DNA from: Acidobacteriota bacterium
GTDB taxonomy: Bacteria > Acidobacteriota > Thermoanaerobaculia > Gp7-AA8
Length of the DNA stretch: 36,807 bases
Direction: 5' to 3'
Assembly: GCA_019244185.1 (NCBI GenBank)
Contig: JAFATB010000003.1
Coordinates: 1-36,807, forward strand
This document shows, piece by piece, positions 1 through 36,807 of the stretch. The notes under the pieces were generated by a model. It ran no database searches. It was not told the origin of the DNA and saw only the letters and a list, made by a program, of their open reading frames with translations. Numbering within the stretch: position 1 is the stretch's first letter; each line of letters opens with the position of its first letter. The translations under genes and the position numbers were made by a program.

Positions 1-792
1 CTTGTCGAGATCGAGATCGGCGATGACGAGTTCCGTCTTGTCGCGCGAGCCCATCGCGAGGAACTGGCCACGAGGATCGCAGAAATAGCTCTGGCCATAG
101 AACTCGCCGATATTCCACGGCGCTTCCGTCCCAACGCGGTTGATGGCGCCGATGAAATAGGTGTTGGCGACGGCGTGCGCGGGTTGTTCCAGTTTCCACA
201 GGTATTCGGAAAGGCCGGCGACGGTGGCCGACGGATTGAACACGATGTCCGCGCCGCCGAGACCGAGGGCGCGGGCGCCTTCGGGGAAATGGCGGTCGTA
301 GCAGATGTAGACGCCGACTTTGCCGTACGCCGTGTCGAAGACGGGATAGCCGAGGTTGCCGGGGCGGAAGTAGAACTTCTCCCAGAAACCGGGCGCGACG
401 TGCGGGATGTGGTTCTTGCGGTACTTGCCGAGGTACTTGCCGTCGGCGTCGATCACGGCGGCGGTGTTGTAGTAGACGCCGGTCGATTCCTCTTCATAGA
501 TCGGCACGACGATGACCATGCGGTACTTCGCCGCGTACTCCTGCATCAGCTTCGTGGTCGGCCCGTCGGGGATCTTCTCGACGGAGTCGTACCAGCGCGT
601 GTTCTGTTCGGCGCAGAAGTACGGACCGGTGAAGATCTCCTGCATGCAGAGCATCTGCACGCCTTCCTGTCCCGCCTGATCGATGTACTGCAGCGTGCGC
701 TCGAGCTGCGCGTTGCGAATGGTCTCGAGCGAGTCGGTGACGTCCGCCGCGAGCTTGGTCTGGATGAGGCCTGCCTTGACGATTCGGGACAT
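1..792 (-). CDS. Nitrilase-family carbon-nitrogen hydrolase, probable beta-ureidopropionase (3' end runs off the window)
   Basis: Not in the ORF track. My translation of the minus strand from ATG at 792 reads MSRIVKAGLIQ...MQEIFTGPYFC...YRKNHIPH...FWEKFYFRPGNLGYPVF...ICYDRHFPEGAR, containing the Glu-Lys-Cys triad. AAGGAG RBS upstream; lies directly downstream of dihydropyrimidinase. Confidence 0.9.
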   Translation of the reverse strand, partial: MSRIVKAGLIQTKLAADVTDSLETIRNAQLERTLQYIDQAGQEGVQMLCMQEIFTGPYFCAEQNTRWYDSVEKIPDGPTTKLMQEYAAKYRMVIVVPIYEEESTGVYYNTAAVIDADGKYLGKYRKNHIPHVAPGFWEKFYFRPGNLGYPVFDTAYGKVGVYICYDRHFPEGARALGLGGADIVFNPSATVAGLSEYLWKLEQPAHAVANTYFIGAINRVGTEAPWNIGEFYGQSYFCDPRGQFLAMGSRDKTELVIADLDLDK

Positions 793-823
793 GGGTTGGC
801 TCCTTTTCGTGGTGCGCGGGATT

Positions 824-2209
<1,386 letters not shown>

Positions 2210-2229
2210 GCACACTCCTCCGCGCAGCG

Positions 2230-3204
2230 ATGAGCCGCCATTGTACTGTCTCGATCGTGATGCCTTTCCGCGACGCGGCGGCGACGCTGCCGGAGTGCAT
2301 CGCCTCGATCGAAGCGCAGACGTTTCGCGACTTCGAAGTGGTCGCAATCGACGATCGATCGCACGATGATTCAGCCGCGCTCTGCCGCCGCGCGGGCTTC
2401 CGCGTGCTCGCCGCGAACGGTCTCGTCGACGCGCTGAACACGGGCCTCGCCGCCGCGCGCGGCACGTTCATCGCGCGCATGGACGCGGACGATGTGATGC
2501 ATCCGGAGCGGCTCGCCGCGCAGCTCGAACTCATCGAACGCGGCGGCCACGACGTCGTCGCGACGCAGGTGGAGCTCTTTCCCGACGACGCGATCGGCGC
2601 CGGCTACCGCGAGTACATCCGCTGGCAGAACGCGGTGCTCACGCCGGAAGACGTCGACGCGAATCTCTACGTCGAGTCGCCGTTCGCGCATCCGTCCGTG
2701 CTGATGCGCCGCGGCTTCGCGTACGCGAACGGCGCGTTCCCCGAGGATTACGAGCTGTGGCTGAGGCTGCACGCGGAGGGACGGTCGACGGCGAAGGTGC
2801 CGCGCGTGCTGCTGCGCTGGCGCGAGAGCGCAACGCGCGCGTCGCGCACCGATCCTCGCTACGCACGTGCGGCGTTCGATCGCCTCCGCGCGCGCTACCT
2901 CGCGCGCGATCCGCGCGTCGCGAACGCGCAACGCATCGTGATCTGGGGCGCGGGCCAACTCTCGCGCCGCCGCGTGCGTTTGCTCGTCGACCAAGGCATC
3001 CGCTTCGATGCGTGGGTCGACATCGATCCGCGCAAGATCGGCCGGCAGCTCTGGGGCATTCCGATCCATCCGCACGACTGGCTCGCGGAACAGCGCACGT
3101 TCGTGCTCATCTATGTGACGAACCATCACGCGCGCGACTGGATCAGCGAGACGCTTACCGGCTGGGGCTATCGCATCGGACACGACTTTCTCGCCGTCGG
3201 CTGA
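2230..3204 (+). CDS. Glycosyltransferase family 2 with C-terminal Rossmann-like segment
   Basis: VSIVMP, IDDRSHD, ARMDADD and EDYELWLRL motifs; C-terminal IWGAG. Confidence 0.9.
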   Translation: MSRHCTVSIVMPFRDAAATLPECIASIEAQTFRDFEVVAIDDRSHDDSAALCRRAGFRVLAANGLVDALNTGLAAARGTFIARMDADDVMHPERLAAQLELIERGGHDVVATQVELFPDDAIGAGYREYIRWQNAVLTPEDVDANLYVESPFAHPSVLMRRGFAYANGAFPEDYELWLRLHAEGRSTAKVPRVLLRWRESATRASRTDPRYARAAFDRLRARYLARDPRVANAQRIVIWGAGQLSRRRVRLLVDQGIRFDAWVDIDPRKIGRQLWGIPIHPHDWLAEQRTFVLIYVTNHHARDWISETLTGWGYRIGHDFLAVG

Positions 3205-3216
3205 TAAGGTGTCGCC

Positions 3217-4089
3217 GTGCGCCCCTCGGTCCTGGACGCGATTCTCCCCGTTTACGTCTCTGCCGCGCGCCCGCCGCGCGACGCGCGCCTCGTGTCGTTC
3301 GGCGAACGCGTCGAAGGCAGCGTGCACGTGCCGCTGCGCCAGCTCGGCCGCGAGCCGCTCGTCGAAGCGTGGCGCCTCGACGACGACGTGCTCTTCGGCT
3401 CGATGAGCGTCGAGCAGGAGACGCAGCCGCTCGCGCAGATCGCGCACGACGTCTACGCGCGCCTCATCGCCGATGTGCGCGCCGCGGGGCATCCGTACTT
3501 TCTGCGGATGTGGAACCACGTCGGCGCCATCAACGAGCTTGATGAAGGTCGCGAGCGCTATCAGCTCTTCTGCGCCGGACGCCACGACGCGTTCGTCGAG
3601 GCCGGCTATCACCACGACGTCGATCTGCCCGCGGCGAGCGCGGTCGGCACGCACGGCCACGGCCTCGTCGTCTACTTCCTCGCCTCGCGCGAGCCGGGCG
3701 TGCAGGTCGAGAATCCGCGGCAGGTCGCCGCCTACGACTATCCGCCGCAGTACGGTCCGAAGAGTCCGTCGTTCTCGCGCGCGACGATCTGGCGCGACAC
3801 GATCTTCGTCTCCGGCACGTCGAGCGTCGTCGGCCACGCGACCGTGCATGCGGACGTCGGCGCGCAGCTCGACGAAACGCTGCGCAACATCGAGACGGTG
3901 CTGCGCCGCGCGACGCCGAACGGCGGCCTCGCCAACATTGCCGCGGCGAAGACGTACATCCGCCGCGCCGCCGACTCCGAGCTCATCGCCCGCCGCCTCG
4001 AAGGCGTGTTCCCCAGTCACCTGCTCGTCGAAGCCGACATCTGCCGCGCCGATCTCCTCCTCGAGATCGAGGCGGTCGCCCGCGTCTGA
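3217..4089 (+). CDS. Chorismatase, FkbO/Hyg5/XanB2 family
   Basis: RMWN, RYQLFCAGR, PAASAVG, ENPRQVAAYDYPPQYGPKSPSFSRA, VSGT and DICRADLLLEIEA motifs. Confidence 0.85.
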   Translation: MRPSVLDAILPVYVSAARPPRDARLVSFGERVEGSVHVPLRQLGREPLVEAWRLDDDVLFGSMSVEQETQPLAQIAHDVYARLIADVRAAGHPYFLRMWNHVGAINELDEGRERYQLFCAGRHDAFVEAGYHHDVDLPAASAVGTHGHGLVVYFLASREPGVQVENPRQVAAYDYPPQYGPKSPSFSRATIWRDTIFVSGTSSVVGHATVHADVGAQLDETLRNIETVLRRATPNGGLANIAAAKTYIRRAADSELIARRLEGVFPSHLLVEADICRADLLLEIEAVARV

Positions 4090-5078
4090 TGCTCGACTTC
4101 CGGTCCGACAACACGCACGGCGCTTCTCTCGAAATCCTCGACGCGCTCGCGCGCGCGAACGGCGGCAGCGTGACGTCGTACGGCGGCGACGCGATCACCG
4201 CGCGCCTCCGCGATCGCGTCCGCGAGCTCTTCGAAACGGACTGCGAGATCTACCCCGTGCTCACCGGCACCGCCGGCAATTCGCTCGCGATCGCGTCGAT
4301 GACGCGTCCCGGCGACACGGTGCTCTGCCACGCCGACGCGCACGTCGTCCGCGATGAAGACGGCGCCCCGCAGTTTTTCAGCGGCGCGCAACTCGCCCCG
4401 ATTTCCGGCGCCCGCGGCAAGCTCCACCGCGACGATCTCCCGTCCGGCGCCGCCTGCCTCAGCCTCACGAACGCAACCGAAGCCGGCACGGTCTACACGC
4501 CGGACGAGCTCCGCGCGCTCACCCGCGACGCGAACCATCGCGTGCACGTCGACGGCGCCCGCTTCGCGAACGCGCTCGTCTCGCTCGGCTGCACGCCCGC
4601 CGATCTCACCTGGCGCTCCGGCATCGACGTCCTGGTCCTCGGCGGCACGAAGAACGGTCTCCTCGCCGCGGAACTGCTCGTCGTCTTCCGCAAGAATCTC
4701 GACCTCACGACGCGCATCCACCGCGGCGGCCACCGCGTCTCGAAGATGCGCTTCGTCTCCGCCCAACTCGAGGCGTACCTCTCCGACGATCTGTGGCTCC
4801 GCAACGCCCGACACGCCAACGTCGCCGCACAAAAAATCGCGAACGGCATTCGCGACGTCGTCGAACTCGTGCAACCCGTCGAAGCAAACGTGCTGTTCGT
4901 CCGCCTGCCGCAACGTCCGAAGGATGTCCTGCTCTACGACTGGCCGATCTACGGCTCCGACGTGTACCGGGTCGTCACCGGCTGGAGCACGACGGACGCG
5001 GACGTGCAGGCGTTGATTGAAACGCTGACGAGGAGCGCCTCCGGCGGGCCGGCGCGGCCGGCAGCGCTGAGGGCCTAG
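4089..5078 (+). CDS. ltaE: Low-specificity L-threonine aldolase (PLP-dependent)
   Basis: DFRSDN, TGTAGN, HVDGARF and GGTKNG (PLP lysine) motifs; 1-nt overlap (TGATG) with the upstream gene. Confidence 0.88.
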   Translation: MLDFRSDNTHGASLEILDALARANGGSVTSYGGDAITARLRDRVRELFETDCEIYPVLTGTAGNSLAIASMTRPGDTVLCHADAHVVRDEDGAPQFFSGAQLAPISGARGKLHRDDLPSGAACLSLTNATEAGTVYTPDELRALTRDANHRVHVDGARFANALVSLGCTPADLTWRSGIDVLVLGGTKNGLLAAELLVVFRKNLDLTTRIHRGGHRVSKMRFVSAQLEAYLSDDLWLRNARHANVAAQKIANGIRDVVELVQPVEANVLFVRLPQRPKDVLLYDWPIYGSDVYRVVTGWSTTDADVQALIETLTRSASGGPARPAALRA

Positions 5079-5147
5079 CCAGTACGCACGTGCGTCTAGG
5101 CTAGGCCCTCAGCGCCGCCGGCCGCGCCGGCCCGCCGGAGGCGCTCC
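5032..5147. repeat. 116-bp near-perfect inverted repeat (REP/REPIN-like) between convergent genes
   Basis: Arms 5032-5080 and 5099-5147 are 49-bp reverse complements with one mismatch; the spacer contains the palindrome ACGCACGTGCGT. Confidence 0.9.
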
Positions 5148-5169
5148 CGGTCGTCACCCTCACGCAAGC

Positions 5170-5802
5170 TCAATATTTCCCGCCGCACTCCGGACAGAAC
5201 TTCGGCGAGCCTTCGGCTTCGTGGCCGCAGTCGTTGCAGGTCTTCTTCGCGCTCAGCGTCGTTCCGCATTCCTGGCAGAACTTCCCGCCTTGTGTTTTCG
5301 CGCCGCAGTGCGGGCATACCGCGCCGCTGACGGTGCGGATGTCGCGTTGCTTCGTCCAGTCGACGGTGCGGGCCTTCTCGTGGATCTGTTCGCGCGCGGC
5401 TTCGGCCTGGGCGGCGGCCATCTCCTCATCGAGATCGGGCGCGCAGTTCTCGCAGAGGCCGGCCTTCTTGTTCCAGCAGATCGGCTCGCAGACCCAGTTG
5501 CCGCAGCGCGTGCACTGCTTGAATGTCGGCGCGATTTCCTTGACCGCGTTCTTGAGCGCCGAATCGTGGGCGGGACCGCCGACGGCGCGTTGGACTTCGT
5601 AGGCGCTGTCGGCCACGCCGCTGAACATGCCGCCGAGGAAACCGCTGGCGACGCGGGCGGCCGAGCCGAGCATCCCGATCTTGGAAGTCTCGAACGACGA
5701 CATGTACCCGTTGTGGCACTTCTCGCAATAGAACTTGAACTGATACCCGCGGTCGGTCGAGAGGTCTTCGTAGTTGCCGGTGAACGGAATGGCTGGAGGC
5801 AT
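5170..5802 (-). CDS. Multi zinc-ribbon (double zinc ribbon) domain protein
   Basis: MPPAIPFTGNYEDLSTDRGYQFKFYCEKC start with GGAG RBS; CxxC pairs CEKC, CTRC, CENC, CPHC, CQEC, CNDC and CPEC. It is the C-terminal 210 aa of listed ORF 5170..7599. Confidence 0.88.
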   Translation of the reverse strand: MPPAIPFTGNYEDLSTDRGYQFKFYCEKCHNGYMSSFETSKIGMLGSAARVASGFLGGMFSGVADSAYEVQRAVGGPAHDSALKNAVKEIAPTFKQCTRCGNWVCEPICWNKKAGLCENCAPDLDEEMAAAQAEAAREQIHEKARTVDWTKQRDIRTVSGAVCPHCGAKTQGGKFCQECGTTLSAKKTCNDCGHEAEGSPKFCPECGGKY

Positions 5803-5856
5803 GGGAGTTTCTCCGGATCGTGTGATGAACGGCTGACGAATTATCATCGCCCGCGC

Positions 5857-7785
5857 ATGAGCAGGCAACACGTGAGCGCGGCGCTCGTCTTCGCGGCGCT
5901 GTCGATCGCGATGACCTGGCCGCTGCTCCCGAACCTCGGCACCGCCGTTTCGGATCCCGGCGATCCGTACATCAACACCTGGATCCTCGACTGGGATTGG
6001 TGGGCGACGCTGCATCAGCCGCTGACGCTCTTCGATGCGAACGCGTTGTATCCGGCCAGGCTCACGCTCGCGTTCAGCGAGCACTTGTACGGGATTGCGT
6101 TGCTGCTCTTTCCGCTGCGGGTGATCGGCGTGCCGCCGCTCGCGGCGCACAACGTGGCGATGTTGATGGGGTTCGGGTTCTGCGGCTTCGCGATGTATTT
6201 GCTCGCGTGGCGGCTGACGCGATCGTGGGCGGCGGCGGTGGCGGCGGGTGTCTTCTACGCGTTCGTCCCGTTCCGGTTCACGCATCTGCCGCACGTGCAG
6301 CACGTGTGGGGCGGCTGGTTGCCGCTGATGCTGCTCATGCTGTTGCTGTACGCGGCCGAGCCGGCGCGGCGGTATGCGATCGCGTTCGCGGTGATGTTCG
6401 CGCTGAACGGCCTCACGAACGTGCACTACTTGTTCTTCGGCGCGTTCGCGTGCGGCGTCACGGCGGTGCTGGTGGTGCCGAAGCGCGCGTGGCGTGAGCT
6501 TGCGATCGCGACAGCGTGCGCGTGCGCGGTGCTCGTGCCGTTCCTCGTGCCGTATGCGCTGGCCGCGAAGCAGTACGGCTTGCAGCGGACGTGGGAGGAG
6601 ACGTGGGGCTACTCCGCGTACGCGAGCGACTGGATTGCGGCGTGGGTGGCGCAGCCGGAGCGGCGGCTGTATCCCGGCGCGCTCGCGCTGATCGTCGCGG
6701 CGCTCGCATTGATCGTCGCGCGACGCGAGCGGCCGAAGCTGCTCCTCGGATTGTTGTGGATCGCCATCGGCTTCTGCGGCTCGCTCGGACTGCACTTCGA
6801 GTTTCATCGATTCCTGTTCGGCGCGGTGCCGGGATTCCGCGCGATCCGCGTGCCGGCGCGCTGGGCCGTCATCGCGTACGTCGGGCTCGCGATCCTGATC
6901 GCGCTCTTCACCGCGGTCGTCGAGCGGAAGCATCGCCGGGCGGCGCTGCTCGTGCCGCTCGCGTTCACGATCGCGCTGTGGCAGGCGCCGATTCGCTGGT
7001 ACCTGGCGGCGCCCGCGGCGCCGGTGTACGCGTGGCTCGCGCAGGGACCGCGCACGCCGATCATCGAGCTGCCGATCGAGGCGGAGAACAGCGAGTATCG
7101 CGCGTATCTCCACGCGACGGTGCATCACCGCCCGATGGTCAACGGCATCCCCGTGCTGCCGGAGCGCGCGTCGCTTGCCGCGAAGTTCAATCCGGCGGTT
7201 GCCGACGATTTCGTCGACGCGCTGCATGCGATCGCCGTCGACCTCATCGTCGTGCACGCCGACCTCCTCGGCGCGCGCGCCGAGGAGATCCGCGCGTGGC
7301 TGCGGCGCGAGCTCGCACGCGGACGTCTCGCGTACGTCGCCGACTTCGACACGTCGATCGACGGCGACTGGGTCTTTCGTGTCGCGCCGCGCACGCGCGC
7401 CGCGAATCCGCCGCGGCTCGAGTCGTTCCTGCGCGGCGAGCCGCGCTGCGGCGCGTCGATGATGGGCGCGCTCGACGTGCCTTCGCCGGGAACCGCATTC
7501 CGCTACGACGGCATGTTCTCGGGATGGGCGATCTCGCCGTACGGCATTCGCAGCGTCGACATCTACCTCGAGAATCGCCGCGTGCACTACGCCGCGCACC
7601 TTGGACGCGACGCGGGGCTCGACGCGCGTTGCCCCGGTGATGAGCGCTACGCGCGCAAGCGCTTCGTGCTCGTGCTTCCCGCGCGACCCGCGGCCGTGCG
7701 GCGCGACACCGACGTCCAGGTCGACATCACCGACGAGCGTGGCGTCACGACGTCGCTCGAAGACCGCTGGCTTCGGTGGGAATGA
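5857..7785 (+). CDS. Polytopic membrane protein, probable GT-C-fold glycosyltransferase (PMT/ArnT/YfhO-like)
   Basis: First TM helix followed by DPGDPYINTWILDW; many TM helices; RVPARW and HHRPMVNG motifs; soluble C-terminal domain. Confidence 0.75.
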   Translation: MSRQHVSAALVFAALSIAMTWPLLPNLGTAVSDPGDPYINTWILDWDWWATLHQPLTLFDANALYPARLTLAFSEHLYGIALLLFPLRVIGVPPLAAHNVAMLMGFGFCGFAMYLLAWRLTRSWAAAVAAGVFYAFVPFRFTHLPHVQHVWGGWLPLMLLMLLLYAAEPARRYAIAFAVMFALNGLTNVHYLFFGAFACGVTAVLVVPKRAWRELAIATACACAVLVPFLVPYALAAKQYGLQRTWEETWGYSAYASDWIAAWVAQPERRLYPGALALIVAALALIVARRERPKLLLGLLWIAIGFCGSLGLHFEFHRFLFGAVPGFRAIRVPARWAVIAYVGLAILIALFTAVVERKHRRAALLVPLAFTIALWQAPIRWYLAAPAAPVYAWLAQGPRTPIIELPIEAENSEYRAYLHATVHHRPMVNGIPVLPERASLAAKFNPAVADDFVDALHAIAVDLIVVHADLLGARAEEIRAWLRRELARGRLAYVADFDTSIDGDWVFRVAPRTRAANPPRLESFLRGEPRCGASMMGALDVPSPGTAFRYDGMFSGWAISPYGIRSVDIYLENRRVHYAAHLGRDAGLDARCPGDERYARKRFVLVLPARPAAVRRDTDVQVDITDERGVTTSLEDRWLRWE

Positions 7786-7832
7786 CGTTCTGCTAGCATC
7801 CGCCGCGAAGACGCAACCCTTAAGGAGGAACC

Positions 7833-8662
7833 ATGCGGAAATTGATTTCGCTGCTGCTCGTGGCCTTCGCCGCGACGAGCGCGCTTGCGCAGGTGCGCAC
7901 GCCGCGCCCGAGCCCGTCGGCGACGCTGACCCAGACCGTCGGCCTCACCGACATCACCATCAAGTACAGCCGTCCCGGCGTGAAGGGACGCACGATCTGG
8001 GGCGGACTCGTGCCGTACGACAAGGTTTGGCGTACCGGTGCGAACGAGGCCACGACCATCGCGTTCAGCGACGACGTCCTCGTCAACGGCAACAAGCTCG
8101 CGAAGGGCACGTACGCGATCGAGACCATCCCCGGCCAGGATCAGTGGACGTTGATCTTCAACCGCGTCGCCGATCAGTGGGGCGCGTTCCAGTACGACGC
8201 GACGAAGGACGCGCTGCGCATTCAGGCCAGGCCGCAGACGGCCGACTATCGCGAGTGGCTGACGTTCGAGATCCCGGAGATGACCACCGACACGGCCACG
8301 GTCGTGCTGCGCTGGGAGAAGCTTGCGCTGCCGTTCACGATCGACACGCAGTCGACCGAGAAGACGTGCGTGCTCTCAAGAACGCGATGCAGCCCGACTG
8401 GCGCACGCCGTATCAGGCGGCGAGCTTCGCCTTCGACAACAAGGGCGCCGCCAGCGACGCGGAACTGAACGCGTGGCTCGACCAGTCGCTGAAGGTGAAC
8501 CAGAACACGAACAACCTCTGGCTCAAGGCGCGCCTCGCGCAGCGCGGCGGCAACCTCGCCGACGCGGTGCGCTACGGCGAGATGGCCGTCGCCGCCGCGA
8601 CGCCGGCGCAGACCGATCTCGCCAACGAGATCCGCAAGACGCTCGACAGCTGGAAGAAGTAA
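7833..8662 (+). pseudogene. DUF2911-domain secreted protein with TPR-like C-terminus, interrupted by a 1-nt frameshift near 8367 (pseudogene or sequence error)
   Basis: AAGGAGG RBS and signal peptide; PRPSP, YSRPGVKGRTIWGGLVPYDKVWRTGANEAT. The protein-like sequence continues in the -1 frame (RALKNAMQPDWRTPYQAA...LDSWKK). The span is 830 nt, one short of a multiple of 3. Confidence 0.85.
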
Positions 8663-8679
8663 AGACGTTGACCACCGTC

Positions 8680-8715
8680 CGGACGGGGCCGCGCGCGCGG
8701 TTCCGTCCGTTCCTT
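8680..8715 (+). terminator. Probable intrinsic terminator after the DUF2911 gene
   Basis: Stem CGGACGGGGCCGC / GCGGTTCCGTCCG (two G-U pairs) followed by a weak TTCCTT tail. Confidence 0.55.
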
Positions 8716-8747
8716 GCGGACCAGCCCGCCACCTCCGCAGAAATGCA

Positions 8748-8777
8748 TTGACGTCCATGCTTCGCGACGCCTAACGT
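8748..8777 (+). promoter_or_regulatory. Sigma70-like promoter
   Basis: TTGACG-N18-TAACGT upstream of the GAGGAGG RBS of the gene at 8846. Confidence 0.45.
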
Positions 8778-8845
8778 GACGCTCGCCCACACTGACCGAG
8801 CTCACCGCAGCGGCGTGCGATGCGCCGCACCTGAGGAGGCGTTCA

Positions 8846-10045
8846 ATGCGACTGAACCCGTTTCTCTTCGTCCCGGTGGCCCTGCTCCTCGCTCTTCCGC
8901 TTCGCGCGCAGTGCGGCGTCGAACGCTGGTCGATCAAGACCGGCACCGACTCCGGCGCCTCCGCCATCAATCTAGGCAGCTACGTCTCCAGCACGATCTA
9001 CAACATGCAGCAGTCGGTGCGGCCGGCGTCGATCCCGTCGACGACGCGCGTTGCGCCGCGCGAGACGACGCAGTACCAGGTGAGCGGCACGCTCATCAAG
9101 TACGCGAAGGAAAGCGACTCCGACTATCACCTCGTCATCAAAGACTCCGCCGGCCGCACGATGATCGTCGAGATCCCCGCGCCGAACTGCGTCGGCGCCG
9201 GCAGCCCGTTCGGTCCCGGCATCGCCAACGCGCGCCGGCAGTTCGACGCGCGCTTCACCGCGACGACGTCGTTCAAGACCACGTCGACCGCTGTCACCGT
9301 GCGCGGCGTCGGCTTCTGGGACTTTCTCCACGGCCAGACCGGCGTCTCGCCGAACGGCATCGAGCTGCATTCGGTGCTGAACATCACCTTCCCCGCGTCG
9401 CTGCTCGCGACCGGCGTGCAGTCGCTGCCTGGCGACGAGCCGGCCGCCGATCCGTCGGATGACGTGCACTATCCCGCCGACGTGATCGGCGACGAGGACG
9501 GCGGACGCGTGCGCGTCTACCGTGGCGGTGCGGTGTTGGGCGATGACGCGCTCTTCCACGGTGGCGTCGTCGTCGAAGATCCGTCGGTCGTCATCGTCTT
9601 CGCCGGCGATCGGTGGGACGCCGCGCATCGCGCCGCCGTACAGCGTGCCGTCCGCTCGATGAGCGCCGACGCCGGCTTCCGCGACCTCGATCGCTACGGC
9701 GTGCGCACGTTCGGGCTGCGCGTCAACGCGGTCCAGCTCCCCGAGGCGGGACGCGATCTCTCCGAGCTCGACGTGCAGCGGCTGCTCGCGAATGCGGTCG
9801 AAGACGGGCGCATCCAGCATGTCGACGAGAACGCGATCTATCTCGTGATGCTCGATCCGGCGATGGACGCCTCGATCGCGAGCGATCGCGACTGGCGCTC
9901 GTATCACTCCGAGTTCCATCCGACCGATCTCGCCATGCGCTACGTCGTGGCGCGCGGCGGCCTCGACGAAGCCGCGCTCGGCGACGCAATCCACGCCAGC
10001 GTCTACCGCGCGCTCGTCAACCCCGCGGGGAACGGCTGGTTCTGA
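8846..10045 (+). CDS. Secreted two-domain hypothetical protein (OB-fold-like N-domain, Phi_1/EXORDIUM-like C-domain)
   Basis: Signal peptide and GAGGAGG RBS; CGVERWSIKTGTD...DSDYHLVI...GFWDFLHGQTG...IELH; C-terminal FHGGVVV...YHS...LVNPAGNGWF. Domain calls are by-eye resemblance. Confidence 0.7.
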   Translation: MRLNPFLFVPVALLLALPLRAQCGVERWSIKTGTDSGASAINLGSYVSSTIYNMQQSVRPASIPSTTRVAPRETTQYQVSGTLIKYAKESDSDYHLVIKDSAGRTMIVEIPAPNCVGAGSPFGPGIANARRQFDARFTATTSFKTTSTAVTVRGVGFWDFLHGQTGVSPNGIELHSVLNITFPASLLATGVQSLPGDEPAADPSDDVHYPADVIGDEDGGRVRVYRGGAVLGDDALFHGGVVVEDPSVVIVFAGDRWDAAHRAAVQRAVRSMSADAGFRDLDRYGVRTFGLRVNAVQLPEAGRDLSELDVQRLLANAVEDGRIQHVDENAIYLVMLDPAMDASIASDRDWRSYHSEFHPTDLAMRYVVARGGLDEAALGDAIHASVYRALVNPAGNGWF

Positions 10046-10053
10046 GACTGCGC

Positions 10054-10377
10054 GTGCGCTTCGTCCGCCTCGCCATCGTGGCAACGGCCCTCGTGCTGTT
10101 GCCACGATGTACCGTCTCCGTGTCGCGCTACGCGTTCGAGACCGCGCTGAAAAATCAGGCGAACATCGACCGCATTCACATCGGCCAGACGCTCGCCGAA
10201 GTCGAGAAGATCATGGGCAAGCCGCCCGAACGCCGCAACGCGCGCGTCCGCTTCGACGGCATCTCCATCGAAGAGTGGAGCTACCTCACCGACTACGTCC
10301 GCCGCATGGACACGACCATCACCTTCGTCGGCGGCAAGGTCGACGAGATCCACGCGGCGGGTTGGGAAGAGGAGTGA
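10054..10377 (+). CDS. Small putative lipoprotein, SmpA/OmlA (BamE-like)/DUF3192-type fold
   Basis: GTG start, hydrophobic leader ending in Cys; IHIGQTLAEVEKIMGKP...EEWSY...ITFVGGKV pattern. Confidence 0.7.
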   Translation: MRFVRLAIVATALVLLPRCTVSVSRYAFETALKNQANIDRIHIGQTLAEVEKIMGKPPERRNARVRFDGISIEEWSYLTDYVRRMDTTITFVGGKVDEIHAAGWEEE

Positions 10378-10396
10378 GGGTCGATGCATTGCGCGG

Positions 10397-10426
10397 TTGA
10401 CTTCGACTCCGGCGCGCGCGTACCCT
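10397..10426 (+). promoter_or_regulatory. Sigma70-like promoter for the leader-hen1-pnkp transcript
   Basis: TTGACT (10397-10402), N18, TACCCT (10421-10426). Confidence 0.55.
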
Positions 10427-10436
10427 GCCGCTTCCA

Positions 10437-10529
10437 ATGACGATCCAGCAGCTCGTGTACAAACCCGATTTCGCGGAGATGCGCGAACGCGTCGCCGCGT
10501 ATTCGGGTCAGCCTCGCTCGTCGCCATAG
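10437..10529 (+). CDS. Putative leader peptide (uORF, 30 aa): MTIQQLVYKPDFAEMRERVAAYSGQPRSSP
   Basis: ATG lies 10 nt after the -10 box with no SD. The TAG stop overlaps the first base of the antiterminator arm. Confidence 0.55.
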   Translation: MTIQQLVYKPDFAEMRERVAAYSGQPRSSP

Positions 10530-10585
10530 AAGGTCGCTCTCTCAAGATGTAATTCGAGCGACCCTTCACCGGGCCGCTTTTTTTT
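10529..10585 (+). promoter_or_regulatory. Attenuator: mutually exclusive antiterminator and intrinsic terminator upstream of hen1
   Basis: A=GAAGGTCGCTC (10529-10539) pairs with B=GAGCGACCCTTC (10556-10567), 11 bp with one bulge. Alternatively B pairs with GGGCCGCTT (10571-10579), followed by T8 (10578-10585). Confidence 0.7.
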
Positions 10586-10597
10586 GGTCTGAACAAC

Positions 10598-11992
10598 ATG
10601 CTCCTGACAATCACCACCACGCATCGCCCGGCTACGGATCTGGGCTACCTGCTGCACAAGAACCCGGCGCGCCTGCACCGGATCGAGCTCGCGTTCGGAG
10701 AGGCGTACGTCGCATATCCCGAGGCGACCGAAGAGCGTTGCACGGCCGCCTTGGTCGTCGACGTCGATACCGTGGGCCTCGTGCGACGCGCGTCGGGAGA
10801 GCCTTCGCTCTTCCAGTACGTGAACGATCGTCCGTACGCCGCGAGCTCGTTTCTGAGCGTTGCGATGGTCAACGCGTTCCGCACCGCGATGGCGGGGCGG
10901 AGCAAGGACCGGCCGGAGCTCGTGGCCACGCCATTCCCGCTCGAACTGCGGATCGTCGGACTGCCGTGCCGCGGCGGCGAGGCGATCCTTCGTCAACTGT
11001 TCGAGCCGCTCGGATACGAAGTCGACGCTGAGCAGTTGCCGCTCGACGAGCGCTTCCCGGAATGGGGCGGCAGCCGTTTTTTCAACGTCACGCTGCGGGC
11101 GAACGTCACGGTGCGCGACGCGCTGTCGCATCTCTATGTCTGCATTCCCGTGCTCGATGCGGAAAAGCATTACTGGGTGGGCGACGACGAGGTCGACAAG
11201 CTCCTGCGTCACGGCGCGGGGTGGCTCGCCGCGCATCCGCATCGGAACGCCATCGCCCGTCGCTACCTCAAGCACAAGAAGGCGCTGGTCCGCGATGCGG
11301 TGCAGCGTCTCGTGCAGCAGGACATGGAGGAGGAAGACGAGCAGCAGGAGGCGAAAGCCGCCGAAGAGGAGACCATCGAGAAGAAGGTCAGCCTCAACGA
11401 GCGGCGTATGACGCGCGTGCTCGAGGCGCTCCGGGAGCACGGTGCGACCAGCGTCATCGACCTCGGATGCGGCGAAGGGCGGTTGCTGCGCAGCCTCATG
11501 CAGGAGCGCGCGTTCACGAAAGTCGGTGGCATGGACGTTTCGACGCGCGCGCTCGAGATCGCGCGGGAGAAGCTGCGCGTCGATACGATGCCGGAGCGGC
11601 AGCGCGCGAAGCTCGCGCTTTTTCAGGGCTCGCTCGTCTATCGCGACAAAAGGCTGCGCGAGTACGACGCGGCGACCGCCGTGGAGGTCATCGAGCATCT
11701 CGATCCCCTGCGCCTGTCCGCGTTCGAGCGCGTGGTCTTCGGCGAAACGCAGCCGCGACTGATGATCGTCACGACGCCGAACGTCGAATACAACGTCCGC
11801 TTCGAGTCGCTGCCGGCCGGCCGGCTGCGCCACCGCGATCATCGCTTCGAATGGACGCGTGCGGAGTTCCGCGCATGGGCCGCCCGTGTGGCGACGACGT
11901 ACGGCTACGCATGCGAATGGCTGCCGATCGGCGATGAGGATGCCGACGTCGGACCGCCGACGCAGATGGCCGTGTTCACGAGGACCGTATGA
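10598..11992 (+). CDS. hen1: 3'-terminal RNA ribose 2'-O-methyltransferase Hen1
   Basis: MLLTITTTHRPATDLGYLLHKNP N-domain; YVNDRPY, KHYWVG, DLGCGEG, EVIEH and RHRDHRFEW motifs. Confidence 0.96.
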   Translation: MLLTITTTHRPATDLGYLLHKNPARLHRIELAFGEAYVAYPEATEERCTAALVVDVDTVGLVRRASGEPSLFQYVNDRPYAASSFLSVAMVNAFRTAMAGRSKDRPELVATPFPLELRIVGLPCRGGEAILRQLFEPLGYEVDAEQLPLDERFPEWGGSRFFNVTLRANVTVRDALSHLYVCIPVLDAEKHYWVGDDEVDKLLRHGAGWLAAHPHRNAIARRYLKHKKALVRDAVQRLVQQDMEEEDEQQEAKAAEEETIEKKVSLNERRMTRVLEALREHGATSVIDLGCGEGRLLRSLMQERAFTKVGGMDVSTRALEIAREKLRVDTMPERQRAKLALFQGSLVYRDKRLREYDAATAVEVIEHLDPLRLSAFERVVFGETQPRLMIVTTPNVEYNVRFESLPAGRLRHRDHRFEWTRAEFRAWAARVATTYGYACEWLPIGDEDADVGPPTQMAVFTRTV

Positions 11993-14559
11993 AGATTCCT
12001 GAGCTTTCCCTTGTCACGCTGATCGGCGCATCCGGTTCCGGTAAGTCGTCGTTCGCGCGACGTCACTTCAAGCCGACGGAAGTCGTCTCGTCCGACTTTT
12101 GCCGCGGACTCGTGTCCGACGACGAGAATGATCAGGCGGCGTCCCAGGACGCATTCGACCTGCTGTACACGATCGTGCGCAAACGACTCGCGCGCGGGCA
12201 CCTGACCGTCGTCGATGCGACGAACGTGGAGGAGAGTGCCCGCAGGCAGCTCGTCGCGATCGCGCGCGAATACCACGTGCTGCCGGTGGCGATCGTGCTC
12301 GACGTGCCGGAGCGAATCTGCCACGACCGCAATGCGTCGCGCGCGGACCGGCAGTTCGGCCCGCACGTCATCCGCCGTCAGACCGGTGCGTTGCGCCGTT
12401 CGCTCCGCAACCTCGGCCGGGAGGGCTTCCGCTATGCGTACGTCCTGCGGTCGGTGGAGGAAATCGACGCTGCGCAGTTCGTCCGCGAGCCGCTCTACAA
12501 CAACCGCAAGCACGAGCATGGACCGTTCGACCTCATCGGCGACGTGCATGGCTGCTACGACGAGCTGGTCGCGCTCCTCGATCGCCTGGGCTACGAGCGG
12601 ACGGAATCCGGGCTGCGCCATCCCGCGGGACGCAAGGCCGTGCTTCTCGGCGATCTCGTCGACCGCGGCCCGAAGACGCCCGAGGTGCTCGAGCTCGTGA
12701 TGCAGATGGTCCAGGATGAGGCGGCGCTCGCGGTACCGGGCAATCACGACATCAAGCTGATGCGTGCGCTGCAGGGGAAGAAGGTGAAGGTCACGCACGG
12801 CCTCGCTGAATCTCTCGAGCAGCTCGCGCAGCGCCCGCCCGAGTTCCGCGAGCGCGTCGTGTCGTTCATCGACTCGCTGGTCAGCCACTTCGTGCTGGAC
12901 GATGGGCGGCTCGTGGTGGCGCATGCAGGCATGAAGCAGGAGATGCAGGGTCGTGGCTCGGGTCGCGTGCGCGAGTTCGCGCTCTTCGGCGAGACCACCG
13001 GTGAGACCGATGAGTTCGGACTGCCGGTCCGCTACAACTGGGCCGCCGATTACCGTGGCCGCGCGCTCGTCGTCTACGGCCACACGCCGGTCGGCGAGCC
13101 GGAGTGGCTCAACTCGACGATCTGCATCGACACCGGCTGCGTGTTCGGCGGCAGGCTGACGGCGTTGCGTTACCCGGAGCGCGAGCTCCTCTCCGTGGAG
13201 GCTGCGCGCATGTACTACGAGCCCGCGAAGCCGTTGGCAGCGACGATCGAGGACGCGCACGCCAGCGGTGCCGCGCCGCGCCGGCGATCCGCACAGCAGG
13301 AGCTCGACGATGTGCTCGATCTCGAGGATGTCTCCGGAAAGCACATCATCGCGACGTCGCTGAAGCAGAACGTCGTGATCCGTGAGGAGAACGCGATGGC
13401 GGCGCTCGAAGTGATGAGCCGCTTCGCGGCGAATCCGAAATGGCTCGTGTACCTGCCGCCGACGATGTCGCCCAGCGACACGTCGAAGCGCGAGGGATTG
13501 CTCGAGCATCCTGAGGACGCCTTCGCGTACTTTCGCGCGTCGGGCGTGGCGAAGGTCGTGTGCGAAGAGAAGCACATGGGCTCGCGCGCGGTGGTCGTGG
13601 TGTGCCGCGATGAAGATGTCGCGCGTCGCCGTTTCGGCGTCGACGGTGAGGGCATCGGCATCGTCTACACGCGCACCGGCCGGCGTTTTTTCAGCGATTC
13701 CATGCTCCCACTCGAAGCGGAGCTCCTCGCGCATCTGCGCGATGCATTGACGCGGAACGACGCGTGGTCAGGCTTCTCGACCGATTGGTTCGTCCTGGAC
13801 TGCGAGCTGATGCCGTGGTCCGTGAAGGCGGAGGATCTCGTGCGCGGACAGTACGCCTCCGTCGGCGCGGTTGCCGGCGCGGCGATGCATGCGGCACGCG
13901 AGGTCTTTCGGGCGTCCGCCACGCGGGTCGGGGAAGCGGCGGCCGTTGCGGAGGCATTCGACGCGCGTGCGGCGATGGTCTCGCAATACGTCGACGCGTA
14001 CCGTCGCTACTGCTGGCCGGTGAGCTCGCTGCTCGACGTGCGTCTCGCGCCGTTCCACGTTCTCGCGACGGAAGGCGCGGCACACGCCGGCAGGGATCAC
14101 GTGTGGCACATGGAGTCGATCGGCGCCATGATCGCCGGCGACGAGACCGGCATTCTCATGGCGACGCCGTATCGAGTCGTCGACCTCGCGGACGATGCGA
14201 GTGTCGCCGCCGCGACGGAGTGGTGGGAATCGATGACGGCGCGCGGCGGCGAAGGGATGGTCGTGAAGCCGCTCGACTTCATCGCGCGCAATGCGCGCGG
14301 CCTCGTGCAGCCGGCGGTGAAGTGTCGCGGCCCGGAGTACCTGCGCATCATCTACGGTCCTGAGTACTCGGCACCGCACAATCTGCCGCGCCTGCGCGCA
14401 CGCCGTCTCGGCGGCAAGCGATCGCTGGCGCTGCGGGAGTTCGCTCTCGGCGTCGAGGCGTTGCAGCGCTTCGTCGCGCGCGAGCCGCTGCGGCGCGTGC
14501 ACGAATGCGTGTTCGGCGTGCTGGCGCTCGAGAGCGAACCGGTCGATCCGCGGCTGTAA
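11989..14559 (+). CDS. pnkp: Polynucleotide kinase-phosphatase-ligase Pnkp
   Basis: P-loop GASGSGKS; metallophosphatase GDVHG, GDLVDRG and GNHD; ligase EEKHMGSR, EGMVVKP and C-terminal EPVDPRL; ATGA overlap with hen1. Confidence 0.96.
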   Translation: MKIPELSLVTLIGASGSGKSSFARRHFKPTEVVSSDFCRGLVSDDENDQAASQDAFDLLYTIVRKRLARGHLTVVDATNVEESARRQLVAIAREYHVLPVAIVLDVPERICHDRNASRADRQFGPHVIRRQTGALRRSLRNLGREGFRYAYVLRSVEEIDAAQFVREPLYNNRKHEHGPFDLIGDVHGCYDELVALLDRLGYERTESGLRHPAGRKAVLLGDLVDRGPKTPEVLELVMQMVQDEAALAVPGNHDIKLMRALQGKKVKVTHGLAESLEQLAQRPPEFRERVVSFIDSLVSHFVLDDGRLVVAHAGMKQEMQGRGSGRVREFALFGETTGETDEFGLPVRYNWAADYRGRALVVYGHTPVGEPEWLNSTICIDTGCVFGGRLTALRYPERELLSVEAARMYYEPAKPLAATIEDAHASGAAPRRRSAQQELDDVLDLEDVSGKHIIATSLKQNVVIREENAMAALEVMSRFAANPKWLVYLPPTMSPSDTSKREGLLEHPEDAFAYFRASGVAKVVCEEKHMGSRAVVVVCRDEDVARRRFGVDGEGIGIVYTRTGRRFFSDSMLPLEAELLAHLRDALTRNDAWSGFSTDWFVLDCELMPWSVKAEDLVRGQYASVGAVAGAAMHAAREVFRASATRVGEAAAVAEAFDARAAMVSQYVDAYRRYCWPVSSLLDVRLAPFHVLATEGAAHAGRDHVWHMESIGAMIAGDETGILMATPYRVVDLADDASVAAATEWWESMTARGGEGMVVKPLDFIARNARGLVQPAVKCRGPEYLRIIYGPEYSAPHNLPRLRARRLGGKRSLALREFALGVEALQRFVAREPLRRVHECVFGVLALESEPVDPRL

Positions 14560-14585
14560 GGGGAGTAGCCTCGCGGCTACTCCCC
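14560..14585. terminator. Perfect 11-bp hairpin immediately after the pnkp stop
   Basis: GGGGAGTAGCC-TCGC-GGCTACTCCCC; no U-tract on either side. Confidence 0.6.
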
Positions 14586-14596
14586 CTCGTACGCCC

Positions 14597-14713
14597 GTCG
14601 GGCGTGTAGTCGTTGATCGTGTTGATCTTCGAGTTCGGAAAGATCGAGACGTAGAGGCGCGCGACGTCTTCGGCCTGGCTGTCGAACCGCAGATTCGGAG
14701 TGATGCGGTTCAT
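14597..14713 (-). pseudogene. 5' remnant of a VOC/PhnB (3-demethylubiquinone-9 3-methyltransferase-like) gene
   Basis: [30 protein letters not shown] resembles the family N-terminus; AAAGGA RBS. Similarity stops after about 39 codons, next to the post-pnkp hairpin. The end coordinate is approximate. Confidence 0.75.
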
Positions 14714-14753
14714 CGGAGTCCTTTCTTCGCGTGGTGATGCGTTCACCACAAGA

Positions 14754-14780
14754 GACTCCGGCGCGCGCGAAAACTCATCG
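14754..14780 (-). promoter_or_regulatory. ECF-sigma-type promoter CGATGA-N18-GTC
   Basis: Minus strand reads CGATGA GTTTTCGCGCGCGCCGGA GTC, upstream of the VOC remnant; matches the site at 16136. Confidence 0.65.
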
Positions 14781-14814
14781 GTCGGTCGCAAAGAAATTTG
14801 CCAGAATGCCGCGC

Positions 14815-16113
14815 ATGCATCGCTGCCGCGTTCTCGTCGCCGTTCTCGCCGTGCTCTCGATGGTGTCCGCGTTCGCGGCGACACCATCAACGAGCTACCT
14901 CCTGCGGCCGCAGCGCGTGTTCGACGCGCAATCATCCGCGACGCATGACGGGTGGGTGGTGCTCGTCACCGGCGAGACGATTGCGGCCGTGGGGCCGGCG
15001 GCGAGCGTGAACGCGCCGGCGGGGACGACGACCATCGACCTGCCGGGCATGACGCTGCTGCCCGGCCTCATCGACGCGCACTCGCACATCTTTCTGCATC
15101 CGTACAGCGAGACGCTCTGGAACGATCAGGTGCTGCACGAGGCGGTCGCGTATCGCACGATCGCGGCGACGCTGCACGCTCGCGACACGCTCCTCGCCGG
15201 CTTCACGGTGCTGCGCGATCTCGGCACCGAGGGCGCGGGATTCAGCGACGTCGCGGTGAAACAGGCCATCGACGAAGGTCGCATTCCGGGGCCGCGGCTC
15301 TTCGTCGCCACGCGCGCGATCGTCGCCACCGCGAGTTACGGGCCGGGGCCGGGCGGCTTCGCGCCGGAGTTCGATCCAGGCGCGCGCGGGGCGCAGGAGG
15401 CGAGCGGCGCGCCGGAGATCCTGCGCGCGGTGCGCGAGCAGATCGGCCACGGCGCCGATTGGGTGAAGGTCTACGCCGACTACGGCCGCGGCGGCAGTCC
15501 GGCCACGCCGACGTTCTCATTGGACGAGCTGAAGACGCTCGTCGACGAGGCGCACAGCGCGGGACGTCCCGTCGCCGCGCACGCGACGACGGCGGAAGGC
15601 ATGCGCCGCGCGACGCTCGCCGGCGTCGACACGATCGAGCACGGCTACGGCGGCACCGACGAGGTCTTCAAGCTCATGGCCGCGCACGGCGTCGCGTATC
15701 TGCCGACGCTCACCGCCGAGGAGGCGTACTCCGAGTACTTTCAAAACTACAAGCGCGGCGCGAAGCCGTACACCGCGTCGATGGACAAGGCGCTCAACGC
15801 GTTCCGGCTCGCACTGGCGAACAACGTGACCATCGGCTGCGGCAGCGACGTCGGCGTGTTCTCGCACGGGACGAACTACCGCGAGCTCGAATGGATGGTG
15901 CGCGGCGGCATGACGCCGGCGCAGGCGCTCCTCGCGGCGACGTCGGTCGACGCGAAGATCCTTCGCCAGCAGGACCGCTTCGGCCGCATCGCGCCGGGAC
16001 TCTTCGCGGATCTCATCGCCGTCGCCGGCGATCCGACGCAGGACATCACCGCCGTCGAGCACGTCGCGTTCGTGATGAAGGGCGGACAGGTGTTCGTCGC
16101 ACCGCGCCGCTGA
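14815..16113 (+). CDS. Secreted metal-dependent amidohydrolase (Xaa-Pro dipeptidase-like)
   Basis: Signal peptide; [32 protein letters not shown] and GSDVG motifs. The start could be 14806. Confidence 0.9.
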
Positions 16114-16135
16114 TCGAAAAAAGTTTTCGCGGCGC

Positions 16136-16162
16136 CGATGAGTTTTCCGCGCGGCCGCGGTC
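16136..16162 (+). promoter_or_regulatory. ECF-sigma-type promoter CGATGA-N18-GTC
   Basis: CGATGA GTTTTCCGCGCGGCCGCG GTC, 22 nt before the ATG of the VOC gene. Confidence 0.65.
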
Positions 16163-16184
16163 TATGCACAACGGAGGAAGAAGA

Positions 16185-16577
16185 ATGGACAGCGTGGTTC
16201 ACTTCGAAATGCCCTACGAAAACCGCGACCGCATGAAGTCGTTCTACGAGACGGCGTTCGGCTGGCAGACGCAGACGCTCGGCCCGGAGATGGGGAACTA
16301 CGTCGTGGTGACGACGACGGAGACCGACGCGCAGCGGATGCCGAAGAACCCCGGCGCGATCAACGGCGGCTTCTACGCGCGCACGGACGATCCGGCCAGC
16401 AATAATCCGTCGGTCGTGATCTCGGTCAGCGACATTCACGACACCGTCCGCAGGATCGCCGCCGGCGGCGGCACGCTCCTCGGCGAGCCGATGGAGATTC
16501 CCGGCATCGGCATGTACGCGTCGTTCCGCGATACCGAGGGGAATCGCGTCGGCGCGCTGCAGCCGTTCCCGCGTTGA
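16185..16577 (+). CDS. VOC/glyoxalase family protein
   Basis: GGAGG RBS; VVHFEMP, FYETAFGW, GAINGG and FRDTEGNRV motifs. Confidence 0.92.
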   Translation: MDSVVHFEMPYENRDRMKSFYETAFGWQTQTLGPEMGNYVVVTTTETDAQRMPKNPGAINGGFYARTDDPASNNPSVVISVSDIHDTVRRIAAGGGTLLGEPMEIPGIGMYASFRDTEGNRVGALQPFPR

Positions 16578-16594
16578 CGCGCGGCGCTTCGTTT

Positions 16595-18400
16595 TCAGCG
16601 CGCGGCGAGCGGATCCATCGACCGTATCGCCGCGCGCAGCTGCGCGTCGGTGAGCTTGTCGAGCTGCGGCAGCAGCGGCTTCGCCGCGTCGAGTCCGGCG
16701 ATCTCGCGCGCGTGCGCCTTCATCCACGCGACGAGTCCTTCGCCGATGCGGTGATTCGCCTTGCCGTGCGGCGTGTTCGCGCCGACGCCGCCGCCGAGGA
16801 TGCCGCCGGAGAGCGCGCGGCGCGGCGACGGCGCGAGCGCGACCTCGGAGAGCTTCGCGCGGAACTCCAGCTCCTCGCTGTCGTCGAGATGATCGTACTT
16901 GTGGTCGATCGCGTGGCGTCCCTCGTGCGCCCAGATCGACGACGCGAAGACGTCGTCGCGGACGCGCGCGAGGAACGCGTCGCGCAGCGCGTCGCCGGCC
17001 AGTCCCTTTGCGTGCAGCTCGGCGAGGAGCTCGTCGTTCGCCTGCATCCGCAGACGCGCGGCGAGGCCGGGGAACGGCGCGATCGGCGTCGTGCGTGCGA
17101 GCTCGTCGTCGCGCCGGGTCTGGTCCGCGACGTTCTTCGCGCGTTCGGCGCGCGCGGCCGGATCGGTGACGGCGAGCCACTCCGCGATCGCGCCGTCGGC
17201 GTATGCGGGCCGCACCTGATAGATGCCGGTCTCGTTCTGCCAGCCGCCGTCGCCGTTGTCGCCGTCGGTGGCCCATTCGAGAAAGCCGTTCGAGACCATC
17301 GCATCGAGCGCGAGGAAGCGCAGCCGCGCGCCGCGGCCGTACTGCTGCACGTCGCGGTTCTCGTCGACGATGATGTGGCCGAGGTGGAGATCGGGGACGC
17401 CGCCGGTCTTGCCGAGGTTTGCGTAGAGGCCGTAGCGGTGCGCGAGCTCGTCGGGCGTGAGGCCGAGCTTCTTCTGTTCGGCGACGAGCGCGTCGCGCAG
17501 CTCGTCCTGGCCGCGCGCGCCTCGCGCGACGCGGCGGTAGTGCGCTTCGGTGGCGTTTGCGACGGCGCGCAACGCGGCGGCATACGCGACGACCGCGTTC
17601 GACTCGCCGTCGTCGATGCGATCGGACGCGCATGGATCGTGGAGGACGTCCGCGGCCTCGTCGAAGAAGCGCGTGCCGGCGAGCGCGAGACCGATCGTGC
17701 GGCGTTGCGCGGCGGACGATGCGCTGCCGCGAAACGCCGGCAGTTCGGCGGCGAGCGTTGCGGCGGCGGAGGCGATGGCGTTCGGCGGCGGCGCGCCGGG
17801 CGTCACGCCGTAGTACCAGCGCCACGCGTCGAGCGCGGTGGCGCCGTCGCCCGCGAGGAGCGCGACGTCGAGCAAGGCGTGCGTGAGATCGAGGAACGGT
17901 CCGTCGCGCTCGATCGGGGCGCGCAGCATGGCGATCGTTTCGGTGAGCGCGGGATCGTTCGTGCAGCGTCCTGCGCGTCGCGCCTGTTGCAGCGGCAGCG
18001 TGACCGCGTGTGCGGCGGTGACGGCGGCGCGCACGCGCAGCTCGCGTCGCGTTGCGAGGCGCAGCGCGTCGAGCGCGGTTGCTCGCGCGCGAGCGAAGTC
18101 GCCGCGACGGAGCTCGCGACGCGCGCGTTCGGTGAGCGCGTCCGCGTCGGTGCGGTTTGCGAGCGTGCGTTCCGCGGCGGCGTCGTCGCCGAGGATCGCC
18201 CATTCGAGATGCGCGGCCTGCGCGGCGGCGCGGTTGCGCCGGTCGGGATCGGCGTCGCTCGTCATGGCCTGATGAAAGAGCTTCACCGCGCGCGTGAAGT
18301 CGTAGTCGGCGAGCGCGGTTTCCGCCGCGTCGTAAGGGGCCCGCGCGGCGCCCGAGCAGGCGGCGAGGAGGAGAAACGCGACGAGCGCGAGGCGACGCAT
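16595..18400 (-). CDS. Hypothetical lipoprotein, helical/TPR-like, with C-terminal HExxH motif
   Basis: MRRLALVAFLLLAAC lipobox; AHEGRHAID followed by ELEFRAKL. Confidence 0.75.
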   Translation of the reverse strand: MRRLALVAFLLLAACSGAARAPYDAAETALADYDFTRAVKLFHQAMTSDADPDRRNRAAAQAAHLEWAILGDDAAAERTLANRTDADALTERARRELRRGDFARARATALDALRLATRRELRVRAAVTAAHAVTLPLQQARRAGRCTNDPALTETIAMLRAPIERDGPFLDLTHALLDVALLAGDGATALDAWRWYYGVTPGAPPPNAIASAAATLAAELPAFRGSASSAAQRRTIGLALAGTRFFDEAADVLHDPCASDRIDDGESNAVVAYAAALRAVANATEAHYRRVARGARGQDELRDALVAEQKKLGLTPDELAHRYGLYANLGKTGGVPDLHLGHIIVDENRDVQQYGRGARLRFLALDAMVSNGFLEWATDGDNGDGGWQNETGIYQVRPAYADGAIAEWLAVTDPAARAERAKNVADQTRRDDELARTTPIAPFPGLAARLRMQANDELLAELHAKGLAGDALRDAFLARVRDDVFASSIWAHEGRHAIDHKYDHLDDSEELEFRAKLSEVALAPSPRRALSGGILGGGVGANTPHGKANHRIGEGLVAWMKAHAREIAGLDAAKPLLPQLDKLTDAQLRAAIRSMDPLAAR

Positions 18401-18464
18401 GATCATCGAGCGTACGCAAGCGTCCGCGGGGCGTCTTGAACGCGGCTTGCGTCGTGGAAGCGGA

Positions 18465-19268
18465 TCAGCGCGCGCGGCGGAACTCGCTCGGCGTCTGGCC
18501 GGTGAGGCGGCGAAACGTGCGCGCGAGGTGGCTCTGATCGGCGAAGCCGCAGTCGAGCGCGACCTCGCTCAGCGCGACGCCTGCGGCGATGCGGCGCTTG
18601 GCCTGCTCGACGCGCTGGTCGCGCACGAAGTCGCCGATCGTGCAGCCGTAGTGCTGGCGAAACGCGCGCGCGAGGTGCGCCGGATGCACGTCGAAGTGTG
18701 CGCCGAGCTCGCGGAGGCTGAGGTTTTCGGCGAAGCGCGACGCGACGAGCGCCCGCGCGGCGCGCAGCCACGCGGGCGCGTGATCCGTCGTCTCGCCGCG
18801 CCGCGCGATCTCGGCGAAGAGCTCGAGCAGCAGTCCTTCGATGACGAGCGGCGAGAGCGCGTCGCAGTCGCGCAGCTCGCGCAGCAGGCGCGCGCCGAGC
18901 GCGGCGACCGGCGGCACGTCGACGAGCGCGGGACGCGTGAACGCATCGCCACGCGTTGCGAGCGCATCGAGCCACGCGCGATCGAGTTCCACGTTCATGC
19001 AGCGCGCGGGATCGGCGAAGCGATCGGCGTGATCTTCGCCCGCGGGATGCACGACCAGCGCGCGCGGCGTGCAGTCGCGCGTCGTGCCGCGCAGCAACTC
19101 GCGATACGCGCCGCGTACGACGAACGTGAGATACGTCTCGTCGTGCGCGTGCCACGGCAATTCGCTGCCGCCCGCGTAGTCGGTCAGCGACAGCGTGAAG
19201 TAGCCGAACTGCTGAAACGTTTTCCGGCGGCCGAGGAACTCACCTCGAACAAGACGCGTGGCGCTCAC
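18465..19268 (-). CDS. AraC-family transcriptional regulator (cupin plus HTH)
   Basis: PWHAH cupin; VHPAHLARAFR and VALDCGFADQSHLARTFRRLTGQTPSEFR. Confidence 0.93.
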   Translation of the reverse strand: MSATRLVRGEFLGRRKTFQQFGYFTLSLTDYAGGSELPWHAHDETYLTFVVRGAYRELLRGTTRDCTPRALVVHPAGEDHADRFADPARCMNVELDRAWLDALATRGDAFTRPALVDVPPVAALGARLLRELRDCDALSPLVIEGLLLELFAEIARRGETTDHAPAWLRAARALVASRFAENLSLRELGAHFDVHPAHLARAFRQHYGCTIGDFVRDQRVEQAKRRIAAGVALSEVALDCGFADQSHLARTFRRLTGQTPSEFRRAR

Positions 19269-19339
19269 GAAAGTATTTTACGAAGCGCCTCCGCCGGAGT
19301 TGCGGATGCGAGCGTACGACGGCAGGGTAGGATTCGCGC

Positions 19340-21559
19340 ATGCGCCGCATGCGATGGTCTCTGCTCGCTCTCGCCCTGTCCATCTGCGGCGCGGCGTTCG
19401 CGGATGATGCGCCGGCGACCGCGCGCCTCGCCGCGCTGGCGCGCGTCTGGGGTTCCATCAAGTACGAGCATCCCTACCTCGGCCACCGCGATGCTGTCGA
19501 ATGGGACGCGGCGCTCGTCTCCGCGATTCCAAACGTTCGTGGCGCGCAGTCGGCCGATGGTTTTGGCGACGCGCTCGCGGGAATGCTCGCGCGTCTGGAC
19601 GATCCGCAGACGCACGTCGTCGCGGCGGAGCGGCCGGCCGATGCGCGCGCCGGCGCGTTCGCCGAACGCATGACGGACGACAACATCCTCGTCGTCACGC
19701 TGGGCGATTACTACGCGCTCTGGGGCGCGGACGCGCAGGCCGCGCTGCAGCAGGTGCTCGCCGCGGTGCCGCGGGCGCGCGCGGTGGTGCTCGATGCGCG
19801 TTCGGCGCGGCCGATCGATGCGTACGGCCGGCTGGAGATGCGGCAGACGGTCGCGCGGCTCGACCGGCTGCTGACGTCGCAGACGCTCGACACGGCGGGC
19901 GAGCGGCGGCGCGTCTGGTACGGCTTCGCGGGCAACCCGTCGCCGTTTGCATCGGGGCAGTACTACGGCGGTTGGTTCACCGAGCCGGGCCAGCGCATCG
20001 CGCCGGCGGCGGAGGGACGTGACGTTCCGAGCGTGGTCATGGTCGATGCGTACGCCGCGCTCCCGGAAGCGACGCTCGCGCGTCAGCGTGCGGGACTGAC
20101 GCTCATCGTGTTCGACGGTGATCCGGCGACGAGCGACGTCGTGGCGACGAAAGCGATCGACGTTGGCGAGGGTCTGCGTGTCAACGTGCGCATCGCGGAG
20201 CCGGTGTTCGGCGACGGCACGAGCGCGAGGTTCGAGCCGGACGTCGTCGTCGACGGTGCGAAGGAAGAGGCGATCGAACGCGCGATCGCGGCGGCGCGCT
20301 CGTTCCGCCGGTCGGCGTTCGCGCCGGTGCCCGCTCCGGCGACGGTCGCGTCGATGCGAGACGACGCGTACGCGTCGATGGCGTATCCGGCGCTCGAGTA
20401 CCGGATGCTCGCGCTGTTCCGCCTGTGGAATGTCATCGACCGTTTCGCGCCGTTCCGGCCGGCGGATTGGGACGACGTGCTGACGCAGTTCATCCCGCGG
20501 TTCGCCAGCGCGGCGAACTCGCGCGAGTACGCGCAGGCGATCGCGGACGTCGCCGTGCGCATGCAGGACTCGCACGCGTACGTCGCGGGCGATGCCTACG
20601 ACGCGCTCGCCGGCAACGGCTATCCGCCGATCCGCGTGCGCATGATCGAAGGCGAGCCGGTGGTGGTCGCGCTGTTCGATCCGGAGGCTGCCGCGGCGGG
20701 CGTGCGCGTCGGCGACGTCGTGGTGTCGGTCGATGGAGAAGAAGCGCAAGCGCGGTTCGCGCGCTACCGCGGGCTGATCTCCGCGTCGACGCCACAGAGC
20801 TCGCTGGACAAGGCCGCGCTCGCGTTCATGAACGGCCCGATCGGATCGCGCGTGCAGTTGCGCCTGCGCGGCCGCGACGGAGAGCGCGAGGCGCGTCTCG
20901 TGCGGCGTGCCGAGGATTACACGACGCTGTATCACCGCGAGCGCACCGGCGACGTTGTGCGCATCCTCGACGGCAACATCGGCTACGTCGATCTCGATCG
21001 GCTCACGGCGTCCGGCGTCGACGCGATGTTCGAGCGGCTGCGCAACACGCGCGCGATCGTCTTCGACATGCGTGGATATCCATTGGATACGATCTGGACG
21101 ATCGCGCCGCGGCTCACGAGCGCGCGCAGCGTCGCCGCGCGGCTGCAAACGCCGATGGTCGGCCACGGCATGCAGGACGCGGCCATGGAAACGGTCGAGC
21201 AGCGGATCGCGCCGACGCCGCCGGGCGCGTGGCTCTACACCGGCCGCACGGTCATGCTCATCGACGAGCGCGCGGAAAGCCAGGCCGAGCACACCGGCCT
21301 CTTTCTGCGCGCGGCGAACGGCACGAGGTTCATCGGCAGCCGTACCGCGGGCGCGGACGGCGAGGTGAACACGGTGAAGCTGCCCGGTGCGATCACCGTC
21401 GGCTTCACGGGGCAGGCGGTGCAGTTTCCCGACGGCACGCCGGTGCAGCGCGTCGGCCTCGTGCCCGACATCGAGGTGCTGCCGACGATCGCGGGCATTC
21501 GCGCCGGTCGCGACGAGGTGCTCGAGCGCGCGATCGAGGAGCTTCGTTCGCGCGACTGA
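19340..21559 (+). CDS. Secreted S41-family peptidase with PDZ domain
   Basis: Signal peptide; GVRVGDVVVSVDG (PDZ), IVFDMRGYP, ESQAEHT, GSRTAGADG and GLVPDIEV motifs. Confidence 0.9.
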   Translation: MRRMRWSLLALALSICGAAFADDAPATARLAALARVWGSIKYEHPYLGHRDAVEWDAALVSAIPNVRGAQSADGFGDALAGMLARLDDPQTHVVAAERPADARAGAFAERMTDDNILVVTLGDYYALWGADAQAALQQVLAAVPRARAVVLDARSARPIDAYGRLEMRQTVARLDRLLTSQTLDTAGERRRVWYGFAGNPSPFASGQYYGGWFTEPGQRIAPAAEGRDVPSVVMVDAYAALPEATLARQRAGLTLIVFDGDPATSDVVATKAIDVGEGLRVNVRIAEPVFGDGTSARFEPDVVVDGAKEEAIERAIAAARSFRRSAFAPVPAPATVASMRDDAYASMAYPALEYRMLALFRLWNVIDRFAPFRPADWDDVLTQFIPRFASAANSREYAQAIADVAVRMQDSHAYVAGDAYDALAGNGYPPIRVRMIEGEPVVVALFDPEAAAAGVRVGDVVVSVDGEEAQARFARYRGLISASTPQSSLDKAALAFMNGPIGSRVQLRLRGRDGEREARLVRRAEDYTTLYHRERTGDVVRILDGNIGYVDLDRLTASGVDAMFERLRNTRAIVFDMRGYPLDTIWTIAPRLTSARSVAARLQTPMVGHGMQDAAMETVEQRIAPTPPGAWLYTGRTVMLIDERAESQAEHTGLFLRAANGTRFIGSRTAGADGEVNTVKLPGAITVGFTGQAVQFPDGTPVQRVGLVPDIEVLPTIAGIRAGRDEVLERAIEELRSRD

Positions 21560-21581
21560 GACCGAGCGGCGTGCGGCGCGT

Positions 21582-23288
21582 TTACGGCAGCGCTTCGACC
21601 GGCGTCTCCGCGGGCAGCACGGCTTCGATGAGCAGCGCGGCGACGACGCCCGCGACGCAGCCGACGACGTTCCACCAGAGCCAGGCCATGTTCGTGAAGA
21701 GCGAGCAGAGGATGACCGCGGTCTCCGCGAAGATCGCGCCCCAGAACGCGGCGGTGGCGCCGACGCGCTTCGCGTAGAAGGCGAGGAGGAAGATCGCCAG
21801 CATCGTGCCGTAAAAGTACGAGCCGATCTTGTTCACGGCCACGATGAGGGAGCCGAGCTGGTTCGCGTAGAGCGCGAAGAGGATGCAGAAGACGCCCCAG
21901 GCAACGGTCATCCACTTCGACACGACCACGCAGCGGTGATCGCTCGGCGCGTGGCGCGTGTGGCGGCGCCAGATGTCGACGACGCTCGAAGACGCGAGCG
22001 AGTTGAGTCCCGAGGCGGTGGCCGACATCGCGGCGCAGAAGATCGCGGCGAGCAGCAGACCGACCACGCCGCGCGGGAGGTTCTGCATGATGAAGGTGAG
22101 AAAGACGTAGTCGGTGTCCGCGGCGTCGGCGGTGCGATCGTTCTTGCGGATGAGGGCCGCGGCGGCGCGGCGCGTGTCGTCGTCGCGCTGCTGCAGCGCG
22201 TGCAGCTCGTCGCGCGTTTGCGTGATCGCGTGCGCGTCGCGGGCGCGCATCGCGTCGACGAGCCTCGCGGCGGCGCCGCGTTTCGCGTCGAACGTCGCGG
22301 CATGCGTCGTCTCCAACGCGCGGAACTCTGTGCCGTACGCGCTCGCGAGCACCTTCGCGCGCTGCACGGGATTGAAGAACACTGGCGGCGCGACGAACTG
22401 GTAGAAGACGAACACCATCGCGCCGACGAAGAGGATGAAGAACTGCATCGGCACTTTTACCAGCGCATTGACGAGCAATCCCAAACGGCTCTGCGTGACG
22501 CTCCGGCCGGTGAGGTAGCGCTGCACCTGCGACTGGTCGGTGCCGAAGTACGCGAGCGCCACCATCAGGCCGCCGAACAGTCCCGACCAGAAGTTGTACG
22601 GCGTCGTGACGTCGAAGTGGAAGTCGATCACGTTGATGCGGCCCATCGTGCCGGCGACGCGCACGGCGTCGACGAGACCGACGCGCGGCGGCAGCGAGCG
22701 GATGGCGATCACGAGCGCCGTGGCCATCCCGGCGAGGGCGATGAGCAGCTGGTGCGTCTGTGTCCAGCTGACGGCCTTCGTGCCGCCGGCGGTCGTGTAG
22801 AGGATGACCAGCGCGCCGATCACGAGCGTCGTCAGCTGCACGTTCCAGCCGAGGACCAGCGACACGATGAGCGCGGGCGCGTAGAGCGTGATCGCGGTGC
22901 CGAGGCCGCGCTGGACGAGAAAGAGCAGCGCGGTCAGCGTGCGCGTGCGCGGGCCGAAGCGCGTCTCGAGGTACTCGTATGCCGTGAAGACGCGCAGGCG
23001 GTGATAGATCGGCACGGCGGTGATGGAGAGGATCACCATCGCCACGGGCAGGCCGAGGTAGAACTGCACGAAGCGCATGCCGTCGGAGTACGCCTGGCCG
23101 GGCGTGGAGAGGAACGTGATCGCGCTGGCCTGCGTCGCCATCACGGACAGCGCGATTGTGTACCAGCGCATCTGGCGGTCGGCGAGCAGGTACTGCTCGA
23201 GGCGCCGCTGCCGGCGGCCTTTCCAGACGCCATACGCGACGATGGCCAGCAGCGTCGCGGCGAGAACGAGCCAGTCGAGAGCGCTCAT
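21582..23288 (-). CDS. Sodium:solute symporter (SSS family)
   Basis: SVMATQASAITFLSTPG, TAYEYLETRFG, GTDQSQVQRYL and AIFCAAMS motifs. Confidence 0.94.
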   Translation of the reverse strand: MSALDWLVLAATLLAIVAYGVWKGRRQRRLEQYLLADRQMRWYTIALSVMATQASAITFLSTPGQAYSDGMRFVQFYLGLPVAMVILSITAVPIYHRLRVFTAYEYLETRFGPRTRTLTALLFLVQRGLGTAITLYAPALIVSLVLGWNVQLTTLVIGALVILYTTAGGTKAVSWTQTHQLLIALAGMATALVIAIRSLPPRVGLVDAVRVAGTMGRINVIDFHFDVTTPYNFWSGLFGGLMVALAYFGTDQSQVQRYLTGRSVTQSRLGLLVNALVKVPMQFFILFVGAMVFVFYQFVAPPVFFNPVQRAKVLASAYGTEFRALETTHAATFDAKRGAAARLVDAMRARDAHAITQTRDELHALQQRDDDTRRAAAALIRKNDRTADAADTDYVFLTFIMQNLPRGVVGLLLAAIFCAAMSATASGLNSLASSSVVDIWRRHTRHAPSDHRCVVVSKWMTVAWGVFCILFALYANQLGSLIVAVNKIGSYFYGTMLAIFLLAFYAKRVGATAAFWGAIFAETAVILCSLFTNMAWLWWNVVGCVAGVVAALLIEAVLPAETPVEALP

Positions 23289-23383
23289 GCGAAGGCGCGC
23301 GTCAGCGCGTAGAAGAGCGCGATCTCGACCGCCAGTGCGAAGAGCACCACGGTGTAGAGACGCGCCCAGCGTTGCGAGGTCAC
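23285..23383 (-). CDS. 32-aa single-TM small protein coupled between the PIG-L and SSS genes
   Basis: MTSQRWARLYTVVLFALAVEIALFYALTRAFA. GTGA overlap with the PIG-L stop and ATGA overlap with the SSS start. Confidence 0.8.
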   Translation of the reverse strand: MTSQRWARLYTVVLFALAVEIALFYALTRAFA

Positions 23384-25866
23384 TTGGCGGACACCAGGTT
23401 CACGAACGCGCGGATCGCGCCCGGCACGCCGGCCGCGAGCTGGCGCCACCACGCGTAGGACGTGTAGATGTAGACGCCCTTGCCGTGGCGCGCGTACAGC
23501 TCGCCGCCGGCCTTCTCCGATTCGCCCGGATCGTTCGACGCGAGCACGGTCGCGTACTTTGCGTCCCAGTCGTTCGTGAAGTAGAGGCCGCGCTCCTGCA
23601 CCCATCCTTCGAAGTCGGCGGCCGTGATCTTGTTCGGCGTCGTCAGCAGCGGATGGTTCGGATCGACGAAGCGGATCGGCGCTTCCTCGACGGTCACGCG
23701 GTCGCCGGAGATCTTGAACGGATACGGTCCCGCCGCGGGGACGGTGAGCTCGGCGGTGGTGTTGTATTGCACGACGACGGTGCCGCCGTTCGCGACGTAC
23801 TGCATCAGCTTCTCGTGCGCGAGCTTGAGGCGCTTGCGCGTGTTGTACGCGCGGACGCCGGTGACCACCGCGTCGTAGGAGGAGAAGTCGCCGCGATCGA
23901 GGTCGGCGTCGGTGAGCAGCGTGACGTCGTAGCCGATTTGGCGGAGGATGTTCGGCACCTCGTCGCCGGACCCCATGATGTAGCCGATGCGATTGCCGCG
24001 ATGCTGGATGTCGGCGCGTACGAGCCGCGCCCCGGCGTCGTTGAAGACGCGCTGCGCGGGGATGTGCGGGTATTCGATTTCGGTGAGGCCGTACGACAGC
24101 TTGCGGCCGTCCGCGAGCGTGACTTCGGCGCGCGCGTCGCCGGTGGACGCATTCGCGGGCGGCGTGACGGTGAACGTGACGCGCGTCTCGTCGCCTTTGC
24201 CGCTGAACTTCACCGGCGTCGACGCCGGCGTCGCGCTCCACGACGCGGGCAGCGCGAGGCGCACGGTCGCGTCGGTCGGACCGAAGCTGCGCAGCGCGAC
24301 AGTGACGGGGCGCGGCTTCGCGTCGGGGAAGACGTAGACGCCGCTGGCGAGGTTTGCGGTGACGTCGGGCACGACGTCGACGTTGCGCGTTTTCTCGCCC
24401 GCGACGGGATCGGTCCAGCGGAAGATCGCGGGAACGGTGAAGATCAACGTATGGTTCGCCGCGTCTTCGATCGTGATCGTGAGCGGCAGCGCGAGCGGAT
24501 TCTCCGGCATGCCGACGAGCTTGCGATCGTCGACGTGATACAGCCCTTTCGCCGGCGTCTCGCGCAGCCAGTACGGCTGCGAGATCGCGGCGTCGGCGGG
24601 CACGCGCAGCGACAGCTCGGTCTTGACCGGCTTGTTGTTCTCGAGCGGCGCGGCCACGGCTTTGCTCGGGTTCGCGTAGAGCGAGGCGACCATCGAGAGG
24701 CGGAACGGATAGTCGGAGCGGTTGACGACGTTAACGGTGACGGGAATGTCGCCGCCGGCGACGACCGCGGAGTCGCCCGCGCTGACGTCGATGGCGATGC
24801 CGGCGCAGTCGCGGATCGCGTCGAGGAGCTCGGCGCGCTTCACCGCCAGCCACGGGTTGCGGTTCGCGGTCCACGCGGGATTCGCGCGCAGTTGTTCGAG
24901 CGCGTTCCACGCCTGCAGCAGCAGCGGCAGCGACGCCTGCGGACGATCGCCGTCGAAGTCGTTCGCGGCCTGTTGCAGGATGCGGCCGACGGCTTCGCCG
25001 CCCGGATAGCGCGACCAACTCGTGTCGATGCCTTCGAAGAGATCGCTCTGCGCGGGAGCGCCGTTGCGGAGGTCGTAGTAGTTGATGAACGAGCCGCGGC
25101 GTTCGGCGGAACCGAAGCCCTGGCTCTTGTGCTGGCTGCGGCTCTCCGCGGCGATCTCGGTGTAGGCGCGGCCCAGGAGCGGGCTGTAGGCGCCGAGGTC
25201 GACGCGCAGCGACTTCGCGACGGACGGATCGTTCGGATCGATCGGCTTGCCGAACGAGAAGCGGTTCCAGAAGATCCGCTTCGGTTGCCAGACGCTCACG
25301 TACTGCAACTGCTCGGGGAACTTCGTGGCGTCGCCGGCGGCGGTGAACGCTTCTTCGGCGAGCATCGCCGACGCGGTGTGATGTCCGTGGCCGCCTTCGC
25401 CGGTGATCGGGAAGCGCGTGATGAGCACGTCGGGCTGGAACTTGCGAATGGCCCAGACGACGTCGGCGAGCACGGCGTCGTGTCCCCACGTCGCCAGCGT
25501 TTCCTGCGGGTTCTTCGAGTAGCCGAAGTCGAGCGCGCGCGTGAACATCTGCTCGGCGCCGTCGATGCGCCGCGCGGCGAGGAGCTCCTGCGTGCGGATG
25601 ATGCCGAGGAGCGGACCCTTCTCGTCGCCGATGAGGTTCTGGCCGCCGTCGCCGCGCGTCATGGAGAGATAGCCGGTGCGGTAGCAGCGATCGTTCGCGA
25701 GCCACGCGAGCATGGCCGTGTTCTCGTCATCGGGGTGCGCGGCGACGTAGAGCGCGCTGCCGAGCACCGTCAGCTTGCGCAGCTGGAGGCGGAGTTGCGC
25801 GGCGTCTTTTGCGAATGCCGAAACGGTGAGAGTCAGCGTGAGGACGAGCGTGATCAGTCGGCGCAT
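23380..25866 (-). CDS. Secreted PIG-L/LmbE-family deacetylase with NEW3-like and class I GATase-like C-terminal domains
   Basis: Signal peptide; AAHPDDE, TRGDGGQN, DFGYSK, HGHH, SRSQHKSQGFG and GWVQERGLYF motifs. Confidence 0.93.
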   Translation of the reverse strand: MRRLITLVLTLTLTVSAFAKDAAQLRLQLRKLTVLGSALYVAAHPDDENTAMLAWLANDRCYRTGYLSMTRGDGGQNLIGDEKGPLLGIIRTQELLAARRIDGAEQMFTRALDFGYSKNPQETLATWGHDAVLADVVWAIRKFQPDVLITRFPITGEGGHGHHTASAMLAEEAFTAAGDATKFPEQLQYVSVWQPKRIFWNRFSFGKPIDPNDPSVAKSLRVDLGAYSPLLGRAYTEIAAESRSQHKSQGFGSAERRGSFINYYDLRNGAPAQSDLFEGIDTSWSRYPGGEAVGRILQQAANDFDGDRPQASLPLLLQAWNALEQLRANPAWTANRNPWLAVKRAELLDAIRDCAGIAIDVSAGDSAVVAGGDIPVTVNVVNRSDYPFRLSMVASLYANPSKAVAAPLENNKPVKTELSLRVPADAAISQPYWLRETPAKGLYHVDDRKLVGMPENPLALPLTITIEDAANHTLIFTVPAIFRWTDPVAGEKTRNVDVVPDVTANLASGVYVFPDAKPRPVTVALRSFGPTDATVRLALPASWSATPASTPVKFSGKGDETRVTFTVTPPANASTGDARAEVTLADGRKLSYGLTEIEYPHIPAQRVFNDAGARLVRADIQHRGNRIGYIMGSGDEVPNILRQIGYDVTLLTDADLDRGDFSSYDAVVTGVRAYNTRKRLKLAHEKLMQYVANGGTVVVQYNTTAELTVPAAGPYPFKISGDRVTVEEAPIRFVDPNHPLLTTPNKITAADFEGWVQERGLYFTNDWDAKYATVLASNDPGESEKAGGELYARHGKGVYIYTSYAWWRQLAAGVPGAIRAFVNLVSAK

Positions 25867-25927
25867 CGGGCGGATGGTCTCATAAAGTGCCGCGACGGCA
25901 GCGTCTCGGGAGTGTTACGGTCCGGCT

Positions 25928-27205
25928 GTGCAATGTGACTGCGACATCGCCATCGTCGGCGCCGGCGCCGCGGGCCTCACGGCCGCGATTTTCGCGACGC
26001 GCACCGCGCCGTCGCCGCGCGTCGTGCTGCTCGACGGCGCCGCGCGCATCGGCGCGAAGATCCTCATCTCCGGCGGCGGACGCTGCAACGTGACGCACGA
26101 CGTCGTGACGCCGGACGACTTCAACGGCAGCCGCAACGCGATCGCGAAGGTGCTGCGCACGTTTTCGGTCGATGCCACCGTGCGCTGGTTCGAGGAGCTC
26201 GGCGTGACGCTGAAGCGCGAGGAAACGGGGAAGCTCTTCCCGACGACCGACAAGGCGCGCACGGTGCTCGACGCGCTGCTGCGCGCGGCGTCGCGCGCGG
26301 AACTGCGCGCCGGTCATCGCGTCGAGCGCATCGAGCGCAACGGATCGCACTTTACGCTGCACACGAGCGCCGGCGCGCTCACCGCGTCGCGCGTCGTGCT
26401 GTCGACCGGCGGATGCAGCGTCCCGAAAACCGGCAGCGACGGGCACGGTTACGCGCTCGCCCGTTCCCTCGGCCACACGATCGCCGACCCGTTCCCCGCG
26501 CTCGTGCCGCTCGTGCTCGCCGAAGATCACTGGATGACGAAGCGCAGCGGGACGAGCGCGGACGTCGAGCTCTCCGTCCGCGCGAGTTCCGGACGCGTGC
26601 TCGCGCGTCATCGCGGCGCGCTGCTCTGCACGCACTTCGGCATCAGCGGCCCGGTCGTGCTCGACGTCTCGCGCCACTGGATCGCGGCGCGCCGTGACGA
26701 CGCGGACGCCGTGCTCGTCGTGAACTTTCTTCCGGGCGAGACGTTCGAGTCGTTCGAGCGCTTCCTGCTCGCGGAAGCGTCACGCAATCCGCGCGCGACG
26801 CTCGCCAGCGCGCTGCGCGGACGCGTGCCGGAGCGGATCGTCGACGCGCTCGCGGAAGCGCGTCCGCTCGCATCGCTGACGAAGGAGCAACGCCGCGCGC
26901 TCGTGCGCGCGTTCGTCGAACAGCCGCTCCCGATCGCGCGCGATCGCGGCTTCGATTTCGCCGAAGTCACGGCTGGCGGCGTGCCGCTATCCGAGGTCGA
27001 CGTGGCGACGATGAAGTCCCGTCGTTGCGATGGTTTGTTTCTGTGCGGCGAGATCCTCGACGTCGACGGGAACATCGGCGGCTACAACTTCCAATGGGCG
27101 TGGGCGAGCGGGCGTCTGGCGGGAACATCCGCATCGACGCGCGCCGATCAGTTGCCGCCGGCCGCGCGCTCGAGCAGTTCCAGCGCGCCGGCCGAAGGCG
27201 AATGA
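25928..27205 (+). CDS. NAD(P)/FAD-dependent oxidoreductase, HI0933/YhiN/BaiN family
   Basis: VGAGAAG, KILISGGGRCNVT, THFGISGP, VTAGGV and GEILDVDGNIGGYNFQWAWASG motifs. Confidence 0.93.
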   Translation: MQCDCDIAIVGAGAAGLTAAIFATRTAPSPRVVLLDGAARIGAKILISGGGRCNVTHDVVTPDDFNGSRNAIAKVLRTFSVDATVRWFEELGVTLKREETGKLFPTTDKARTVLDALLRAASRAELRAGHRVERIERNGSHFTLHTSAGALTASRVVLSTGGCSVPKTGSDGHGYALARSLGHTIADPFPALVPLVLAEDHWMTKRSGTSADVELSVRASSGRVLARHRGALLCTHFGISGPVVLDVSRHWIAARRDDADAVLVVNFLPGETFESFERFLLAEASRNPRATLASALRGRVPERIVDALAEARPLASLTKEQRRALVRAFVEQPLPIARDRGFDFAEVTAGGVPLSEVDVATMKSRRCDGLFLCGEILDVDGNIGGYNFQWAWASGRLAGTSASTRADQLPPAARSSSSSAPAEGE

Positions 27206-28188
27206 AAGACGAGCGACGGCCATTCGGGCAGTAGACGGTCGACGGTCAGAAACAGCGCCAGTCCTTCGTCCTGCGACCAGTATTTGCGCGAGCCCAGCAT
27301 TCGCTTGACCGCCGCATCGCGCTCCAGATGTCCGCCGGCCGGATCGGCGAGCCATGCATAGCCGGCCCACTGTCCGGCGCCTTCCATGGAAAGCCAGGTC
27401 GCGTCGAGCGTGGCGAAGACCGCGTTCTCGCCCGTGAACCAGCGAGCATGCCGGCTCTTCATCAGAGCGAGCGCCTGTTTTGCGTACGTGCGCGCCTCCG
27501 CCGTGGTCGGAGCCTCCGCGGCGCGATAGAGAGCGTCGCGTTCTTCGAGATACGCCGCCACGTACTCCGAGTTGGACGCAAACCGCGTCTGCACGATGTC
27601 GTCGTTGAGCTCCTCGGGGAACTTCCAGGCGGCATCGATCGGACCGATCACCGCGCCCATGCCCGCGAGCTGGCGCGTGTGAGAGAACTCGTGAAGGAAC
27701 ACGGCCGTGAGTCCCGGTTCCTGTCCATGTCCGGACTGCTGCCAGTAGGACGGCGCGGCCATCACGAAAAACGGCGTGCCGTTCTTATCGTTGTTGGTGA
27801 AGGACATCAGCTGCACCGGCGTCGTATCGCCGTTCGGCAGCGTGAATTTCCCGTCGTGCGCAACCGTCCACCATGGTCCCGGAACGCCGTGGATGGACTG
27901 GCCGCGTTTCTTCGCCGCCGCTCCGGCGGTTACCGGCGACGTCGTATAGACGCACCTCGCGTCATAGAAGACTAGCTGCGGGGATGGAGCGTCCGGCAGG
28001 TGCAGGATTCGGCGCGAGGTGAGGTTCCACGCGTCCTGCCAGTGCCGAATCCACACTTGCTGCGCCGCGAGATCGCACGAATCAGCCGCGTGTCGAGCGC
28101 CGGGACGCGAGGACGCGCACGCGGCGAGGCCGAACGAAACGACCGAGAGCACGGCGGTGAGAACGGCGGCGGATCTCGTGGAATGCAT
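27148..28188 (-). CDS. Hypothetical lipoprotein with HExxH motif
   Basis: LAAC lipobox; VFLHEFSHTRQ and downstream SMEGAGQW; normal amino-acid composition. Overlaps the 3' end of the HI0933 gene by 58 nt. Confidence 0.75.
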   Translation of the reverse strand: MHSTRSAAVLTAVLSVVSFGLAACASSRPGARHAADSCDLAAQQVWIRHWQDAWNLTSRRILHLPDAPSPQLVFYDARCVYTTSPVTAGAAAKKRGQSIHGVPGPWWTVAHDGKFTLPNGDTTPVQLMSFTNNDKNGTPFFVMAAPSYWQQSGHGQEPGLTAVFLHEFSHTRQLAGMGAVIGPIDAAWKFPEELNDDIVQTRFASNSEYVAAYLEERDALYRAAEAPTTAEARTYAKQALALMKSRHARWFTGENAVFATLDATWLSMEGAGQWAGYAWLADPAGGHLERDAAVKRMLGSRKYWSQDEGLALFLTVDRLLPEWPSLVFHSPSAGALELLERAAGGN

Positions 28189-28267
28189 GCGGACAAATAC
28201 GCGGGTGAGGTCCGCGGGTTCCCGTGTGGCGGGAACATCCGTGGCGGCTTCGCAAGTTCAAGCGGCC

Positions 28268-28882
28268 ATGAAAACCCTTCGCAGCCTCGCATTGCTCGCA
28301 CTGCTGGCGACGCCGCTCGCGGCGCAGACTGCAACGACCGAGACGTGGGTCGCCGATCCCGCGCATTCGGAGACGACGTTCAAGATCCGCCACCTGGTGT
28401 CGAAAGTCAGCGGCCGTTTCCGCGACTTCAACGCCGACATCAACCTCAATCGCGCGAACCCCGTCGCGTCGAGCGTGAACTTCACGATTCAGGCGGCGTC
28501 GATCGACACCGGCAACGGCAGCCGCGACGAGCATCTCCGCAGCGCCGATTTCTTCGACGCCGCAAAGTTTCCGACGATCACGTTCCGCAGCACGTCCGTC
28601 GCCGCGAAGTCGAAGAACTCGTTCGACGTCACCGGCGACCTCACGATGCACGGCGTCACGAAGCGCATCACGCTGCCGGTCACCTTCCTCGGATTCATGA
28701 AGGATCCGCGCGGCAACGACCGCGGCGGCTTCGAGATCGACACGACGCTCAACCGCAAGGACTGGGGCATCCTCTGGAACCGCGCTCTCGACGAAGGCGG
28801 CGCGCTTCTCGGCGATGACGTCGAAGTGCAGATCGCACTCGAAGTGGCGCGCAAGCCGGCCACGCCTCCGGCCGCGAAGTAA
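28268..28882 (+). CDS. YceI-family periplasmic polyisoprenoid-binding protein
   Basis: Signal peptide; DPAHS, SIDTGNGSRDEHLRSADFFDA, GDLTMHGVTK and LNRKDWGI motifs. Confidence 0.93.
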   Translation: MKTLRSLALLALLATPLAAQTATTETWVADPAHSETTFKIRHLVSKVSGRFRDFNADINLNRANPVASSVNFTIQAASIDTGNGSRDEHLRSADFFDAAKFPTITFRSTSVAAKSKNSFDVTGDLTMHGVTKRITLPVTFLGFMKDPRGNDRGGFEIDTTLNRKDWGILWNRALDEGGALLGDDVEVQIALEVARKPATPPAAK

Positions 28883-28900
28883 CGTTCGCTCTCTGTTTTG

Positions 28901-28939
28901 ACGAGGCGGCGACGGTCATGTCGCCGCCTCGTTCTTTTT
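28901..28939 (+). terminator. Intrinsic terminator after the YceI gene
   Basis: 13-bp stem ACGAGGCGGCGAC / GTCGCCGCCTCGT followed by TCTTTTT. Confidence 0.85.
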
Positions 28940-28944
28940 GCGCG

Positions 28945-31023
28945 TTACTTAACGACCGTCAGCGCGCGCTCGGTCGCGCGCAGCAGCGCCGCGGCGCCGA
29001 CCGGAGCGCCGGTGGCGTTCTTCATCCAGAGGTCGGGCGCGACGGAGCCGTACTTTGCCATCCGCTCGAACTCCGCACCGAAGTTGCCGGCCTTCTCCAT
29101 CTGCTCCTGAATCTGAAACGCGATCAGGTGGCCGATCGGATAGTTCGGCAGGTAGAGGAAGCTGTCGATCATGTGCGCGTAGATGCCGAGGAGCACGACG
29201 TCTTTGCGGTTGTGAAAGACGGGCGCGTAGTAGCGGTTCCAGACATCTTTCGCGATCTGCACGGTGGCGTTCTTCAGCTCTTCCGGCGATGCCGAAGGAT
29301 GGTCGTACATCCAGTGCCACACGCCCATGTCGACGAGGGCGATGCCGGAGATCTCGTACGTGTTCCAGAACTCGTTGAGCGTGGCCATGGCCTGCGATTC
29401 CGGCGTCGGCTTCGCGAGTCCGAGGAGCTCGAGGTCGCGGTTCTGGAACGTGAACGCGAGCGCCTCCGTGAAGGCGGTGTTCGGCACGCCGTAGAGCGAG
29501 TAGTAGTCGATGTTCTTGAGCGAGAACACCTGCTCGACGTTGTGCCCCATCTCGTGGATGGCGATGTTGTAGCCCTTGTAGTCCATCCCTTCCTTGCCGA
29601 CGCGCGTGCGCAGATGCGGGTTGTCGGCGCGGCGGGCGGAGCCCATGGCGTGGCCGGAGCCGCGCGCGGGATCGACCTCGATGTTGGCGGCGAGGTAGTC
29701 CGCGCGCTCTTTCGTGAAGCCGAGATTCACGAAGAGGTTGGCCATGTCGGCCTTGTACGCCTCGGGCGTCGGGTACTTCTTGCGCGTGATGGCGTCGAGG
29801 TCGGCCTCGCTGTACGCGCTGTTCGCGCGGAAGCCGTTGTACCAGATGTCGAACGGCTCGAGCGGACGGCCGAGGCGCTTCTCGATCAGCTGCGCGACGC
29901 GCGGCACGAGCGGCGAGGAGACCATCTCCTCGAGCATCGAGCGCACGCGGGACTCGAGCATCTGCCGCCCTTCCTCGAAGCTGCGCTGGATGTACGTCGG
30001 CGCGGTGGGGGAGTAGGGATCGACGCGCTTGACGGCGCGGAACTCGCCGAGGAGCTTCGCGTAGCGCGTGTCCGGCTCGCGCGCGTTGGTGAGGCTCGCC
30101 GGCGCGGGCCGCCCTTCATTCGGCTCGGAGTCTTTCACCGCCGCCGGCGCGACCGTGTTCGTGTACGGGTTCCAGTCGACGTTCGGGTTGTCGATGACGG
30201 CCTGCGGAATCGACTCGTCGACGATGCGCTCCATCACCCGCTGGATCATGCGCTGCTTCGGCAGGCCGACCTTCGGATCGAGGCTGTAGTTGCCTTTGAT
30301 CTCGTCGCGCAGGTTCCAGTGCTCGAGCAGGCGCATCTTCGCGGGGAAGATGCGGTTGCCCTTGTCGTCGACGAGGTGGTGCATCCAGATGTTGTATGTG
30401 GCGACGTACTGCGCGGCCTCGGCGCCGGCCTGCGAGATCGCGGCGTTGACGTCGGCGGGCACGCGCTTCGTGAAGCCGAGGGCGAGCGCGGCTTCCGCCC
30501 ACTGGCGGCGCGTCCAGGTCTCGCCTTCCGTGAGGCGCTGCTGCAGCGTCGTCACCGGGAAGTTCAGCAGGACCACGAAGGCGAGCTTGTTCTGGAAGAG
30601 GTCGTCGCTGAAGTGCGCGGTCGGATCGTAGCCGGCCAGGATCTCGTCGAACGGATAGATCGGGCCGATGTCGAGATCGCTCTGCCGGCGCAGGTCGCGC
30701 GTGATCTCGGTCATGTGGCCGCCGTACGATTCGAAGAGGAACTCGAGGCGGTCGAACAGCGCGTCGAGCGTCGCCTGATCGCCGGCGAAGTGCGTGCGCA
30801 CGAGGTCTTCGAACGCCGCGGCGTCGCCGTCTTCGGCGCGCCAGAACTGCGCGACCTGGTTCATGCCGCGCACGAGCCGCGGGCGCTGCGCTTCGCCGTA
30901 TTTGGCGACGAGCTCGGTCTCGAGCTTTCTCATCGAGTCGGTGAGCGGAGAGGGTTGTTGTTGGGCGAGCGCGGGCATCGCGAGTGCGGTGATCAGCGCC
31001 GCCGCCGCAAACAATCGGGCCAA
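28945..31023 (-). CDS. Secreted gluzincin-type (M2/M3-like) zinc metallopeptidase homologue
   Basis: Probable TTG start with AAGGAG RBS and upstream TAGAAT; signal peptide; IHEMGHNVEQ, AFTEALAF and YLPNYPIG motifs. Confidence 0.8.
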   Translation of the reverse strand: MARLFAAAALITALAMPALAQQQPSPLTDSMRKLETELVAKYGEAQRPRLVRGMNQVAQFWRAEDGDAAAFEDLVRTHFAGDQATLDALFDRLEFLFESYGGHMTEITRDLRRQSDLDIGPIYPFDEILAGYDPTAHFSDDLFQNKLAFVVLLNFPVTTLQQRLTEGETWTRRQWAEAALALGFTKRVPADVNAAISQAGAEAAQYVATYNIWMHHLVDDKGNRIFPAKMRLLEHWNLRDEIKGNYSLDPKVGLPKQRMIQRVMERIVDESIPQAVIDNPNVDWNPYTNTVAPAAVKDSEPNEGRPAPASLTNAREPDTRYAKLLGEFRAVKRVDPYSPTAPTYIQRSFEEGRQMLESRVRSMLEEMVSSPLVPRVAQLIEKRLGRPLEPFDIWYNGFRANSAYSEADLDAITRKKYPTPEAYKADMANLFVNLGFTKERADYLAANIEVDPARGSGHAMGSARRADNPHLRTRVGKEGMDYKGYNIAIHEMGHNVEQVFSLKNIDYYSLYGVPNTAFTEALAFTFQNRDLELLGLAKPTPESQAMATLNEFWNTYEISGIALVDMGVWHWMYDHPSASPEELKNATVQIAKDVWNRYYAPVFHNRKDVVLLGIYAHMIDSFLYLPNYPIGHLIAFQIQEQMEKAGNFGAEFERMAKYGSVAPDLWMKNATGAPVGAAALLRATERALTVVK

Positions 31024-31257
31024 GGCGGATCTCCTTTCGCCGCGCATTCTATGCGCGAGGGCCTGCCTCACGCGAGTTGGAGTGCTGTTCGCCACGCGCC
31101 TGACGATCGCTAGTAAGCCGCCGGTTGCACGTTGTTGCATCTCCAGCGCGCGCAATGAAATACCGCCGAAAAGTTCACAACAATAGGGGTATGGAATTAA
31201 TGCTGTCAGTCACTCCTAAACAGCGCGCGCAAGAAACAGGAAAGGACGACGAAAAAC

Positions 31258-32337
31258 GTGGTCAATCAAGGTGCTTCAACCACGGCGCAAGCCGCTACAC
31301 AAAACATCGCGTGGTCACTGCCCGCTGGAATTCCAGCGGAAATTCAACCGATTGTGACCAATCTCTCGTTTACAGGAGACAACTCCATTCTCCCGACCGT
31401 GCTGTCCGACCTTACGACGTTCGCCGAGACGATGGCCTCCTTCGCTCTGATGGCGGCCGGCCCGGTAGGAATGCTGGGCGCAGGCGTGCTCGCCGGTGTT
31501 CTGCAGATCCACAACAGCTCGCAGGCGCAGGCGGCGCAACAGGCGCTGCTCACGAACATCCAGAGCGACGTGACCCAGGCGATTCAAAACGAAGTCATTC
31601 GAGGCGCCGCGGCGACGATCGACAGCTACCGCACCGCGTTCAACACCAACCTGGCCGCTTTGCTGCAGCCATACCTCTCCGGAAAGCAGCCGATTCCGCC
31701 GGATCCCTCCAACACCACGAACCCGGAGTTCAACGATCAGTGGAAGAATTTCGAGCAGAGCCTGACGGGGGAGGGCAATGGACTGCAGCAGGCGCTGGCG
31801 ACGCTGCAGCAGGCCGACTCCGTCACCACCGGCGTCAACTTTCAGGTCCAGGCATTTGCGACGTTCCTGGCCGGAGCCGCTCTTCAGGCGTACCTCTACG
31901 GCATTTACGTGGCGATGGTCAACGGTGCGAAAAACCGGCCTGCGAATCAGGGCGTAATCGATGAATATGCGGATTCGATCCTCGCGAACCTGACCGCTGC
32001 CGTGGCCACGGTGGACTACATCAATTCGCAGCTCAATCAGCGGATGGCCCTCATCTCGGACCTCACCAGTACCAACGGCGGCTGGTCATTTACGGACACC
32101 GGGGCTCCGGCGCCGCCCGCAGGATGGAACGCGTATAGCGCAGCCGGGCAATATTTCATCCCCGGAGGCGTGACCGGAGGCGCACAACGCGCGGCGGGCG
32201 ATCTCAATACGTACAAGGCGTGGGTGTCCGCCCTGTTCATGCAGGACTACAGCATCAACGGACAGATGATCTCGGCGTTGTGCAATCTGCAGAAAACGTA
32301 CGCTTCACTGACTGCGCACTCAGAAGGGAAGGAGTAA
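31258..32337 (+). CDS. Hypothetical alpha-helical protein, possible pore-forming toxin (Cry domain I-like)
   Basis: AAAGGA RBS; hydrophobic hairpin ASFALMAAGPVGMLGAGVLAGVL followed by amphipathic helices. The CDS is well supported; the function is speculative. Confidence 0.6.
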   Translation: MVNQGASTTAQAATQNIAWSLPAGIPAEIQPIVTNLSFTGDNSILPTVLSDLTTFAETMASFALMAAGPVGMLGAGVLAGVLQIHNSSQAQAAQQALLTNIQSDVTQAIQNEVIRGAAATIDSYRTAFNTNLAALLQPYLSGKQPIPPDPSNTTNPEFNDQWKNFEQSLTGEGNGLQQALATLQQADSVTTGVNFQVQAFATFLAGAALQAYLYGIYVAMVNGAKNRPANQGVIDEYADSILANLTAAVATVDYINSQLNQRMALISDLTSTNGGWSFTDTGAPAPPAGWNAYSAAGQYFIPGGVTGGAQRAAGDLNTYKAWVSALFMQDYSINGQMISALCNLQKTYASLTAHSEGKE

Positions 32338-32339
32338 CC

Positions 32340-32951
32340 GTGAATCATACGATCGGCATCATCGCGCACGCAGTCAGCGAGAAACCCATTCTGAATGGTC
32401 TGTTCAGGTCGGCGGCACAGCAATGGCCGGATGCAACTGTAGACTGGCATCAGGTATCCACGGTTCAAGGCGAGCCGTTCACGTCCCAGGCCCGGCAGTC
32501 GGTCATCCAGCAAACGGCCGACATCGTGACGAACGGTCATTACGGCCTGATTGCGCTGGAAGCGAATCTAGGAAACGCTGCCGGCCCGATAACCTTCGAT
32601 ACCGCGTTTTTCAATCGATTCCCGTCCGATCGCTTCGTGTTGTTCTACGGCGAGGGCGTCGACGCGCAGAGTTTCAATGCGGCGAAGCCGGACAATGTGC
32701 TGGCTCTGCTGCGGAAGCCGTTGCAGGTGCGGGATCTGACGCAGTTGGTGAATGCGCGCTTCGAGGAGGGACCTGGTTCGCCGGCCGACACGCAGGATGA
32801 AACCTCACTGGATCGGGCATTCTACGCCTCGAGCGAGGAGGAGAGCCGCGATTTCGAAGGTCTGGCCACGTTTCCAAACAACACGAAAACCAATACCGGT
32901 CAACCGATAACGAATCCGGGCGACAACGATCCCGAGATCGAAGGCGAATAG
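32340..32951 (+). CDS. Hypothetical protein, atypical receiver (REC)-like domain with acidic tail
   Basis: GTG start with AAGGAG RBS, 2 nt after the upstream stop; YGLIALE, FVLFYG and LLRKPLQVRDLTQLV echo REC beta3, beta4 and beta5-alpha5. Confidence 0.6.
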   Translation: MNHTIGIIAHAVSEKPILNGLFRSAAQQWPDATVDWHQVSTVQGEPFTSQARQSVIQQTADIVTNGHYGLIALEANLGNAAGPITFDTAFFNRFPSDRFVLFYGEGVDAQSFNAAKPDNVLALLRKPLQVRDLTQLVNARFEEGPGSPADTQDETSLDRAFYASSEEESRDFEGLATFPNNTKTNTGQPITNPGDNDPEIEGE

Positions 32952-33016
32952 CGTCGTCTCGTCACAAAACATGTCGTATTGAACCGAAGGCCGATCGGCC
33001 TTCTCAGGAGAATTCT

Positions 33017-33649
33017 ATGGATACCAACCTGCTCATCGTTGACGCCGGAAATTCGCCCTATTTGTGGGTCGCAGCGCAGAAGAAGAGCTTCGGCCTGAGC
33101 AGCAAGCTCGGCGGCTGGTCGTTGTCGGCGTTGATGTTCGATGCCTCCGGGGCGCTGTGGTGCGTGGGGAGCGAGCACAATGTCGCTCAATGGAGCGTAC
33201 AACAGAATACGTGGGTCGGCGTACTGCAGACGCCATGGCATATCCGCGCACTCACGTTCAACAGCAAGGGCGACCTGTGGTGCGTCGGAACGGAGTTCAA
33301 TGCGGCGCACTGGAACGCTCAGACGAACGACTGGGAACCGACGCCGTACGGGGCGGAGCAGCTCCTGATGTTCACCTTTGATTCGCATGATCAGCCTTGG
33401 GCGGTCGGAACGGACAACAATCTGTATTCGTGGACCGGAACGGCGTGGACCAAGGCGAACAATCGGGGTGGTCTGCAGATGGTCTCTTTCGCCGCCGACG
33501 ACACCATGTGGGGTGTTTCCACGGGCGGGTCCATCGTCCAGTGGGATGGCGGGCAATGGCGGCCGGAGCCGCAGCTCACCGCGTTTCAGAACGTGAATTG
33601 GGTGACGCCGGTGAGATCGACAACGCTTTTCGGGTTCGCGCTTCCGTGA
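33017..33649 (+). CDS. Tectonin-like beta-propeller repeat protein (putative lectin)
   Basis: AGGAG RBS; four roughly 38-aa repeats: FDASGALWCVG..AQW, FNSKGDLWCVG..AHW, FDSHDQPWAVG..YSW and FAADDTMWGVS..VQW. Confidence 0.75.
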   Translation: MDTNLLIVDAGNSPYLWVAAQKKSFGLSSKLGGWSLSALMFDASGALWCVGSEHNVAQWSVQQNTWVGVLQTPWHIRALTFNSKGDLWCVGTEFNAAHWNAQTNDWEPTPYGAEQLLMFTFDSHDQPWAVGTDNNLYSWTGTAWTKANNRGGLQMVSFAADDTMWGVSTGGSIVQWDGGQWRPEPQLTAFQNVNWVTPVRSTTLFGFALP

Positions 33650-33657
33650 ACGGGCCG

Positions 33658-33689
33658 GACGAGGTGGCGGATCGATCCGCCACCTCGTC
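33658..33689. repeat. Perfect 32-bp palindrome between convergent genes (possible bidirectional terminator)
   Basis: GACGAGGTGGCGGATC/GATCCGCCACCTCGTC; outer arms GTGAACG (33646-33652) and CGTTCAC (33694-33700). Confidence 0.85.
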
Positions 33690-33696
33690 GCGTCGT

Positions 33697-35892
33697 TCAC
33701 GCCTTCCTTTTCGTTTGGTGCGTCGGCGTCGCGGTCCACGGATCTTCCGGCCATGGATGCCTCGGATAACGCCCGCGGAGCTCCTTGCGCACGTCCTGAT
33801 AGCCGCCGTTCCAGAAGCTGCGCAGGTCTTTCGTGATCTGCACCGGACGCCCGTTCGGCGCGAGCAGCGAGAACGTGACCGGCGTCTGCCGCGGGCCGAT
33901 GCGCGGCGTGTCGGCGAGGCCGAAGAGCTCCTGCAGTTTCGCCGACGCGACGACGGAGCCGTCGTCGCGATATTCGAGCGCGGCGGTGCGGCCGCTCGGC
34001 AACGCGAGGCGTTCCGGCGCGAGACGATCGAGGCGGCGCTGCAGGTCGTACGGCAAGTGCGCGGCGCCGGTCTGCTCGATGAGCGTGTCCCAGTCGATGT
34101 CGAGCTCCGCGAACGCGACGCGCCGCTGCAGCACGGGGTCGAGCCGTTCGCGCAGTCGCGCGTTGGTCAACCTGCGTACTTCTTCGGGATCGGGTGCGAC
34201 GTTGACCTCGCGCAGCAGGATCTGGTCGTACCAGACGCGTTCGATTGCGCGCACGCGATCGTTGCTCATGGTGTGCACGACGTCGCGATGCGTCGGCGTG
34301 AGCCACTCGCGCTCGACGATGCTGGCGATGCGTACGAGAGCTTCCGCGCCGCCGGACACGTCGAGCACGACGAGGAACTCGCCGTCGTGCAGGTTCGCCT
34401 CGCGCGCGAGCACGGCTCCGGTGCCGCTGGAGAGCAGCAGGCGCGGCGAGCCCGGCTCGCGGCGCATGGCCACGCGATCGGGATACGCGGCGAGGAGCGC
34501 GCGGCGGACGGTCGTCTCGTCTGCGTTGCGCGGCAGGTCCGCATGACGCACGAGCCGCGCGAGCTCGCGCGCGGCGAAGTCGAGACGCGGCGAGTCGGCG
34601 AGTGCGAGCGCATCGCCCGCGCCGAGGCCGCGCACGTCTTCGGAGAGCAGCGCGCAGACGCGCACGGCGGCGTCGCCCGCTTCGACGAGCACGCGCGCGA
34701 GCCGCGGATGCAGCGGCAGGCGGCGCATGCGGTTGCCGAGCGGCGTGAGCGTGCGGCCGTCTGTCGCGCCGAGGCGTTGCAGCAATGTGAGCGCGGCCTC
34801 GATGCGATGCTCGGGCGGATGCTCGTACCACGCGAACGTGCGCGGATCGCCGCCCCATGCGAGGAGATCGAGCACGGTCGACGCGAGATCGACGCGGCGT
34901 ACTTCCGCTTCGCGCTCGCGCCGCAGCAGCATGCGCTCGTCCCACAAGCGCGTCGCGCGTCCCGGTGCGGTGCGGCCCGCGCGGCCGGCGCGCTGATCGG
35001 CGGAGTCCTGCGAGATCTGTTCGACGATCAGATGATCGACCGCGGTCTCGGCGTCGAAGCGCAGCACTTTCTGGAGACCGGAGTCGATGACGTCGGTGAC
35101 GCCGTCGACGGTGAGCGACGTCTCGGCGACGTTGGTGGCGAGGATGATCTTCGGCTCACGACTCGGCGCGAGCGCGCGCTCCTGCGCGTCGACGTCGAGC
35201 GAGCCATGAAGCGGAAAGACATTCGGCAGCGCGAGCTCGTTGCGCACGCGCTCGATCTCGCGCGCGCCGGGGAGGAACGCGAGGATGTGGCCGCGCGCGT
35301 CGCGGGCGACGTTGCGGATCGCGTCCGCCATCGACGTGTTCGGCGCATAACGAACGTCGATCGGGTGCGAGCGGGCGTCGATCGTCACGATGCGCGCGCC
35401 GAGGAAAGCGGCGACAGGTTCCGCGTCCATCGTGGCCGACATCACCACGACCGCGAGATCGTCGCGCGCGTCGGCCGCCTGCTTCACCAGCGCGAGCGCG
35501 AGATCGGCGTGGATGCTGCGCTCGTGAAACTCGTCGAGGACGACGACGTCGAAGTCGCCGAGGAGCGGATCGTGCTGTAGGCGCGCGGTGAGGATGCCTT
35601 CCGTGGCGACGAGGAGGCGCGTGCGGTCGGAAAAGCGGCGCTCGAAGCGGATCTGCCAGCCGATCTCCTCGCCGATCGTCCAGCCGCGCTCGGACGCGAT
35701 GCGCCGCGCGAGCGCGCGTGCGGCGAGGCGGCGCGGCTGCAGGAGGATCGTCCGGGCGCGTTCAGCAAGAGCGGGCGGAATGCGCGTGGTCTTCCCCGCG
35801 CCGGGCGGCGCGACGATGACGGCGCGGCGTTCCGCGCGGACGAGGGAGACGATCGCGTCGAGCTGCGCGTCGACCGGGAGCGGCGTTTGCAC
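33697..35892 (-). CDS. hrpB: ATP-dependent RNA helicase HrpB
   Basis: APPGAGKTT, DEFHERS, MSAT, ATNVAETSLT, QRAGRAGR and C-terminal LLAPNGRPVQITKDLRSFW...RYPRHPWPEDP. Start is GTG 35892 or ATG 35904. Confidence 0.95.
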   Translation of the reverse strand: MQTPLPVDAQLDAIVSLVRAERRAVIVAPPGAGKTTRIPPALAERARTILLQPRRLAARALARRIASERGWTIGEEIGWQIRFERRFSDRTRLLVATEGILTARLQHDPLLGDFDVVVLDEFHERSIHADLALALVKQAADARDDLAVVVMSATMDAEPVAAFLGARIVTIDARSHPIDVRYAPNTSMADAIRNVARDARGHILAFLPGAREIERVRNELALPNVFPLHGSLDVDAQERALAPSREPKIILATNVAETSLTVDGVTDVIDSGLQKVLRFDAETAVDHLIVEQISQDSADQRAGRAGRTAPGRATRLWDERMLLRREREAEVRRVDLASTVLDLLAWGGDPRTFAWYEHPPEHRIEAALTLLQRLGATDGRTLTPLGNRMRRLPLHPRLARVLVEAGDAAVRVCALLSEDVRGLGAGDALALADSPRLDFAARELARLVRHADLPRNADETTVRRALLAAYPDRVAMRREPGSPRLLLSSGTGAVLAREANLHDGEFLVVLDVSGGAEALVRIASIVEREWLTPTHRDVVHTMSNDRVRAIERVWYDQILLREVNVAPDPEEVRRLTNARLRERLDPVLQRRVAFAELDIDWDTLIEQTGAAHLPYDLQRRLDRLAPERLALPSGRTAALEYRDDGSVVASAKLQELFGLADTPRIGPRQTPVTFSLLAPNGRPVQITKDLRSFWNGGYQDVRKELRGRYPRHPWPEDPWTATPTHQTKRKA

Positions 35893-35905
35893 CTTCGCCC
35901 GCATT

Positions 35906-36151
35906 ATGGCGACTCGCAACAACGACGACGACATCGACTACACCGCGGAAGGCGCCGAGCCGCCGCACGAGAAACACGACTCGACCGACGAGGGCTACGA
36001 CGAGGCCGCGCACAGCGGCACGGGACGCTACGGCGTGCCCGAAGGCCAGGGCGGCGTCTTCGGCACGACCGGCGGCGGCACGTACAGCGGCGGCATGCAC
36101 GAGGTCGAGCGGCCGGTCATCGAGAGCGAAAAGGGTCCGGACGAGCACTGA
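35906..36151 (+). CDS. Small acidic, Gly-rich hypothetical protein (81 aa)
   Basis: MATRNNDDDIDY...; host-like codons with G/C at third positions; fills the gap between hrpB and the next gene. Confidence 0.6.
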   Translation: MATRNNDDDIDYTAEGAEPPHEKHDSTDEGYDEAAHSGTGRYGVPEGQGGVFGTTGGGTYSGGMHEVERPVIESEKGPDEH

Positions 36152-36172
36152 TCGCGCCGCAGCGCGCGTGTG

Positions 36173-36805
36173 TTACGCGATCGAGTCGAGAATCGCCTCG
36201 ATCGTCGTCCGCCGGCACGTGTACATCGGCGTGTCGCGCACGGTGTACTTTGACGACTCCGTCTCGCGTAGCTCCTGCACGAGATCGAGGAACTCGTCGG
36301 CGGTGTCGGACTCGAACGCGACGACGAAGTCCTGATCGTCGAGGCCGAACGAGTACGTCGTGTTGATCTTCACGCGCGGGTAGTTGTGGCCGATGGCGAT
36401 GTGCTCGTTCATGATCCGCTGCCGCTCGGCCATCGGCAGCAGGTACCAGTCGCGCGTCTTCACGAACGGATAGACGAACAGAAACGGCCGCTTCCCCGGC
36501 ACGATCCGAAGTCGCCGCCCCTCCTGTCCCTCATGGACATGTTCGTCGACATACTGCGAGTGCTTCGTCATCGAGAAGTAGGAGTGGGGGATGTCGAGAT
36601 GCCGCCCCAGTTGTGAGCGGTTGATGTCGCTGACCATTTCCTGAAAGGGCTCGATTTCGTATCCGATGCGCCAGAGCATGAAGTCGAGGCCGGCCTTCAG
36701 CCCCACTGTCGAATAGGGCAGGATCATCATCGGTCCGGTGTAGCGCTTCACGATATCGGCGAGCTCGCGCTTGGCCTCCGTACGCACTTCGACGGTCTGT
36801 GCACG
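36173..36805 (-). CDS. Chlorite dismutase / coproheme decarboxylase (ChdC/HemQ) family protein (5' end outside the window)
   Basis: FVYPFVKTRDWYLLP, RIMNEHIAIG and TTYSFGLDDQDFVVAFE motifs; the frame stays open to the window edge. Confidence 0.9.
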   Translation of the reverse strand, partial: RAQTVEVRTEAKRELADIVKRYTGPMMILPYSTVGLKAGLDFMLWRIGYEIEPFQEMVSDINRSQLGRHLDIPHSYFSMTKHSQYVDEHVHEGQEGRRLRIVPGKRPFLFVYPFVKTRDWYLLPMAERQRIMNEHIAIGHNYPRVKINTTYSFGLDDQDFVVAFESDTADEFLDLVQELRETESSKYTVRDTPMYTCRRTTIEAILDSIA

Positions 36806-36807
36806 GA

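Follow-up and report, generated by a model that had tools for sequence, protein, structure and literature searches.

A putative ribosome-dependent transcription attenuator upstream of the hen1-pnkp RNA repair genes in Acidobacteriota

The leader of the hen1-pnkp operon described here, a stretch of 220 bases, is probably a ribosome-dependent transcription attenuator of the whiB7/trp type. Judged from its sequence, hen1-pnkp would probably be transcribed only when ribosomes stall, because the stop codon of a short upstream open reading frame (uORF) touches the RNA switch. The biochemistry and structure of Pnkp-Hen1 have been studied in detail. In the literature that we searched, we found no regulatory mechanism for Pnkp-Hen1 and nothing that joins hen1, pnkp and attenuation, which agrees with the original prediction that such control had not been described for these genes. 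The kind of control is already known; its use before hen1-pnkp is new relative to the literature searched.

Results

Architecture of the leader

We analyzed a window of 36,807 nucleotides from an Acidobacteriota genome, in which the leader and the two genes behind it consist of the following features.

10397..10402, + strand: -35 box TTGACT, read from the window sequence
10421..10426, + strand: -10 box TACCCT, separated from the -35 box by an 18-nt spacer
10437..10529, + strand: uORF of leaderless type, 30 codons plus TAG, from frame reading
10500-10502, + strand: conserved Tyr codon of the uORF, position -9 in the C-terminal codon alignment
10506-10508, + strand: Gly codon GGT of the uORF, position -7 in the C-terminal codon alignment
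10529..10539, + strand: segment A, GAAGGTCGCTC, 5' strand of the anti-terminator in the minimum-energy fold
10540..10555, + strand: A-B spacer, loop of the anti-terminator, kept in relatives in length and not in sequence
10556..10567, + strand: segment B, GAGCGACCCTTC, which pairs with A in the anti-terminator and with C in the terminator
10571..10579, + strand: segment C, GGGCCGCTT, 3' arm of the terminator
10578..10585, + strand: T8 tract of the intrinsic terminator, followed by 12 nt and the hen1 ATG at 10598
10598..11992, + strand: hen1, RNA 3'-terminal 2'-O-methyltransferase (Pfam Hen1_L, 1.5e-110, and methyltransferase domains)
11989..14559, + strand: pnkp, kinase-phosphatase-ligase (Pfam AAA_33, Metallophos and PNKP_ligase, 2.8e-177)

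When the sequence was re-read, every leader element of the original prediction was found in its place. For the promoter, both boxes are present, but a simple promoter scan did not list them. In fact, the consensus scan of the window listed neither the leader promoter, since TACCCT matches TATAAT at just three of six positions, nor the leader terminator, because of a mismatch in its stem, and it is uninformative here. The ATG of the uORF (10437) lies 10 nt past the -10 box. The encoded peptide is MTIQQLVYKPDFAEMRERVAAYSGQPRSSP, and the G of its TAG stop codon (10527-10529) is the first base of segment A. The start of pnkp overlaps the stop of hen1 (ATGA). Since hen1 lacks a Shine-Dalgarno sequence, the T8 tract may also serve as an unstructured landing site for hen1 translation. 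The four open reading frames upstream of the leader gave no match in PADLOC, Pfam or NCBIfam.

Segment B can pair with A over 11 bp, with C10562 bulged, or with C over eight pairs and one A10561/C10574 mismatch. Here, RNAfold returned the A:B pairing as minimum-energy fold of the window leader (z = -3.35; 0 of 200 shuffles equally stable), and the leader without A folded as B:C followed by the U-run, just as had been predicted for the leader with and without A. The two folds share B and are mutually exclusive, as expected of an attenuator. When A and the spacer were shuffled and B was kept, only 2 of 500 shuffles matched the real A:B pairing. Runs of at least eight T are rare in this 5.3-Mb genome of 67% G+C (14 on both strands), and a regulon search for the B-loop-C motif followed by a T-run found a single occurrence in it; canonical terminators of a hairpin and a T-run do occur in this genome. 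Contigs of three DNA runs carry the window leader unchanged at a depth of 35-100, although these runs may be its source samples, and no sequence variants of it were seen across four DNA runs. Among the sequencing runs searched, those that contained the sequence were all DNA runs. Rfam gave no match at gathering score for the whole window, and for the leader only matches at chance level (E = 1.7 and E = 3.8).

Distribution and conservation of the leader

hen1 is present in 11 of the 124 genomes of the family. The same leader precedes it in nine of these 11, spanning four genera, and it was also found on one metagenome contig, the sole locus with more than 61% Hen1 identity among 80 kept loci. 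Together with a copy in genome G007, which has no hen1, they form the class-1 set of 11 leaders. The leader is absent from the hen1-bearing family genomes G126 and G063, and most hen1 genes of Terriglobales and Bryobacterales are not preceded by it. A covariance model of the leader yielded 10 strong matches in the 124 genomes, namely the nine hen1 leaders and the intact G007 copy, which precedes an AAA_5 ATPase gene and a DUF2201 metallopeptidase/VWA gene. In a class-level search of 151 genomes there was no strong match outside the family; three were matched (G000, G030 and one at 34 bits). Weak matches of the model (26-34 bits) fell at 16 places in 15 genomes; among the five examined (L209-L213), a glnS leader was found once, and the other four are ordinary terminators behind genes.

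The family promoter follows the pattern TTGACA-N16-18-TAnCCT, with the ATG 9-13 nt beyond the -10 box. In the alignment, the -35 box reads TTGAC(A/T) in nine of 10 leaders and TTACAA in one (TTGACA in G007), TA..CT of the -10 box is invariant, and the spacer measures 16-18 nt in 10/10. In all 11 leaders, reading from the first ATG downstream of the -10 box leads, without an earlier in-frame stop, to the stop codon adjoining A. The end of this stop is -1, 0 or +2 nt away from the A core, GGTC, in each of them. The stop position is thus conserved, which the original prediction had named as a test in leaders of related hen1 genes. The uORFs themselves are 17-30 codons long, with nine or more different lengths among the 11 leaders, and their peptides are mostly unconserved. 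TAG serves as stop in 10/11 class-1 leaders and at 10/10 loci of a second class described below and TGA in none of them; TGA makes up 61% of the stops in the genome.

Directly behind the stop, the GGTCGC core of A is conserved in relatives. After the A-B spacer, class-1 leaders continue in the order GAGCGACCC (B), GGGTCGC (C), T7-9 and the gene, with AGCGA.CC of B invariant in the alignment. B lies 25-28 nt from the stop in 10 leaders and 24 nt in G007. The conserved blocks are thus the -35 box, the -10 box, the ATG, the stop with A, B, C and the T-run, and the A-B spacer is kept by length only. A terminator with a G+C stem of 8-12 bp and T7-9 stands 9-22 nt ahead of the gene in 11/11 leaders; hen1 starts 9-14 nt past the U-run (22 nt in one leader). 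Anti-terminator energies range from -10.8 to -16.9 kcal/mol across the leaders, and between 0 and 21 of 500 shuffles of A and spacer fold as well. In relatives, the genes upstream of the leader differ or are divergent, and therefore the hairpin and U-run are not the terminator of an upstream gene. For the stems, the original prediction had asked for conservation and covariation of A:B and B:C. A, B and C, like the T-run, are conserved as blocks, but class-1 covariation was not found (compensatory changes in 0/8 terminator pairs) because the stems are invariant, so that their support in this class is conservation.

A second class of leader

An unrelated leader sequence with the same logic and geometry was found before hen1 in Actinomycetota-type contigs (class 2). 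Its uORF begins 6-12 nt after a TAnnnT box, and in seven of nine folded leaders the G of the TAG stop is the first paired base of a stem of -25 to -33 kcal/mol. In the terminator arm, the 5' half is supplied by the 3' strand of this anti-terminator stem. Compensatory changes were seen in two of 14 pairs. Since the same logic recurs in unrelated sequences of Acidobacteriota and of Actinomycetota-type contigs, the comparison suggests selection for coupling hen1 to ribosome progress. The Hen1 tree is compatible with a common origin of the two classes as well as with separate ones; their joint clade has a support of 0.65 and includes 17 other members. Thermoleophilia-type bacteria are among the members of the class-2 clade.

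Codons and peptides of the uORF

In agreement with the original prediction, no runs of a single amino acid were found in the class-1 peptides. Enrichment was modest (Cys 5.1-fold, Tyr 2.6-fold, Pro 2.05-fold, Arg 1.5-fold, in 222 residues of related and thus non-independent peptides), and no amino acid in these peptides stands out as the likely signal. A run or strong enrichment of sensed codons, as in amino-acid-specific attenuators, is therefore missing from them. Release after Pro is slow, and a C-terminal Pro, which precedes the stop in 7/11 leaders, would for this reason prolong the occupancy of A by the ribosome. The R-E-R motif that had been proposed as pause site (codons 16-18 of the window uORF) is not conserved in relatives. 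R-x-R occurs at positions -6 to -4 in 4/11 leaders (RPR, RPR, RAR and RSR), where the window uORF has QPR; as arrest motif we counted R/K-x-R/K or RLR, following PMC6310831 and general usage. The set of Tyr, His, Asn and Asp codons targeted by colicin E5 was tried as a candidate signal and rejected: Tyr was enriched 2.6-fold, the values for His (1.6-fold) and Asn (1.4-fold) were non-significant, and Asp was depleted (0.45-fold).

Discussion

From the elements, pairings, energies, conservation and geometry reported above, we infer a model in which the uORF is translated, the U-run terminates transcription, and translational stress sets the switch. Transcription would start a few bases ahead of the uORF ATG, so that the uORF would be leaderless or nearly so. 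The footprint of a ribosome extends some 12-13 nt past the start of its A-site codon. A lead ribosome that translates smoothly and reaches the stop would therefore cover the 8-11 nt of segment A, and B, 24-28 nt further, would stay free and pair with C, so that the polymerase would terminate at the U-run. If the ribosome were held at least five codons before the stop, for example by a broken or uncharged tRNA, by its own damage or by an antibiotic, A would be naked when B emerges, A:B would form first, the terminator would be blocked and hen1-pnkp would be transcribed. The overlap of the uORF end with the switch strand is plain from the sequence, and this stop-on-A geometry supports the branch of the original prediction in which a ribosome at the stop masks A. 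The branch in which failing translation turns the operon on is uncertain. The naked full-length leader has the terminator as minimum-energy fold in 10/11 leaders, and in seven of the 11, the window not among them, the 5' end of the uORF, with its AUGACC start region, is a good pairing partner of A. Because of this pairing, loss of uORF initiation may, according to the folding models, give the off rather than the on state.

The arrangement could also be read in other ways. GGTCG occurs three times in most leaders (as Gly-Arg codons within the uORF, in A and in C), and Gly at position -7 is encoded by the rare GGT, 6% of the genome's Gly codons, in six of the seven leaders with Gly there; these repeats and this preference indicate a constraint on the RNA itself, for which the ribosome model gives no account. 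They would fit a genuine terminator/anti-terminator switch that responds to a factor acting in trans, for which tRNA fragments, a small RNA, an RNA-binding protein or a ligand on the repeated GGTCGC elements come into question, with the uORF being incidental. However, sequence conservation is missing from the A-B loop and from most of the uORF, which leaves no aptamer-sized conserved fold, and Rfam offered nothing at gathering score but matches at E>1. Moreover, such a factor would not require the in-frame relation of ATG and stop in 11/11 leaders of at least nine lengths and would leave the stop-on-stem geometry of class 2, unrelated in sequence, unexplained, and we consider this reading very unlikely. 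Even less credible to us is that the short frame encodes a small protein and has a terminator to itself, in which case A:B would be non-regulatory and hen1-pnkp would depend on a constitutive leak or on a different promoter. Some C-terminal residues are indeed partly conserved with synonymous changes (G-R-x-R-A-H/N in four leaders, with GGT to GGA and CGC to CGT in G007), but a length of 17-30 residues, most positions of which are unconserved, conservation of A outside the frame directly after the stop, and a unit that travels with the downstream gene, always at a distance of 9-22 nt, hardly describe such a gene.

Alternatively, the hairpins might control translation or mRNA stability instead of transcription by exposing or hiding the U-rich region or by protecting the 5' end. 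The lack of a Shine-Dalgarno sequence at hen1 and its short distance from the U-run are compatible with this, C and the U-run are single-stranded in the anti-terminated form, and mycobacterial leaderless sORFs act on downstream translation according to the available part of 10.1101/834739. Against it stands a perfect G+C-rich stem of 8-12 bp followed by T7-9, which is the signature of intrinsic terminators used in this genome, so that we find exclusive control of this type very improbable. Transcriptional and translational modes of control are not mutually exclusive. A reading that concerns the window alone is that the family carries an attenuator but this copy has decayed to largely constitutive read-through. 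C10574 replaces the T of every relative (A-U in nine leaders, A/C in the window), and the window terminator reaches only -11.1 kcal/mol, compared with -15.9 to -20.3 kcal/mol in the nine relatives folded. Its A:B pairing is the longest (11 bp, -14.4 kcal/mol) and the minimum-energy fold in the window leader only, and the pairing of its 5' end with A is weak (-5.7 kcal/mol; 66 of 300 shuffles as good). With a weak terminator and the anti-terminator as naked fold, the window copy may be leaky. Nevertheless, the window copy has kept an intact promoter, uORF, stop position, A, B and T8, B:C with U8 would still be the sole fold with a ribosome on A, and the same sequence recurs at a depth of 35-100 in three DNA runs; decay is thus a possibility that we take seriously but consider unlikely.

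The attenuator model places the hen1 leader next to several known systems. In the trp, leu and his operons of E. coli, a leader peptide is encoded close to the promoter, its stop codon adjoins the strand competing with the terminator, and transcription termination is favoured by a ribosome that ends translation there. The hen1 leader resembles them in its putative leader peptide, in a stop adjoining the competing strand and in the predicted outcome for a terminating ribosome, but it has no regulatory codon run and its uORF is predicted to be leaderless. An anti-anti-terminator of the trp/leu/his type (segment 1) is weakly and inconsistently indicated, in 7/11 leaders and not in the window.

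The logic also matches that of the mycobacterial whiB7 leader, in which, according to the available part of PMC10274678, efficient translation of a uORF leads to a rho-independent terminator and translation stress to an anti-terminator and read-through; that leader senses translation stress in general and not a particular amino acid, as would be the case here. Unlike the hen1 leader, which precedes repair enzymes, that of whiB7 controls a transcription factor with positive feedback and has an Ala-enriched uORF; the two leaders show no sequence relation. The accessible text of PMC10274678 does not term the whiB7 leader leaderless, whereas the hen1 leaders have the ATG 9-13 nt after the -10 box. 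In Listeria, a small ORF with terminator and anti-terminator (rli80-hflXr) turns on a translation-rescue gene when ribosomes stall (available part of PMC6310831), and the B. subtilis vmlR leader is a related case. There, an anti-anti-terminator lies inside the ORF, a start-codon mutant is off, and hflXr-type leaders carry a drug-specific RLR arrest motif, in contrast to the R-x-R at -6 to -4 in just 4/11 hen1 leaders. The mycobacterial polycysteine sORFs are leaderless short ORFs that head an operon and serve as its sensor by way of the ribosome, as the uORF of the hen1 leader would; in the part of 10.1101/834739 that was available, they sense cysteine by a Cys run and act by unmasking a ribosome-binding site instead of via an intrinsic terminator. 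RtcR controls rtcBA, an RNA-repair operon that is induced by damage to the translation apparatus, as hen1-pnkp would be, and RtcR is described in the accessible text of PMC7790460 as a trans-acting activator, the CARF domain of which binds cyclic-phosphate tRNA halves. The hen1 leader, unlike RtcR, is a cis-acting RNA and would read damage via ribosome movement.

If the leader reads ribosome progress, the repair genes would be induced by failing translation itself, which would provide a handle on the natural trigger (ribotoxins, antibiotics or starvation). It also adds a predicted leaderless-uORF attenuator from Acidobacteriota, a phylum with, to our knowledge, almost no experimental RNA biology. 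A more specific scenario, which we regard as improbable, is a ribotoxin alarm in which cleavage of particular tRNAs by anticodon nucleases stalls the ribosome and thereby directly switches on the enzymes that would reseal and methyl-protect these very tRNAs. The stall sites would then be the Arg codons at -6 and -4 and a Tyr/His (NAY) codon that is near-invariant and stands some nine codons ahead of the stop, all located just upstream of where a stalled ribosome stops covering A. Such an alarm would be a cis-acting, ribosome-read counterpart of the sensing of tRNA halves by RtcR, and the pair of AAA+ ATPase and VWA-metallopeptidase behind the G007 leader would belong to the same damage response. 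In genome G130, the ATPase gene found behind the G007 leader directly follows pnkp.

Elements and folding of the hen1 leader

The original prediction had placed a ribosome-sensing attenuator ahead of the hen1-pnkp operon, and inspection of the window sequence confirmed every element at the following positions. Segments A and B can pair to form a predicted anti-terminator, B and C a predicted terminator ahead of the T-run.

Elements of the window leader and its operon
10397-10402, plus strand: -35 box TTGACT, 18-nt spacer to the -10 box (sequence)
10421-10426, plus strand: -10 box TACCCT (sequence)
ATG 10437, TAG 10527-10529, plus strand: uORF, 30 codons (sequence)
10529-10539, plus strand: segment A (sequence and folding)
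10556-10567, plus strand: segment B (sequence and folding)
10571-10579, plus strand: segment C (sequence and folding)
10578-10585, plus strand: T8 tract (sequence)
ATG 10598, plus strand: hen1 (Pfam Hen1_L, 1.5e-110)
start overlapping the hen1 stop, plus strand: pnkp (Pfam PNKP_ligase, 2.8e-177)

When the leader was folded with RNAfold, the minimum-energy structure (-61.9 kcal/mol, z = -3.35) contained A:B, and after removal of A segment B paired with C in front of the U-run, as had been predicted. Only 2 of 500 shuffled versions of A and its spacer folded with B as well as the real sequence; the A:B pairing exceeds chance. Runs of at least eight T are found just 14 times on both strands of this 67% G+C genome, and the B-loop-C motif with a T-run occurs once in the 5.3-Mb assembly.

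The C arm of the window carries a C at 10574, which was variant-free in three DNA runs, and every relative has T at that position. Here the terminator is calculated at -11.1 kcal/mol and A:B, the longest among the leaders, at -14.4 kcal/mol. The naked full-length RNA folds as terminator in 10 of 11 leaders and as anti-terminator in the window. These calculations suggest that the window's copy may be leaky.

An ORF of about 105 residues (third-position G+C 0.89, hydrophobic N-terminus) lies upstream on the same strand and ends at 10377, so that the leader occupies a 220-nt intergenic gap. It is the last of four successive plus-strand ORFs with high third-position G+C (854, 211, 399 and about 105 residues; 5221-10377), none of which matched Pfam, NCBIfam or PADLOC. 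Directly 3' of the pnkp stop, a perfect 11-bp hairpin without U-run (14560-14585; GGGGAGTAGCC, loop TCGC, GGCTACTCCCC) may mark where the operon mRNA ends or may stabilise this mRNA.

Conservation of the leader

Hen1 is present in 11 of the 124 genomes of the window's family, and in nine of these, from four genera, the gene is preceded by a leader of the window's type (class 1). The tallies take in genomes G002, G024 and G042, which carry neither leader nor hen1 and on which no positive claim draws. A metagenome contig, the sole locus with more than 61% Hen1 identity among 80 kept, has the leader with a TAA stop. When a covariance model built from ten leaders was run on the 124 genomes, it gave ten strong matches: the nine hen1 leaders and an intact copy in genome G007. 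Genomes G126 and G063 have hen1 without the leader; since both are nested within the leader-bearing clade of the Hen1 tree (support 1.0), loss of the leader is pointed to. Upstream of their hen1 genes we observed tandem copies of a repeat of about 130 nt (G126, locus L115) and a long inverted repeat of the AACGAAC type that runs up to the GTG start codon (G063, locus L117).

In 10 of the 11 class-1 leaders the -35 box reads TTGAC(A/T). The spacer measures 16-18 nt, and the -10 box is TA(C/A/G/T)(C/T)(C/A)T. From this box it is 9-13 nt to the first ATG, which leaves a 5' UTR of a few bases; the ATG is always (11/11) in frame with the stop adjoining A. The uORFs comprise 17, 19, 20, 20, 23, 25, 25, 26, 27, 27 and 30 codons and are free of in-frame stops. 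Conservation of the stop position had been proposed as a test, and the offset between the end of the stop and A's GGTC core is indeed -1, 0 or +2 nt. Stop and B are 24-28 nt apart with unconserved sequence between them; B (GAGCGACCC) and C (GGGTCGC) hardly vary, and T7-9 comes next. The regulated gene begins 9-22 nt past the T-run without a Shine-Dalgarno sequence. A:B energies range from -10.8 to -16.9 kcal/mol, B:C energies from -15.9 to -20.3 kcal/mol in nine relatives, with -16.2 kcal/mol in G007. Covarying stems, also sought in class 1, were not found because the stems are invariant. The genes upstream of the leader are different or divergent among relatives, so the hairpin and U-run do not serve to terminate a gene further upstream; the leader unit travels with the downstream gene.

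A hen1 leader of different sequence (class 2) was found on Actinomycetota-type contigs (named ones: Gaiellaceae, Solirubrobacterales, Actinomycetota, Actinomycetes) in the 250 nt upstream of hen1 (loci L061, L069, L076, L084, L094, L145/146, L163/164, L179, L182, L193 and L194). Its uORF has 17-41 codons, starts 6-12 nt past a TAnnnT box and ends with TAG in 10/10 loci. In seven of the nine folded leaders the G of this TAG opens a three-tier putative anti-terminator stem (-25 to -33 kcal/mol). GAGGGCG, the 3' strand of this stem, doubles as the 5' half of the terminator arm AGGGCGACC...GGTCGCC(C)TTT. RNAalifold recovered the stem, with compensatory changes in 2 of 14 pairs. In the other two (L069, L076) the uORF itself contains the competing strand, and judged by eye the same holds for L094, L182 and L179. 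That two unrelated sequences share the stop-on-stem geometry before the same gene is the strongest argument that it is probably functional.

At many loci on Terriglobales-, Bryobacterales- and Angelobacter-type contigs (e.g. L033, L034, L050, L058), a TATAAT/TATACT-like box precedes the hen1 ATG/GTG by 5-8 nt, and hen1 itself looks leaderless, judged from these boxes. No attenuator was found upstream of hen1 at loci of this kind.

Proposed mechanism and sensed signal

When a ribosome has a stop codon in its A site, its footprint extends about 12-13 nt past the first base of that codon (toeprinting, profiling). A ribosome terminating at the uORF stop would thus hide all of segment A and leave B exposed; free B would pair with C, and transcription would terminate at the U-run. 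If a ribosome were held at least five codons before the stop, A would be exposed, A:B would form once B is made, and the operon would be transcribed. All class-1 stops are TAG or TAA; TGA, which makes up 61% of genome stops, does not occur among them. Of the 11 peptides, 7 end in Pro. Both features would fit a long-lived terminating ribosome.

It had been proposed that failed as well as stalled translation switches the operon on. The stall branch is kept in the model, but initiation loss may act in the opposite direction. Good predicted pairing between A and the AUGACC start region is seen in 7 of 11 leaders (-8 to -12.7 kcal/mol; weak in the window), and a C:G to U:A exchange and a matching variant in locus L118 support this pairing. 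If real, it would be an anti-anti-terminator, and the operon would be OFF after initiation loss, as described for the hflXr leader (PMC6310831).

As already noted for the window peptide, no class-1 peptide contains a run of one codon. Relative to the proteome, Cys (5.1x), Tyr (2.6x), Pro (2.05x) and Arg (1.5x) are elevated among 222 residues of ten hen1-linked peptides, and the enrichment tests overstate the effect because the peptides are related. A Tyr or His codon is located 8-10 codons before the stop in 9/11 leaders; in L118 a His stands five codons before the stop and precedes the same Glu-Gly, and G007 lacks both residues. Four leaders share G-R-x-R-A-(H/N) ahead of the stop, with synonymous differences among them. 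Gly-Arg codons within the uORF (window 10506-10511 and matching codons in relatives) provide a third GGTCG copy, and Gly seven codons before the stop is encoded by GGT in six of the seven leaders having it there (GGT accounts for 6% of genome Gly codons). In our interpretation the element responds to failing elongation in general; the stall may instead be specific to a codon or a drug.

Relation to known systems

The hen1 leader would work like trp-type attenuators, like the whiB7 leader, for which the same ribosome-position logic is described (PMC10274678), and like the hflXr/vmlR leaders (hflXr: PMC6310831) and mycobacterial leaderless sORF sensors (10.1101/834739). Its function would parallel RtcR control of rtcBA (PMC7790460). 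The window and the leader matched no Rfam family. In the literature searched we found no publication combining hen1, pnkp and attenuation, and among the papers listed by a broader search none mentions hen1 or pnkp. From its sequence features, we class the element as a putative leader-peptide attenuator of an RNA-repair operon, a known type of mechanism whose use before hen1-pnkp appears new in the literature searched.

Leaders ahead of other genes

G007 lacks hen1, yet carries an intact class-1 leader ahead of a MoxR-like AAA_5 ATPase gene and a DUF2201 metallopeptidase/VWA gene.

The G007 locus
L225 (contig 156), about 9997-10300, minus strand: leader (covariance model match)
L225:8914-9996 and 6994-8808, minus strand: downstream genes

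Its uORF has 27 codons, with GTCGCTC directly after the TAG. In genome G130 the same ATPase gene directly follows pnkp, and the ATPase and DUF2201/VWA pair may be part of the same damage response.

On contig 388 of G126 (locus L213), a glutaminyl-tRNA-synthetase-like gene, identified by eye from N-terminal motifs, is preceded by a candidate leaderless uORF of 18 codons, two of them for Gln, and by a hairpin with T6. This arrangement hints that leader-peptide attenuation may be more widely used in the window's family.
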